DNA of 63,668 nt, counting the filler, from an uncultured Methanosarcinales archaeon (GTDB taxonomy: Archaea; Nanobdellota; Nanobdellia; Woesearchaeales; CAZKBD01), in the NCBI GenBank assembly GCA_964550945.1. It is 3 parts of 3 records of this genome, joined end to end, with 100 filler letters (N's around TTAATTAATTAA, not from the genome) between each part and the next. Parts side by side here need not be neighbours in the genome. Positions count along the whole stretch, not along the records: positions 22,427 to 44,188 come from CAZKBD010000023.1; 2 more parts are not named here. One strand, given 5' to 3'. Positions 1 through 63,668 of the stretch are shown here, piece after piece. The notes beneath the pieces are model-generated. The model was not told where the DNA came from and made no database searches. It saw only the letters and a program-made list of their open reading frames with translations. The translations under genes were made by a program, and so were the position numbers. The stretch's first letter is position 1, and each line of letters opens with the position of its first letter.

Positions 1-86
1 CAGAGAAGAAATAGAAGAGATTATGCAATCGGCTACAGCAAACTCCGCCTAGCCTAATGGAGGATTAATTAACAATACTTTCATTT

Positions 87-806
87 TTATTTTATTTTTA
101 ATAATTTAAAACGCAAAACTATTAATTGAAAAAACATCTTTAGGGGGTCTATTAATTTTATTTTAGATTTATCTTTATGTATCCACTCAATAGGCAATTC
201 ATATAACCTCATTTTATTTTTCCTTATTTTGTAAAATAATTCTACATCAAATATCCAGCGTCTGCTTATTAAATCATTAAATAATTTAAATGCTATTTCT
301 CTTTTGAATCCTTTAAACCCACAAAGATGGTCCTTGATATTATTTTTAAATAATAGGTTGGCATATGCATTAAAAACAACACCAGTAATTAATCTTGAAG
401 TTGAAGTTTTTATTTTAGAATCTTTGTGTGCTCTAGAACCAACTACGGCATCATATTTATCTAATAAATCAATCATCTTTAAAATTTCTTTAGGAGGGAT
501 AGACCCATCCGAATCAATAAATATTATTTTTTTACCTTTTGAATTAAAAATACCTGTTTTTACTGCATATCCTTTTCCTTTATTTTTTGAATAAGATATA
601 ATCTTAACATTATTACCCTTATTTTTAAATTGTTCAAAAATGTTTAAAGTATTGTCAGTTGAACCATCATTAACCAATAAAATTTCGTAATTTTTAAAAT
701 TCTTAGAAAAAGAATGTAAATCATTGAGAAATGGTTCAATCCTATTTTCTTCATTATACGCTGGAACTATAATTGAAAATTCCAATAATGGGTTATTTGT
801 TTTCAT
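87..806 (-). CDS. GT2 glycosyltransferase (dolichyl-phosphate hexose synthase-like)
   Basis: SIIVPAYNEE, VNDGSTD, NKGKGYAV, FIDSD, CGFKGF and FDVE motifs. Confidence 0.9.
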   Translation of the reverse strand: MKTNNPLLEFSIIVPAYNEENRIEPFLNDLHSFSKNFKNYEILLVNDGSTDNTLNIFEQFKNKGNNVKIISYSKNKGKGYAVKTGIFNSKGKKIIFIDSDGSIPPKEILKMIDLLDKYDAVVGSRAHKDSKIKTSTSRLITGVVFNAYANLLFKNNIKDHLCGFKGFKREIAFKLFNDLISRRWIFDVELFYKIRKNKMRLYELPIEWIHKDKSKIKLIDPLKMFFQLIVLRFKLLKIK

Positions 807-879
807 TTTGTTTTAATTTGTATCTTTATTGTTTAAAATTTAAATAAATGAAAGTTTAATTGTTTATAAATATTACTAT
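802..879 (-). repeat. 78-bp promoter/leader duplication, copy 1 (copy 2 at 5381-5458)
   Basis: Ungapped alignment 69/78 identical by hand count; spans TTTATAAA box to start codon. Confidence 0.85.
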
Positions 880-981
880 CATCATTTAAAATTTTCTTTT
901 TTGAAGAAAAATTTCTAATAAAACAATTAGTTGGTATATCATTAAAGGGCAAATTAATAAGCTAAAAGTTTCTTCAATGCG

Positions 982-2400
982 TCACTTAAATATTATTTCT
1001 TTTAAGAACACTCTTCCCATCCTCAGAAAAGATTTTATTTCTTTGAATGTTCTAATCTGGATCAATTGCGAAAAGATATATTTCGGAGAGGAGTAATATT
1101 CTTTAATGATCTTATGTTGTAGTTTAAACATCTGATCAGAATCCATATGAGCTATCCGTTTATATCGATTTAGGCCCCCATAGAGGCTGAATTGTGTCCA
1201 ATCAGGATTTTTATCGAGATAACCTCTATCAACCATCATATCATATATCTCTGTTCCAGGATAAGGGCACATAATAGACAAAGCAAGAATATCAGGCATT
1301 AATTTGTGGATTAGTTTAATTGTTGCACCTACATCATCCACAGTTTCGTCTATATGCGAACCTATCATAAAACAGCATTCAACGTACCTTATCCCTGCTT
1401 TTTTTGCATCCTTTACAGCATTTATCACCTGCTTGACAGTTATGTTTTTCTTTATCTTCTTTAATATTTCATCGCTGCCGCTTTCAACACCAAATGATAA
1501 TCTGGTACATCCAGATTTTACCATCAGTCTTAATAATTCATAATTCACAGCATCCACTCTCACATTGCAGTCCCAAGTTAATTTTTTTTCGCTAAAAAAT
1601 CCACATAACTTTCTAACCAACTCTTTATTGATTGTAAAGGTGTCATCCATAAATGCTATATGTTCTACATCATATTTCTCGATGCATTCTTCGATTTCTT
1701 CAACTATGTTAACATAGCTTCTATACCTTACTGAATTGCCAAAAACAACCTTACTAGCACAAAAAATACACTGATTTGGGCAACCTCTACTTGCTATCAT
1801 TTCAATAATTTTCATTTCCTTTCTAGAAAACCCCCTTACTACATGACGTTTCGCATATAACTTTATAGGTAATAAATCCCTTGCAGGAAAAGGTATAGTA
1901 TCCAGGTCTTTGATTAAATCTTGAGGCTGGTTTTGGATTATTTTTCCATTTTTTCTAAAAACTAAGCCCTTTATCTCACTTAATCTTTTTTTCTTAGTAA
2001 CATGCTCAACTAAATTTACTATTGTTTTTTCACCTTCACCGAAAACCAGATAATCCAAATCTTTAATTTTTTGCATAGTGTCTTTTGGCAATGCAGAGGC
2101 AAAAACACCCCCTAATACGATTATTGTATCTTTTTTTAAAATCCTTATTTCGTGGATAATCTCTTCTGCGCTGGGCATAGTCAGTGCCATTGCAGTCAGC
2201 CCAACTAAGGCTGGTTGATATTCCAAAATGAAACCAGACAATTTTTTTCGGTCAATAACATTAAAATCAATCATTTTCACTTCATGACCTGCCCCTCTTA
2301 ATGCTGACGCAAGGTATCCTAAATTAAAAGGGTATTGAAGAGAGCCAAATTCATTACTCACTCCTTCAGAAATGTTTGGTTGTATTAATAGAATTTTCAT
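982..2400 (-). CDS. B12-binding radical SAM protein (class B methyltransferase-like)
   Basis: N-terminal cobalamin-binding domain (LGYLAS, GEGE), SRGCPNQCIFC, FGVESG; ATG at 2400 preferred. Confidence 0.9.
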   Translation of the reverse strand: MKILLIQPNISEGVSNEFGSLQYPFNLGYLASALRGAGHEVKMIDFNVIDRKKLSGFILEYQPALVGLTAMALTMPSAEEIIHEIRILKKDTIIVLGGVFASALPKDTMQKIKDLDYLVFGEGEKTIVNLVEHVTKKKRLSEIKGLVFRKNGKIIQNQPQDLIKDLDTIPFPARDLLPIKLYAKRHVVRGFSRKEMKIIEMIASRGCPNQCIFCASKVVFGNSVRYRSYVNIVEEIEECIEKYDVEHIAFMDDTFTINKELVRKLCGFFSEKKLTWDCNVRVDAVNYELLRLMVKSGCTRLSFGVESGSDEILKKIKKNITVKQVINAVKDAKKAGIRYVECCFMIGSHIDETVDDVGATIKLIHKLMPDILALSIMCPYPGTEIYDMMVDRGYLDKNPDWTQFSLYGGLNRYKRIAHMDSDQMFKLQHKIIKEYYSSPKYIFSQLIQIRTFKEIKSFLRMGRVFLKEIIFK

Positions 2401-2407
2401 TATCCTG

Positions 2408-2671
2408 GGCAAGGATGCTCTTACAGACTTAGCCTGTAGGGGGAACTGCCTTCTCTCCTCCGCAAACTTTTTCTAACATTTATAACTATGGGTGAGTCCG
2501 CAACGAAATTCGGCGCACGCACTCAAATTTTCTACAATTTGTTTGGTGTAAACATAAAAATTCGTTGCGCGGAGGCAACGAAAATGGAATAAACCATCAT
2601 GGTATTGCTTGTCAGGCCGAACTTAGCGACCTTCGCTTGAGACCCGAACCTTTAGGCTCATGAGGAGGCCA
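2408..2671 (+). mobile_element. Putative non-autonomous IS200/IS605-like element (no transposase)
   Basis: Hairpin GGCAAGGATGCTCTTACAG..CTGTAGGGGGAACTGCC at left; CCCGAACCTTTAGGCTCATGAGGAGGCCA at right; both resemble IS605/IS1341 ends from memory. Confidence 0.5.
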
Positions 2672-2673
2672 TT

Positions 2674-3615
2674 CTACATCCTGATTACATTGATAATTGA
2701 TTTTAAATTTAAGTCCAATAAAAAATTGGATTCGTGGTAACAAGAATAGCCGCAACCACTACACATAAATTTAGGTTGATTATGAAATGCTTTTTTAAAT
2801 CCCTGCTCCAAACCATTGATGCCTGCTATTTTTCCAATTGCAGGGACACATGGATAAACCATGCCATCAACATCAACAACACACATTGTTTTTCCAGCTA
2901 AACAATTCTTAAATTCATTTTTCCCTTTTAATAAAAAATTGAGATAAGGATATGAATTTACAATATTTTTCTTATTTTTCTTCATCATCATTATTTTCTT
3001 AATAATTTCTTCAAATTCTTCTTTAGAAGGAATCAATGACTTATCCGAAGCATTTAACGGATGGGCAGTTTCTAAAGGTTGGAAAAGCAAACCCACACCC
3101 AATGAATCTGACAATTTCACCAATTCGCCTATTTGGGTTATTGAATTTTTTACAATAAGTGATACAATCCATACATTTATTCCATTATCAACAGCATATT
3201 TAATGTTCTTCGAAAATTCATCTTTTTTTATTTCCTTATTTGAGCTAATCAATAAATAATCTGCATATTTTAATGCTTCTATTTTATCTTTTACCAATAA
3301 TCCATTTGTGACTAGATTAGTTATTATGCCTTTCTTTTTAGTATGAATTAAAATTTCTTTAATATCATCTCTCATCAATGGTTCTCCACCAGTAAAACTT
3401 ATTTTTATAGCTCCTATGTCCTTAAGTTCATCAATCACAGAAAATATTTCTTGAGTAGTCATTTCTTTTTGTTTTCTGTAGGGGATAGTACAATAAGAGC
3501 ATCTTAGATTGCATTTATTAGTGACTAAAAAACTCACAAAAAAAGGAATTTTTTTGCGACATAATTTTGCATTTAATACTTTGATTCCATAATCTATTTT
3601 TTTTAATAATTTCAT
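2674..3615 (-). CDS. Radical SAM protein with SPASM/twitch-like C-terminus
   Basis: CNLRCSYC, TGGEP, C-terminal CLAG..YPC..CSGC..C. Confidence 0.88.
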   Translation of the reverse strand: MKLLKKIDYGIKVLNAKLCRKKIPFFVSFLVTNKCNLRCSYCTIPYRKQKEMTTQEIFSVIDELKDIGAIKISFTGGEPLMRDDIKEILIHTKKKGIITNLVTNGLLVKDKIEALKYADYLLISSNKEIKKDEFSKNIKYAVDNGINVWIVSLIVKNSITQIGELVKLSDSLGVGLLFQPLETAHPLNASDKSLIPSKEEFEEIIKKIMMMKKNKKNIVNSYPYLNFLLKGKNEFKNCLAGKTMCVVDVDGMVYPCVPAIGKIAGINGLEQGFKKAFHNQPKFMCSGCGYSCYHESNFLLDLNLKSIINVIRM

Positions 3616-3616
3616 T

Positions 3617-4706
3617 TTATTTGAGTCCCTCTAGAAGTTCAGGATGTTTCTTGAGTACCGGATGTTTGAATATTGAAATAGGCAATTTTTTCATTGAAAG
3701 AATTGGTTCAATTATATCTTCTTGAAAGGTATGATTGAAAAGATGTTTGCATTTATACTCATCTTCAGCAAGATAAGGAAAATTGTACATTCTTTTGTAT
3801 ATATCTTTAACATCCTCCTTGAGTACATTACCATATGAAACCTGGATGAAAGGACACTGCATGACTTCTCCATAAGAGGTTACATACCATTTCTCTATTC
3901 CACCAGGACAGCCAGAGCTACCTCTGAAATTGAACATTGTATCAACCCTGATATGAGATTTTTTTATGAGTTTCGTATATTTTTCATACACTTCAGTGAC
4001 TTTATCTCCTTTTCTATCGCACATGCCTCCTGCTGCTGCAAGTGGATTGATGAGCAAGAATATTTTGTGTTTACTGCAAAAATCACTTAATCTTTCAACT
4101 TTTTCAAAGTCATCTTTTCCAAGCATAGTATTTATACAAACATTTAATCCAATGTCTTTTGCGTCTTTTATCCCTTGGATTATGCGGTCATAACTGCCTG
4201 GCATTTTGACTTCGCTATCGTGCTCTTCTCTTACAGGACTTCTTAAATGAAACATCAATCCGTTCATCCCAGCTTTTTTGTATTTCTCAAGCCGTTCTCT
4301 ATTTATCCTAAATCCATTTGTAGCCATAGTCACCATCACAGACTTATTCCATGATATATAATTGATTATTTCACAAAGTTCTTTGTCAGGCACCATTGTT
4401 GGTTCGCCACCAGTTAGATCAACATGGATAAGCCCAAGGTCAATTATGCTTGGCCAGAATTTTTTTATTTCAGAAAGAGGCATATATTGAAAATCCCTGC
4501 CAAGATATTTTGCAGAGCAGTATGGGCAATTAAAATTGCAGGTATAAGTGATTGCAAGTTCCATCGTGCGAAGAACCTTTTGCTTCAACAAGCATCTCTT
4601 AAAAATACCNNNNNNNNNNAGTTCGTTTGATATACTTATAGTGCAACAATTTCTGATGAAAAGTGCTTTTTTGCCTGCGTTTGTCAATATCAAGATATTT
4701 TTTCAT
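3617..4706 (-). CDS. Radical SAM protein with SPASM/twitch-like C-terminus (spans 10-N gap)
   Basis: CNFNCPYC, TGGEP, GCPGG..QCPF; likely ATG at 4706 (MKKYLDID), frame offset only across the N gap. Confidence 0.85.
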
Positions 4707-4707
4707 T

Positions 4708-5385
4708 TCAACACCTTTTTGCCATAATCAATTGATATGGCCTGATAGGGCGCAAAGAATTGAATCCTTCAAGCATTGTATCAATCTTTGCACCTATTGA
4801 ACTGTTCATAAGGAAAGGGGGTAAAAAACCAAATTGTGTTAGCTGGACATCCTCGAAACCGGTTTCAGTAAATGTTTTTAAAAGTTTCTTTTTTTCCATA
4901 TTAAGTATTCCTTTTTCTTCTTTCCAGCTCATATCTTTGTAAAATAATAATTGAGCATAATACATCGGGTTGTAAGGATTTGGTTCAATGAATGCAACAA
5001 TTCCGTTTCTTTTAAGTACACTCATTATATTAATCAGTGAATGTTCTAAATCTTTAAAATGATGTAAAATATAAAAACCGATTACTGCATCAAATTTCTC
5101 TTTATATTTTTTATATACCACATTGAAATCTCCTTTAACTAATTTGACGTTTTTGTTTGCTATAATTTTGAACTCTCTCAACATACTCTCTGAATTGTCA
5201 AGACAAGTTAATCTATAGCCTCTTTTGATTAACTGCATGCTAAATCTTCCCTTACCGCAGCCTATTTCAAGTATACTTTGTTTTTTTTTTAATTTTGCGG
5301 ATGAGATGAGTTTTCCAATGAGCATATTTGTATAATTACTGTCTACAACATCCATATATAAATGTCGTTTGTCATAGTATTTCAT
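4708..5385 (-). CDS. Class I SAM-dependent methyltransferase
   Basis: ILEIGCGKG motif I; LHHF. Confidence 0.88.
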   Translation of the reverse strand: MKYYDKRHLYMDVVDSNYTNMLIGKLISSAKLKKKQSILEIGCGKGRFSMQLIKRGYRLTCLDNSESMLREFKIIANKNVKLVKGDFNVVYKKYKEKFDAVIGFYILHHFKDLEHSLINIMSVLKRNGIVAFIEPNPYNPMYYAQLLFYKDMSWKEEKGILNMEKKKLLKTFTETGFEDVQLTQFGFLPPFLMNSSIGAKIDTMLEGFNSLRPIRPYQLIMAKRC

Positions 5386-5458
5386 TTTGATTTAATCTTT
5401 ATGTTTATCTTTTAAAATTTAAATAAATGAAATTTGAATCGTTTATAAATATTACTAT
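5381..5458 (-). repeat. 78-bp promoter/leader duplication, copy 2
   Basis: 69/78 identical to 802-879. Confidence 0.85.
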
Positions 5459-5473
5459 AATTATGCACAGCCA

Positions 5474-6949
5474 TTATCTTAATTCACCAACACCCGGATT
5501 TTGGACAGAACCAACCTCAACAAGGCCATCCTTATACTCAAAAATAAATTGGTTATCATCAAGCTGGATAGAACTAACTTCTTCGTTGGTGATCGAATAG
5601 GCCATTAATGTGCCATCATCATAAAATAACTGGACAAGCTCAGTAAGGTGGCTCTTTCCTACCCCGGCAACAAGTAAATTGGGTGTATTGACGAAGTAAA
5701 GCCTGCTATTAGTCTCCAAGTCTGGATGAAGTTCTTTAAGATCAGTAATTATTTTTTTTGATTGTTCACCTTGATTATCAAATATTCTTTCATTAACATT
5801 TGATAACATGATAAAAAACACGCAAATAATAGCAATAATTGAATAGAGTATCCTGGTGCCCATCTTGGCTTTTAGTATTTTTGGTATGTAGAATAAGAGC
5901 GAGGTAATCAGGATTACATAACCAAGAGAAGCCAGATAACTGTATCTAGATGTGGTGCCATAGGTAAACAAAGATGAGGGAATCAAGGTTACAATAACCC
6001 ACAATACCAAAAATCTTTTTTGATTTGAACCGTTAATCAGCAGAGCAACAAGCAAAGCAGGAGCTAAAAACATGATTAGATAGACTAATCCCTTAAGAAG
6101 CGGCAAAATAAAAGCAAAGCCTCCAAAATATACAAGGAACACAGCATCTGATTTAGTAATAAAATTAATTTGGGGTAAACCCAATATCATACTTGTTAAA
6201 TAAGTAAGAATATTTTTTGCTATATGCGGACCAAATTTATAGTAAGATTGGGATATTTGAATGTTAGATTGCTGGTATACAAACTCAAAACCAACAAAAA
6301 TGATTGTGATTATGATAAAAGGGACATATTTCCTCAATTGTTTAAATGAAAATGGCATTTTTCTTTCTACAATCAGCCATTCATACAAGTAGATTACAAC
6401 AATAAAAGTGGATGATGCTTCTTTGGATAAAAAGGAGAATATACAGCTAATAAACGAGATCCAATAATAAACTATTCTTCTTGTTTTAAGATATTGCATA
6501 AAACAGTAGAATGCTAAAAAATAGAAAAAAGCCTCAAATAATGTATGATTTCCAGACATCCAGATTACTGCATCACTTGGTGCGCTATAAGCCGCAAAAA
6601 AAAGTCCAGCGACAAAAGCCATAATCCTTTTTTTTGTTAAGTTCAAAGCTATATAATAAACCAAGATAGAGCATGCTACGTGAAAAATAAGGGATAAAAT
6701 CCTATAGCCAAGAGGATTTAGTTGGGAAATGCTATAAACAAAAAGCACAATCATGTAGGATACTGGCCTAAAATGGGTATTTGACACATCACCCGAAAAA
6801 AACAGTTTCGATGGCTCTTTAGATATTGTTTTGGCAAGATCTAACTGCCAAAGGTCATCAGAAATAAAGAAGTTATCAAGTATGGGAATGTATAGGAGGA
6901 TTGCGACAACCGTAATTATCAATATTGGATATAAATTTTCTTTTTTCAT
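5474..6949 (-). CDS. Polytopic membrane GT-C-fold glycosyltransferase (PMT/ArnT/TMTC-like)
   Basis: SDD after TM1, FRP, SKE and RYSY motifs; many TM helices. Confidence 0.75.
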   Translation of the reverse strand: MKKENLYPILIITVVAILLYIPILDNFFISDDLWQLDLAKTISKEPSKLFFSGDVSNTHFRPVSYMIVLFVYSISQLNPLGYRILSLIFHVACSILVYYIALNLTKKRIMAFVAGLFFAAYSAPSDAVIWMSGNHTLFEAFFYFLAFYCFMQYLKTRRIVYYWISFISCIFSFLSKEASSTFIVVIYLYEWLIVERKMPFSFKQLRKYVPFIIITIIFVGFEFVYQQSNIQISQSYYKFGPHIAKNILTYLTSMILGLPQINFITKSDAVFLVYFGGFAFILPLLKGLVYLIMFLAPALLVALLINGSNQKRFLVLWVIVTLIPSSLFTYGTTSRYSYLASLGYVILITSLLFYIPKILKAKMGTRILYSIIAIICVFFIMLSNVNERIFDNQGEQSKKIITDLKELHPDLETNSRLYFVNTPNLLVAGVGKSHLTELVQLFYDDGTLMAYSITNEEVSSIQLDDNQFIFEYKDGLVEVGSVQNPGVGELR

Positions 6950-8472
6950 AATATATTCAAGACCCTCTTGGTAAATAAATATATCCTCCTATCAAATGCT
7001 AGACTAAAAAAATTCATATTCCATCTCATCCTAGCCAACATTACGAAAAATAACAAACCACTAGCAATTATGAAATTCTTCTTTGCCATCTCCTTATATT
7101 GATTTTTTGTCATAATATACGCAAGATTAGCGTAATAATGGATATCAAGGATATACTTCTCATCATTTTTATTCCAAGAAACTGATACATTTTCAGAATC
7201 CATTGATTTCAGATAATCTTCTTTGCACCATTCTCTTAAGCTTTTTGGCTCAATAAAATTTCGCTCCTGGGTTATCCTGCTGTAAAGCTCCCCCCCAGGG
7301 TAAGGCATGAAAACTGCCATGCCTGATTCCATTTTAGGGCATATCTTTCTTAATTGTTTCATAAGCTTAACAGTATTGATTATTTCTTCTCTCTGCTCCC
7401 CAGGTATCCCTATCATAAATGAAAACAATGGTATGATATTATGATTATTGCATATCCTAGCGCATTCTAAAACATCATTTATAGTTATATCCTTCTTTAT
7501 TAATTCCAAAGTAATTGATGATCCTGATTCAACACCGAAAATAAGCCTATGGCAGCCGCTTTTTTTTACCAAAGCGACGGTTTCATCATCAAGTATCCCT
7601 TTTGTAAAATAATCAACTCTGCAATCTCCATCCCAGGTTATATTAAGCCTATTGTTGATTATGCCATGCGCAATCTCCCTAATCCTTTTTGCATTAACAA
7701 AACAGTTTGGATCAATAAAGGTTATATGCTCAACTTTATATTTTTCAACAAGGTGTTTTATCTCGCCAATCACTTTCTCAGCGCTCTTGGCCCTCCATTT
7801 CCTGCCAACAAGAGCATTAATGCAAAAAGCGCACCTATGCGGGCATCCCCTGCTTGTTTCGATAGCTAACTTTCTAACCTGCCTAAATTCGTATTGGGTT
7901 TGTGATTGGATGTAATAGTCAAGCTGCAGGAGATCGTAGTTATAGGGTGGAAGATTTTCTATGTCCATATATTCTCTGAGGCGGTTTATGATCACTTTGC
8001 TATTCTTTTTATAAACCAGATTTCCAATATGCTCAAAATCCGTTTTTCCTTGCAGCGCCCCTAACAACTCCAACAGGGCCTCTTCCCCCTCTCTGACTAT
8101 AACAAAATCAACCAAAGGATCGCTACAGGTTTGCTCCGCAAACAATGTAGCGTGAGAGTCACCAAAGACTATAGGAACTTTATTCTCAGATTTTATTGCT
8201 TCGCATATTTTTAATGCATCCTTAATCTGCAAAGTCATTGCAGAAATGCAAACTAAAATAGAATCTCTTGTTTCTTCAAGAACTAAGTTTATATCATTAC
8301 AATCAAGCCTCATATCAATAATCTTCGGCTCATACCCTTTCTTTTCTATATAAGAAGCTAACGCTAATGGCCCTAATGGCGGTAGGGGTGTTGCTCTTAC
8401 ATTTCCCTCTATTTTGTATTTAACGCTCCTATAAAAGTTAGGGTAAATAAAAACGACTTTTTTATTGTTCAT
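6946..8472 (-). CDS. B12-binding radical SAM protein
   Basis: PPLGPLALASY, EGEE, TSRGCPHRCAFC, FGVESG. Confidence 0.9.
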   Translation of the reverse strand: MNNKKVVFIYPNFYRSVKYKIEGNVRATPLPPLGPLALASYIEKKGYEPKIIDMRLDCNDINLVLEETRDSILVCISAMTLQIKDALKICEAIKSENKVPIVFGDSHATLFAEQTCSDPLVDFVIVREGEEALLELLGALQGKTDFEHIGNLVYKKNSKVIINRLREYMDIENLPPYNYDLLQLDYYIQSQTQYEFRQVRKLAIETSRGCPHRCAFCINALVGRKWRAKSAEKVIGEIKHLVEKYKVEHITFIDPNCFVNAKRIREIAHGIINNRLNITWDGDCRVDYFTKGILDDETVALVKKSGCHRLIFGVESGSSITLELIKKDITINDVLECARICNNHNIIPLFSFMIGIPGEQREEIINTVKLMKQLRKICPKMESGMAVFMPYPGGELYSRITQERNFIEPKSLREWCKEDYLKSMDSENVSVSWNKNDEKYILDIHYYANLAYIMTKNQYKEMAKKNFIIASGLLFFVMLARMRWNMNFFSLAFDRRIYLFTKRVLNIL

Positions 8473-9272
8473 GTTAATAACTCTCTTGCCAATACAAACT
8501 TGTTCTCCTTTTTTGAAGATAGATAGCCAAGGATGTTTTTTAATAGTGTGATCCTATTGCTGCTTCCAATAAACCAGGGATGGAAGTTTAGATTAAAATA
8601 TTCTCTGGATTGGTTGTATTGTTTTTTAAGATTTTCAAAAGCGCTTTTTAGCCATGCTTCAGACGAATTTTGATGAGCAGGTAAAATATTCAATAGGTCT
8701 GTTTCTAACGAAGACAACAGAGGGATTTCTAAAAGCCCATTTACATGATAGGGCCTTTTTTTTGCAAAAAGAAGGTTATTTATTTTTGTAATCTTTCTTG
8801 CAACAAAATGGGTGTTAAAAATAGAGCCAGGAGCATCTGGCCTACCAAACATTTCAGGGAATAAATTATAATGATTACTGACCCACCTGTACTTTCTAGA
8901 CCTCACCACATCATAAACGATAGAGTTGTGTAACAAACCAGGCGATCTTACTCCAATAGGCTTTTCTTTTGTTAGTTTAAAGATAATGCCTTCTGTTTTC
9001 CCAAGGATCCCATGAAGCTCGTCTTGTGACAATTGGCTAAAATTTTCATGCCTATATCCATGCGAGGCAATCTCATGGCCCCCATTATAAAGCAGGGTTA
9101 TCAGTTCAGGAAACTCCTCTGCAACAGCACCGCATGTATTAAAAACTGCCTGGACATTATACTTATCAAGCACGATAGTGACACCCTTGATTATTTTCTT
9201 TATATCAAACCTTCCTCTTTGAGGGGATTCCCACCAAGCTTCAAAATCAAAAAAAACGGTTGTTTGTTTCAT
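8469..9272 (-). CDS. Polysaccharide deacetylase (CE4-like)
   Basis: FDFE, HEIASHGYRH, RSP and FHPW motifs. Confidence 0.85.
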   Translation of the reverse strand: MKQTTVFFDFEAWWESPQRGRFDIKKIIKGVTIVLDKYNVQAVFNTCGAVAEEFPELITLLYNGGHEIASHGYRHENFSQLSQDELHGILGKTEGIIFKLTKEKPIGVRSPGLLHNSIVYDVVRSRKYRWVSNHYNLFPEMFGRPDAPGSIFNTHFVARKITKINNLLFAKKRPYHVNGLLEIPLLSSLETDLLNILPAHQNSSEAWLKSAFENLKKQYNQSREYFNLNFHPWFIGSSNRITLLKNILGYLSSKKENKFVLARELLT

Positions 9273-10069
9273 TTTGTAATATCCCTTGGCAAAATGAATT
9301 TACCTTCTTCTCCTTTTATATAACTCAGGATATTTTCAAGAATACCTAATCTGTTTCCTGTCCCTATTGCCCAACAACAAAAATTAAGATTAAAATAATT
9401 TTTATGCCCATTATATTGTGTCTTAAGAGAGCTTATAACATAATCAATCCAAATTTTTGGCGTATTTTGGGTAACGCATACCATGTCTAAAAACTCCCGT
9501 TCATAAGATGAGAGGAGAGGAATCTCTAAAATACCATTGACAACATATGGATTTTTTTTCCAAACGACCGCGTATTTTAAAGACATAAACAACCTGCCAA
9601 AATTAGTGATGCTAAAAAAGTTGGTTTTTGCGCCAGGTTTTTCAAGAGATTCTCTTAATAATAGATGGCTGTTGCTGGCCCATTTATACCCCCTATTCTT
9701 AAAAATAGAATAGATTTCTTTGTTGTTTATCAACCAAGGAGATCGTATCCCTATTGGTTTTTCCTTTATTATTTTAAAAATAGCATCCTCTGTTTTTTCC
9801 AAAACGCTATTTAGCCCAGCAGAAGACAATTGAGAGAAATTCTCATGTTTATACCCTTTAGATGCTATCTCATGGCCTTCATCGTAGATTTTTTTTATAA
9901 GATGAGGATATTCTTCTGCTACAATTCCCAGAACATTAAACACTGCTTTAATCCTAAATTTTCTCAGAAGAGCTAATATGCCCTTTGTATTTTTTTCTAT
10001 ATCAAATATCTTATTATACTTTTTATCCCACCAGCCATCAAGATCCAAAAAGACTATTACTTTTTTCAT
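9269..10069 (-). CDS. Polysaccharide deacetylase paralog with degenerate active site
   Basis: Paralog of 8469-9272 but HEIASKGYKH and FCCW. Confidence 0.8.
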   Translation of the reverse strand: MKKVIVFLDLDGWWDKKYNKIFDIEKNTKGILALLRKFRIKAVFNVLGIVAEEYPHLIKKIYDEGHEIASKGYKHENFSQLSSAGLNSVLEKTEDAIFKIIKEKPIGIRSPWLINNKEIYSIFKNRGYKWASNSHLLLRESLEKPGAKTNFFSITNFGRLFMSLKYAVVWKKNPYVVNGILEIPLLSSYEREFLDMVCVTQNTPKIWIDYVISSLKTQYNGHKNYFNLNFCCWAIGTGNRLGILENILSYIKGEEGKFILPRDITK

Positions 10070-10160
10070 AAACTACCCTCAATAACCCATGGCCTTTTTT
10101 AAATCTTATGAATAAAGGATACTAAATATTTAAAAACTACAGTCATTTACACTAAAAACA

Positions 10161-11132
10161 ATGAAACCAAGGAGGATAGTGTTCATATACTGGGATCCGC
10201 ACGAGGCCCATTTAGAGTGGGCTAAATCAATTACAGGCGAATTCTATCCATTCCTCCCAAACAGGCTTAGGTTTACGCGGTTCAACATCCCGCTTATTCA
10301 CCATGGGCTTTCCGCCTTTTACTCAATAAAAATACCTAAAGCGGATGTGTATCTCATAGAGGGCATGGGCTGCATTCTGCCAGTTATATTAAAGAAAAGG
10401 AAGGATTCAAAGATAATAATGATAAATGACGACCCTTTTTTTTATGACTACCAATTTATTTCAAAATGGACCAAATGGGCATATTCTAAATTATTAAAAA
10501 AAGTAGATGGAATCATTTCGACGTCAAGATATATGGATTCCCTTATAAAAGACACAAGAGATATTCCGAGAGAGGTTGTTCCTTTATTCGTTGATGTTGA
10601 GAGATATTCAAAGGTAAATGCCGACCTGGATTCAAATGATATATGCTTTGTAAGCAACCAAAACTACAAAAAGGGAACAGACATTTTGATAAAAGCGTTT
10701 AAGGACTTAAGAAAAGAGCTCAATGGCAGATTATACTTGGTCGGACCATTTGAGGATAGGTTTAAAGGATTGAAAGATGAAAATATAATCACGCCCGGAT
10801 TAGTGAAAAAACCAGAGGAGTATATAAAGAGGTGCGGCATGTATATCAACCCTGCACGCCACGAGCCATTCGGTATAAACATCCTTGAAGCCATGTGTGC
10901 AGGTATGGCCCCCATTGTTACAAATCACTGCGGGACTGCTGACCTAGTAAAACAAGTTTCAAAAAGATTAGTAATAAACCCAGATGCTGCTGATATCGCA
11001 CAAACAGCCAAGTGGTTGGACATAAATAGAAGGAAAAAATTATCAAAACTTTGCAAAAAACAAGCTAGTATATACACTAAAGAGATGAGTGTTGCTGCAT
11101 TCAAAAATAAATTCCAAGAAATGATTCAATAA
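10161..11132 (+). CDS. GT4 (GT-B) glycosyltransferase
   Basis: KG motif; EPFGINILEAM. Confidence 0.9.
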   Translation: MKPRRIVFIYWDPHEAHLEWAKSITGEFYPFLPNRLRFTRFNIPLIHHGLSAFYSIKIPKADVYLIEGMGCILPVILKKRKDSKIIMINDDPFFYDYQFISKWTKWAYSKLLKKVDGIISTSRYMDSLIKDTRDIPREVVPLFVDVERYSKVNADLDSNDICFVSNQNYKKGTDILIKAFKDLRKELNGRLYLVGPFEDRFKGLKDENIITPGLVKKPEEYIKRCGMYINPARHEPFGINILEAMCAGMAPIVTNHCGTADLVKQVSKRLVINPDAADIAQTAKWLDINRRKKLSKLCKKQASIYTKEMSVAAFKNKFQEMIQ

Positions 11133-11133
11133 T

Positions 11134-13086
11134 ATGGTAAACTCCCTTGTATTTATTTATAATAAAGAGCAGATAAGGAAAACAAAAAACCTTCCTACGG
11201 CCCCCATAACAATTGTATCATTGAACAAGGAGATTACAACCCACCTTAAAAGAGAAGGGCTTGCTTGCAAAGAACCAGAACAATATCCTAATAACATCTC
11301 CATTGAAAAAGAAGCGACTGATCTTTTGAATTCTGTTGCATTAAGCGCCATAAAAAGAAGGGGTTTCCTTAATTTTTTTGAAGAATACAACACCCATGTC
11401 TTGGATCTGCTAAATTACTTTTTGTTTTACGATTCTCTTTACTGCAAATCATTCACAAGCAAACTGGAAGAGTTGATAACTATTAGCAATATATTAGATA
11501 CAGAAAATCCTCAGGAAGTTATCCTGATGGGGATTGATTCATTTGCTGAAGATGTAATAAAACCTGTCCTAGATTCAAAGAAGATTAAACCTAGGATATT
11601 TGCACTTGGTACAGGACAAAATATAAAAAGCAAAGTAAAAGACAATTTTAAAGATATAAAAGGCCATCTTCTTTCTGTCGAAGCAAAAAGGATAAGAAAG
11701 ATTCTAAGAAAGATATATTGGGAATCGTTTAAGCCGTTTAAAAAAGAGATTAAAAACGATTATAAAAAAAAGGCATTAATGTTTTGTAACAGAGATGAAA
11801 TAATTTATAACCCCCATGAAAAAACAATTAAGAAAGGAGAATTGTTTGAACCAATAATAGGTTATCTGCCGAAGAGTTGCCAATCAATAATTCTCGATAT
11901 ACCCTTAGATTACAAACTTGGTGCCAGGAAATTGCCAAAAGGAATAAATGATACCCAAATTATTCCAATCGAAGAGTATACAACGCTTAAATCAATCCTA
12001 AGAGCCGCGTCTGCTCACAAAAAAACCTTGGAGGAATGGAACAATCGCAGAGAGGAGATATCAAAGATTCTCTTTTATAAAAGCATAAGCTTAAATAATA
12101 TATTGCTTAAAAGAATTGACTTTTTCTTCAGAAGTTATTTGTTGGATATTTTGATAGATATAGAAACAATCAGGAATCTGATAAAAAAGGAAGACCCCAA
12201 TTTGGTATGTAGTTTCTCACCCCAGAGTTTTATTGAAAAGACGACAATAAACTATTGCTCCAAAAGGAGTATGCCCAGTTTAGGCATCCAACACGGGGCG
12301 ATAACTTATTGTATAGACTTCGTTTCAAAACTCCCTGCACCTAAACTATCCAAAAGCTTTGCATATATGTCAGTATTCGGTGGATATTACAAAGATTTTC
12401 TTGTTAGGAATAGCATTTATAACAGAGACCTGATAAGGGTAACAGGCTATCCGAAGTTTGACACACTTAATTTTGTTCAGAAGAATTTCAAAAAGGAATG
12501 CATATGCAAGGAACTGGGGATAGACCCCAAAAAGAAGATTATTGTATTGACAACACAACCTCTTCAACTTGAAGAAGAAACCAAGAATATGGTTTATTTA
12601 ACATGCAGAGCTATAAAGGATTTAGATGATGCGCAACTTATAGTCAAGGTGCATCCGCGTGAGATTAGCTTAGATTTGCATAGGGAAGCCATAAAAAACA
12701 GCGGCGTAAAGAATGTTATTTTGATAAAGGGTTATGATATAAACAAAATACTATTTGTCTGTGATGTGCTAGTAACTGCGTATTCCACAACAATATTAGA
12801 AGCTTCAATATTAGATAAGCCATCAATAATAATTGACTTGTACAAAAAAGGTTATGCAGATATGTTTGGAAACCATAAGTCAATAAGGGTCAGCAATAAC
12901 GAGTTTGAATTAAAAGAGAATATCAAACAAGCATTATATGGTGAAAAAACAAAAAAAGCGATGAAGCAATTGAGAAAAAGATTTGTTTACAGCCATTGTT
13001 ACAAGATAGATGGAAACTCCAATAAGAGGATAGCACTCTTTATACAAGAGATATTGGAAAAACGGACAAAAACGAAGATTATTTAA
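11134..13086 (+). CDS. GT-B surface carbohydrate biosynthesis protein (candidate nonulosonate transferase)
   Basis: GIQHG, VTGYPKFD, KVHPRE, STTILEA, DG motifs; next to neuA/neuB. Confidence 0.65.
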   Translation: MVNSLVFIYNKEQIRKTKNLPTAPITIVSLNKEITTHLKREGLACKEPEQYPNNISIEKEATDLLNSVALSAIKRRGFLNFFEEYNTHVLDLLNYFLFYDSLYCKSFTSKLEELITISNILDTENPQEVILMGIDSFAEDVIKPVLDSKKIKPRIFALGTGQNIKSKVKDNFKDIKGHLLSVEAKRIRKILRKIYWESFKPFKKEIKNDYKKKALMFCNRDEIIYNPHEKTIKKGELFEPIIGYLPKSCQSIILDIPLDYKLGARKLPKGINDTQIIPIEEYTTLKSILRAASAHKKTLEEWNNRREEISKILFYKSISLNNILLKRIDFFFRSYLLDILIDIETIRNLIKKEDPNLVCSFSPQSFIEKTTINYCSKRSMPSLGIQHGAITYCIDFVSKLPAPKLSKSFAYMSVFGGYYKDFLVRNSIYNRDLIRVTGYPKFDTLNFVQKNFKKECICKELGIDPKKKIIVLTTQPLQLEEETKNMVYLTCRAIKDLDDAQLIVKVHPREISLDLHREAIKNSGVKNVILIKGYDINKILFVCDVLVTAYSTTILEASILDKPSIIIDLYKKGYADMFGNHKSIRVSNNEFELKENIKQALYGEKTKKAMKQLRKRFVYSHCYKIDGNSNKRIALFIQEILEKRTKTKII

Positions 13087-13121
13087 AACAAGCAAAATTA
13101 TCAATCTGAAGGTTAAGAAGA

Positions 13122-14078
13122 ATGAAAGCGCTTATAACAGGAATAACTGGTTTTGTCGGAAGCCATATGGCTGAATTATTATTGGACAAGGGCGTAGAAG
13201 TCCATGGAACTTATAGATGGAGAAGCCCAAAAGACAATATAGCCCATATTCTAGATAAAATCCACCTTATAAATTGCGAATTGTTGGATGCAAAGTCAGT
13301 TAATGAAGCTATATTGTCAATTAAACCTGATGTGATATTCCATCTTGCAGCTCAGTCCTATGTGCCTTCCAGCTTTAACGAACCTACAGCAACCTTGCAA
13401 ACAAATATAATAGGTACATTAAATTTATTGGAAGCTGTAAGGCTCAGCAAAACAGACCCAATAATCCATATTTGCTCAAGCAGCGAAGTATACGGCCAGG
13501 TTAAAGAAGACGAAGTTCCAATAAAAGAAACAAACCAGTTTAGACCAGCAAGCCCCTATGCTGTAAGCAAGGTTGGCGAGGACATGATAGGTTATCAATA
13601 TTTCTTATCTTATGGCCTTAAAACAATAAGGACCAGGATGTTCACTCACACAGGCCCAAGAAGAGGGGAGGTGTTTGTTACATCCGCATTTGCAAAACAG
13701 ATCGCAGAGATAGAAATGAAGAAAAAAAAGCCTATATTGCGTGTAGGAAACCTTGAGTCAGTGAGAACCTTCGCAGACGTAAGAGATGCTGTTAAGGCTT
13801 ATTGGTTGCTCGTAAACAAATGCAAACCCGGGGAAGTCTACAATATTGGTGGAAACAGGACTATGAAAATAAGGGAGATGCTTGATATGCTCTTAAGTTT
13901 ATCTCCATTAAAAGATAAAATCAAAGTAGAGGTTGATCCAAAATTGCTAAGGCCTTCTGATGTTACGCTACAAATACCTTGTATAGACAAGTTTGTTAAC
14001 GCCACTGGCTGGAAGCCTGAAATACCATTTGAGCAAACATTAAAGGATCTACTTGATTATTGGAGACAAAAAGTATAA
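13122..14078 (+). CDS. gmd: GDP-mannose 4,6-dehydratase family SDR (Gmd/Rmd-like)
   Basis: ITGITGFVG, HLAAQSYV, SSSEVYG, SPYAVSK, LRPSD. Confidence 0.8.
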   Translation: MKALITGITGFVGSHMAELLLDKGVEVHGTYRWRSPKDNIAHILDKIHLINCELLDAKSVNEAILSIKPDVIFHLAAQSYVPSSFNEPTATLQTNIIGTLNLLEAVRLSKTDPIIHICSSSEVYGQVKEDEVPIKETNQFRPASPYAVSKVGEDMIGYQYFLSYGLKTIRTRMFTHTGPRRGEVFVTSAFAKQIAEIEMKKKKPILRVGNLESVRTFADVRDAVKAYWLLVNKCKPGEVYNIGGNRTMKIREMLDMLLSLSPLKDKIKVEVDPKLLRPSDVTLQIPCIDKFVNATGWKPEIPFEQTLKDLLDYWRQKV

Positions 14079-14087
14079 CTTGATACG

Positions 14088-14792
14088 ATGAAAAAGAATA
14101 TAATTTCTATCATACCTGCCAGGGGCGGTTCAAAAAAGATACCCAAGAAAAATATAAAATTATTAGCAGGAAAACCCTTAATAAAGTATTCAATCGAGGT
14201 TTCTTTAAAATCAAAATACATAAACAGGACAATAGTATCTACTGATGACAGTGAGATTGCTGGAATAGCTAAAAAATTAGGGGCAGAAGTGATAATGAGG
14301 CCAAAAGAATTGGCAACTGACAGCTGTGCTACAGAGCCTGCTTTACAGCATGTTGTAGATTACTTAAAAGAAAAAGAAGGCTACAATGTGGATGTTATAG
14401 TGCTTCTGCAGCCAACTTGCCCTTTACGAGCAGTTAAAGATGTGGACAATGCTATAGAACTGTTAATCAAGAAGAATGCAGATTCAGTTGTTTCTGTTTT
14501 TGAGGATTATTACTATTCATGGTTTGGGGAGATAGAAAAAGATGGCTCTTTTAATCCTCAATATAATTACAAAGAAAGGCCTTTAAGACAAAAAATCAAG
14601 CCAAAACACCATGAGGTTGGATCAATTTACGTGATGACCGCAGATCTTCTGAGAAAAGAAAAGAACAGGATGGGCGGGAAGATATTCCCATATCTCCTTG
14701 ACAAGAAAAAAGCATTAGATATAAATGATGAATTTGACTTCTGGTTAATTGAAGAGATGATAAAACAAAAGAAAATTGATCTAGAACAATGA
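14088..14792 (+). CDS. neuA: Acylneuraminate (nonulosonate) cytidylyltransferase
   Basis: IPARGGSKKIPKKN, VSTDD, LQPTCPLR, LDIN. Confidence 0.9.
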   Translation: MKKNIISIIPARGGSKKIPKKNIKLLAGKPLIKYSIEVSLKSKYINRTIVSTDDSEIAGIAKKLGAEVIMRPKELATDSCATEPALQHVVDYLKEKEGYNVDVIVLLQPTCPLRAVKDVDNAIELLIKKNADSVVSVFEDYYYSWFGEIEKDGSFNPQYNYKERPLRQKIKPKHHEVGSIYVMTADLLRKEKNRMGGKIFPYLLDKKKALDINDEFDFWLIEEMIKQKKIDLEQ

Positions 14793-16081
14793 GAATATTA
14801 TTCATTAATCCGCAAAGTTTAGATCCACAGGCTTTGTCAGTCCCTCCATTAGGCCTGCTATATATAGCTTCTTTTATACGAAAAAACGGATTCAAAGATA
14901 TAGAAGTAGTAGATGACTCTTTGCTTAAGCTTCCAACTGAAAGATTAGAAGCAAAGATAAAGAATGCAGATGTTATAGCTGTAACAGGCTCAACATGCCA
15001 GTTTAAGTATGCTGCTGAGATAGCTGAGATATGCCACAAGCACAATAAATTGTCAATAATCGGGGGGCCACATGCTACTCCAATACCTGAGGATATTTTA
15101 AAAAACAGCAGATTTGATGTTGTAGTCAGGTGCGAAGGGGAGTTAACCTTTCTGGATATATTAAGAAAGTTTAAAGAAAAAGATTTTTCTAATATTAAAG
15201 GGATTAGCTACAAAAAAGACGGAAAGATAGTGCATAATGAAGACAGGGAATTTATAAAAGATCTGGATGTATTGCCTTTTCCTGCACGCGATTTAGTGCA
15301 TATTAACGATTATCCAACACAAAAACTGGCAAGATTCAGATATGATAGGTATACTAATTTGATTAGCAGCAGGGGTTGCTTAAATGCGTGTATTTTTTGC
15401 TCAAGCCCAATAACGTGGAGAAGAACCATAAGGCTAAGGAGCGCGAAAAATGTTTTTGAAGAGATCCTGGAACTTCATAACAAGTATGGGTTTAAATGCC
15501 TGCATTTCCATGATGATACGTTCACAGCTTCAAGAAAAAGGGTTTTTGAATTATGCGACATGATAATCAAAGAGAAGCTGGATTTAGAGTGGTCTTGCAT
15601 CACAAGGCCGGACAAAACAGATTACGAACTTTACAAGAAGATGGCTGAAGCTGGATGCAAGCAAGTAGATTTAGGCATAGAAAGCGGGTCTGAAAAGCTG
15701 CTTGAAATAGCTAAAAAAAATTATAACTTAAAACAGATCAAAGACTCTTTAGATTCAGCCAAAAAAGCGGGTTTATTAAGACATGGTTTTTTCCTGATTG
15801 GCTTGCCTGGAGAAAACATATTTACTTTTCTAAAGACAATAGCTTTTGCCAAGTCATTAAATCTAGACAGCTCTGTCTGGACTGTTTTGCTGCCGTTTCC
15901 CGGGACAGAGGTTTTTAACAATAGGCTGGTAAAGATAATTGATGCTGACTATGTAAATTGGCTATACAAGAAACCAATAATCAAGACAGGGCTTCTTGGC
16001 CCAAGAAGCTTGATGATCTTAAGAAAAATTGCAGACTTTTCTGTAAATAAATTCCATAACCCTGTTTATTCTAAGAGCTGA
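14789..16081 (+). CDS. B12-binding radical SAM protein
   Basis: PPLGLLYIAS, GGPHAT, SSRGCLNACIFC, GIESG. Confidence 0.9.
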   Translation: MRILFINPQSLDPQALSVPPLGLLYIASFIRKNGFKDIEVVDDSLLKLPTERLEAKIKNADVIAVTGSTCQFKYAAEIAEICHKHNKLSIIGGPHATPIPEDILKNSRFDVVVRCEGELTFLDILRKFKEKDFSNIKGISYKKDGKIVHNEDREFIKDLDVLPFPARDLVHINDYPTQKLARFRYDRYTNLISSRGCLNACIFCSSPITWRRTIRLRSAKNVFEEILELHNKYGFKCLHFHDDTFTASRKRVFELCDMIIKEKLDLEWSCITRPDKTDYELYKKMAEAGCKQVDLGIESGSEKLLEIAKKNYNLKQIKDSLDSAKKAGLLRHGFFLIGLPGENIFTFLKTIAFAKSLNLDSSVWTVLLPFPGTEVFNNRLVKIIDADYVNWLYKKPIIKTGLLGPRSLMILRKIADFSVNKFHNPVYSKS

Positions 16082-16128
16082 ATATCTAATCCACAATATT
16101 TATAAATGATGGTCCTATTTCCGAGGGT

Positions 16129-17991
16129 ATGAGAATTGGCAGTAAAGCAATAGGGAAAGACGACCCAATATTTATCATTGCTGAGATAGGGTTAAACCAT
16201 AACGGTAAACTTGATACAGCAAAACAATTGATAGATATCGCTGCGGACGCTGGTGCAGATTGCGTAAAATTTCAGAAGAGAACTATTAAAGATGTTTATC
16301 AAGAAGAGCTTATAGAAAATCCAAACAAGGGAGAGCAAGCATTTCAATACGCACTGCCTATATTGAAGGAGACAGAGTTAACTGATGAGGAATACAACAA
16401 GATAGTAGATTATTGCAAACAAAAGGGGGTTATTTTCAGCTGCTCTCCGTGGGATAAAAAAAGCGTGGATTTTCTTGAAAAGCTTGACATTCCATTCTAT
16501 AAGATTGCGTCTCCTGATCTGACAAATATCCCTTTGGTGGAGTATATTGCGTCAAAGAAAAAACCAATCTTATTGTCTACCGGGATCTCCCAGCTGGACG
16601 AGATTAAAATTACGGTTAGCACATTAAAAAGATTAAATGCTGAGTTTGTGCTTTTACACTGCAACAGCACATATCCTGCACCCCCTTCTGAAATAAATTT
16701 AAGGTTTATGGAAACGCTAAGAAAAGAATTCAATGTGCCAATTGGATATTCTGGCCATGAGAGAGGGATAGCAATCTCCATTGCTGCTGCTGCAATGGGG
16801 GCTTGTGTTATTGAAAGGCATATAACCCTTGACAGAGGAATGAAAGGCCCTGACCATAAAGCAAGCCTAGAACCAGAAGAGTTCAAACAAATGGTTAGTG
16901 ATATCCGGGTTGTGGAAGAAGCAAAAGGAAGCTATAAGAAACATTTTACAAGGGGAGAGATAATAACAAGGGATCTTCTTGGAAAAAGCATTTTAGCTTC
17001 AAGAAACATCAACAAAGGAGAGATAATAAGAAGAGAGGATATAACCATAAAGAGCCCTGGAAAAGGCCTGTCACCCCAAAGGATAAATGAACTAGTTGGA
17101 AAGGTTATCAAGAGAGATATCAAGAAAGAGGATTATTTTATTGAGGACGATATAGAAGAGCAAAAGATAGCTATACCTAAAGATGAGTGCAGGAGATGGG
17201 GATTGAAAGTCAGGTATAATGATATAGATAATTTAATGGTCTACAAACCAAAATTAGTTGAATTCCATTTTACTGATAAAGACCTTGAGCTGGGTATACC
17301 TAATAAGAGATATGACACAGAATTGGCTGTTCATGCTCCAGAATACTATAAGGATTACCTGCTTGATTACTGCTCAAAAAAAGAAGAATACAGAAAAGTA
17401 GCAATAGAAACATTACAAAAAACAATAGATAAGACCAATGAGCTCAAAGGATATTACAAAACCAAAAAGCCATTTATAATATTTCATGCCGGTGGAATGA
17501 GCTTAAAGCCAATCAAAGAGAAAGACCCCCAGCTTATGAAGAATTTTGTTGAATCATTATCGCAAATAGATGCAAAAGGGGTTGAGCTATTGCCTGAAAA
17601 TCAGGTTCCTCTTGGATGGTTTTTTGGCGGCCAATGGTACCTTAACACATTTATTGATCCAGAAGAGATAAAATGGTTCTGTGAAACTTATAAGTATAAC
17701 ATATGCTTTGATATTGCCCATGCCCAGCTTTACTGCAATGTTTACAAGAGAAGCTTAGTTGATTTTATTAAAATGGTAAAACCTTTTATCAGAGAACTGC
17801 ATTTAGCAGACGCATATGGCGTAAATGGCGAAGGAGTTCAGATAGGAACAGGAGACATTGACTGGAAAGAGGCACTAGAGTATTTCAAGGATTATAAATA
17901 TGGGCTGATACCTGAAATATGGAGAGGCCATTTGCAAAACGGAAGAGAATTTGTAATTGCTATGCAGAAACTTATTCCTTATTTAAAATGA
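16129..17991 (+). CDS. neuB: Nonulosonic acid synthase NeuB + SAF domain + C-terminal xylose-isomerase/AP-endonuclease-type TIM barrel
   Basis: IAEIGLNHNG, VKFQKR, HCNSTYP, GYSGHE, IERHITLD; C-terminal PEN, FDIAH, LHLAD, PEIW. Confidence 0.88.
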   Translation: MRIGSKAIGKDDPIFIIAEIGLNHNGKLDTAKQLIDIAADAGADCVKFQKRTIKDVYQEELIENPNKGEQAFQYALPILKETELTDEEYNKIVDYCKQKGVIFSCSPWDKKSVDFLEKLDIPFYKIASPDLTNIPLVEYIASKKKPILLSTGISQLDEIKITVSTLKRLNAEFVLLHCNSTYPAPPSEINLRFMETLRKEFNVPIGYSGHERGIAISIAAAAMGACVIERHITLDRGMKGPDHKASLEPEEFKQMVSDIRVVEEAKGSYKKHFTRGEIITRDLLGKSILASRNINKGEIIRREDITIKSPGKGLSPQRINELVGKVIKRDIKKEDYFIEDDIEEQKIAIPKDECRRWGLKVRYNDIDNLMVYKPKLVEFHFTDKDLELGIPNKRYDTELAVHAPEYYKDYLLDYCSKKEEYRKVAIETLQKTIDKTNELKGYYKTKKPFIIFHAGGMSLKPIKEKDPQLMKNFVESLSQIDAKGVELLPENQVPLGWFFGGQWYLNTFIDPEEIKWFCETYKYNICFDIAHAQLYCNVYKRSLVDFIKMVKPFIRELHLADAYGVNGEGVQIGTGDIDWKEALEYFKDYKYGLIPEIWRGHLQNGREFVIAMQKLIPYLK

Positions 17992-18899
17992 AGATTCTTG
18001 TAACAGGAGCTAATGGGTTTGTTGGAAAGTTTTTGATTGAAGAGTTAGCAAGGGAGAATGAGGTTATTGCTCTTGATAAGGACAAAAACACGAGAGGCCT
18101 CCCTAAAGGAGTAAGAATTGCTGATGCCGACATCTCGAATAAGGATGTTATTAAAAAGATTATTGAACTCAAGCCGGATGTAGTCTATCACCTTGCTGCC
18201 ATCTCTTCTATACCCTTCTCAGTTGAAAACCCTTTGTTAACAATGAGAGTTAATGTTGACGGAACCCAAAACATCCTAGAGGCTGCAAGGATTAGTGATG
18301 TAAAAAGATTTGTGTTTATAAGCACATCCCAAGTGTATGGCATTCCAAAATATCTGCCAATAGATGAGTCCCATGCTGTTAATCCAAACAACCCTTACTC
18401 TGTCTCAAAGGCAATCGGCGAGTTACTAGTTAGAGGGTATGACGAGAGTTATGGCCTAAAAACAACAGTTATTAGGCCTTTTAGTATGTTTGGGCCAGGG
18501 CAGGACGTTAATCTGGTGATCCCTACAATAATCACGCAAGCCGTATCAAGCGATAAAATAACTCTGCAAAACAAATCTCCTATCCGGGATTTCTTGTTTA
18601 TTGAAGACGCGATTGAAGCTTTTATAACTGTTATCAAGGAAAAATCTGCAATTGGCGAAACCTACAACCTCGGGGCTGGTGAAGCAATAAGCATTGGCAA
18701 ACTTGCAGAAGATATTAACGAGTTAGTACCACCAAAAAAAATAATTGAATACACCAATGTGGAAAGGAAAGTCGAGATACCTAAATTGACAGCAGACATC
18801 ACAAAACTAAAGAAGATCGGATGGAAACCCCAAACAAGCCTAAATAAAGGGTTAATAAAAACAATTAAATATTATAAAAACATTCTTGCATCAAAATGA
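17988..18899 (+). CDS. NAD-dependent nucleotide-sugar epimerase/dehydratase/reductase (SDR)
   Basis: VTGANGFVG, HLAA, PYSVSK; ATG at 17988 overlaps the neuB stop. Confidence 0.88.
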   Translation: MKILVTGANGFVGKFLIEELARENEVIALDKDKNTRGLPKGVRIADADISNKDVIKKIIELKPDVVYHLAAISSIPFSVENPLLTMRVNVDGTQNILEAARISDVKRFVFISTSQVYGIPKYLPIDESHAVNPNNPYSVSKAIGELLVRGYDESYGLKTTVIRPFSMFGPGQDVNLVIPTIITQAVSSDKITLQNKSPIRDFLFIEDAIEAFITVIKEKSAIGETYNLGAGEAISIGKLAEDINELVPPKKIIEYTNVERKVEIPKLTADITKLKKIGWKPQTSLNKGLIKTIKYYKNILASK

Positions 18900-20935
18900 A
18901 GGCATTAATTTTAGTTGGAGGACTTGGGACGCGGCTTAGGTCAGTGATACAGGATATTCCCAAACCCATGGCTCCTATCGGAGGGAGGCCATTTTTAGAG
19001 TATCAAATCAGATGGCTGATAAAATACGGCTTTACTGATATTGTACTTTGTGTGGGTTATTTGGGCGACTATATCAACAATTATTTTGGAGATGGGTCAA
19101 GATTAGGGATTAAAATTGAATACTCCTATGAAAAAAAGCTTCTTGGCACTGCAGGAGCAATAAAAAATGCTGAGAGATTTATACCAAAAGGCGAACATTT
19201 CCTGGTATTAAATGGCGACTCTTATGCTAAAATCAACTTTAACAAGCTGCTTGAGTTCCATAACAATAAAAAAAGCAGATTCACAATCGGGATAACTAAA
19301 TCAAAGGAGATGACTAGATATGGCGGAGTAGAGATAAACAATGAAGGAAAAGTCATATCGTTTGCTGAAAAAGCAGGCAAAGGGGAATATATAAATGGGG
19401 GAGTTTATCTGTTTGAGCCAAAACTTTTGGATTATATCCCCAAAAACAAAAAAGTATCTTTAGAGACAGAGATTTTTCCTATTCTTGTAAAAAAATGTGA
19501 ATTAAATTCCCATGTTTGGGATGGTTATTTCATAGATATTGGTGTTCCTGAATCGTATAGCCAGCTGCAGCAGGATATCCTTGAGTCTATAATTGTGAAG
19601 GAAGGCTGCTCTGTAAAGGACACGATGATAAATATGGACAATTCCGGATTAGGTATCGCATTGATTGTAGATGAAAAAAGAAAGCTGAAAGGCCTGATAA
19701 CTGATGGGGATATACGCAGGTTTATCATAAAGGAGGATGACCTGAATCGTAAAATACAAGATGTAATGATCAAAAATCCGGTAACCGCGAAAGTGGGATG
19801 GCCAAAAGAGAGGATACGCAGCCTAATCAATCCAAGAATAAGACATATCCCTCTTGTTGATGATAAAGGCATTGTCAGGGATATTGTTTTGTATACTGAC
19901 CTAAGGGAAGAATCGAAGGAAGTGTCCATAGTCCGGGCAAAAGCGCCTTTGAGAGTTAGTTTTGCTGGCGGAGGAACAGACATAGACCAATATTTTAGGA
20001 GCTATGGGGGCTATGTTCTCAACACAACTATCGATAAATACTGCCATGGTACACTAATAAAAAGAAACGATTCCAGGATATGCATAAAATCTTTTGATTT
20101 TGATGCTGAAGAAAATATAGAGCATATTAGTGAAATACAGTATGATGGAAAACTGGACCTCATAAAAGCTGTCATTAAATTACTCAACCCGGCATTTGGC
20201 TTTGATTTATACCTCCACAGCGATGTTCCTCCTGGTTCTGGTCTTGGATCCTCTGCGGCAATTGCGGCAGTAGTTGCCGGATTGCTAAACCACCTAAAAG
20301 AAGAAAGGCTTGATGACTACCAGCTTGCTGATTTGATATACAAAGCCGAAAGGGAAGAAATAAAGATTGACGGCGGCTGGCAAGACCAGTATGCTACCAT
20401 ATTTGGCGGTTTCAATTTTATTGAATTCCAGAAGGAAGAGATAGTAGTCCATCCATTAAGGGTTCAGGAAGAAATCTTAAGTGAGCTTAATAGCAACCTC
20501 TTTTTGTGTTATACTGGAAAAACCAGGGTCTCCGGAGATATTATCAAAAACCAGAAAAAAAGTTATGTAAACAAAAAAGAGGACGTGATGATGGCTTTGG
20601 CAAGATTGAAAGAGATAACCCTAAGTATCAAGGGTGCGTTATTAAGAGGAAAAATGGAAGAGTTCGGCAATCTTCTCCATGAAGCATGGGAAAACAAAAA
20701 AAGGCTGGATGCAAAGATTTCTGATAGCTATATAAACAAGCTTTATGACATTGCAATAAAAAATGGAGCGTTAGGAGGCAAAATATTAGGTGCTGGTGGC
20801 GGAGGTTATATGCTTTTTTTCTGCCCTGTATTGAAGAAGAACGACGTAACAAAGAAACTTGAGAGCGCTGGCGGCAAGATTCTGGATTTTAACTTTGATA
20901 CCAAAGGACTTATAAGTTGGTCGGTAAGAAGATAA
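18896..20935 (+). CDS. Fusion: sugar-1-P nucleotidyltransferase (HddC-like) + CBS pair + GHMP sugar kinase (HddA-like)
   Basis: GGLGTRL..PKPM; GLITDGDIRR (CBS); PLRVSFAGGGTD, PGSGLGSS, GAGGGG. Confidence 0.85.
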   Translation: MKALILVGGLGTRLRSVIQDIPKPMAPIGGRPFLEYQIRWLIKYGFTDIVLCVGYLGDYINNYFGDGSRLGIKIEYSYEKKLLGTAGAIKNAERFIPKGEHFLVLNGDSYAKINFNKLLEFHNNKKSRFTIGITKSKEMTRYGGVEINNEGKVISFAEKAGKGEYINGGVYLFEPKLLDYIPKNKKVSLETEIFPILVKKCELNSHVWDGYFIDIGVPESYSQLQQDILESIIVKEGCSVKDTMINMDNSGLGIALIVDEKRKLKGLITDGDIRRFIIKEDDLNRKIQDVMIKNPVTAKVGWPKERIRSLINPRIRHIPLVDDKGIVRDIVLYTDLREESKEVSIVRAKAPLRVSFAGGGTDIDQYFRSYGGYVLNTTIDKYCHGTLIKRNDSRICIKSFDFDAEENIEHISEIQYDGKLDLIKAVIKLLNPAFGFDLYLHSDVPPGSGLGSSAAIAAVVAGLLNHLKEERLDDYQLADLIYKAEREEIKIDGGWQDQYATIFGGFNFIEFQKEEIVVHPLRVQEEILSELNSNLFLCYTGKTRVSGDIIKNQKKSYVNKKEDVMMALARLKEITLSIKGALLRGKMEEFGNLLHEAWENKKRLDAKISDSYINKLYDIAIKNGALGGKILGAGGGGYMLFFCPVLKKNDVTKKLESAGGKILDFNFDTKGLISWSVRR

Positions 20936-20947
20936 AGCGGGAAATAA

Positions 20948-21835
20948 ATGGCTGAGATTGATTGGTTTAAAGAAAAGATTTCTTGTATAATGTGCAATTC
21001 AAATGATTATTCGGTTTTGAGCACCAGGTTACGGCATGATATACATTGCCAGATCGTTAAGTGCAAAAGCTGTGGCTTTACCTACATGAACCCCCGGCCA
21101 ACTGAATCGGATATTATCAAATATTACAGCCAAGAATACCGCAACCAATACAGCCAGGATGAATTTGATTTTCATTTGAGAGAATCCAAAAAGAATGCCA
21201 AAAGAAGGGTAGGCCATATTCAAAAATATTTGAGAGGTAAAAATTACAAGAAAGTGTTTGACTTTGGATGCGCAGAAGGAACCTTCTTAAGGTTTATGAA
21301 AGAGAAAGGCTATGAGTGTTCCGGAATGGATATGGACAAAAGGTATCTCGATTACGCAAGGAAAGAATACGGGCTAAAGAGCATATTTTCTGATTTTGAT
21401 GATAGGGCATTAAAAAATGAGAAGTTTGATATAATAAGCATGTTTCATGTTCTTGAGCATTTATACAATCCTGAATCACAATTAAAAAAATTAAGAGGAA
21501 TGCTCTCGGAGGAGGGTATTGTTTACATTGAGGTTCCTAATCTGCACAATTTCTGGCTTTACAGTCCATGGAGCCGTAACTTCTTCCTGCATGAATATCT
21601 CCAAGCAGCCCATTTTTGGTATTTTAGGCCTAAAGACTTGAAAAGGTTACTTGAGAGAAACGGATTTATGGTTATCAAGCTTTATACAGGGATAGGAGAA
21701 CTGCCATTGCCTATCTTAATTAGGAACCTATTAAAAAAAATAAATGTTGAAGATATTCTGACAAAAACGTTTTATTTTTTCCCGAACAACCTTGGATTTG
21801 GAGAGAATATCATTGCAATCGCAAAGAAAAAATAG
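20948..21835 (+). CDS. Class I SAM-dependent methyltransferase with N-terminal Zn ribbon
   Basis: CIMC..CKSC, FDFGCAEG, FHVLEHL, IEVPN. Confidence 0.85.
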   Translation: MAEIDWFKEKISCIMCNSNDYSVLSTRLRHDIHCQIVKCKSCGFTYMNPRPTESDIIKYYSQEYRNQYSQDEFDFHLRESKKNAKRRVGHIQKYLRGKNYKKVFDFGCAEGTFLRFMKEKGYECSGMDMDKRYLDYARKEYGLKSIFSDFDDRALKNEKFDIISMFHVLEHLYNPESQLKKLRGMLSEEGIVYIEVPNLHNFWLYSPWSRNFFLHEYLQAAHFWYFRPKDLKRLLERNGFMVIKLYTGIGELPLPILIRNLLKKINVEDILTKTFYFFPNNLGFGENIIAIAKKK

Positions 21836-21861
21836 CCAAAATCGCCGCTTCAAACTTTAGC

Positions 21862-22326
21862 TTACTTCTTTAATCCAAAGCTCCAGAAAAACGCATTTAT
21901 GTATGATTTAATCTTTGAAAAGCTCCTAGCAGACCTCAAAAGGCTTATGATAGTCCTTGGATTGAGATGCATCAAAAAATAGGCTTTCTTGTATGCTCTT
22001 GTAATCTCTTCTGCAGTCATTCCTTTAGGTACAAAAGAAGGCTTTTCAGAGGTGGTAACATAATCATCCCAGCTTTTTGCCAGAATTGTGCCATAATCCT
22101 CTAATTTATATTTTCTCTCAAAAGTGCCTGGATAGGGGGTGAACATGAATATTCCCACATAGGATAGCCCTAATGATCTCCCAAATTTTATTGTGTTGTT
22201 GATGGTCTCTTTTGTGTCTCCCGGCAATCCGACAATAAAATATCCTCTTGATGCTATTCCTGATTCATTTGTCCATTTTACTGCAGTTCTTACCTGATCA
22301 AGGGTTATGTCCTTCTGCTGCAGATC
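21862..22326 (-). CDS. B12-type radical SAM protein, C-terminal part (truncated at contig end)
   Basis: GYFIVGLPGDT and TPYPGT; frame open to the linker. Confidence 0.8.
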   Translation of the reverse strand, partial: DLQQKDITLDQVRTAVKWTNESGIASRGYFIVGLPGDTKETINNTIKFGRSLGLSYVGIFMFTPYPGTFERKYKLEDYGTILAKSWDDYVTTSEKPSFVPKGMTAEEITRAYKKAYFLMHLNPRTIISLLRSARSFSKIKSYINAFFWSFGLKK

Positions 22327-22426
22327 NNNNNNNNNNNNNNNNNNNNNNNNNNNNNNNNNNNNNNNNNNNNTTAATTAATTAANNNNNNNNNNNNNNNNNN
22401 NNNNNNNNNNNNNNNNNNNNNNNNNN
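22327..22426. other. Artificial contig linker
   Basis: N44-TTAATTAATTAA-N44; stops in all six frames. Confidence 0.97.
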
Positions 22427-22663
22427 CTTTTGCCCCCTCTCTCCAACCGTAATCTGAAAGGTTGATGCATTAATATTTGCTGATTGTAACTTTTCTGCAG
22501 CTATCCTTTTTGCAAGTTCAATCTGATCCTGTGAGGGCTTAACAAATGAAGATTTGATATTATGGGATTTGATTAGGCCCACAAATACAAACAACACAAA
22601 AATTACAATAAAACTAATTGCCACTATTTTCCAAACTCTTGTTGGATTATTATTTTTTTTCAT
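22427..22663 (-). CDS. Hypothetical membrane-anchored protein (3' truncated)
   Basis: N-terminal TM helix; runs into the linker. Confidence 0.65.
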
Positions 22664-22732
22664 AGTACCACCTGATCATGCTTGTTTATGTTCAGTATAG
22701 TTGAAACAACATATATATTTTACCTGTAACTG

Positions 22733-22750
22733 GTTTCATTTTTTTGAAAC
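22733..22750. promoter_or_regulatory. Palindromic candidate operator GTTTCA-N6-TGAAAC
   Basis: Perfect 6-bp inverted repeat between divergent genes; related half-sites at 22690-22707. Confidence 0.4.
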
Positions 22751-22803
22751 TACTAACTTTTTCAAGAAAAGATTTATATACTTTTGGCAAAGACTAATTT
22801 TAT

Positions 22804-23283
22804 ATGCCTAAGTTTAAGATCATCATTTCGGTTATTGTACTGATCGCAGCATTATTTTTGCTGTTTGATAAGCTGTTCACACCACAACCAATACAAATAA
22901 CCTTAGAGTCTGGCCAGCAAATCACCACTTCAACTTCAGAATATTTTTCTCTGGCAGAAGTATTGTTTTTGGTTGTCAGCGCATTCTTGATAGGCTCAAC
23001 ATCAATATACTTATTTTATAACTCAGACCAAATAAAACAAATTAATCAAACTGCATCAAAACCAGATGTTTATGAGGTTATCCTTCCATTGCTCAAAAAA
23101 GAGGAAAAGCAGGTTATTGCTGCCTTGCGCGAGGCTAACGGAGAGATACAGCAAAACAAATTAGCAGTAAAACTCAATCTATCAAAAGTAAAAGTTACAA
23201 GGCTTCTTTATAGCCTTCAAAATAAAAATCTTATTGCAAAAGAAAGACACGGGCTTACCAATATGGTTAAACTTGTGAAATGA
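22804..23283 (+). CDS. Membrane-anchored winged-HTH regulator (COG2512-like)
   Basis: Two TM segments, then GEIQQNKL..LSKVKVTRLL..GLTN. Confidence 0.75.
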   Translation: MPKFKIIISVIVLIAALFLLFDKLFTPQPIQITLESGQQITTSTSEYFSLAEVLFLVVSAFLIGSTSIYLFYNSDQIKQINQTASKPDVYEVILPLLKKEEKQVIAALREANGEIQQNKLAVKLNLSKVKVTRLLYSLQNKNLIAKERHGLTNMVKLVK

Positions 23284-23287
23284 GTTG

Positions 23288-24049
23288 TTATGGTCTCGCT
23301 ACAGCTCTTCTAGATCTATTTTCTCCAACTCTAGGCCTAATTTCTTCAGTCTGCATTAATGCCATGTAGACCTGCCTTAATTTTCTAGTTGGCAGGCAAT
23401 GAACAGTCCAAGGTATCTGTTCTGCTACTTCTTCATAAGATAATCTTAAGAATTCCCTAATAAAATAGCCTTCTAACACATTTCTTGCAACAACTTGCCT
23501 AAGAACCGCTGATTTGAGTGTTAAAGGATCAGTTGTTACTGCTCTATATCGCTCTCCTCTCCCAAAAGTTTTTAAGTCTTCATCGACCCTTTCATTATGT
23601 TTTTGGATGTCCCTCTCAGCCTGGTATTGTATATCAGGATTGGTTGGATCAATAGGATAAAGAAAAGGAACAATTTCAAGAGAACCATCTCGTTTAGTGG
23701 TTAATGTTCGAGCTTCATCATCATAACTCACAAGAAAAGGCAAACGACTTAATCTTTCAATAACTTCTCTCACTATATGATCAAGATTATTTTTTCGCTC
23801 TCCTTCAAATGGCCCTTGTGGTGGTTGGGCTTCAACCAAAACAGCTTCTCCTAAACCCACATCAAATTTATGTGTGCAGGGATTTGAATATATGCTGCTA
23901 TAATCTTTAGAACCTTCCCTTGTAAATCCGTAATGAGGGCATTGGCAAAACAACATCAACTCAGTTCTTCTAACACTATAAACTTTTCCGGTAAACGTAT
24001 TACTTGTGACAGCATAAACTGCTTCTTCCAATTCAATCTTTGCTTTCAT
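23288..24049 (-). CDS. Hypothetical protein
   Basis: 253-aa ORF, 2 nt downstream of 24052-24558; no family recognised. Confidence 0.7.
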   Translation of the reverse strand: MKAKIELEEAVYAVTSNTFTGKVYSVRRTELMLFCQCPHYGFTREGSKDYSSIYSNPCTHKFDVGLGEAVLVEAQPPQGPFEGERKNNLDHIVREVIERLSRLPFLVSYDDEARTLTTKRDGSLEIVPFLYPIDPTNPDIQYQAERDIQKHNERVDEDLKTFGRGERYRAVTTDPLTLKSAVLRQVVARNVLEGYFIREFLRLSYEEVAEQIPWTVHCLPTRKLRQVYMALMQTEEIRPRVGENRSRRAVARP

Positions 24050-24051
24050 TT

Positions 24052-24558
24052 TTATAATACAAATCTCATGAACTGGCCTTTATCGTAACGGCCTTTTGTT
24101 TGGTCTGCAGTGTTAAAATAAAGCCCAAACACCTGAACTTCAGAGCTTTTCCATGCCTGCGCATAATCTGCTCTTGCATCCCAGAGTGGCTCTATAGTTT
24201 GCTTAGGATTGTATACTTTGACATGAACATCTGCGTGCTTTAACTCTCTTTGGGCAGCTTTTGCTACTCTAGCTGTAGGTTTAGGCGTTTCATCCGGACT
24301 ATACCTAGAGGTTATGCCCAAATCTGGCTCGTCATTATAAACTTCAAAATAATAATCATTTTTACCTGGCTCAAATAACTCATCGCACTGCACAAAGATC
24401 TTTCCAGGAACTCCTCTTCCGCTATAGGAGTCATAGAATTTTGCCAATAAGTCAGCTAACTCATTAAATACTTCTCTAGGGCTTACATTTTTTTTGCTGA
24501 TGACCAAAACTCCTTCAGGAATTCTACTCATGCTTACTAGCTTATCAATACTGTTCAT
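24052..24558 (-). CDS. Hypothetical protein
   Basis: 168-aa ORF with BRE/TATA (CGAAAGGTTTATAAA) about 25 nt upstream. Confidence 0.7.
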   Translation of the reverse strand: MNSIDKLVSMSRIPEGVLVISKKNVSPREVFNELADLLAKFYDSYSGRGVPGKIFVQCDELFEPGKNDYYFEVYNDEPDLGITSRYSPDETPKPTARVAKAAQRELKHADVHVKVYNPKQTIEPLWDARADYAQAWKSSEVQVFGLYFNTADQTKGRYDKGQFMRFVL

Positions 24559-24623
24559 AAGAATCAGTTTAGTGGCTTTTTGTTTATAAACCTTTCGATT
24601 ATTTAACTACTAAGAAGTAACAA

Positions 24624-25004
24624 TCATTTAACTAAAATCGCATTAACAATCCCATCCTGCCCTGGCCTGGATGTTACTTTTGCTTTTCCCATCTCTGTGT
24701 CTATTATAGTGCCTTTTGTCATTATATTTCTTCTGATAAAATGTCGGTTAGCAGGATTATCTGTTATTGTCTTTATCTTTGCTTGCTGGTATTTCTTGTT
24801 TTGTGGATCATAAATATTAGCAATATTCGTGCTAAGCAATCTTCTCTTTAAATTGCCGCCCCTGGCTCTGAGCACTTTAACTCTTCTCTCCTCCAATCTG
24901 GTCAAAGAAGGAAGGCCGCTCATATTATGGTGCCTCTTCTTTCTAAAATCCTTATACCTTCCACCAGTTGATTTTCTCTTTGATCTTGCTTGTGATAATG
25001 CCAT
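24624..25004 (-). CDS. rps8e: 30S ribosomal protein S8e
   Basis: RSKRKSTGGR, RARGGN, RRNIMTKG, VTSRPGQDG. Confidence 0.97.
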   Translation of the reverse strand: MALSQARSKRKSTGGRYKDFRKKRHHNMSGLPSLTRLEERRVKVLRARGGNLKRRLLSTNIANIYDPQNKKYQQAKIKTITDNPANRHFIRRNIMTKGTIIDTEMGKAKVTSRPGQDGIVNAILVK

Positions 25005-25093
25005 ATTGCCTAGGATTTAATATTGGTTTATAAAGCTTTTTGTTTTTTGCAAAACAATATAGAATTACCTATTTATACAATCTAAATATCTAT

Positions 25094-25288
25094 TTATTCT
25101 TTTTCCTCTTCAGGCTCTTCTTTCCCTTCTTTTTCTTCTTTCTCTTCCTTTTCTTCATCAGCTTCTTCATAGCCCTTCATAAATCCTTCTTCTTCAGGGC
25201 TTAGCTCATCGTCATCCATCATCTCTTCTCTGCCTTCCTCGTCATATATTGTTTCCTTTTCTTCAATTTCTTCATTATCTTCTGGCAT
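25094..25288 (-). CDS. Small highly acidic protein
   Basis: E/D-rich, ELSPEEEGFMKGY; TATA upstream. Confidence 0.7.
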   Translation of the reverse strand: MPEDNEEIEEKETIYDEEGREEMMDDDELSPEEEGFMKGYEEADEEKEEKEEKEGKEEPEEEKE

Positions 25289-25416
25289 AATCCAGCCTAG
25301 CAAGTAGGTTATATAAATAGATTTCGTTTTATATAAAACAAAATTTATCTGATGTAAGCCGAGACAGTTTAAAAAACCAAAAATATTATAAATAAGAAAA
25401 TTTCTTGCATTAAACT

Positions 25417-25602
25417 ATGAAGCTATATTGCGTTAAATGCAGATACAGATTTGAGAAAGACAGGATTCCAAATAGATGCCCTTATTGCAGCGCTGAAGGC
25501 AGGGTCAAACAAGTTGAATTAGCGCAAGAACTGCTGGATCAAGTGGCACAAGAGACAGAGTTCATAGAGAAAAGCAAAAAAGAGCGCGGCGTAAAATTCT
25601 GA
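25417..25602 (+). CDS. Small Zn-ribbon protein
   Basis: CVKC..CPYC; TATA upstream. Confidence 0.75.
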   Translation: MKLYCVKCRYRFEKDRIPNRCPYCSAEGRVKQVELAQELLDQVAQETEFIEKSKKERGVKF

Positions 25603-25608
25603 ACCGGG

Positions 25609-26013
25609 CTATAACTCAAGCTTATCGTCAATATCTGTAGCAACCTCTTTGAGATCATCGCATGCTCTTTTAATATCCTTTTCAACCTCGTTTATCAATT
25701 CTCTCAGATTATCCACCCTCAAGAAATATCTGTTTTTTTCATTAACTACAATCCCCGATTCCATCAGCTTGTTGATATGGTGTATAATTGTTCCTCTGCT
25801 TAACCCCAATTTAGCAGCAAGCTCGTCAGAAGTCGAAGGTTGTTTATGCTTTGCATCTTTCAAAAGCTCAATAAAAACCCTGAAGCAGCTTTTATCCTTG
25901 TCTCTAAGATTAAACAACCCCAGAGAATTTCCCAGCCATTGCAGCTCCTGGTTTAAGTTTTTCTGCCCAGGCTTCCTTATGTTTATTATCGTTATCTTCT
26001 GATACCTGATCAT
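25609..26013 (-). CDS. Winged-HTH (ArsR/TrmB-like) transcriptional regulator
   Basis: TSDELAAKLGLSRGTIIHHINKLMESGIV. Confidence 0.8.
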   Translation of the reverse strand: MIRYQKITIINIRKPGQKNLNQELQWLGNSLGLFNLRDKDKSCFRVFIELLKDAKHKQPSTSDELAAKLGLSRGTIIHHINKLMESGIVVNEKNRYFLRVDNLRELINEVEKDIKRACDDLKEVATDIDDKLEL

Positions 26014-26139
26014 ATTCTACATTAGAATTCACTTGTTTATAAATCTTTTTCAAACAACAAAAAGTAAGGCATTTCCTAGCTCCCTATTTCTTCAAGAAAA
26101 CAAAACATTTAAATATAAGTTAGTTTATCCTACATCCAA

Positions 26140-26162
26140 TCTGTTGATTTAAGGTCAACAGA
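26140..26162. promoter_or_regulatory. Inverted repeat TCTGTTGA-N7-TCAACAGA in the grpE leader
   Basis: Perfect 8-bp IR between TATA (about 26108) and SD GAGGT. Confidence 0.5.
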
Positions 26163-26176
26163 ACCAGATAGAGGTA

Positions 26177-26683
26177 ATGGATATGAAAGAAAAAGCTAAG
26201 GCACAGGAAACAAAAGAAGACTCAAAAGTAAAAGAGCTTAATGAAAAGATCGAAGAGCTCACTAACCTATTAAAAAGAATCCAGGCAGATTTTGAGAATT
26301 ACAAAAAATTAGTTGAAAAGCAAAAATCAGAGTTTTCATGTTACATAAAGCAAGATGTAATAAAAAAACTGCTTCCTGTTTTAGACAGCATCGAGCTTGC
26401 ATTGAAAAATACTGGTGACAAAGAAAACTTCATAAAAGGAGTTGAGCTGATTTTTGCACAGCTTTATTCAATCCTGCAGTCAGAGGGCCTTAAGCCGATT
26501 GAATGTGTAGGAAAAAGACTTGATCCTTATAATCATGAGGTATTACTGAAAGAGCAATCAGATAAAGAAGAAGACACAATTTTAGAAGAGCTTCAAAAAG
26601 GCTACATGCTTAATGACAAAATTATCAGGCACACTAAAGTGAAAGTCGCAAAAAATGATAACAAAGCAAACGCCTCTAAATGA
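26177..26683 (+). CDS. grpE: Nucleotide exchange factor GrpE
   Basis: QADFENYKK, LLPVLD, DPYNHE, QKGY. Confidence 0.95.
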   Translation: MDMKEKAKAQETKEDSKVKELNEKIEELTNLLKRIQADFENYKKLVEKQKSEFSCYIKQDVIKKLLPVLDSIELALKNTGDKENFIKGVELIFAQLYSILQSEGLKPIECVGKRLDPYNHEVLLKEQSDKEEDTILEELQKGYMLNDKIIRHTKVKVAKNDNKANASK

Positions 26684-27155
26684 GATTTTAGAGTTGGGAA
26701 AAGAATGCAAAAGATGCGGCCATTGCTGCAGCCATGGCTCTGGCGCTTTAGTTGATGAAGACCTAAAAAATATTTCAGAATTTTTGAAAATAACCGAAGA
26801 AAAGCTAAAAAAAGATTATTTGGAAGAAATCGAAAAATTCAACACAAAACGGCTAAGGCCAATAACAATAAAAGACAATAAGCCATATGGGAAATGTGTC
26901 TTTTATGAAAATGGATGCAAAATCCAGCCAGTGAAGCCGTTGGAATGCAAAGTAGGGAATTGCAGCCCAAATGGCGAGCAATTAAGCATATGGTTCGCAT
27001 TGAATCATTTTGTTAATAAAGATGACCCAGAATCAATAAGGCAATATGCAATATACCTGAAAACACATAAAACCCTCCCAGGGGGTAAATTAGAAGAATT
27101 GATCCCTGATGAAAAAGAATTAAAGAAAATATTGAATTTTGAGAAACTAAAGTGA
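26655..27155 (+). CDS. YkgJ-family Cys-cluster protein
   Basis: CKRCGHCC, CVFY, CKI..KPLEC. Confidence 0.8.
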   Translation: MITKQTPLNEILELGKECKRCGHCCSHGSGALVDEDLKNISEFLKITEEKLKKDYLEEIEKFNTKRLRPITIKDNKPYGKCVFYENGCKIQPVKPLECKVGNCSPNGEQLSIWFALNHFVNKDDPESIRQYAIYLKTHKTLPGGKLEELIPDEKELKKILNFEKLK

Positions 27156-27204
27156 TGGAAACCCTTTCCAGCACCATCAAGATCAAGAGTTTGAGGTGAA
27201 AAAA

Positions 27205-27561
27205 ATGCCAGAAAAACAAATTAATTTGAGCGTAGATGATGGAGATGCGTTTTTTGCGCACGAAATATCAATAAACTTCAATCCAACCCAGTTTATATTG
27301 GATTTTAAATGCATAACGCCAAGAGTCGATCCCAGAAGCAGGGATAACGCTATACTAAAAGTAAAGCACAATGTAGTGATTGTTGACCCCTATCATCTAA
27401 AAAAGATTCATGAATTCATCTCAAACCGCTTGAAGGATTATGAAACTGAGTTTGGCAAGATTGAAGAGCCAAAACAGATCAAGATGCTCAGAAAAAAGCA
27501 TGGCAAGCATGGAAAAGAGGCCAAACAAGAGAAAGACAGCATCCCTAGCTATTTGGGATGA
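27205..27561 (+). CDS. DUF3467-like protein
   Basis: FFAHEISINFNPTQFILDF..YETEFGKI; SD GAGGTGA. Confidence 0.65.
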   Translation: MPEKQINLSVDDGDAFFAHEISINFNPTQFILDFKCITPRVDPRSRDNAILKVKHNVVIVDPYHLKKIHEFISNRLKDYETEFGKIEEPKQIKMLRKKHGKHGKEAKQEKDSIPSYLG

Positions 27562-27592
27562 ATGTCCAGTCCCCAACCGGGAAAGAATAAAA

Positions 27593-27740
27593 ATGTCAGA
27601 AATTTTCCACTAGTCTAGGGCTAGTGGCTGAAAGCCAATGTCCTTGGTGATGTGAAAAATTTCTGAGCATGCTCAAAAACCACTCCCTATCGAGGTGGCT
27701 TTAAACATGCCACCCATCTCTGATGGGTGGTTTTTGACAT
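27593..27740 (+). repeat. Structured intergenic element, copy 1 (MITE-like or ncRNA)
   Basis: ATGTCA..TGACAT ends, central GAGCATGCTC, multiple stems; homolog at 57008-57208. Confidence 0.85.
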
Positions 27741-27774
27741 AAAACTAACAAAAAATTTTTAGGAGGCAATAAAA

Positions 27775-29700
27775 ATGGCTAAAGAAAAATCAAACAAGGA
27801 AAAAATAATAGGTATTGATCTAGGTACAAGCAATTCTGCTGCTGCAATCCTGCAGGCTGGAAAGCCGGTAATTGTTCCGAGCGCAGAAGGAACAACTGCT
27901 TATGGAAAAGCATTTCCAAGCGTAGTAGCATTTACAAAAGATGGGCAAATGCTTATTGGAGAGCCTGCAAGAAGGCAAGCTATTTCTAATCCAGAAGGGA
28001 CATTTACAGCATTTAAAAGAAAGATGGGCACAACTTTCAAGTACAGCTTTAAGGGCAAGGAGTATACTCCACAGCAATTATCAGCTTTCTTGCTGCAAAA
28101 AATAAAGAAAGATGCAGAAGAATTTATTGGAGAGCCAGTAAATAAAGCAGTCATCACAGTTCCAGCTTATTTTGACGATAACCAAAGGCAAGCTACAAAA
28201 GATGCTGGGAAGATTGCCGGCCTTGATGTCGTAAGATTAGTCAATGAGCCAACCTCAGCTTCAATGGCTTATGGATTGGATAAGTCTAACACCAATATCA
28301 AGATACTTGTCTTTGATTTTGGCGGTGGCACTTTAGATTGCACAATCATGGAATTTGGCGAAGGTGTTTTTGAAGTCAAAGCCACTTCTGGAGACACTCA
28401 GCTTGGCGGCACTGATATGGATGCTGTCTTGGTAAAACACCTTGCTGATGAATTCGAGAAAAAGGAAGGCGTTGACCTAAGTGAAGATGACACAGCGATG
28501 CAGCGCTTGAGAGAAGCAGCTGAAAAATCAAAGATTGAGCTTTCAACAACAATGGAGACAGACATAAACCTCCCATTCATAACACAAAAAGATGGCTCAC
28601 CATTACACTTGACAACAAAGATTACAAGAGCAAAGCTAGAGCAGCTAGTCGATCCATTAATCAAGAGATGCAAAGGCCCATTAGAGCAGGCAATTAAGGA
28701 TGCTAAGCTTGGCTCATCTGGTGTTGATAAGATAATCCTTGTTGGCGGCCCTACAAGAATGCCTATTGTCAGGAAGTTTGTTGAGGATATTGTTGGCAAA
28801 AAGGCAGAAAGAGGCGTAGACCCAATGGAATGTGTTGCGCATGGAGCAGCTATCCAAGGAGGCATATTGGCAGGAGAAGTGAAAGATATACTTCTTTTGG
28901 ATGTAACGCCATTAACCCTAGGAATTGAAACCCTTGGAGGAGTTAGAACAGCCCTTATTAACAGAAACGCAACGATTCCGACAAAAAAATCACAGATATT
29001 CAGTACAGCTTCAGACAACCAGCCTGCAGTAACAATTAATGTCCTGCAGGGAGAAAGGCCAATGGCTGGCGACAATAAAAGCTTAGGAAGGTTTGATCTG
29101 GTTGGAATTCCACCTGCGCCAAGAGGCATACCTCAGATTGAGGTTACTTTTGATATAGATGCCAATGGGATTATGCATGTTCATGCAAAAGACATTGGAA
29201 CAGGAAAAGAGCAGGGCATAAAGATAACAGCGCCAAATAAGCTCAGCGAAGATGAAGTAGAGCAAATGAGAAAAGCAGCAGAAGAGCATGCAGAGGAAGA
29301 CAAGAAAAGAAAAGAGGATGTAGAAATAATTAATCAAGCGGATACATTAGCCTATTCAACAAAGAAGCTTTTCAAGGAATTTGAAGGCAAAGTAGACAGC
29401 AAAGAGCTTCAGACAGTGAAAGGAAAGATAATGGAGCTTGAAGAATTGCTTAAGCCTGAGAAGAAGGATGCAGAGAAAATAAAAGGGAAAACAGATGAAA
29501 TAAACGAGCTTGTGCAGAAGATGTCAACAGAGCTTTACCAGAAAGCATCTCAGGCAAGAGGGCAGCAAACTTCTGGAGAAGAAGAAACAAAAGGAGAGCC
29601 AGCAGAAGAAGATGAGGAAAAGCCTAAAAAAGACAATGTTGTTGACGCTGATTTTGAAGTGAAGGACGAAGGCAAAGACAAAAAGAAAAAGAAACAATAA
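27775..29700 (+). CDS. dnaK: Chaperone DnaK
   Basis: [37 protein letters not shown]. Confidence 0.98.
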
Positions 29701-29722
29701 ATATTCTTTTTCATTTCTTAAT

Positions 29723-30193
29723 ATGAGAATCCCAACTGAAGAAGAATGTTTTAAGATATTGGAAGAGCGCAATCTGCCTAAAAATATCATTGCTCATTCT
29801 AAATCAGTTTGCAAGGTTGCTCTGGATGTTGCTGACAAGCTAGATAAGAGGGGAATCAAGGTTGATAAAAATTTAGTCATAGCTGGCGCATTATTGCATG
29901 ATGTTACAAGGTTAGATAAAGATCATGCTAAATCCGGAGCAGAGCTATTGGAAAGATTAGGATTGGATAGGGTTGCAAAAATAGTCCGAAGGCATGGATT
30001 GTGGCATCATGGAGAACCGAGCTATATGCCAGAAACAACAGAAGAAAAAATAGTTTTTTATGCTGATAAAAGAGTAATAAACGACAAGATTGTAAGTTTA
30101 GAGGAAAGATTTAAGTATTTGAAGGAAAGATACGGGACAGAAGATGCGCTTTATCATTATGCAAAAAAGATTGAAAAAGAGTTATTAGGATAA
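29723..30193 (+). CDS. HD-domain phosphohydrolase
   Basis: HS..LLHDV..H..YADK. Confidence 0.85.
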
Positions 30194-30195
30194 AA

Positions 30196-31314
30196 ATGGC
30201 GAAAGACTACTACAAGATACTGGGAGTGAGCAAGAATGCAACCAAAGAGGAGATTAAAAAAGCTTACAAGAATCTGGCAAAGAAGTACCATCCTGATGTT
30301 AACAAGGAAGATGATACAGCTGAAAAATTTAAAGAAATAAATGAAGCTGCTTCTGTTTTAGGAGATGATGAAAAAAGAGCCCAATATGACCAGTTTGGAG
30401 ATGCTGAGTCATTTAAGAGGTCATCTGGCTTTAGAGGATTTGATTCCTCTGATTTTGGCTTTGACTTTACTGATTCAGCAAGCTTTGATTTTGGCGATAT
30501 ATTCGACAGGTTTTTTGGCACAGGCAGCTTTGGCTCAAGAAGAAGAGAGCGTGAAAGTAGGGGCTCTGATCTGAGATACGATCTAGAGATAACCTTGGAA
30601 GAAGCAGCATTTGGAGCCACCAAAACCCTGACCATCCCCCGGCTTGAGAAATGTGAAAAATGTGATGGCACTGGCGCAGAATCAGATTCTGATATTGTAG
30701 AATGCAGCCAATGCAGCGGCTCAGGTTATGAAAAAAGAACCCAAAGAACGCCTTTTGGCATTATTTCGACAACAAGAACATGCTCAAAATGCCATGGCTC
30801 TGGAAGATATGTTAAAAATGAATGCAAGTCTTGTGATGGCACTGGCCTCATCAAAAGGACAAGAAAGATAGAAATAAAAATACCTCAAGGCGCAGAAGAC
30901 GGCACTAATTTAAGGATTGCTGGAGAAGGCGAAGCAGGCGAGAAAGGGGGCTATGCTGGAGACCTTTATGTTATCCTTCATCAGAAGCCTGACAGATTGT
31001 TTGAAAGGGATGGAGACGACATTAATATAAAACTGGAACTCCCATTTTCAGTTGCTGCTTTAGGAGGAGAAATAGAAGTTCCGACATTAAAAGGAAAAGC
31101 AACATTAAAGATACCGGCTGGAACGCAAAGCAATACTATCTTTAGAATGAAAGGCAAAGGAATTCCTCATTTGCATGGCTATGGTATTGGAGACGAAAAT
31201 GTTGAAATCATTATTAAAGTGCCTGATAAGCTGACAAAAAGACAAAGAGAGCTATTAAAAGAGTTTGATAAAGAAAGCGAAAGCAAAGGCTTTTTTGATA
31301 AGGTGTTTAAGTAA
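30196..31314 (+). CDS. dnaJ: Chaperone DnaJ
   Basis: J domain with HPD, G/F region, four CxxCxGxG repeats. Confidence 0.98.
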
Positions 31315-31818
31315 TCATTTCCTGTTAGATATCTTTTTTATCCTCTTAACACCATTTACCTTATCTATGACTTTAGCAGCCTCTTCTGGAACCAATGTCT
31401 TCCAATCTTTATTCTTTATTATTTTATCCCTGACATCTGTTCCATTTATTCCTTCTAAAAAATCCACCTTTTCTGCTTTGTAACCTTCTTTCTTAAACAG
31501 CTTTATTACAAAACCATTGCCGCTAAAAACAATACTGAATCTTGGCACTAAAACCTTGACATGCTCAACCCATTTGCTGTCATCTCCAATATCAGGCACA
31601 GGAAATATGGTGCAGTTGCCTATATCTTCTTTTACTAAGGTATTCTCAATCATCTCAATTCTCTCTTCAAAAGAAAAAGGATTATCTTCTGTGTTTACAT
31701 ACTGGGAGCTGCCAATAGCAATTACTAACTCATCAACCTTTTTCAGGGCATTCTTTATTGCATATAAATGCCCGTTATGGAATGGCTGAAATCTGCCTAT
31801 GATTAATCCTGTTTTCAT
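31315..31818 (-). CDS. nadM: Nicotinamide-nucleotide adenylyltransferase (archaeal NadM)
   Basis: GRFQPFHNGH, NPFSFEER. Confidence 0.92.
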   Translation of the reverse strand: MKTGLIIGRFQPFHNGHLYAIKNALKKVDELVIAIGSSQYVNTEDNPFSFEERIEMIENTLVKEDIGNCTIFPVPDIGDDSKWVEHVKVLVPRFSIVFSGNGFVIKLFKKEGYKAEKVDFLEGINGTDVRDKIIKNKDWKTLVPEEAAKVIDKVNGVKRIKKISNRK

Positions 31819-32540
31819 CTTCTTATTATTGGAACCGGTCTTGTCTTGTGCTTATTTTCTTTTATCCTTTTTAAGATTTTGGATGCAATATCACCTTTAG
31901 GCTTTTTTCCTCTGCTGATAATCCTTAAGATGTTATCGATCTCTTTGTAACTGGCTCCAAGCTCTTTTTCATCTGTATGGCCATGAAATAACTCAGCAGA
32001 AGGCACTTTATTGATAATCTTGGTGGGCAACCTAAGATATCTTGCTAATTCAAAAACTTCTGTTTTGTACAAATCGCCTATAACCTCAATATCTGCTGCT
32101 CCATCCCCATATTTTGTGAAATAGCCTAGTGTTAACTCGCTTTTGTTAGATGTTCCTATGACTAGAGCATTATGCGCATTTGCGAAATTATACAATACAT
32201 TTGACCTTATCCTTGATTTTACATTTATTTCTGATATTCTATTCTTTTTCCATGGTAGTTTTTTGAAGTTATCCAGAAAACCATTTATAGGGATTATGTA
32301 ATATTTTACTTTTAATCTTCTGCAAAGCTCAATGCTATCATCCACATTAGCCTTTTTTGTCAGCCCTTTTTCAGGCATCATCAGTGCAGTTATGTGTTCA
32401 TTCCCAATAGCATCAACTGCTAGTTTTAAAGACAGAGCAGAGTCTATCCCTCCGCTAAGGCCGATAACTGCCTTGGTTATTTTGGCTTGATTAAAATATT
32501 TCCTTATCCCTTTGAGCAAGGTCCTGTAAATTGATTCCAT
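31815..32540 (-). CDS. nadE: NH3-dependent NAD+ synthetase
   Basis: GLSGGIDS, GTSNKSE, GYFTKYGDG, PSAEL. Confidence 0.95.
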   Translation of the reverse strand: MESIYRTLLKGIRKYFNQAKITKAVIGLSGGIDSALSLKLAVDAIGNEHITALMMPEKGLTKKANVDDSIELCRRLKVKYYIIPINGFLDNFKKLPWKKNRISEINVKSRIRSNVLYNFANAHNALVIGTSNKSELTLGYFTKYGDGAADIEVIGDLYKTEVFELARYLRLPTKIINKVPSAELFHGHTDEKELGASYKEIDNILRIISRGKKPKGDIASKILKRIKENKHKTRPVPIIRR

Positions 32541-32633
32541 AAACCATTAGAATGTACATGGTTATTTTAAAGTTATCTTTTTGCAACCAAATTTCAGTTA
32601 TATAGGGCCTATATGACTTTAACTTTGAAGTAT

Positions 32634-33515
32634 TCACCTGTAAGAATCCCGATCGCTTGTTGTAATCGCCCTTAATTTCCTGAATGCATCTTTTTCAATC
32701 TGCCTTATCCTCTCTCTTGTTAGATGGAAAGATGCTCCTGTTTCCTCTAAAGTATGCGCTGTTCCATCCGTAATTCCAAAACGATGTCTTAAGATATTTG
32801 CTTCCCTATCAGACAATTTACCTAATAGCCTATCTACAGAGTCTGATGCTTCAACTCCTTCTAACGCGCTTATAGCGTTATGATCGAACCAGCGAAAATC
32901 GTGGCTTGGGGTTGCATTATTCTCAACAGCATCATCTAAACTAACTCCTTCCCTACAAACTGCAAGTAATTTTTCCACACGCTTTTCACTCAATCCTCGT
33001 TTTCCTGCAGAATGTTCAATAATTCTCCATAGAGAAGGTTCTGAAAAAGTTTTCTGACGCAGTTCATCTACATCTCTACTTATGCCTGTTAATGTATCGG
33101 TTACATAAACCGGTATACGCATAGTTCTACTGCCATTAGATAGCGACCTTGTCACTGCCTGCCTTATCCACCATGTTGCGTAGGTTGAGAATTTTGTGCC
33201 AATCTCAGGATTATATCTATCTGCAGCCTTCATTAAGCCGATGTTGCCTTCCTCAATTAGGTCGCTAAGAGGCAGACCATAGTAAAGGTATTTCTTTGCA
33301 ATGCTTACAACTAGCCTGAGGTTGCCTAGTATCATCCTACATCTAGCTTGATTATCACCACTTTTAGCTTGCTTAGCATACATTAGCTCTTGATCTCTTG
33401 TAAGAAGAGGGGTTCTTGATATAACGGCTAAATAATGGCTAAGATCCACATCAGAATTTCCATTACCACGATGAGCCCTATACCCTGTAGTATCCTTAGT
33501 TTGATGGCTGCCCAT
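32634..33515 (-). CDS. Bacterial-type sigma-70 family factor (RpoD/RpoS-like, no region 1.1)
   Basis: Region 1.2 YLAVISRTPLLT; region 2 NLRLVVSIAKKY, DLIEEGNIGL, KFSTYATWWIRQ; region 4 TLEE..LTRERIRQIE. Confidence 0.93.
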   Translation of the reverse strand: MGSHQTKDTTGYRAHRGNGNSDVDLSHYLAVISRTPLLTRDQELMYAKQAKSGDNQARCRMILGNLRLVVSIAKKYLYYGLPLSDLIEEGNIGLMKAADRYNPEIGTKFSTYATWWIRQAVTRSLSNGSRTMRIPVYVTDTLTGISRDVDELRQKTFSEPSLWRIIEHSAGKRGLSEKRVEKLLAVCREGVSLDDAVENNATPSHDFRWFDHNAISALEGVEASDSVDRLLGKLSDREANILRHRFGITDGTAHTLEETGASFHLTRERIRQIEKDAFRKLRAITTSDRDSYR

Positions 33516-33674
33516 TATGTTCCTAAAAGAGGGGAATTGCTTAACATTTTTAATATTTTCGTAAATAATGAGTAAGACAAGAAAGGAGCATGCATCTCTT
33601 GGATTGGAACCCCTATCTAATTTCGAAACATTAAAATACTCCCACCCAAATCAAGAATTAACGAGGTGATTCTG

Positions 33675-33716
33675 ATGGGATGCTGCGGTGGCGGTAAGAA
33701 GAAGAAAGGCAAATAA
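33675..33716 (+). CDS. 13-aa microprotein MGCCGGGKKKKGK (not in the ORF track)
   Basis: BRE/TATA-like CGAAACATTAAAATA at 33624-33638, SD GAGGTGA at 33663-33669, stop abuts the ribL stop. Confidence 0.6.
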   Translation: MGCCGGGKKKKGK

Positions 33717-34115
33717 TCATTTTAATTTAGATGACTTATACATGTACGCTCTATAAGCATCTAACCTGTATACTTTTGCTTTTAAATTTCTTTTGATTAT
33801 TTCTTCTCTTAATCCTTCGCTGAAAGAATCCTGGTCATAGCCTAGGCATATCACATCTGGATTTATCTCTTCAACTATCTTGTATGGATCAGTTTCATAA
33901 CCTAAAATGACCTTATTAGCATAGCCCAGCTCTCTCATATGCTCCCTTCTTTCCCTTTCATTGTATTTAGGCTTTTTTCCCTTTACTTTCTCTATTGTAG
34001 AATCCCTAGCTATAACTGCAACTAAAGTATCTCCGTATGATTTTGCTTTTCTCAAAAAATACAAATGCCCTGGATGTATTACATCAAACGAGCCAAAAAC
34101 CATTACGTTTGTCAT
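33717..34115 (-). CDS. ribL: Archaeal FAD synthase
   Basis: FGSFDVIHPGH, IARD, ICLGYDQ, SSK. Confidence 0.88.
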   Translation of the reverse strand: MTNVMVFGSFDVIHPGHLYFLRKAKSYGDTLVAVIARDSTIEKVKGKKPKYNERERREHMRELGYANKVILGYETDPYKIVEEINPDVICLGYDQDSFSEGLREEIIKRNLKAKVYRLDAYRAYMYKSSKLK

Positions 34116-34158
34116 TTTAAGGAATCTCCTATTCCAGTTTGTTTGAAATTTTGTTCCT

Positions 34159-34824
34159 TCATTTTTGATTTATACTTAGACTGTAATTATGATATCGCAC
34201 ATAATATTTTATTTCTTCTTTATACCCATTATAAAAGAAAAACTTGAATAAAAGTTGGCATTTTTTATTTGTAGTGGGTATTTGTCCTAAATCTAAAAAG
34301 AGTTGATTACTATATTTTAGCTCTGTTTGAGGTGCAATTACTCTATTATTTAGGATATCTACTTGCCAATCTTTTTCTCCTTTAGCATCGCATTCAAAAT
34401 TATATCTTATTCTTTCTAATTTTGTTCCTATGCTACCAAGATTATAAAATGTTATGTTTATTGGAATAGTAACTTCGCTAGTGATAGAAATTTTTCCAAA
34501 ATTATCCTGAGTTTTAATCAAATCATTTTTATAAACATCAAAAAAATTTGCTTTTGCGTAGCTGGTTTCATCTGAAATTGTTGGGATTCGAGCGCTATTG
34601 ACTTCTATGTTAATTTGAGGAGTATATTGTAAATCAATTGCTCTTCTTGATTCCTTTACTTGCTGAGAGGAGATATAACCTTGAAAAAAAGTAGCAATTA
34701 CCATCAGAAAAGTTAAGAATACCATAAAAAATTCTAATAGTCCTTTGTGTCTATTCAACCAGTCCTCCATATTTTTAACCCTGCTAGTCAACTTTTTTAT
34801 TTCTTCACTACTCCTTTTTGTCAT
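34159..34824 (-). CDS. Hypothetical membrane-anchored protein
   Basis: One TM near the N-terminus; overlaps the NYN gene end. Confidence 0.65.
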   Translation of the reverse strand: MTKRSSEEIKKLTSRVKNMEDWLNRHKGLLEFFMVFLTFLMVIATFFQGYISSQQVKESRRAIDLQYTPQINIEVNSARIPTISDETSYAKANFFDVYKNDLIKTQDNFGKISITSEVTIPINITFYNLGSIGTKLERIRYNFECDAKGEKDWQVDILNNRVIAPQTELKYSNQLFLDLGQIPTTNKKCQLLFKFFFYNGYKEEIKYYVRYHNYSLSINQK

Positions 34825-35452
34825 CTTTATAATCCCTCAAGCATTTCTTCAATATTTCTTGATTGAGTATGAAATACTCAAACTTCTGTCTCAATTCAGT
34901 GGAATATCCCCATGGAACCATAGCTGTTAAAACTTCTATGCCATGGCTCTTAATAATCTCCAGTGCTGGGGTAAAATCTGCGTCACCAGAAATCAAAATG
35001 CAGGCATCGCAGTTTTTATCAATAACGGACTCCCTTATCATATCGATAGCTACCCAGACATCAATGCCTTTCTCCTTTTTCTTTATATCTGCCAAATCCA
35101 GAAAAACTGACTCAACCAATGGCCTGCAATTTTTGCATAAGTCAAGATTGTCTATAGTCGCCCTTCTTTTTTTCAAAATTTCTTCGTTCGAAAGCCTCTG
35201 TAGCTTTCTTGTAACTACCTTCACCCCTTTTTTCTCAAGATGCTGCAAAAAAGCCATGTGCCCATAATACATTCGCTCTCCATCTGCAATGCTCGGAATA
35301 GAAGCATACCATCTTATTTGCATTAATTCATATTTCTTAATCCTACTTAAGACTTCTGCAACTTTCTTAATATCAATCTCGCTTGGCTCATAGAATTTCT
35401 TCACATTATGGTACCAATTGTTAGCATCAACAAAAACAATTGCTTTTTTCAT
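34808..35452 (-). CDS. NYN-domain (PIN-like) ribonuclease
   Basis: VFVDANN, EKGIDV..DM, ISGDADF, STEL. Confidence 0.88.
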   Translation of the reverse strand: MKKAIVFVDANNWYHNVKKFYEPSEIDIKKVAEVLSRIKKYELMQIRWYASIPSIADGERMYYGHMAFLQHLEKKGVKVVTRKLQRLSNEEILKKRRATIDNLDLCKNCRPLVESVFLDLADIKKKEKGIDVWVAIDMIRESVIDKNCDACILISGDADFTPALEIIKSHGIEVLTAMVPWGYSTELRQKFEYFILNQEILKKCLRDYKDDKKE

Positions 35453-35484
35453 CGTATATAACCCTCAGAATTATAATAAAAAGG

Positions 35485-35524
35485 AAGCCCAGCATTCCCT
35501 CCAAAGAGGTCATACTGGGGACTT
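35485..35524 (-). promoter_or_regulatory. Structured 5' leader hairpin upstream of the NYN gene
   Basis: AAGTCCCCAGTAT-GA-CCTC-TTTG-GAGG-GA-ATGCTGGGCTT, followed by a U-run; TATA at about 35551-35558. Confidence 0.55.
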
Positions 35525-35582
35525 AAATGTAGATAAAGTTGACTATTATCTATATAAATTTTTCCTTTTTTCATCGTCATAA

Positions 35583-35672
35583 TTAATATCCGATACCACA
35601 TAAATTCTTTTTTATTTCTTCATTAATCTTTTCCTTCATGGATCTGGCTTGGGTAATTCAGCAGTCAATCTT
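35583..35672 (-). pseudogene. Possible relic of a type I R-M HsdM C-terminus
   Basis: Frameshifted RLTAEL..INEEIKKNLCGIGY* resembles HsdM ends (from memory). Confidence 0.3.
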
Positions 35673-35673
35673 T

Positions 35674-35901
35674 TTATTTTATGAGTTCTTTTTTCAGCTT
35701 ATCAACCTTTCTGGATATTGGTAGCAATGCTATCGCTATTATCAATCCAAAAACGCAAAATATCAACACTCCAAAATAAAAATCAACAATATCCTTTGCA
35801 ATAGCTGTTATCACAAAAGCAGCTGCTATAGTGACTATCCACAATATATTCCAAAGCAGGCTCCAATAATAATCTAGTTCTGTTTTAATTGACTCTTTCA
35901 T
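35674..35901 (-). CDS. Small two-TM membrane protein
   Basis: 75-aa hydrophobic ORF overlapping the lplA end. Confidence 0.55.
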   Translation of the reverse strand: MKESIKTELDYYWSLLWNILWIVTIAAAFVITAIAKDIVDFYFGVLIFCVFGLIIAIALLPISRKVDKLKKELIK

Positions 35902-36664
35902 AATTCCATCCCTTTGTTGAATACCTTTCTTTGCTCAGCTTTTCTGCCAAAGCTAATTCTTTATATGTCAGTTTATCTTTAATAATCTTTGCCTTAAAAT
36001 TCTCTTTAAAGCCTTTTTCCATTGCTTTTGATAGTTCATCATAGGTTATTTTTTTATTTAATTCGTTATTTATTGATGTTATTTTATTTTTTATTTTATT
36101 TTTTAATTCTTTTTTATTATCAATATTAAATAAAGAAACTAATCTGTTGATATTCACGTCAAGCAAGATTGCGCCATGCTGCAATATCTTGCCATTCACT
36201 CTTTTTTGTGCGCTGCCAACCACCTTTTTGTTGTTAATAGTTAATTCGTACCAACTAGGGTTGTTAAAGCAGATATCAGATTTTTTATTTTTGTCAATCT
36301 CATCGTTCATCTTAGCTTTCAAGCCAATACAACCAAACGCATTAAGAATACCCTTGCTGATAACTTTATATGAATCTATGACCCCTTTGGGCATTAATTC
36401 TTCACCAATAATAAAAGAATAGGTTAGCTCTTTATCATGCAGAACAGCATCCCCTCCTGTTAGTCTTCTTACAACATCTATTCCTAGTTTTTTGCATTGC
36501 TCAACATCAATCTTGTTTATATCCTGGAAATAACCGAGAGAGAGCCCAGCCGGTTTCCACCTATAAAATCTTAGAACAGGCAGCTTTGAAGTTAAAAGAG
36601 CTTCATCTATTGCCATGTTCATGAACGCATTTTTATAGCCTGTATCTATGACTCTTAATTGCAT
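35885..36664 (-). CDS. lplA: Lipoate-protein ligase A / LipM family protein
   Basis: NMAIDEALL, RRLTGG..H, KKVVGSAQ, LQHG; true start MQLRVID at 36664. Confidence 0.88.
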   Translation of the reverse strand: MQLRVIDTGYKNAFMNMAIDEALLTSKLPVLRFYRWKPAGLSLGYFQDINKIDVEQCKKLGIDVVRRLTGGDAVLHDKELTYSFIIGEELMPKGVIDSYKVISKGILNAFGCIGLKAKMNDEIDKNKKSDICFNNPSWYELTINNKKVVGSAQKRVNGKILQHGAILLDVNINRLVSLFNIDNKKELKNKIKNKITSINNELNKKITYDELSKAMEKGFKENFKAKIIKDKLTYKELALAEKLSKERYSTKGWNYERVN

Positions 36665-36695
36665 AAACAAGAGAAGTTGTTTTTTATTTAAATAT

Positions 36696-37955
36696 TTATT
36701 GAGAGGATCTCGATCTTCCGAATCTTCTTGGCTGATGGCTGCCAAACCTTTGATTTCCTCTAAATCTTCCGCCATCTTCTCCTTGGCGCTGCACTCCAAA
36801 CCTTCTATGGCCAAAACCCCTTTGCATTCCTGACTCTTTTATCTTCGCTCTTTCTAGGTAGGGCCTTTCTTCTTTGGTTATATCCACATTATAGGCATTT
36901 AATAACCGCGAGAAATTATCATGATCCCGCTTTGAAAGTATATTGACAGCTTTGCCTTCTTTGCCTGCTCTTGCAGTCCTTCCAATCCTGTGGATGTATT
37001 GTTTGCTGTCTTTGGGGATATCATAATTATAGATATGCGTGACTCCTTTTATATCCAGGCCTCTTGAAGCCACATCAGTGCATACAAGAACACTGGCTTT
37101 GTTTTTATGAAACTCCTCCATTGTCCAGCTTCTTTTAGCCTGTGAAAGCCCGCCATGGATTCCTATTGCATCAATTCCATTATATCTTAAGTTTCTTGTT
37201 ACAAAATCAGTATTTTGTTGCGTATTGCAGAAAACCATAATTAAACCACTATGCTCTTGCTTCAATAGATGGACCAATAAAGAAAATTTTAAGTTGTCAT
37301 CAATATCATAATAGCTTTGCTTTAATTTTTGAGGATCAACATAGCTCTGCGCAGAAACCTCAACAGGATTTTTCATGTACTTTTGGGCAAGATTAGCCAG
37401 ATCAGGAGGTATTGTGGCTGAAAATAAAAGAGTCTGCCTTTGCTTTGAGCATTGGCTTATTATCCTTTCAACATCATCTATAAACCCCATATCAAGCATC
37501 CTGTCAGCTTCATCAAGCACAAGTATCTTCACATTGCCTAACCCTATAGTCTTTCTCTGGATATGGTCTAACACCCTTCCAGGGGTTCCTACAACAACAT
37601 CTGCTCTCCTTAGAGCGTCTATCTGCGGATTGATTGAGACCCCACCATAAACAGCAATTATATCTAAAGGCTTTTCTTTTGAAAATTTCCTCAAAGCCAT
37701 TGTAACCTGCTCTGCAAGCTCTCTTGTTGGGGTCAGAATCAAAGCCTGAATCCTTTTTCCTTTTTCAGAATTTTGTATGATCACTGAGCCAAATACAAGA
37801 GTCTTACCAGACCCTGTTGCAGAGCCAGCTATGACATCCTTTCCAGCAAGCACAAGAGGTATGCATTTCTCTTGTATTTCGCTTGGCTCTTCAAACTTCT
37901 CTTCTTTTATTACTTTCAGTATAGATTCGCTAATTCCTAGTTTTCTAAATTTCAT
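36696..37955 (-). CDS. DEAD-box RNA helicase
   Basis: ATGSGKT, PTRELA, DEAD, SAT, HRIGRTAR. Confidence 0.96.
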   Translation of the reverse strand: MKFRKLGISESILKVIKEEKFEEPSEIQEKCIPLVLAGKDVIAGSATGSGKTLVFGSVIIQNSEKGKRIQALILTPTRELAEQVTMALRKFSKEKPLDIIAVYGGVSINPQIDALRRADVVVGTPGRVLDHIQRKTIGLGNVKILVLDEADRMLDMGFIDDVERIISQCSKQRQTLLFSATIPPDLANLAQKYMKNPVEVSAQSYVDPQKLKQSYYDIDDNLKFSLLVHLLKQEHSGLIMVFCNTQQNTDFVTRNLRYNGIDAIGIHGGLSQAKRSWTMEEFHKNKASVLVCTDVASRGLDIKGVTHIYNYDIPKDSKQYIHRIGRTARAGKEGKAVNILSKRDHDNFSRLLNAYNVDITKEERPYLERAKIKESGMQRGFGHRRFGVQRQGEDGGRFRGNQRFGSHQPRRFGRSRSSQ

Positions 37956-38173
37956 TATTGATTACCTCATTCAAATTTTAATCAAGAAAAAGTCAAATAC
38001 CTTTTTTCCTAGAGTATAGAAAAATAATATCGCTTTTTCTTTTAAACTACCTATTACAGCTATGATGTTGATTTCTGGTTTATAAATGTATCTATTTATT
38101 GAGCCGTAAATCAAGCGTCTGGAAATTTGAACAAAAAAATTAACTTTTCTTGCAGCAAATTCTTCTTATTTTT

Positions 38174-38638
38174 TTAGTTTCTTCTCAAATCGAGCAAGTG
38201 TTGGTATTGCCAATCTCTTTCTTTGGCTACGGCAGTATCGGCATCAGAGGAGTTGGTAGCTCTATGGATAGCCTGTAAGGCATAATTTGCAGCACCAATG
38301 GAATGGGCGGGAACATGTGCAGTTGCCACAGCTTGACCTGCGGCACGGGCAGCAGAGCGAGCTGCATTGTCCTCTCCCACTTCGTGGGCAGCTGCATGAG
38401 ATGCAAGTGCAGCCTTACGAATAACTGCCATTTTAAACACTTCTGTATTTATCCATGATTGGAGTGCTTCTATAGCTTGTCGGGGGCGATGGTCTTCTGG
38501 GTATTTTTCTTCAAAATAGGGCAGAACACGCTCGACACAATCAATTGCCCAGATGGCTAATATTTTATGGTCAGTTCTGCTCATAAGCTCTACAGTTGGC
38601 TTATCTTTGTGTGTAATTGAGAATTTGGATTGTTTCAT
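38174..38638 (-). CDS. Imm5-like putative immunity protein
   Basis: WA.DC.ERVL..FE..P.D.RP..AI; ARAAGQAVATAHV. Confidence 0.75.
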   Translation of the reverse strand: MKQSKFSITHKDKPTVELMSRTDHKILAIWAIDCVERVLPYFEEKYPEDHRPRQAIEALQSWINTEVFKMAVIRKAALASHAAAHEVGEDNAARSAARAAGQAVATAHVPAHSIGAANYALQAIHRATNSSDADTAVAKERDWQYQHLLDLRRN

Positions 38639-38797
38639 TTTATTACATCCTTAATTAAAACGCGCAACACTTTGACAATTTTCGCCATTGTTTTTATAAT
38701 AGCATACCAAGGGATGTTTATTAAGTTTTTGAACTCGTTTGGGCGCTTACTCAAAGCTAACTTAACAGCTCACTATTTATAAACTAGAATTAAGATC

Positions 38798-39628
38798 TCA
38801 GACCGCATCCTCAGCATGATAGCTGCTTCTGACTAATGGTCCTGATTCAACGTGCTTAAATCCCATCTCATAGCCTATCTTTTTAAATTCTTCAAATTCC
38901 TCGGGCGTATAATACTTTTCAACTTTTGCCAGATCCTCTCTTGGCTGCAGGTATTGCCCTATTGTCAGAATATCAACTTTAACCAATCTCAAAGTCCTCA
39001 TTGTTTTTATTATCTCATTTTTTGTTTCCCCTAATCCAATCATCAATCCGGATTTTGTTGTCTGCTTCGGATAAAATTCTTTAATCCTCTTCAAAAAAAG
39101 GATGCTCCTTTTGTAATCAGCTTCTGGCCTTATCTTTGGGAATAGTCTTTCAACAGTCTCGATATTGTGGGCAAAGACCTCTGGAGCTTCTGCAAGGACT
39201 TTTCTTATAGATGTGACATTTCCTTGGAAATCTGGTGTTAGGACCTCAATTTTTGCATTAGTTGTCTTTCTGATTGCTCTTATCGTATCCCTGAAATGCC
39301 CGGATCCTCCATCCTCAATATCATCCCTTGTAACAGAGGTTATAACAACATATCTTAAGCCAAGCTCTTTAACAATACCAGCTATCTTTTTTGGTTCATT
39401 CGCATCAGATTTAGCAGGCTTTCCATGCTTAACATTGCAATATAAGCAATTTCTGGTGCATCTATCGCCTAAAATAAGAAAAGTTGCAGTTCCTTTCTGC
39501 CAGCACTCTGCTAGATTAGGGCATTTTGCTTCCTCGCAAATTGTATGTGTTTTTCCTTCTAATACAGACTTTACTTTAGAGTAAGCTTCTCCTGAAGGCA
39601 ATTGCACTTTTAACCATTCTGGTTTCAT
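38798..39628 (-). CDS. lipA: Lipoyl synthase
   Basis: CEEAKCPNLAEC, CTRNCLYC, HNIETV, GQYLQP, VRSSY. Confidence 0.96.
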   Translation of the reverse strand: MKPEWLKVQLPSGEAYSKVKSVLEGKTHTICEEAKCPNLAECWQKGTATFLILGDRCTRNCLYCNVKHGKPAKSDANEPKKIAGIVKELGLRYVVITSVTRDDIEDGGSGHFRDTIRAIRKTTNAKIEVLTPDFQGNVTSIRKVLAEAPEVFAHNIETVERLFPKIRPEADYKRSILFLKRIKEFYPKQTTKSGLMIGLGETKNEIIKTMRTLRLVKVDILTIGQYLQPREDLAKVEKYYTPEEFEEFKKIGYEMGFKHVESGPLVRSSYHAEDAV

Positions 39629-39682
39629 AAGAAAAAGGAAAAACTAAAGTTTTATAAAACTATTGATAGTCTCTTTACAAAA

Positions 39683-39889
39683 ATGAAGATAAGGTATGAT
39701 TCGGATGCAGACGCAATGTATATAACATTAAGGGAAGATAAGGTAGATAGCACTAAAGAGATTGATGAAAATACAATAATTGATTTCAATAAAGCTGGTC
39801 AAGTTATTGGCGTAGAAATTCTTTTTGTTAAAGAAAGAAATCCTAACCTTCTTAAAGAGTTCCAAGTGGAGAATTTGATTCCTGCTTAA
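39683..39889 (+). CDS. DUF2283 family protein
   Basis: YDSDADAMYI..IIDF..GQVIGVEI. Confidence 0.85.
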   Translation: MKIRYDSDADAMYITLREDKVDSTKEIDENTIIDFNKAGQVIGVEILFVKERNPNLLKEFQVENLIPA

Positions 39890-41139
39890 AGCTTTCTCAA
39901 ACCCAAATCAGCTGCTTGAGTTAATACATCATAAGTCTGGGAAACAGCAGGGCAATATGCTAGCTCTAGATCAGAAAGCTGTTTTAAAGTGAAACCTGCG
40001 GTTATTGCTGCTGAAATGACATCAATCTTCTCTTTAACATTCTTGCCAATTGATTGTCCTCCTAAAATCTTTCCTGTTTTTTTGTCTGCAATTATCTTAA
40101 CAAATATATCTTCTGCGCCGCCAAACCATTCTGGTCTTGTTTTTGATCTGGCTTTTCCTTCAACAATCTCATAGCCATATTTTTTTGCAAAGAANNNNNN
40201 NNNNGAATTAAATCCAGTAGCCCCAATTTCAATATCGCCAATGACAGATATCAATGGCGCTAAAGTTCCTTTAAATTCTTCGTTACCGCCTGCCATGTTT
40301 ACTCCTGCTGTAGTCCCTTGCTTATAAGCTGTTGACGCAATCCATGCTGCAAATTGTTTTTTATTTATTAAGCTCTTGCTTTCAACACAATCACCTGCTG
40401 CGTAAACATCCTTAACATTAGTTTCCATCTTTTCATCAACAACAATCCCAAAATCCCCTGTTTTTATTCCTGTTCCTTTTATTAAATCAATATTCGGCTT
40501 TACACCAGTTGCTAAGATTGTTAAATCATTTTTGTTTATCTTCTCTAATCTCTTATCAAAGACCAGTTTGATGCCTTTCTTTTCCAGATATTCTTCCAAA
40601 ACCTTTGAGATATCCTCATCAATTGCCTTTGGAAAACAATGAGAAAGCATTTCAATAACTTCAACTTTAACGCCTTTTTTGGATAACGCAAATGCTGTCT
40701 CTAGGCCAATAGCGCCAGCACCAACAACTATCGCTTTTTTAGCAGTTTTTATCTTATCTTTTATTTTCTCTATTGATGCTATATCCTTTACAGTGAAAGC
40801 GTATTCCTTGTCCTCAATATCTGGAACAAAAGGGGACGAACCGGTTACAATTAGCAGTTTATCATAATTAATCTTTTTGTTATTAGCTATTACAATCTTA
40901 TTTTTCACATCAATATTTTCAGCTTTCCCTTTAATTTTGTTTATTCCTGCAATACTAACCGAATGCTTCAAATCATCTAGTTTTATCTTTCCTTCTAAAG
41001 CAAACGGCAAGCCGCAGGGATGCAGCAAGTCATAATCCTTTTCGTCAATTATAGTGATATCTGTGTCTCTGTTTGTTTTTTTAGCTGCTAAAGCAGCAGC
41101 AAATCCAGCTGCTCCTAACCCGATGATTACTAGCTTCAT
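39886..41139 (-). CDS. FAD-dependent NADH oxidase / CoA-disulfide reductase family protein
   Basis: GLGAAG, PCGLP, GAGAIGLE, YAAGDC, LAYCP; contains a 10-N gap. Confidence 0.88.
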   Translation of the reverse strand: MKLVIIGLGAAGFAAALAAKKTNRDTDITIIDEKDYDLLHPCGLPFALEGKIKLDDLKHSVSIAGINKIKGKAENIDVKNKIVIANNKKINYDKLLIVTGSSPFVPDIEDKEYAFTVKDIASIEKIKDKIKTAKKAIVVGAGAIGLETAFALSKKGVKVEVIEMLSHCFPKAIDEDISKVLEEYLEKKGIKLVFDKRLEKINKNDLTILATGVKPNIDLIKGTGIKTGDFGIVVDEKMETNVKDVYAAGDCVESKSLINKKQFAAWIASTAYKQGTTAGVNMAGGNEEFKGTLAPLISVIGDIEIGATGFNXXXXFFAKKYGYEIVEGKARSKTRPEWFGGAEDIFVKIIADKKTGKILGGQSIGKNVKEKIDVISAAITAGFTLKQLSDLELAYCPAVSQTYDVLTQAADLGLRKL

Positions 41140-41240
41140 GCTTATTAAGAATAACAGCTATAATTTAAAGGTTTTCTTTATTGATTATAACTCCTGTGCA
41201 ATAGTTAAATATTTAAAATAAGGTATAATCTTCACATTAT

Positions 41241-43790
41241 ATGAAACCTGTAAAGTGCTTAGTTACTGATCTTGATGGTACCTTATGGAATGGGTCGTTG
41301 ATTGAAAATGGGTTAGATGGGGTTGAGCCATATACTGATAGATTTGAAGTTCTAAGGTCTTTGGATTCAAGAGGCATTCTTCTTTCAGCTGCGAGCAGAA
41401 ATGATAGAGAACAGGGCATGGAAGCCCTAAGAAGATTTGGAATCGATGATCTATTTTTAGTGCCGCAAATAAATTTTGGCCCTAAATATGTAAGTTTGCA
41501 GACTATTGCTGAAACATTAAACATGGGGTTAGATTCTTTTGCTTTTTTTGACAATGAACCGGGTGAGCTAGACGAAATAAAAGTAAAACTCCAAGGAAGA
41601 GGTGTAAGAGTTGACCTTGCAGATAATTATCATTTAGTTCTTAAGGACCCTCAATTTCAAGGTGATGGCACTTATGAGTCCAGACATAGAAGGGAGTTTT
41701 ATAACGCGTATCTGGAAGAAAAAGCAGCTCAGGCTAGTCAGTTAGATGAACCTGCCATGGAACCGACATTATTGGAAACAACAATTAGCGTACAATCAGG
41801 TGTAAGTCAGGATATTCCAAGATTTCGCGAGTTATTGAATAGAACTAACCAACTAAACTTCTCTGGAAATGAGTATGGGCAAAGGGAACTGGAAGCCATA
41901 TTAGAATCAAACTCCAAAAGAGTGTACACTATCCGAGTAAGAAGCGGGCGTATCAACTATTCCAGGGCTGGAGTTTGCATAATTGACACTTCTGAACATG
42001 GCAGCTGGCATATTCAGGATCTTGTTTTTTCTTGCAGGATTTTTGGGAAAGGATTGGAAGCAATAACATTATCATACTTTCTGGAGTTAGCAAAACAAGG
42101 AGGCATAAACGATGTTGTTTTGGATTACAGACCTACAGAAAAAAACCAGTTTTTACCCTTAGCATTGGCACGCCTACCATTTACTGAGGAAAGAGTAGAT
42201 AGAGTTATAAAATATCATTTTTCACCTTCAAATGACAGAGCAGCTTGCCCCAATAATATTTCAGTTTCCAGCGAAGTAGACAAATTAAGGGATAACAAAG
42301 TATATCAATCTTTTAAAAACAGCTTACCGCAAGGATTAGCTGAAAAGCTGTCCAGATTTGATGACGAACAATGGCTTCCTGAAAGATGGGAAGAAACTAA
42401 ATGTATAAGAGATTCAATAGCAGCTCAGGTATCACAAACTGAGTTGTGGGATAATATGATAAATGCTTTTGAAGCTTTTTATTTACATTTAGACAATATA
42501 CAACATATTGCAGAACATGGAGGGGGAAAATACTGCAGAGCTTTGCCTTTAGGCAACAGGAATCTGACAGACTATTTAGTAAGAGCTTCCGTTGATGATC
42601 ATATTCAGTTTACATGGTTGTGGAGGTATCTACAATCTAATATAGTTCTTGACCCAATGGTTTTGGATGCAGTTGAGAAAAATTCAGACACCAACCATCT
42701 GGCCTTGTCGTTATTTTCACAAATAATCGCACGTAGAGAGAGTTATGAACCCTTGACTAAGGTTGCTTTGAATGATCCGAGAAACCTTGCAAATGCAATT
42801 CTAATTGGCAAAAGGGCATCAGAAGAGTATGTTACTTCATTAGTAAGGCATCCTGATGCGGGTTTGCTACATGACCCTCGTGTTATTGATGCTATCAGAG
42901 CATCCAACTTTCCAACAGGTCTTGTTTATTTAGCAGAAAATGCTGGTTATGCAGATTTATTATTTGAGTTTGCGCATGGCTTTAACGGAGTTATTGGAAT
43001 ATTTCCATTTGCTATTGATGAAACCACCTTACCATATGCTGTTTATGGTACTACTGGTGGTTGTGGCGGAGGAAGAAGAGTAGAATATTCCTTCAAAAAG
43101 ATGGTTCATGATAGAAGTCAACATACTATCTCGCTTTTCCCAGCAAAAGGGGAATTTGATGGGCTAAGCGGCCAATATTATATCTCAGATTATATGTATG
43201 GCTCTATTGGTTTTATTAACTTTGTTGAAACTGCTGACGGGCTTGTCATTGTAAGGAATAAAACAAATTACAGGAGGCCCACTGATTTTGACCAGGAAGC
43301 AAGATCAGAATTAATAATCCAACGGGATATTAGAGGACTTGAGTTTTCTGAGCAGTATGATGCAAAATTCTCTCATTCACCTGAGCTGCTTTGGTATGCA
43401 GCACATGAATATGCAAGGAGAACTGGAAAATCTTGGGTGGGTTTGTTTCCCTCATCATATTGGGTAGAACAGAGCAAATCAACACTCGAAGAAAGGGGTA
43501 AATCTGCTGTTGATGCTGTTAGGATAAAAGTTACAGATGACAAAGGTAAAGTTAACCCATTCAGAGCAGAAGACAGGGATTATATATATAAACATACTGA
43601 GGCCCATGTACTTTGCCAGGAAACTGCTGACAGTCATTATGATAGTTTAGCAAGCCAATCGCCTGCAGCAACTCAAGTTCCTTATGTCCATAATGATTGT
43701 CAATTGCAAATATGGAAAGTTCCAGTGTTGGAAAGTACTCCTTTAACCCGGAGTTTAGAACAAAGAACTGTTGATGAGATACTATTCTAA
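41241..43790 (+). CDS. FkbH-like HAD-IIIC protein with GNAT-like domain and about 500-aa unknown C-terminus
   Basis: DLDGTLW, ASRN, FFDNEP.E, RTNQLN, FSCRIFG. Confidence 0.8.
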   Translation: MKPVKCLVTDLDGTLWNGSLIENGLDGVEPYTDRFEVLRSLDSRGILLSAASRNDREQGMEALRRFGIDDLFLVPQINFGPKYVSLQTIAETLNMGLDSFAFFDNEPGELDEIKVKLQGRGVRVDLADNYHLVLKDPQFQGDGTYESRHRREFYNAYLEEKAAQASQLDEPAMEPTLLETTISVQSGVSQDIPRFRELLNRTNQLNFSGNEYGQRELEAILESNSKRVYTIRVRSGRINYSRAGVCIIDTSEHGSWHIQDLVFSCRIFGKGLEAITLSYFLELAKQGGINDVVLDYRPTEKNQFLPLALARLPFTEERVDRVIKYHFSPSNDRAACPNNISVSSEVDKLRDNKVYQSFKNSLPQGLAEKLSRFDDEQWLPERWEETKCIRDSIAAQVSQTELWDNMINAFEAFYLHLDNIQHIAEHGGGKYCRALPLGNRNLTDYLVRASVDDHIQFTWLWRYLQSNIVLDPMVLDAVEKNSDTNHLALSLFSQIIARRESYEPLTKVALNDPRNLANAILIGKRASEEYVTSLVRHPDAGLLHDPRVIDAIRASNFPTGLVYLAENAGYADLLFEFAHGFNGVIGIFPFAIDETTLPYAVYGTTGGCGGGRRVEYSFKKMVHDRSQHTISLFPAKGEFDGLSGQYYISDYMYGSIGFINFVETADGLVIVRNKTNYRRPTDFDQEARSELIIQRDIRGLEFSEQYDAKFSHSPELLWYAAHEYARRTGKSWVGLFPSSYWVEQSKSTLEERGKSAVDAVRIKVTDDKGKVNPFRAEDRDYIYKHTEAHVLCQETADSHYDSLASQSPAATQVPYVHNDCQLQIWKVPVLESTPLTRSLEQRTVDEILF

Positions 43791-43863
43791 TGCTTATTTT
43801 AAAAACTAGCTCTAATAAATAATAACAAAAATAAAAAGAATAATGGATCCAGTTAGTATAGAA

Positions 43864-44049
43864 TTAAAACTTTCTTTTACTTCTATAGCATTCCCGGCAG
43901 TAAACTGGCTTGCCTTCTGTTGGCTTGAATGGAACTTCACATTCTTGTCCACATTCTGAGCAAGTAGCTTTATGCATCTCTCTTGGCCCACCAAAATCTC
44001 GTCTTGGCCCAAAATCTCTTCGGAAACCTCCGCCTTTAGAGTCTCTCAT
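43864..44049 (-). CDS. CxxC-x17-CxxC domain protein
   Basis: MHKATCSECGQECEVPFKP..PVYCRECY. Confidence 0.9.
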   Translation of the reverse strand: MRDSKGGGFRRDFGPRRDFGGPREMHKATCSECGQECEVPFKPTEGKPVYCRECYRSKRKF

Positions 44050-44188
44050 GTGCTTTCTCCTCCTTCTGATTAAAATTTAATATAATGACCAATAATGCCC
44101 TTTACTTTATAAAGCTTTTGTATAGAAATGTCAGATGAATAATTCGGTAATTAGTTGACACTTCTGCAGTATATAGGTGCTTTTTAAA

Positions 44189-44288
44189 NNNNNNNNNNNN
44201 NNNNNNNNNNNNNNNNNNNNNNNNNNNNNNNNTTAATTAATTAANNNNNNNNNNNNNNNNNNNNNNNNNNNNNNNNNNNNNNNNNNNN
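44189..44288. other. Artificial contig linker
   Basis: N44-TTAATTAATTAA-N44. Confidence 0.97.
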
Positions 44289-44384
44289 AGCGGTAAAATA
44301 ATCTATGGGCCTAGAGGAGTGCAATGGATATATTCAAAACCAGAGCATTTGAAAAATATGCTTGAAGGTTCATTAGAGGTTTGA
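44289..44384 (+). CDS. 3' end of a small gene (probable antitoxin partner), 5' truncated
   Basis: Open frame SGKIIYGPRGVQW..GSLEV*; stop overlaps the TTG of the next gene. Confidence 0.45.
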   Translation, partial: SGKIIYGPRGVQWIYSKPEHLKNMLEGSLEV

Positions 44385-44734
44385 AATTGTTTGCAGGAAA
44401 AGAAGTAAGGATATTATTGAAGTGGCAGGCAAAAGACGCTTATCTTGAATTAAAGAAAAGGATGGACAAAGAAGCGATTTCTATTTTGAACTCTTTTGAA
44501 CGAGTAAAGAATGTTCTAAAAGATAATCCTCAGTATGGCAACCCCATAGCCAAAGATCTGATTCCTGAAGAGCTCAAGAGAGCAGGTGTTCAAAATCTCT
44601 ATAGAGTCGAACTGTCTAACTATTGGAGAATGCTTTACACTATTGAAGGGGATACTGTGGAAATATTTCTCTTTGTTTTGAATATAGTAGACCACAATGC
44701 ATATAACAAGTTATTTGGATACAAGAAAACATAG
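44381..44734 (+). CDS. RelE/ParE-like toxin
   Basis: NPQYG, NLYRVEL..WRMLYTI, DH..Y..LFGY. Confidence 0.65.
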   Translation: MKLFAGKEVRILLKWQAKDAYLELKKRMDKEAISILNSFERVKNVLKDNPQYGNPIAKDLIPEELKRAGVQNLYRVELSNYWRMLYTIEGDTVEIFLFVLNIVDHNAYNKLFGYKKT

Positions 44735-44783
44735 AACAGTTGAGAAATTCTAAGAAACATTTAAAAGGAGTTATAGAATAATA

Positions 44784-46292
44784 ATGGTTATGGCTTATGA
44801 TATAATATTTGTAACAGGAGAACTATTCTTTGATCATCCTTTATCTGGGATAGCTATACTGAAAAGGCTTCTCGAGAAGAATGGCTATAAAATAGGCATT
44901 ATTGAAATGCCTCAGAAAGAAGATGATATCAAGAAATTAGGAAAGCCAAATCTATTCTTTGGGGTAAGCTCTGGAAGCATTGATTCAATGGTAAGGAATT
45001 ATACACCTTTAAAGAAGTTAAGGAAGGATGATAAAAATCTAGATTATAATGAATCTGTGCCAGACAGGGCAGTAATTGTCTACAGCAACTGGATAAAGAG
45101 GCAGTTTAAGGATTCAATAATTGTTATTGGAGGGACTGAAGCGAGCTTAAGAAGACTTACACATTATGATTACTGGGATAATAAATTAAGAAAGCCTGTT
45201 CTTTTTGACTCAAGAGCAGATATTTTAGCGTATGGCAGCGCAGAAAAACAGTTGCTGGAAATCGCTGAAAAGATAAAAAACAAAAAACATCTAGAGGATA
45301 TTCCTGGAACATGCGTCATAAGCAAAGAGAAGCCTGCTAACTTCATAGAATTGCCGAGCTATGATGAAGTGTTTAATTCAAAAGAGAGATTTTGCGATAT
45401 GCAGAATATGATAACTAACAACAAAAACCTTGCGCAGAAGATTGACAATAGATATGTTCTGCAGTTCAAGAGCCCAAAATACACTTCTAAAGATTTGGAT
45501 GAATATTATGAGCTTCCTTTCACAAGAAAAGTACATTCAGAGCATCTAAGGGGATTTGAATTCAGCGTTGTAACACATAGGGGATGTGTTGGAGAATGCA
45601 ATTTTTGCTCATTGGCGCTTGTCCAAGGCAATAAGATAATCTCAAGATCAGAAGAGTCTATCTTAAGAGAGCTGGAAAAAATCACTAAAATGCCTCACTT
45701 TAAGGGCAATATCGATGATTTTGGCGGCCCAAGTGCAAACATGTATGGCATGGATTGTGACAGGTGCTCAAGTTTCTGTTTAGGCTGCAACAAGCTTGAC
45801 AGAAGCAACAAAAGACTGATTAATCTTTTAAGAAAAGCAAGGAGCATAAAGGGAATAAAGAATATCTTTGTAAGAAGCGGGATAAGGTACGATTTAGCAT
45901 CTCCTGAATATATCCAAGAGTTGGTTGACCATCACATTTCAGGCGAGCTGAAGATTGCGCCAGAGCATGTAAATAAACATGTCTTAAAGCTGATGAATAA
46001 AGATTATGGTGATCTAACCAAGTTTATCAAAGAGTTCAAACAAACAAAAAAGAAGCTGGCTTTTTATTTCATGACAGCGCATCCTGGATCAGGCATTAAA
46101 GAAGCTAAAGAGCTTGCAAATGCAGTAAAAAGATTAAAGAATGCAGAAGCAGTACAGATATTTACACCCACGCCAATGACTACATCAACATGCATGTATT
46201 ACACAAGCTTAGACCCAAAGACGAAGAAAAAGGTGTATGTGCCGTATACCTATGCTGAAAAAAAAGAGCAGAAAAGGGTAATATTCGGATAA
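44784..46292 (+). CDS. ygiQ: YgiQ/UPF0313 radical SAM protein
   Basis: DHP, GSIDSMV.NYT, HYDYW, HRGCVGECNFC, GGPSANMY, IAPEH. Confidence 0.9.
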   Translation: MVMAYDIIFVTGELFFDHPLSGIAILKRLLEKNGYKIGIIEMPQKEDDIKKLGKPNLFFGVSSGSIDSMVRNYTPLKKLRKDDKNLDYNESVPDRAVIVYSNWIKRQFKDSIIVIGGTEASLRRLTHYDYWDNKLRKPVLFDSRADILAYGSAEKQLLEIAEKIKNKKHLEDIPGTCVISKEKPANFIELPSYDEVFNSKERFCDMQNMITNNKNLAQKIDNRYVLQFKSPKYTSKDLDEYYELPFTRKVHSEHLRGFEFSVVTHRGCVGECNFCSLALVQGNKIISRSEESILRELEKITKMPHFKGNIDDFGGPSANMYGMDCDRCSSFCLGCNKLDRSNKRLINLLRKARSIKGIKNIFVRSGIRYDLASPEYIQELVDHHISGELKIAPEHVNKHVLKLMNKDYGDLTKFIKEFKQTKKKLAFYFMTAHPGSGIKEAKELANAVKRLKNAEAVQIFTPTPMTTSTCMYYTSLDPKTKKKVYVPYTYAEKKEQKRVIFG

Positions 46293-46332
46293 ATGTTAAG
46301 TGAAATTATTAACAGATTAGTTTGTTTATTCA

Positions 46333-46466
46333 AGAAAAATCCAGCCATCCATGGCGGTTGACGGATTTTGCCTTAAAACACGGCAAAATCCTACTCGTCA
46401 AAACAGAACCGTATACTGCGTATACGAACCTGTTTTGCCTCATCAACGCCATGGCTGGATTTTTCT
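46333..46466. repeat. 134-bp cruciform element with 16-bp perfect terminal inverted repeats
   Basis: AGAAAAATCCAGCCAT..ATGGCTGGATTTTTCT; internal stems GGATTTTGCC/GGCAAAATCC, CAAAACAG/CTGTTTTG, CGTATAC/GTATACG. Confidence 0.8.
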
Positions 46467-46540
46467 GTATATAGTAAACTAAATTATTTAATTTACACTA
46501 AAGAAAAGCTTTTAAACATCCTTATCTTGGATTCTGCAAT

Positions 46541-47455
46541 ATGAAAGATTATATGCAACAGATAAGAAGATATGATGTATTTTTTATAGTGTGCATACTG
46601 GTTTTTACTGCAATTGTGTTAAGATACAACAGTTATATGAATGATATTATTGATGATTACAACTCCAAAATCAGCAACGCAACTGAAGATTACAACAAAA
46701 AGATAGACACAATGAGCCAGAATATCCAGCTTGTGAAAACAGACCTTAATGCGCAGGTAGACCTGCTGGAGAATCTTCTCCAGACTGCACAAAAGGAAAA
46801 TCAGGAGAAGATAACCGGGTTATCTGTCTCAATAGACAAAGTTGAGAAAGACAGCAACCTAAAGCTTGATGAGCTAAAGCAGGAAGTAAACAACATAAAC
46901 ATACAGAGCGCTGATTTTTCTGCTATTGTTGATGATGTTCTTGTTTCTGTGGTGAGTGTAGCTACAAATAACGGACAGGGCTCTGGAGCAATAATAAGCG
47001 CAGATGGATATATTGTCACAAATAACCATGTTGTAGAAGGCGCAGCCCAGATAAAGGTCTTGGCTTATAAGGGAGATATCTATGATGCTAACTTAATTGG
47101 GTCAAATAAGGACAGCGATATTGCGGTATTAAAAATTGATGGAAATTTCAAAGCATTGGACTTTGGCGATTCTAATGATATCAGAGTTGGCGAGAAGGTT
47201 ATTGCTTTAGGCAATCCTGGCGGTTTGGACTTTACTGTTACAGAAGGAATTGTTAGCGCAATAAGGCAAGCAAATGGCATAACCTACATACAAACAGATG
47301 TTCCTATCAATCCTGGCAACTCAGGAGGGCCATTGGTTAATAAAAAAGGAGAGATTATCGGCATAAATAACTTTAAGATAAGGGATTTTGAAGGCCTTGG
47401 ATTTGCTATTGCTTCAAACATTGTAAAAGATTCAGTAGACCAGATTATTGGCTGA
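46541..47455 (+). CDS. Membrane-anchored trypsin-like (HtrA-type, PDZ-less) serine protease with coiled-coil stalk
   Basis: [20 protein letters not shown]. Confidence 0.9.
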
Positions 47456-47876
47456 CAATATGAAAACAGCAACAAATCATTTATGGTTTAACACCAAAGA
47501 TAAGATTGAATTTGTCAACATAACTGACCAAGTACAGGACTGCATAGACGAGAGCGGAATAAAAGAGGGGCTTGTTTTAGTGAATGCCATGCATATTACT
47601 GCTTCTGTGTTTATCAATGATAATGAATCTGGCTTGATCAAGGATTTTAAGAAATGGCTGTTAAAGCTAGCTCCAATGGATGAAAAGCTATACCAGCACA
47701 ACCTGACTGGAGAGGATAATGCTTATGCCCATCTATGGCGCACCATAATGGGAAGGGAAGTGACAATAGCAATCACAAAAGGAAAATTGGATTTTGGGCC
47801 ATGGGAGTCTATTTTTTATGGGGAATTTGACGGGCAGAGAAAGAAAAGGGTAATGGTTAAGATTATTGGGGAATAA
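47448..47876 (+). CDS. yjbQ: YjbQ/UPF0047 family protein
   Basis: [25 protein letters not shown]. Confidence 0.88.
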
Positions 47877-47963
47877 ACCCACTGATAGTGATAAAATCCG
47901 ACAAATTTAAATATAAGTGCTGTATTGTACCAGTTAATAAACTGTAAACTATGAGGGGCTAAT

Positions 47964-49112
47964 GTGGAGACTTTTATAAGAAATGCTTCTAGCAGAAGTT
48001 CAGACGATTCAATGCAAAACGACCCAAAGGTTTCTCTGAAAGAAGCTAATGCGTCAGGACATAAAACCAATGTAGATGATGAACTAGAGCAATATCTCAG
48101 TAAACAGAGGGCTACAATAAAGGTTGTTGGAGCAGGAGGAGGAGGCAATAACACTATCAACAGGATAACTGAAGTGGGGATTACAGGCGCTGAAACAATT
48201 GCTGTCAATACTGATGCTCAGGATTTATTATACACAACTGCTGATAAGAAGATACTTATCGGCAAGGATATCACTAAAGGATTAGGTGCAGGCTCAGACC
48301 CTAGATTAGGAGAAGAAGCAGCAAGGGAGACTGAGGCAGAGATTAAAAAGCACCTTGAAGGCTCTGATATGGTATTTATCACATGCGGTTTAGGAGGAGG
48401 AACAGGAACAGGCTCTGCTCCGGTTATTGCAGAGGTTTCCAAGAAATTAGGAGCATTAACTGTTGGCATTGTAACAATGCCTTTTGCCATGGAGGGCCAG
48501 AGAAGATATGAGAATGCTATCACAGGCTTAGAAAAGATGGAGCAGATTGTTGATACATTAATAGTCATACCTAATGATAAATTATTGGAAATAGCGCCTG
48601 ATCTGCCTTTACACACTGCTTTTAAGGTTGCTGATGAGATATTGACAAATGCTGTCAAAGGGATAGCTGAATTAGTCACAAAAGCAGGGCTTGTTAATCT
48701 TGATTTTGCTGATATAAGGGCTATTATGAAAGGCGGTGGTGTTGCTCTGATTGGTGTTGGTGAAAGCGACAGCGAGAACAGAGCTGTGGAAGCTGTTGAA
48801 AAGGCAATCACTAATCCATTATTGGATGTTGACATAACAGGAGCTAACGGAGCTTTAATCAATATTGCGGGCGGAGAGGATATGACCTTAGACGAAGCAA
48901 GAAAGGTTGTTGAGACCATAAGCGAAAGGTTGAATGATGATGCAAAGATAATCTGGGGAGCCCAGATATACAAGGATCTGGAGAGAACTATAAGGACAAT
49001 GCTGATTGTGACTGGAGTTAAATCACCTCAAATATTCGGCCCTGGAAGAAAAACAACTGACAGGAAGAAAAAAGAGATTGAAAATGAGCTAGGGATAGAC
49101 TTTATTGATTAA
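47964..49112 (+). CDS. ftsZ: Cell division protein FtsZ
   Basis: [26 protein letters not shown]. Confidence 0.98.
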
Positions 49113-49113
49113 A

Positions 49114-49299
49114 ATGAACATAAATTCTATCATATTCAAGATTAAATCTTTTTCGATGGAATGTGTTAGAGTGTTAAGGGTGACAAAAAAACCTACAAAA
49201 TTTGAATTCAAGACAATAGTCAAGGCGTCTGGATTAGGGATATTGATTATTGGCCTTATTGGATTCATAATACAAATGTTGGGGCAATTATTTAACTAA
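49114..49299 (+). CDS. secE: Protein translocase SecE/Sec61-gamma
   Basis: RVLRVTKKP..EF..GLGILIIGLIGFII. Confidence 0.92.
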   Translation: MNINSIIFKIKSFSMECVRVLRVTKKPTKFEFKTIVKASGLGILIIGLIGFIIQMLGQLFN

Positions 49300-49300
49300 A

Positions 49301-49795
49301 ATGGCTGAAGAAAAAAAAGAACAAATTTTTGCATTAAGGACAACTGCAAATAGAGAAGACCAAGTTATGGATTTTGTTACGAGCAATGCCAAAAGAAAAG
49401 GATTAGAGGTTTATGCTGTTGTAAGGCCTCATGGCATGAGAGGCTACATCTTTATTGAATCTGGGAACAAGACAGATGCTGAGCAGGCAGCCTTTAATGT
49501 GCCATATGCACGAGGCATATTGCCTCACACAGTCGATTATCATGAGATTGAGCATATGATTGAGCAGGTAAAAAGAGAAGTGAATATGCAGAAGAATGAT
49601 ATCTGCGAGATCATCTCTGGCCCATTCAAAAGAGAGAAGGCGAAGATAACCAGGATAGACAAAGCAAAGGAAGAGGTTGTTGTAGAGCTATTGGAAGCTG
49701 CTGTTCCTATCCCAATAACTGTAAAGATTGATGCTGTCAAGGTAATCAGAAGGGATACAGAAGAAGAATCAGAAGACGACAAGGAAGGGGAATAG
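49301..49795 (+). CDS. spt5: Transcription elongation factor Spt5 (NusG)
   Basis: NGN domain (RGYIFIE) and KOW (ISGPFK.EKAKI). Confidence 0.94.
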   Translation: MAEEKKEQIFALRTTANREDQVMDFVTSNAKRKGLEVYAVVRPHGMRGYIFIESGNKTDAEQAAFNVPYARGILPHTVDYHEIEHMIEQVKREVNMQKNDICEIISGPFKREKAKITRIDKAKEEVVVELLEAAVPIPITVKIDAVKVIRRDTEEESEDDKEGE

Positions 49796-49950
49796 GTTAC
49801 CTCAGGTTTTATTCTTTGGCTAGGGATTAGCCCAGCCTTTGAGATTCTGCACAATAATCGAAGTGCCAACGCTATTTAGCTTTGATATTATCCTAAACTA
49901 TATCTTTTAGCACGGAAAATGATATAAACAGTGTATCATTAATACGAGAT

Positions 49951-50325
49951 ATGCTACAAGATATGCTAAGTGAATTAGCGAATGTGCCTGGAGTAATTGA
50001 TGGTATCTGCAATGATTGCGGACTATTGCGTGGAAAAGAAAGTGATGAATACTTGAGTATTGCAGGAAGAATAGGAAGAGTTATGGAATTTATTGCCCCT
50101 TATGGTGATATGTACAACCTAACACCAGTACGTGAAGCATTAGGAAGCGCGAGAGCTGTATTATCTTTTGATAGGGGATCATCATTGGCTGATGCACAAG
50201 GGTTATTAGAAAGCATTGATAGTGATGAGCCTGTAACTGATCCAGTGAGCAGAGTGATAGAGAAATTATGCTATGTCCGCGGTTATATAGAGGGATTATT
50301 AGAAGGATCAAAAAAAGATAGTTAG
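49951..50325 (+). CDS. Hypothetical protein
   Basis: 124-aa ORF with TATA (GATATAAA) upstream. Confidence 0.6.
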   Translation: MLQDMLSELANVPGVIDGICNDCGLLRGKESDEYLSIAGRIGRVMEFIAPYGDMYNLTPVREALGSARAVLSFDRGSSLADAQGLLESIDSDEPVTDPVSRVIEKLCYVRGYIEGLLEGSKKDS

Positions 50326-51650
50326 TGATACCCTCTTATTTCTGTTCTCTCAATAAGGCGTTTGAGTTGCCCTAATTCAAGAGCTGTGTAAGCTTCTGCA
50401 TCTTGAGGTGTCTTAATTTTGATATGTTTTGCAGCTTGGAGAGGATCATCTTGGGGGGAGTCAGTTTCTTTGCTGAATGCATCAATAAATGCCCAGGTTA
50501 TTAAGATATCTCCACGCTTATATGTCCATACTTGAGGATCAATAAATACTGGAAGGCCATATACAGGCAATCCTTTATGATTTCCTAGTTTAGACACCAT
50601 GACATTTCCTGGCTTTGGGTCAAATGCGGAAAAGTCTTTTGCGCCTGCTGATTCTATAGTGCGCATCACTAGGGAATAAGTCCCTGCCTCTAAATAGAAT
50701 CCACCAGGAACCTTAGTATCCAGTTTCTCCAGATCAATGCCTTTTATCCTAGGCATGACTGTGCAATAATCATCTGTTCCTCTTATTTTTCTAACTGTTG
50801 CAGCGACAATTCCATCTAAACCATGCTTTTCAAGCTCAGGAACTATGCCTGTTTCAAATTGCCAGTTTATGCTAGCCTGATCATAAGGAACCTTGACTAC
50901 AAATACCTCTTCAAAGAATGGCAATTCATATAGCCGCCCTACACTCCCTTTCATTCCTGGAATAGCTACTCCTGGCTCAATCTCTTCAGGAATCCCTCCA
51001 AATGGATTTGGGGAAAATGAGGAAACAGGAGCGATCCTGTAAAGCGGCCTTGAAATAAGTTGGTTATATGCACTTTCTATTGTGAGCCTTAAGTTACTAT
51101 TAGCTCTGGTTAATTCAGATTGACCTCTACCGCCAAAACTGAGGCCAAAAGCAGCTATATGGTTATTGAGTACACTTCCAGCCATAGCCTCTAATGATAG
51201 ATTATTATCAGATACAAATTGCATCGCGCTTAAAACACTTTTTTGACTGCTCGTTAATCTAGGGATATACCATCTGCATACAACTGCAGCTAACTGAGGT
51301 GCAATAGCCCTATACTTGAATCGTTCAGGATCTCCTTTCCAAGGCTGTTTTCCATTAGCCTTGAAACTAGCTTGCATCATAGCAACCCCTTCCATAACGG
51401 GATCTGAATATGCTGAAGAGTTGTATTGGCTGAATGAGTTTCTTGCAGATTCAAACCACCCATTTCTTTTACTTCTCACTATATTTGGCAGCACTTTCGT
51501 TGCAAAATAATTGTAAAGATCCCTGTCAGATGAATGGACTATAGCTGCAATCTTATCAAGAATAACCTCTGTAGGTATATTCATTCCTTCTTCTAAGCCA
51601 AAGAAAGACCTTACATCATCTGCCAGCTTTTTGTCTAAAGGCTCGTTCAT
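50322..51650 (-). CDS. Hypothetical protein with protein-kinase-like C-terminal half
   Basis: GMKGSVG..VVKVP, E, MPRIKG, DPKPGNVM, FIDP. Confidence 0.55.
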   Translation of the reverse strand: MNEPLDKKLADDVRSFFGLEEGMNIPTEVILDKIAAIVHSSDRDLYNYFATKVLPNIVRSKRNGWFESARNSFSQYNSSAYSDPVMEGVAMMQASFKANGKQPWKGDPERFKYRAIAPQLAAVVCRWYIPRLTSSQKSVLSAMQFVSDNNLSLEAMAGSVLNNHIAAFGLSFGGRGQSELTRANSNLRLTIESAYNQLISRPLYRIAPVSSFSPNPFGGIPEEIEPGVAIPGMKGSVGRLYELPFFEEVFVVKVPYDQASINWQFETGIVPELEKHGLDGIVAATVRKIRGTDDYCTVMPRIKGIDLEKLDTKVPGGFYLEAGTYSLVMRTIESAGAKDFSAFDPKPGNVMVSKLGNHKGLPVYGLPVFIDPQVWTYKRGDILITWAFIDAFSKETDSPQDDPLQAAKHIKIKTPQDAEAYTALELGQLKRLIERTEIRGYH

Positions 51651-51835
51651 TTTAGTAGATCAATATCCTCTTCATAGGATAGATTATTCTCATCATTCTC
51701 TTTTTTAGTGTCGTTCATCATCTTTATAGAATATTCAAAAGCATGTGACCTATTGCGAAAAGTCTTATCCCTGATCTTGTATCTGATGATGTCTAATGTT
51801 TCTGTGTCAACAGTTATGCAAATCTTATGCTTCAT
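51647..51835 (-). CDS. Ribbon-helix-helix (CopG/MetJ-like) DNA-binding protein
   Basis: KICITVD..FRNRSHAFEY. Confidence 0.7.
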   Translation of the reverse strand: MKHKICITVDTETLDIIRYKIRDKTFRNRSHAFEYSIKMMNDTKKENDENNLSYEEDIDLLK

Positions 51836-52044
51836 ACTGGGTATGGCGAGGTATAACTGATATATAAATGTTACTATTTGGTTATCACTTGTAAGTAGTA
51901 TATTAAATCCAGGGCAATCATCAGGGCAGTCAGTATACCTATCATCTTCTAAATTCTAGATCGAAAAAAAGAGTTAAATTTATAAACAAACAACTAATTC
52001 TTAATTCAGATCCCGTCATACTATCTGAGTGATAGGAGGGTAGA

Positions 52045-52734
52045 ATGGATAAAAAAGCAATAATTGACGCATTAAAGAAAGCAAAGGAAAATTCTAAGAA
52101 AAGAAATTTCAAGCAAACTTATGACCTAATCATAAATCTAAAGGATATCGACACCAAAAAGGTGCAGATAAACCAGTATATACAATTGCATTATGGCATA
52201 GGCAAAAAGATAAAGATATGCGCTCTAGTAGGAAGCGAGATGCTAGGCCCAGCTAAAGAGGTCTGTGATGGCGCCATACCTGTTGATGATTTTGACAAAT
52301 ATTCAGACAAGATAAAAGCAAAGAAGCTTGCCAATAGCTATGATTATTTTATTGCGCAGGCAACCATAATGCCGAAGATTGCGACTGTATTTGGAAGGGT
52401 ATTTGGGCCTAGAGGCAAAATGCCCAATCCAAAGGCTGGCTGTGTTGTTCCGCCAAATGCTAACTTAAGGCCATTAATCGAGAGGCTGCAGAAGACAATA
52501 AAACTGCAGATGAAGACCAGCCCTATACTCCAATGCGCAGTTGGAGCAGAAGACATGAATGAAGAGGAAGTTGCTGATACCATTTCTACAATATATGAAT
52601 CAATAGTGAATATCCTGCCAAGTTCAACTGATAATATAAGGAACGTGCTTGTAAAAATAACCATGGGCAAGCCTGTAAGGATCGGAGAGACGAAAGTTGA
52701 GAAGGCTGAAGAGCATAAGCATAAGAAGAAATAA
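52045..52734 (+). CDS. rpl1: 50S ribosomal protein L1
   Basis: KRNFKQT.DL, GPRGKMP, TMG. Confidence 0.96.
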   Translation: MDKKAIIDALKKAKENSKKRNFKQTYDLIINLKDIDTKKVQINQYIQLHYGIGKKIKICALVGSEMLGPAKEVCDGAIPVDDFDKYSDKIKAKKLANSYDYFIAQATIMPKIATVFGRVFGPRGKMPNPKAGCVVPPNANLRPLIERLQKTIKLQMKTSPILQCAVGAEDMNEEEVADTISTIYESIVNILPSSTDNIRNVLVKITMGKPVRIGETKVEKAEEHKHKKK

Positions 52735-52736
52735 AA

Positions 52737-53957
52737 ATGGCGCATGTAGCTGATTACAAAAAAAAGATTGTAAAGGAGATTAGTGATTCGATTAAAAAAA
52801 GCTCTATCATTGGAGCAATAAATGTGGAAAATCTGCCTGCGCCCCAGTTACAGCGCATAAGAGCACAGCTTAGAAGCAGCGTCAAAATATTGATGACAAA
52901 AAAAAGGCTGATAAAGCTGGCTTTAGAGGATGCTAAAAAAACCAAGCAAGGCGTTGAAGAGCTGGAAAAATACCTGGAAGGAATGCCTGCATTGATATTC
53001 ACTCAAGACAACCCGTTTAGGCTGTATAGGCTATTACAAAAAAATAAAAGCCCTGCTCCAGCAAAAGCAGGACAAAAAGCCCCCAGGGATATTCTTGTCC
53101 CAAAAGGCCCAACCAGTTTTGCACCTGGGCCAATAATCTCTGAATTATCGCAGATTGGAATAAAAACTGGTGTTGACAAAGGAAAAGTTTCGGTCAAGGA
53201 AGATTCGATTGTTGCCAAAAAGGGAGAAATAATAAAACAAAAAGTGGCAGAGGTATTGCTTAAATTAGGCGTAGAGCCGATGGAGGTTGGCCTTGATCTG
53301 GTTGCTGTTTATGAGAATGGAATTGTCTATAACAGGGATATACTTGCTGTTGATGAAACTGAGTTCATGAATAAATTAGGCAATGCTGCCCGTTACTCAT
53401 TTAATCTGGCTATGTTTATTGAATATCCAACAAAAGACACCATAAGGCCGCTTATTGGAAAGGCTTTCAATGATGCAAAGGCGCTTGGAGTAAGCCAGGA
53501 GATAATAGATGATGTGATAATTGATATCCTGCTCGGAAAAGCAAATCAAGAGATGCTAAGCCTGAAAAATATCGCTCATATAGAGGTTGTTGAAAGAAAA
53601 ATAACCAAGGAAGAGAAAGTACTTGAGGAAGAGAAGAAGATAATAGAGGAAGAAAAAGAGCTTGAAAAATCTGAGCAGAAGATAGAAGCTCCTGTTGAAA
53701 AAGAAGTTAGGCAAGCTGTGAAAGAAGAGGAAGAGAAGCAGCTTGAAACAGAAAGGATTGGAAAGGAAAAAGAGTTTGAAAAATTAGAGAAAGCAAAACC
53801 CGCAAAAAAGGAAGTTAGTGAAACTGCGGATGAACTGGAAGAAGCTCCTAAAGAATTAACCACTGCAGCAGAATTAGCTGCAAAAAAGAGAAAAGAACAG
53901 ATGGAAGAAGCTGAAAAATTGGTTCAACAGTTGCAAAGAAAAGGAACTTTGCGATAA
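52737..53957 (+). CDS. rpl10: 50S ribosomal protein L10/P0 with charged C-terminal extension
   Basis: QLQRIR, NPFRL, PAPAKAG, GPTSFAPGP. Confidence 0.95.
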   Translation: MAHVADYKKKIVKEISDSIKKSSIIGAINVENLPAPQLQRIRAQLRSSVKILMTKKRLIKLALEDAKKTKQGVEELEKYLEGMPALIFTQDNPFRLYRLLQKNKSPAPAKAGQKAPRDILVPKGPTSFAPGPIISELSQIGIKTGVDKGKVSVKEDSIVAKKGEIIKQKVAEVLLKLGVEPMEVGLDLVAVYENGIVYNRDILAVDETEFMNKLGNAARYSFNLAMFIEYPTKDTIRPLIGKAFNDAKALGVSQEIIDDVIIDILLGKANQEMLSLKNIAHIEVVERKITKEEKVLEEEKKIIEEEKELEKSEQKIEAPVEKEVRQAVKEEEEKQLETERIGKEKEFEKLEKAKPAKKEVSETADELEEAPKELTTAAELAAKKRKEQMEEAEKLVQQLQRKGTLR

Positions 53958-53983
53958 TAATGATTAAATATGGAGGTTAGAAA

Positions 53984-54295
53984 ATGGAATACATATATGC
54001 AGCAATGTTGATCCACAAAGCTGGTGGCAAAGTCAATGAAAGTGCTGTAAAGAAAGTATTGGAAGCAGCCGGTGTCAAGGCAGATGAAGCAAGGATAAAA
54101 GCATTAGTGGCTTCACTTGAAGGCGTAAATATTGACGAGGCTATTGAAAAGGCTGCAGTTCCAGTTGTTGCAGCTCCAGCAGCTATGAGCGCTCCAGCAG
54201 AAAGTGGAGAAGCAAAGAAAGATGAGAAAAAAGCTGAAGATGAGAAGAAGATGGAACAGCAAGCAGCAGCTGGCCTAGGATCGCTATTCGGCTAA
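53984..54295 (+). CDS. rpl12: 50S ribosomal protein L12/P1
   Basis: [19 protein letters not shown]. Confidence 0.97.
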
Positions 54296-54344
54296 ATTTA
54301 TCTTTTTTTTGATAAGATGACTATGTCAGAGGACGTGAGCGGTT

Positions 54345-55241
54345 ATGCTAACAGAAAAAGAGAAGACGGACTTATTTAGGCAGCTGAATGAAAAAAGAAG
54401 AGACGTTTCGGTTCTAAGAGCTAATTTGAACCAGGCTGACGAGCAAAAAGAGAACTGGTTCGCTAAAAAAGATTCTCTTTCTAAGGAAATTTCTGAATTG
54501 ATAAGGAAAGTTAAGAAAAATAAAGACGAGAGAAATACTCTGACTAACCAGGTCAAAACAGACAAAAGCCTGAGGACAGAAAGCAACAGCCTGGCTAAGA
54601 AAAAGATCGATGAATTAAAAGATCTTAACAAAGAAAAGGTAGAGATATCCAAAAAGTATGATATCAAAGGAAATCCTGTTTATATCAAGCAGGAGATGGA
54701 CAGGTTAGAGGCAAAATTTGAGACAGAGGTCATGTCTTTTGATAAAGAGAAGAAGATAATGGACCAGATCAGGGAATTGAAGAAGAAATATAAAGAAGCT
54801 AAAAAGGTAAGCGATGTGTGGGGTAAAATCCATAAACTGTCCAAGGATGTTGATGAACTGAAGAAAAGCTCCCATGAGACTCATCAAAAGATACAAAGCA
54901 GGGCTGTTGAAAGCCAAAAGAAACATGAAGAGATGATAAAAGAGTCCAAGGAAATAGATGAGCTTAAGAAAAAGGAAGAAGAGGCTTTTACCAAGTTCAT
55001 TGAATTCAAGAAGAAATTTAATGAAGTGAATGAGCAGCTAAAGCAGAAACTAGTTGAGCTGAATATGCTGAACGAGAGCGCTAACGAATATAAAACCGAG
55101 ATTAGAAAAGATAAGCAGGAGAAAGAAGAGCAGTTCCTGAAAAGCAAAGAAGAAATGATTGAAGAGAAGATCAAGAAAGGCAAGAAATTGACTACAGAAG
55201 ATTTGCTTATATTCCAGCAGTCTATCAAAGATAATGAATGA
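54345..55241 (+). CDS. Archaeal coiled-coil protein (COG1340-like)
   Basis: K/E heptads, ETEVMSFDKEK, GKKLTTEDLL. Confidence 0.8.
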   Translation: MLTEKEKTDLFRQLNEKRRDVSVLRANLNQADEQKENWFAKKDSLSKEISELIRKVKKNKDERNTLTNQVKTDKSLRTESNSLAKKKIDELKDLNKEKVEISKKYDIKGNPVYIKQEMDRLEAKFETEVMSFDKEKKIMDQIRELKKKYKEAKKVSDVWGKIHKLSKDVDELKKSSHETHQKIQSRAVESQKKHEEMIKESKEIDELKKKEEEAFTKFIEFKKKFNEVNEQLKQKLVELNMLNESANEYKTEIRKDKQEKEEQFLKSKEEMIEEKIKKGKKLTTEDLLIFQQSIKDNE

Positions 55242-55299
55242 TAAATGTTTTCTGATAATTGATTAATTGGATGATAGGTTAATTGTATCTGCTAAATAA

Positions 55300-55476
55300 T
55301 CACTTGCTTAGAAATTCAGTATAGCCGCAGGTTCCACAGCTCCATCTGCTCTTGTGCTTTGCCATAAACACTTTGCATTTAGGGCAGAACTTGTTTTTTC
55401 TCTCTACCTTATTCCCTGAAATCTGGTACAAATTATGGATCTTTACAGTTTTGGATTTTTTTTGCTCTTTTGCCAT
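55300..55476 (-). CDS. rps27ae: 30S ribosomal protein S27ae (eS31), not in the ORF track
   Basis: 58 aa: ..[27 protein letters not shown]. Confidence 0.93.
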
Positions 55477-55478
55477 TT

Positions 55479-55781
55479 TTATTTTTTAGGCTCTTCTTTT
55501 GCTTGTTCTTCTTTTTTCTTTTTTACCTTGACTTTTGGCTCGATCAACTTGAGCTTTTTTTCATCTTCATATTGGTAGCCAATAACTTTTGCTTCTTTCT
55601 TCCCAAATAACACCATTATATTCTTGATAACCACAATATTTTCATTTGCTTTCAAAGCTGAGGCTATTTTTGCTTTAACATCTTTGTTCGAAGGTGTTAC
55701 AGCATCAAAGGAGATTTCTGCCGTTATTCTTGTCCTTGACAATAGAGGCTCTTCTTTTTTCTCAGTTATCTTTAAGTCCAT
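55479..55781 (-). CDS. rps24e: 30S ribosomal protein S24e
   Basis: EPLLSR, TPS, FG..KVIGY.Y; SD GAGGTGA before ATG 55781. Confidence 0.9.
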
Positions 55782-55786
55782 CAATT

Positions 55787-55975
55787 TCACCTCATCTTTA
55801 TTGCGTATTCTCCCTTTACTGTGATGTTTATCTTATTGGCTATATGGGATTTATTTGCATCCAGGATATTCAAACGGCCCTGCCAGTTTGTTGAGAATTG
55901 AGTACCATGACAAATAGGGCATTCATTGCCTTCCACAAACAGCCTGCAGTTTTTGCATACTTTCTTTTTAGTCAT
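55787..55975 (-). CDS. spt4: Spt4 / RNA polymerase subunit E''
   Basis: CKNC..CPIC..WQG..S.IA..GEYA. Confidence 0.93.
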   Translation of the reverse strand: MTKKKVCKNCRLFVEGNECPICHGTQFSTNWQGRLNILDANKSHIANKINITVKGEYAIKMR

Positions 55976-56538
55976 TTTTTAGCTTCTTTCTTTGTTGGTT
56001 CCTTTTTTTCCTGCTCTCCAAACCAGTCTAATCTTCCCAAGCTTGGCTGCCTCATTGTAAGCCCTATCTTAGGGTTTGAAAGATCCTTATAAGAAACTGC
56101 TATGATCCTTGCTCTGCATTTGTCGCCAATTTTCAATGTTTTTTTGCTGTCTTTTCCAGACAGTGTTTTTTCTTTGCTAAAGCTCACAAAATCATCCATT
56201 GTCTGGCTGACGTGGATCATTCCTTCAATTGGGCCTAAGGTTATAAAAGCGCCAAAATCCGCTATATCCCTTATCCTGCCTAAGACAATCTCCTGCATTT
56301 CTGGCTTGAATGTGAGCAGGTCAAAGTTAACATCATAATATGGAGCGCCGTCTCCTGGTATAATAACTCCTTCGCCAACGCTTTTGACTTCAGATACATC
56401 AATGGCAACACCCAAATCTTTGGATATATGGCCTTCATACTTCTTTTTTATCCTTTTGATGATAGCTTCTTCCAAAGGCAGGCCAAAAAGGTCTGGTGGC
56501 ACCCTAATATGGTCGTTTAGCTCTAGTTTATAAAACAT
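55972..56538 (-). CDS. rpoE: DNA-directed RNA polymerase subunit E' (Rpo7)
   Basis: IRVPP, IPGDGA, FGAF..GP.EG.IHVSQ, IGLTMRQ. Confidence 0.95.
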   Translation of the reverse strand: MFYKLELNDHIRVPPDLFGLPLEEAIIKRIKKKYEGHISKDLGVAIDVSEVKSVGEGVIIPGDGAPYYDVNFDLLTFKPEMQEIVLGRIRDIADFGAFITLGPIEGMIHVSQTMDDFVSFSKEKTLSGKDSKKTLKIGDKCRARIIAVSYKDLSNPKIGLTMRQPSLGRLDWFGEQEKKEPTKKEAKK

Positions 56539-56648
56539 TTTATAAATGGTTTTAGATTAGTATTTATAAAGCTTTCTTTTGTTTTTTGTTTGGGATAAAC
56601 AAAAAAGTTTATATACTTCCAAAATGAGGGATGATAACTGGTGATATA

Positions 56649-57005
56649 ATGAAGATTATGATAACTTTTCTTGGGATATTGATCACTTTGGCTGGAATAC
56701 TCCCTTTTTTGAGCAGTATCGGGCTATTGCCTGCCTTTGTGCCGTCTTCGGGAGCTAAATATTCTATATTGGTTATGGTTATTGGAGTTATTGGCTTGGC
56801 CTATGGGATTATAAACAAGATGATAATGGGCTTGGAAAGGGTTGTTACAATAATCATTGCTGTATTAACGATTCTTGGAGGGGTTTTGCCTTTGATATCT
56901 TCAATGGTCCCTAGCTTTATCCCAACATCAGGGCCGTTTTATCCGGTGATAATAATTATTATAGGAATTATAGGGATTATTTATGGGATCATGGCGCTTG
57001 GGTAG
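56649..57005 (+). CDS. Small four-TM membrane protein with internal repeat
   Basis: Two similar halves (GILP..VPSSG.KY / GVLP..IPTSGPFY). Confidence 0.7.
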   Translation: MKIMITFLGILITLAGILPFLSSIGLLPAFVPSSGAKYSILVMVIGVIGLAYGIINKMIMGLERVVTIIIAVLTILGGVLPLISSMVPSFIPTSGPFYPVIIIIIGIIGIIYGIMALG

Positions 57006-57007
57006 AA

Positions 57008-57208
57008 ATGTCAGAAACTTTCCACTAGTCTAAGACTAGTGGCTGAAAGCCAATCTATTTTTGGATTGTGAAAAGTTTCTGAGCATGCTCAAAAACCATC
57101 CTAATATCAAGGTGGCTTCAAACATGCCACCCACGGAAACTAGCGTTTCCTAGCGCAGTAAATGACTTTGTCATTTATGCGCCATCTCTGATGGGTGGTT
57201 TTTGACAT
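57008..57208 (+). repeat. Structured intergenic element, copy 2, with 51-bp nested insert
   Basis: Homolog of 27593-27740; insert at 57134-57184. Confidence 0.85.
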
Positions 57209-57223
57209 AATAGAAATAGAATA

Positions 57224-57727
57224 TTATTGTTCTCCATCTTTTTCCTTGATTAGTTTTGCATGGTTTCTTATCTTGTTATTTAGCTCCTCTTTTAGCTTCT
57301 TAATATACAATCCAATCTGCAATTCAGCTTCTTTCCAATCTTCTTGGTTTATTGGTATGCCGTAGTAGTTTATACCATTTCTTTTTGTCCTTACTTGCTC
57401 AAAGAAATCCCAGCTGAATTCTAATTCAGGATGCTTCTCACATAGATAAGAGAACAAACATTGATGGTTGTCTATCTTGATTTTTTCAAATCTTAAAAAT
57501 GATTCGGCTAACTCGTGCAAAGCGTCATAATATAACTTGTAAACGCTGTTCCATTGATTGCTCTCTTTCTGAAGATTCTTCTTAAGCGAATTTGCAGCTT
57601 CAATATCCCCTTCTGCAATCGCAAGAGTGGATTTAATCTTGCCTATATCCACTTCTTCTATGATAATGAATTTGCCTTCTTTTTTGCATTTAATAAATGC
57701 TTCTTTTTGAGTCATGTATTCAGGCAT
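57224..57727 (-). CDS. HEPN-like protein
   Basis: YY..LHEL, NH.CLF, RTKRNGINYYG; coupled to an MNT gene. Confidence 0.7.
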   Translation of the reverse strand: MPEYMTQKEAFIKCKKEGKFIIIEEVDIGKIKSTLAIAEGDIEAANSLKKNLQKESNQWNSVYKLYYDALHELAESFLRFEKIKIDNHQCLFSYLCEKHPELEFSWDFFEQVRTKRNGINYYGIPINQEDWKEAELQIGLYIKKLKEELNNKIRNHAKLIKEKDGEQ

Positions 57728-58268
57728 TTAAGCTCACCTTCACAAAGCCAATATCTCCTTTGATAAGATTGCCTTTAATAATGTTTTTAATTAAAGCTCC
57801 ACTAAATTTGCTTAATTCTTCTTTAGTGCTGCAGATAAAAAGCTGTATGTTTTTCTTAAGTTTTATTTCGTAATCAGCTATTTTTAACCCTTCAGGATAT
57901 CCATAAATAAACAGGTCTATATCGCTATCCTTATACCAGTCAGAACGCGCAAAACTCCCGAAAATTATGGCAGTTTTCACTTTTTCCAGCGAGCTTATAT
58001 GGTTTAAAAAACCGCAATCATACAGCTTGCTTAATGCAAATATTTTTTTTTTATTCTTGTAGGGTGGAGCACTGTAATTGCTGATGTAGTACGGCATTTT
58101 TTTCCTTTCCTTGACCCTTTTTATCAGCCCTTCAGTTATGAATTTTTTGAGCCATGCGTCTGCTTTGCTTCTTGTGATGGCTGCTTCTTTCAATATCTCC
58201 TCAAAATGCCATTCTCTAGTTGGATTTTCAAAAAAAAGCTCAAGCACTGATTCTTCCTTGCTTTCCAT
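57720..58268 (-). CDS. HTH + minimal nucleotidyltransferase (MNT)
   Basis: FFENP..HF.EI HTH; FGSFAR..SDIDL. Confidence 0.85.
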   Translation of the reverse strand: MESKEESVLELFFENPTREWHFEEILKEAAITRSKADAWLKKFITEGLIKRVKERKKMPYYISNYSAPPYKNKKKIFALSKLYDCGFLNHISSLEKVKTAIIFGSFARSDWYKDSDIDLFIYGYPEGLKIADYEIKLKKNIQLFICSTKEELSKFSGALIKNIIKGNLIKGDIGFVKVSLNA

Positions 58269-58338
58269 AATAGTTCCTATAATGGGAACTAATTTATAAA
58301 GGTTTTGGTTTTTCAGAACGAGTTTTGTGGTTAAGGGG

Positions 58339-58650
58339 TTAGATAATCAATAATTCCTGCATTGTGTCTATCACTGCTTCTTTAATTTCTTTTTCTTTGT
58401 AGATTATATCTGGGTATCTGTTGAGGAATTTTTCTGCTACAGAAGATGATTTCTTAATTAATTGGGCAACATCCTCTTTAGCCCAATTATGCAGTTGGCT
58501 CTTAGAGAAGGCATCAAAACTATAATCCCTTATTTCATCAGTTAGATGTTTCTTTGATTCGGGCTTGTTTGTTTTTGCCAATATAATCTTATGGGCGCTT
58601 GTATTTCCGATAGAGATTGCTAATGAACTAATATCCTGCTTTTTTCCCAT
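58339..58650 (-). CDS. Hypothetical protein
   Basis: 103-aa ORF overlapping the upstream MNT gene. Confidence 0.6.
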   Translation of the reverse strand: MGKKQDISSLAISIGNTSAHKIILAKTNKPESKKHLTDEIRDYSFDAFSKSQLHNWAKEDVAQLIKKSSSVAEKFLNRYPDIIYKEKEIKEAVIDTMQELLII

Positions 58651-59462
58651 GTTCTTATCCTTTTTTCTGTTGCTTCCAGTAGCTTATCCAATATTATATG
58701 CCCTATCTTTTTGTATTCCAGGTCATTTCCTTGTTTTAGTTCACCTAGGGTTGCTTTTCCAATAAGTATATTTAATAGATTATTTAGGCGATTGTTATCA
58801 ATTATGCCATCACTTATCAAATTGATAATGCACAGGTTTCTTATAGCTGAATATAGCTCTTTTCCGCTAACATACTCTAACCCATTCTCTTCTATAATCT
58901 CTTTTGTCTTTAAGCTATCATCTATCTTCATTTTTATGTCAATTAATGATATAGCTCTTTTTTTGGGCAATTCCAGCTTTCCATAGATGACTCTTGAGTC
59001 GCTAAGCTCATAAATCAGGGTTATGTTAGATGGATATGAGCCAATAAGCTCTTTTTCCTCATAGATTTTTAGATCAAGATTGGTATTTTTTGTGAGTTGG
59101 TTTATCAATAAAAACTTTTCACCTAGTTTTTCCCAGCTTTTTTTGTTAACAACCACTAAAACATCAATGTCATTGTAATCAGAGTAATTGTTGTATACAG
59201 CTGATCCGTAGATAAGGATAGCGCTTACATTTTTCACATTTTTTAATATCAAATTTTTTATCTTCTTCTCTATAGATGGCGTTTTTTGGTTGTAATCAAG
59301 TTTTCTTAATAAAGCGCTGCTGCCTATAGTTGCCATTTCTCTCAGCTTAGGCCTTACATATCTGCTGAGGTAATTGCTGTCCTGCTGGGTTAATTTTTTA
59401 TGTTTTAGCTTTTTATCTATCACTTCAAGTTCGCGGTTGGTCAATAATAAGCTCTGAGGCAT
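58620..59462 (-). CDS. Nucleotidyltransferase-domain protein (Pol beta fold)
   Basis: IYGSAV..DIDVLVV..DL. Confidence 0.78.
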   Translation of the reverse strand: MPQSLLLTNRELEVIDKKLKHKKLTQQDSNYLSRYVRPKLREMATIGSSALLRKLDYNQKTPSIEKKIKNLILKNVKNVSAILIYGSAVYNNYSDYNDIDVLVVVNKKSWEKLGEKFLLINQLTKNTNLDLKIYEEKELIGSYPSNITLIYELSDSRVIYGKLELPKKRAISLIDIKMKIDDSLKTKEIIEENGLEYVSGKELYSAIRNLCIINLISDGIIDNNRLNNLLNILIGKATLGELKQGNDLEYKKIGHIILDKLLEATEKRIRTWEKSRILVH

Positions 59463-59587
59463 ATAATAGATATAAGTGTTAAGTGATATATAAAGGTTTC
59501 TGTGGTTTAGAATGGATGTGGTGGGTTAGGGGTAGCGCCGGGGAGGTTAAGAAGAAGTCATACAGAAATTGGAATATAGTGCAAGTT

Positions 59588-61384
59588 CTATGATAACAAG
59601 GTGTACATTCTACTAACAGATGCTTTAATTTCTTCTCTTAACCTTTTGATGTGTTCAAGCACCTTAAATTCTATTACAAATTTACCCAAATCTAACTGAG
59701 TAATCTCTTGAATTTCTGCTAATTTAGCCAATAGGTCACTCTTAAGCCGATCACTAACTTCTTTAGAGGCAAGAAGTTCTATGATTCCTATGGTCTTTGG
59801 GGGCATCATTATCTCTCGGGGTATCCCACTTTTATTGTAGAGTATACATACAGTCACAAGCCTAGTAATCTCATCTTTTAGGGCATTTGCAACTTTAGTT
59901 TTTTGTCCTCTAGCTGGTTTTTTCCCAGGTGCCATTTTCTTTGTTCCTACATCAGCTGTTTTTTGCACAACTTTTTGCTCTTCAACAGTTTCTTTAGCTT
60001 TCAAAGTATTATGCATGTTTACTATAAATCCATCAAGTATTCTCATATTGTTTTCAAACTTATCAATAATAAAGAGATTAGCATTCTCTATTTGATAAAT
60101 GCGTTCTATCATTTCCAATATTGTACTTAATTGACGTATTACTTGTAAAACATTATTTGTGTTAAGGCCATTTTTTATGGATTCCAAATCACTTAACAAT
60201 TTATTGATTATTCTTTCAATAGATTGATAATTCTCTTTTAACTGCCCTATTGTTAATTTGTTCTCGGTAAATATCTGGGCACCTTCTGATTGTAGTTGCT
60301 CCAAGATTGTATCTATAGTTGCATCACTGCTCTCCTTGTTTAAGATTCTAGCTATCCTTTCTCTAAGTTTATCAGAACTCTCCTCCAAGTCTTTTATCTT
60401 GCTGCCTGTTTTTATCTCTTCCTTGTCTTGGATTTTTTTAATGACTGCATCAATAACTTTCTTGACATAATCTTTGTATTTATCTGTTAAAACAGTATCG
60501 TGAGGGAATTTACTTAAATAATTGGCCAATTGGCGGATTATTTCATAAGTACCTTTGGTAATGTCTACACTTTCTAAATTATCATCATTAATCCCCTTTA
60601 TTTTTTCCTTTAGATCTTCGGTTTCTTTAGTTGCTTTTTTTGCATCTTCCTCAGCTTTTTTAGTTCCTTCTAACTGTTTAAGCAGTTTCTTTAGTTCATC
60701 TGCCTCAGCTCCAGTTGTGTGGGGTGTTGCACCAGGCGCTACTCCGGAAGGGAATCTATCAGCAAGGCCTATTGACCCTGGCGATTCTGGCTCTTGACCT
60801 CCTTCAGTGGATGGCTTTCCTTTGAAGAAGCCGTAAATCATCATGACTATTGCAATAATAAAAATCATCCCAAGTATGCCATAAACCAAAGCTCCATATT
60901 TGTTCTCCCTTATTGCCTTAATCACCTGAGGCATGAACATATGCATTCCAACCCAGACAGCAACAAACCCTATCCAGAATGATTCTGCCTTGTTTTCGTG
61001 AGTAAACATGCGCCATATCATTATGGCCATAACAATAGACAGAATGATTGCTGCCAATGGGCCTAAGCTTCCAAGCATAAATCCTTTCTTTGCTGCCCAG
61101 TAAGCCATTGCATATGATAAAGCAATGCCAAAGGCAATGATTACCAGCTTGCCTCCCCTTCCTTCAAACTTTTTAGCCAAAGTAAGCTGGGCTACTCCAA
61201 GAAAGAAAAGGAAATAGATGATAGAATCGACAAGATAAGGGTATTTGGCATATGCTGAAGCAATATCCATGCCTTTCAGGGGCTCAAAAATGTCCTGCAG
61301 TGTAAATACGTCAGTTGCAGCATAGGCATGGCTCATCAAGCTAAATAAGAACAGAACTATCAAAAACACCAATTTTTTATTCAT
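59588..61384 (-). CDS. Hypothetical multi-TM protein with long coiled-coil C-terminus
   Basis: Signal-like N-terminus, about 5 TMs, helical tail. Confidence 0.75.
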   Translation of the reverse strand: MNKKLVFLIVLFLFSLMSHAYAATDVFTLQDIFEPLKGMDIASAYAKYPYLVDSIIYFLFFLGVAQLTLAKKFEGRGGKLVIIAFGIALSYAMAYWAAKKGFMLGSLGPLAAIILSIVMAIMIWRMFTHENKAESFWIGFVAVWVGMHMFMPQVIKAIRENKYGALVYGILGMIFIIAIVMMIYGFFKGKPSTEGGQEPESPGSIGLADRFPSGVAPGATPHTTGAEADELKKLLKQLEGTKKAEEDAKKATKETEDLKEKIKGINDDNLESVDITKGTYEIIRQLANYLSKFPHDTVLTDKYKDYVKKVIDAVIKKIQDKEEIKTGSKIKDLEESSDKLRERIARILNKESSDATIDTILEQLQSEGAQIFTENKLTIGQLKENYQSIERIINKLLSDLESIKNGLNTNNVLQVIRQLSTILEMIERIYQIENANLFIIDKFENNMRILDGFIVNMHNTLKAKETVEEQKVVQKTADVGTKKMAPGKKPARGQKTKVANALKDEITRLVTVCILYNKSGIPREIMMPPKTIGIIELLASKEVSDRLKSDLLAKLAEIQEITQLDLGKFVIEFKVLEHIKRLREEIKASVSRMYTLLS

Positions 61385-61440
61385 ATAGCATTCATTCTTA
61401 ATAAAGCATATATATAAACTTTTGCATAGAATTTGTTAAG

Positions 61441-62614
61441 TGTTTAGTCCCATAATTGGTTTACATTTTCTTTAGTTTATAAAGAAGCTATTACTCTTAC
61501 CCTGTTTTTTCCAATAAAGAGGTGATTTTATGCCAAAATTAAATGAAAAAAAAGAAAATGGATTATAAGGCATATCCAACAAGGTATGCCAAAGAGTAAA
61601 ATAGGTATGGCCATGAAGATAAGCAGAATGGCTTTGTGGAAGATAGAACAACGATACCATAAGGATGGCAAAGAAGGACTAAAAGACCATAAGCCAGGAA
61701 GGCTATTTGAACCGTTAAGCCATAAAGTCTACAATCTTGTTGTAGAAGAGTGGAAAAAGCAGAAATGTGGTGCAAGAAAGCTCTATGTAATATTCAAGAA
61801 AAAAGGGTTTAAAGTTTCTCGCCGTAAGATAGAACAAGTCTTAGTAAAGGAAGGCTTGCAGAAACCAGTTCCTAAAAGGAAAAAGCCAAGAAAATACAAA
61901 CTATATGAATGGCCTATTCCAAACTATATGTGGCATACTGATTGGCACGTTATAAAGGCTAAAAATCTAAAAGGAGAGGATATCATTGTTTATCTGGATG
62001 ACTGCTCAAGAAAAGTTATGAGTTATTGTGTAGGGAATCCTACTACCAAGAATTCTTTATTTGCTCTTTACAGTGCTATTGCTAAAAATCTAGTAACGCC
62101 CTTTAGCTTAAACAGCGATAGGGGATCGCAGTTTATCCCAAGCAAATTCAACAAGAAAGGAAAAGCTTTCCACGAATTTCAAGAGGCTCTTAATGAACTG
62201 GGTATTACTTTTATTCCGTCTAAGAGAAGGCATCCACAAACAAATGGCAAGCTAGAGAGGTTTTTTGGCATATTAGACAAAGAATTTGATGATCGGTTTA
62301 AGGATTTGGATGAGTTTATTGAATGGTACAACAATGAAAGGGCAAGTGAAGCAGTTGATTATATGACACCAGATGAAGCGTACGAAAATAGGCTTTAAAA
62401 ACCCACTATAAATGTAAACCAATTTCGTGGCGCGTAAACTTAAATCGTGACTATAGGTTTTATTGTCTATAAGAAATGTGACGGTCACGATTTAGGTTTA
62501 CATTTGGGGGTTGTTAGAGTTTACTTATATTACAAAGTTTTATTTATAAATAATTGCTAAAGATTTATAAAAAAAATTTTCCACAGGAATGTAAACTTAA
62601 TTCGGTACTATACA
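61441..62614 (+). mobile_element. IS481-family insertion sequence, complete
   Basis: TGT..ACA ends, 27-bp imperfect TIR (20/27), 15-bp flanking direct repeat with 1 mismatch. Confidence 0.88.
61530..62398 (+). CDS. IS481-family DDE transposase (-1 frameshift near the start; main frame 61586-62398)
   Basis: WHTD, LDDCSR, SDRGSQF, HPQTNGKLER, WYN; SD GAGGTGA before ATG 61530. Confidence 0.88.
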
Positions 62615-62681
62615 ATAGAATGTGTTAAGCCGCTGAGAAACCTAAATATATAAATAAATGCTGCTTTCTATATACCCTAAG

Positions 62682-63295
62682 ATGGATGATTTGAAAGAAG
62701 AAATACTAAATTTAGGAGCATCTTTGGTTGGCTTTGCTAATATAAACAAATATCTTCTAAAAAACCTTTTGCGCTATCCTTATGGGGTTTCTATTGCAAT
62801 AGAATTAGACAAAAAGATCATTGATGAAATCAAAGATGGACCAACAAAAGAATATGAAAATCTATATAAAAAAGTAAATGATAAGCTAAATAGAATTGCA
62901 CTTGAAACAAAGAAGGCGGTTGAAAAAAAGGGGATAGGGCGTTTATAATTGAAGCATCAAAAAGAATAAAAGAAAATGAATTAAGAGCAATTTTTCCGCA
63001 TAAAACAGCAGCAACGCAAAGCGGACTTGGGTGGATAGGTAAATGTGCATTATTAGTAACAAAAGAGTATGGTTCTAGGGTCAGGCTTGTTACAATACTT
63101 ACCAATGCTCCCTTAAAGCCAGATCATCCAATAACTGAAAGCCAATGGGGTAGCTGTACTATATGCCAAGATTTCTGTCCAGGAAATGCTGTAAATGGAG
63201 TAAATTGGGATACAAGCAAGAAAAGAGAAGATATTTTCGAAGCTTACGCTTGTGAAAAGGCGACAAGAAAGGTCGCTAACGCTCCCAAATTTTAA
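62682..63295 (+). pseudogene. Epoxyqueuosine reductase-like 4Fe-4S protein, frameshifted and truncated
   Basis: GASLVGFA..; second frame HKTAA..GLGWIGK..RVRL..WGSCTICQDFCP; shift near 62930. Confidence 0.7.
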
Positions 63296-63302
63296 CGACT
63301 AA

Positions 63303-63572
63303 CTACATCCTTATATCTTTCTTAGGTCTTGGAGTATCAGGAATAAAAATAAGAATACCCTTACCTTTTACATGCCCATGCCATTCTACTAGATGAACTC
63401 TTTCCAGATCATATAATTCATATCTCTTATTTACATCAGAAGCATTGCGAAGGTATATCTTGGCTTTGGGATACTCTTTATTGGCGTTTTTAGTCTTATG
63501 TTCCAATATTTTTCCTACTTTTTGCAATTTAATCTCGAAAGGTTTAAATAAAAATACCACTTTAACCACCAT
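63303..63572 (-). CDS. Hypothetical protein
   Basis: 89-aa ORF, no family recognised. Confidence 0.45.
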   Translation of the reverse strand: MVVKVVFLFKPFEIKLQKVGKILEHKTKNANKEYPKAKIYLRNASDVNKRYELYDLERVHLVEWHGHVKGKGILIFIPDTPRPKKDIRM

Positions 63573-63668
63573 TTGAATAGAAATATATTGAGATTCTTAT
63601 ATTTTGTGGCTACAAATAAACGATTAATATAGGCATCGCCTATCCCAATCGCAGCAAGCTGCGGGGTA

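Follow-up and report, generated by a model that had tools for sequence, protein, structure and literature searches.

A dispersed multi-hairpin element of a Woesearchaeales genome is probably a non-autonomous relative of IS200/IS605 transposons

Introduction

What kind of sequence is the multi-hairpin element that precedes dnaK in an uncultured archaeon of the Woesearchaeales (GenBank assembly GCA_964550945.1), and why does a longer version of it recur elsewhere in the same genome? An earlier note on this DNA had described a pair of such elements, with sharp ends (ATGTCA..TGACAT) and a structure apparently under selection, and had offered three readings: a REP/REPIN-like single-stranded DNA element, a MITE or a structured RNA. 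The family was not recognized. Here, we analyze the window (the whole stretch of 63,668 nucleotides in which both elements were seen) together with the rest of the genome and related loci from other genomes. The window is made of three contigs, with N runs at 4610-4619, 22327-22426, 40195-40204 and 44189-44288, and neighborhoods across the joins are not real.

Results

The two copies in the window belong to a large family

Both sequences and every motif listed for them were found where they had been reported, on two different contigs (C23 and C28; Table 1). Copy 1 does lie before dnaK, 35 bases upstream, within a grpE-dnaK-dnaJ cluster. The ends of both copies are sharp as described but lie one base further in on each side (TGTCA...TGACA): the outer A is part of the target, and only 49 of 132 copies have the outer T. 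Copy 2 is indeed a homolog, and most of its extra length comes from a nested module of 51 bases that also occurs in copies on C16, C25 and C68 of this genome. The target of copy 2 overlaps the stop codon of the upstream gene. Further double-hairpin modules are nested in copies on C8, C45, C64, C68 and C161, some of them exactly in the core or the stems.

Table 1. Coordinates of the two copies and their parts, counted along the window
Feature	Position	Strand	Basis
Copy 1 (146 bp), flanked by a DUF3467 gene and dnaK	27594..27739	+	ends placed by family statistics and by empty sites seen for other copies
Target of copy 1 (host DNA): T, AAAA (predicted from guide TTTT), extra purine	27588..27593	+	sequence and guide rule
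Left guide of copy 1, TTTT, at foot of left hairpin	27603..27606	+	position by analogy with IS608 as described in PMC3201880
Left subterminal hairpin of copy 1	27607..27627	+	homologous to left ends of tnpA-bearing elements
Central core of copy 1	27660..27679	.	sequence, circular fold, pair counts, parent ends
Right guide of copy 1, CATG, predicting end motif TGAC	27706..27709	+	copy statistics and rule in parents
Right subterminal hairpin of copy 1, tail ending TGAC, terminal A	27710..27739	+	identity to tnpA element L211
Copy 2 of the element, 199 bp, just 3' of stop codon of ORF 56631-57005	57009..57207	+	
Target of copy 2: T, AGAA (predicted from guide CTTT), A	57003..57008	+	sequence and guide rule
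Left guide CTTT and left hairpin of copy 2	57018..57042	+	22/25 identical to L213
Central core of copy 2	57076..57095	.	
Nested 51-base double-hairpin module inside right hairpin of copy 2	57134..57184	+	comparison with copy 1 and fold; edges ±3 bases

The element is far from limited to a pair of copies. An nhmmer profile gave 80 hits in 60 loci on 46 contigs of this genome, against 0 for the reversed genome sequence. With up to 2 mismatches allowed, the 20-base central core alone gave 47 matches, of which 33 were parsed as complete elements. A search for copies across DPANN had been proposed, and the exact core is present in 44 of 401 genomes of the order, at 0 to 30 copies each and spread patchily across families (the count of 44/401 includes this genome and the unpublished genomes G131, G207 and G374). 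Among the matches listed, titled core-bearing records are mostly Woesearchaeota, Nanoarchaeia or Nanoarchaeota. A second large group of true copies, again among the matches listed, comes from records titled uncultured Methanosarcinales. One record titled Saccharibacteria (L030) holds a true copy that is truncated where its 1.7 kb contig ends. Five other non-DPANN matches (L007, L034, L064, L070 and L075) lack the arms and were rejected as chance matches to the core. In viral contigs, we found neither the core nor the tnpA of the parent elements described below.

The pool used for statistics, this genome plus 185 fetched loci, comprised 247 cores, 202 complete elements and, with shared flanks removed, 158 distinct sites. 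Flank counts use 132 copies, the remaining 26 of the 158 being of ambiguous orientation. Element length ranges from 49 to 311 bp, with a median of 142, and the contents are very variable, although every copy consists of two closed arms around the core. Twenty-seven of the 158 copies are no longer than 60 bp (14 of these are 54 bp); such short forms, among them those of 49-58 bp, lack the inner hairpins and have a looser target.

Copies are insertions without target duplication

Flanking sequence upstream of the element follows the consensus T-T-R-A-W-R, with A at -3 in 125/132 copies and A at -1 in 122/132, and the right flank has no consensus. Target duplications of 4-6 bases are seen in at most 2/132 copies, in agreement with the lack of a clean duplication in the original pair. 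The empty-site comparison that had been proposed was informative: 17 of 172 filled sites have an empty look-alike, 15 of them gapless at the junction (one is of low complexity, and several share one host repeat). No empty site was seen for copy 1. Orientation relative to neighboring genes is mixed (26, 21, 18 and 12 of 77). Collectively, the flank statistics and empty sites show the element to be a dispersed insertion that does not duplicate its target.

At least two further dispersed repeat families host copies (L011, L211, L251, L177, L197 and L060 are among the loci), and one site in one host repeat family is filled in four loci. Other host-repeat loci in this genome are on C49, C147 and C7, and on C4, C66, C76 and C149.

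Some copies lie inside ORFs, and in the four compared the insert is absent from this genome's homologues. All seven in-ORF copies have lengths that are multiples of three, a circular observation that carries no weight as evidence. In-frame copies (L079:1816-3222, L108, L086, L096 and, in this genome, C48 near 5167) lengthen gatA, gatE, ribosomal protein L3 and other proteins by 18-37 residues that start with MSE. The three genes named are in other genomes; gatA was identified by Pfam Amidase, and the other two are presumably gatE and ribosomal protein L3-like, having been named from sequence by eye. A related 51-base double hairpin with different feet sits in frame inside a tnpA gene, without duplication (L143:1454-1505). 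Palindromic elements of Rickettsia and Methanocaldococcus are tolerated in frame inside conserved proteins. The likeness to these is by description, and here just 7/158 copies are in ORFs.

Inner hairpins and right tail trace to tnpA-bearing elements

A hairpin of similar kind lies at the end of a broken tnpA in an element-rich genome. The relatives of this tnpA in metagenomes and genomes are tnpA-only IS200-type elements (L199-L239 and L281-L308), here called parents, which score above the cut-off for Y1_Tnp and have invariant HUH and Tyr residues. Positions 27706-27738 of copy 1 are identical at 30/33 to the right end of one of these (L211), and the guide plus left hairpin of both copies match another (L213) at 22/25. 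These identities show that the inner hairpins and the right tail come from tnpA-bearing IS200-type elements, as judged by sequence comparison. Parents and element have in common the left and right hairpins, the guides, the right tail and the guide code (see below). The parents differ in having a TnpA gene, in having neither outer stems nor core, and in ending right at the motif; the left spacer is 4-8 bases in parents and about 10 in the element. In two pairs of near-identical parents (L338/L339 and L282/L284), the base following the right motif is not the same, which indicates that parents end at the motif. Hairpins in some right arms of the element resemble those of another TnpA group, which shares 24% identity with the first.

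No parent-type tnpA was found in this genome, the assembly of which is 92% complete, and the genome has two other tnpA genes and a fragment. Parent tnpA is present in 2/44 element-bearing versus 20/357 other genomes (p = 1.0, from incomplete assemblies), and any Y1 transposase in 18/44 versus 114/357 (p = 0.24); these tallies include the unpublished genome G315. Given the incomplete assemblies and the other tnpA genes in this genome, supply by another TnpA, or supply in the past, is possible. A linked transposase, suggested previously as something to look for, did not turn up: there is no tnpA within the 185 element loci, many of which are short. Nor is there a sign of a dedicated partner gene, as the largest cluster among 1222 neighboring ORFs covered 4 loci. 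The TnpB family PF07282 was not found in this genome, and by eye we saw no lone arms enclosing an ORF in it.

This genome's two Y1 genes adjoin retroelement-like loci and are not flanked by the element. Both lie directly upstream of these loci (L001:1-1925 on C153 and L002:1-1683 on C146). By eye, the loci look like diversity-generating retroelements, with a gene that has a C-terminal repeat, a template copy rich in asparagine and the beginning of an ORF resembling a reverse transcriptase. A second tnpA group (L128, L130-L135, L137, L143-L145, L001 and L002) is nearly unchanged across several families of the order, L131 being 96% identical to this genome's copy. Its loci have a long structured leader, and the right end seems to overlap the stop codon.

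Guide bases predict the host flank

According to the descriptions in PMC3201880 and PMC5934647, IS608 and ISDra2 carry a four-base guide 5' of each subterminal hairpin, in which G1 pairs with C-3 and G2 with C-4, while a conserved A at -2 is unpaired. We asked how well the left guide of the element predicts its flank under this code. The match was 60/61 for G4 (permuted mean 29.8), 46/61 for G2 (28.3) and 34/61 for G1 (24.6); relatedness is not taken into account in these permutations, but every insertion acquires a new flank. In IS608, G4 pairs with C-1, which fits the data here. In this genome alone, G4 matches in 15/16 copies (8.3 permuted). When guide was compared with flank on either side as a control, the top z was 2.3 for the right flank and 40.6 for the left.

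The main left module cannot separate G2 from G4, because both change together, whereas the parents and a second left module do separate them. For the second module, matches were 15/17 for G4 (6.3) and 14/17 for G1 (8.5), with G2 uninformative; both its pattern and the spacer window of 4-8 bases were defined post hoc. In the parents (66 loci), the code holds on the left in 37/43 (permuted mean 12.9) and on the right in 51/53 (26.9). The left figure comes from an anchored hairpin finder; an unanchored one gave 12/43 (p = 0.054), starting one base early or mis-picking. By eye, four of the six parental left-code misses are mis-picked hairpins. The right guide CATG accompanies TGAC in 38/52 copies with a scored right hairpin. 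Both window copies fit the code (TTTT/AAAA, CTTT/AGAA and CATG/TGAC), and CTTT guides with AGAA upstream also occur in parents L286, L287 and L289. The shortest forms do not follow the code at that position. With this exception, the permutation tests show that left-guide bases predict the host flank by the IS608 code in the parents and in both left-end modules.

A compensatory difference between copies 1 and 2 had been reported in arm 1, T-A in one and C-G in the other. This is correct, and the pair is the first base of the left guide, so the substitution is compensated within the stem and at the same time goes with a different target.

Closed outer stems and an apparently shifted cut

Both window copies fold well, with z scores of -6.2 (RNA) and -6.6 (DNA) for copy 1 and -9.7 (RNA) for copy 2, and 0/200 shuffles were as good. 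Covariation was scored over 40 pairs in 28 diverse copies (<90% mutual identity) chosen from 45 of similar length. In this set, 95.9% of cells pair, a value reached by 0/500 shuffles (which ignore relatedness) and compared with 37-49% for slid controls. Two-sided changes occur in 14/40 pairs, again reached by 0/500 shuffles, which upholds the covariation proposed for the original pair. The stems listed in the earlier note cannot all form at once, however; several compete, and different folds are predicted. A check against Rfam, which it had also proposed, returned no family above gathering thresholds, with chance matches alone at E up to 1. On the top strand of the outer stems, G-T outnumbers A-C by 85 to 60 (p = 0.046).

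The right tail recurs in inverted orientation at the left end. Likewise, the core repeats the end-to-end (right-end/left-end) junction in inverted orientation and is two bases longer than it; in copy 1 the added bases are G 27667 and C 27672, which bulge. The core closes both outer stems and is absent from the parents examined. With each half closed by the added stems, an excised circle would be a dumbbell, and circular fold prediction gives a closed dumbbell for either window copy. In 132/132 copies, the base that follows the right motif and the central base of the core are complementary. In the lowest-energy folds of copies, the guides are buried.

Empty sites also bear on the position of the cut. 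A site was taken as informative if the base left of the element differs from the element's last base and the host sequence is known. There are four such sites (C16, L117, L014 and C161), and the host keeps the base left of the element in 2/2 cases at L117, 6/6 at L014 and 9/12 at C161. At C16, G is present in 3/4 empty hosts shown and A in none; a stricter pattern caught just two T-bearing hosts. Seven other candidate sites were uninformative, and none favored the register of the parents. Because the host retains the left base, each of the two cuts seems, in this small sample of four sites, to be displaced by one base in the 3' direction relative to the parents, which puts it at the foot of the stems. 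Cleavage immediately 3' of the guide-paired motif, a feature of IS200/IS605, is therefore apparently not what the element displays. A boundary model in which the element runs from A to C, used in the flank and guide counts, was rejected on the empty sites. Among the joints listed from contigs of 4 DNA runs, none skips copy 1, which is evidence neither way, and no excision or circle was seen in the assembled contigs searched.

Discussion

The inner hairpins match IS200 ends, the guide predicts the flank, and the target is not duplicated. On these grounds, we think it likely that the element is a non-autonomous IS200/IS605 derivative of the kind called PATEs, moving as single-stranded DNA by means of a Y1 HUH TnpA made elsewhere. 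It is mobile DNA and not an RNA gene. The earlier reading as a mobile single-stranded DNA element thus survives, while REP/REPIN and a DDE-type MITE do not, there is no indication of a functional RNA, and the family can be named as IS200/IS605-derived. A match to a described IS family had been named as telling against a new family; the match seen here is at the level of the kind.

PATEs were described from Haloquadratum walsbyi as having no transposase gene and near-end palindromes related to IS200/IS605 ends (PMC3119063), and PATE-like elements are also described from Geobacillus stearothermophilus (PMC10055086). Our element likewise has no transposase gene, is too short to encode one, and has near-terminal palindromes related to IS200/IS605. 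As far as those descriptions go, it also shares the absence of target duplication, a short target motif on one side (here the left), heterogeneous copies, core-deleted forms of about 52 bp and the nesting of elements in one another. PATEs are defined in PMC3119063 as without terminal inverted repeats, whereas the element, compared by description, has them (TGTCAGAAA / TTTTTGACA ends), so we regard it as a variant and not a plain PATE. Unlike PATEs as described, it has an internal inverted junction copy that closes both arms, an apparently shifted cut and a DPANN host. SMR-A of Haloquadratum, as described in PMC3119063, resembles it in size (about 110 bp), terminal inverted repeats, lack of target duplication and insertion into palindromes of other IS605-type elements. 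SMR ends are described there as unrelated to any transposon, and SMRs as having no known mobilizer; the ends of the element, compared by description, trace to IS200-type parents. With IS608 and ISDra2, as they are described, the element shares guides 5' of the hairpins that pair with the motif (shortest forms excepted), the conserved A left unpaired at -2, insertion 3' of the motif and a preference at the following base. It differs in having no tnpA or tnpB, in that the preferred following base stays left and not right, and in that its natural guides vary within one genome.

If the element is a PATE-like derivative, TnpA acting in trans would bind the inner hairpins on an exposed single strand and peel the top strand out as a circle. 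This circle would fold as a closed dumbbell, its junction paired with the core, and would be inserted 3' of the guide-matched motif plus one purine. Cleavage would take place at the foot of the outer stems, shifted 3' by one base compared with the parents. The structure would then be kept for the element's own movement and not for the host. The probable role of the outer stems is to keep the circle closed and protected and to determine the shifted position of the cut; as they also bury the guides, they may throttle activity as well. Several observations count against the PATE-like interpretation, namely the absence of parent tnpA from this genome's assembly, the lack of co-occurrence, the shifted register, the short forms that do not follow the code, and the buried guides.

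Some of these same observations would suit a different arrangement, in which the outer double-hairpin frame is a mobile unit of its own, moved by an altered or different enzyme (a variant TnpA, a nuclease resembling RAYT, or a recombinase that uses the folded single strand as integrases use attC) that cuts at the stem foot, and the IS200 ends are swappable passengers that steer it. The many copies of 60 bp or less point in this direction, as do end hairpins like those of two divergent TnpA groups on one frame, the shifted cut, the terminal pair closed in every copy counted with two bases extrahelical, and the lack of co-occurrence with parent tnpA. Yet the frame's right tail is the parent's right end, and no enzyme gene recurs beside the element. 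To our knowledge, guide-directed target choice is known only for Y1 TnpA. We consider this arrangement unlikely. Spread of a REP/REPIN/BIME-like repeat by a resident RAYT is less probable again: paired palindromes, tandem and nested arrays and in-frame insertions such as those described for REPs (PMC6006769) are all present, but the full element flanks 0/53 Y1 loci examined, so no RAYT gene flanked by repeats was found, and in place of a fixed terminal tetranucleotide tag of the GTAG type there is a guide that varies and matches the IS200 parents.

A structured non-coding RNA or cis-regulatory leader, for example of dnaK, would account for the strong folding, the covariation, the position of copy 1 and the slight G-T excess. 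We give it marginally less credence than the REP reading, because the roughly 60 loci are scattered, without fixed orientation, next to genes unrelated to one another, the host flank can be predicted from internal bases, and Rfam offers no match; the top-strand bias fits single-stranded DNA equally well. The imperfect terminal inverted repeats with TG/CA ends recall a classical MITE mobilized by a DDE transposase. Absence of target duplication, the one-sided target motif and guide covariation refute this reading, to which we attach almost no probability.

The kind to which the element belongs is already known, from PATEs (described in PMC3119063) and from guide-target covariation in natural elements (described in PMC10055086), and its closed outer stems and cut position are unusual for that kind. 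In the literature on Woesearchaeota/DPANN repeats, IS200, TnpA and small mobile repeats that we surveyed (mostly open-access, main texts), we found this family, the closed arms and the shifted cut undescribed.

These results give a name to a widespread Woesearchaeota-type repeat and tie it to a parent transposase group. Such hairpins need not be taken for riboswitches or RNA genes, and the odd 18-residue inserts in core proteins of these archaea are explained. The copies, natural and numerous, also confirm the DNA-guide code established for IS608. The closed arms and the one-base shift would be departures from peel-and-paste transposition and, if real, would be informative about how TnpA positions its cleavage and useful for the design of DNA-guided insertion tools. 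A more speculative idea, which we consider doubtful, is that the frame of about 50 bases is a minimal mobile chassis, excised as a covalently closed single-strand dumbbell, cut at the stem foot and accepting interchangeable guide-plus-hairpin modules from different IS200 groups. Were this so, the chassis would be served by several transposases or by some other enzyme, and would represent a naturally reprogrammable, nuclease-resistant, DNA-guided insertion element spreading among DPANN cells.
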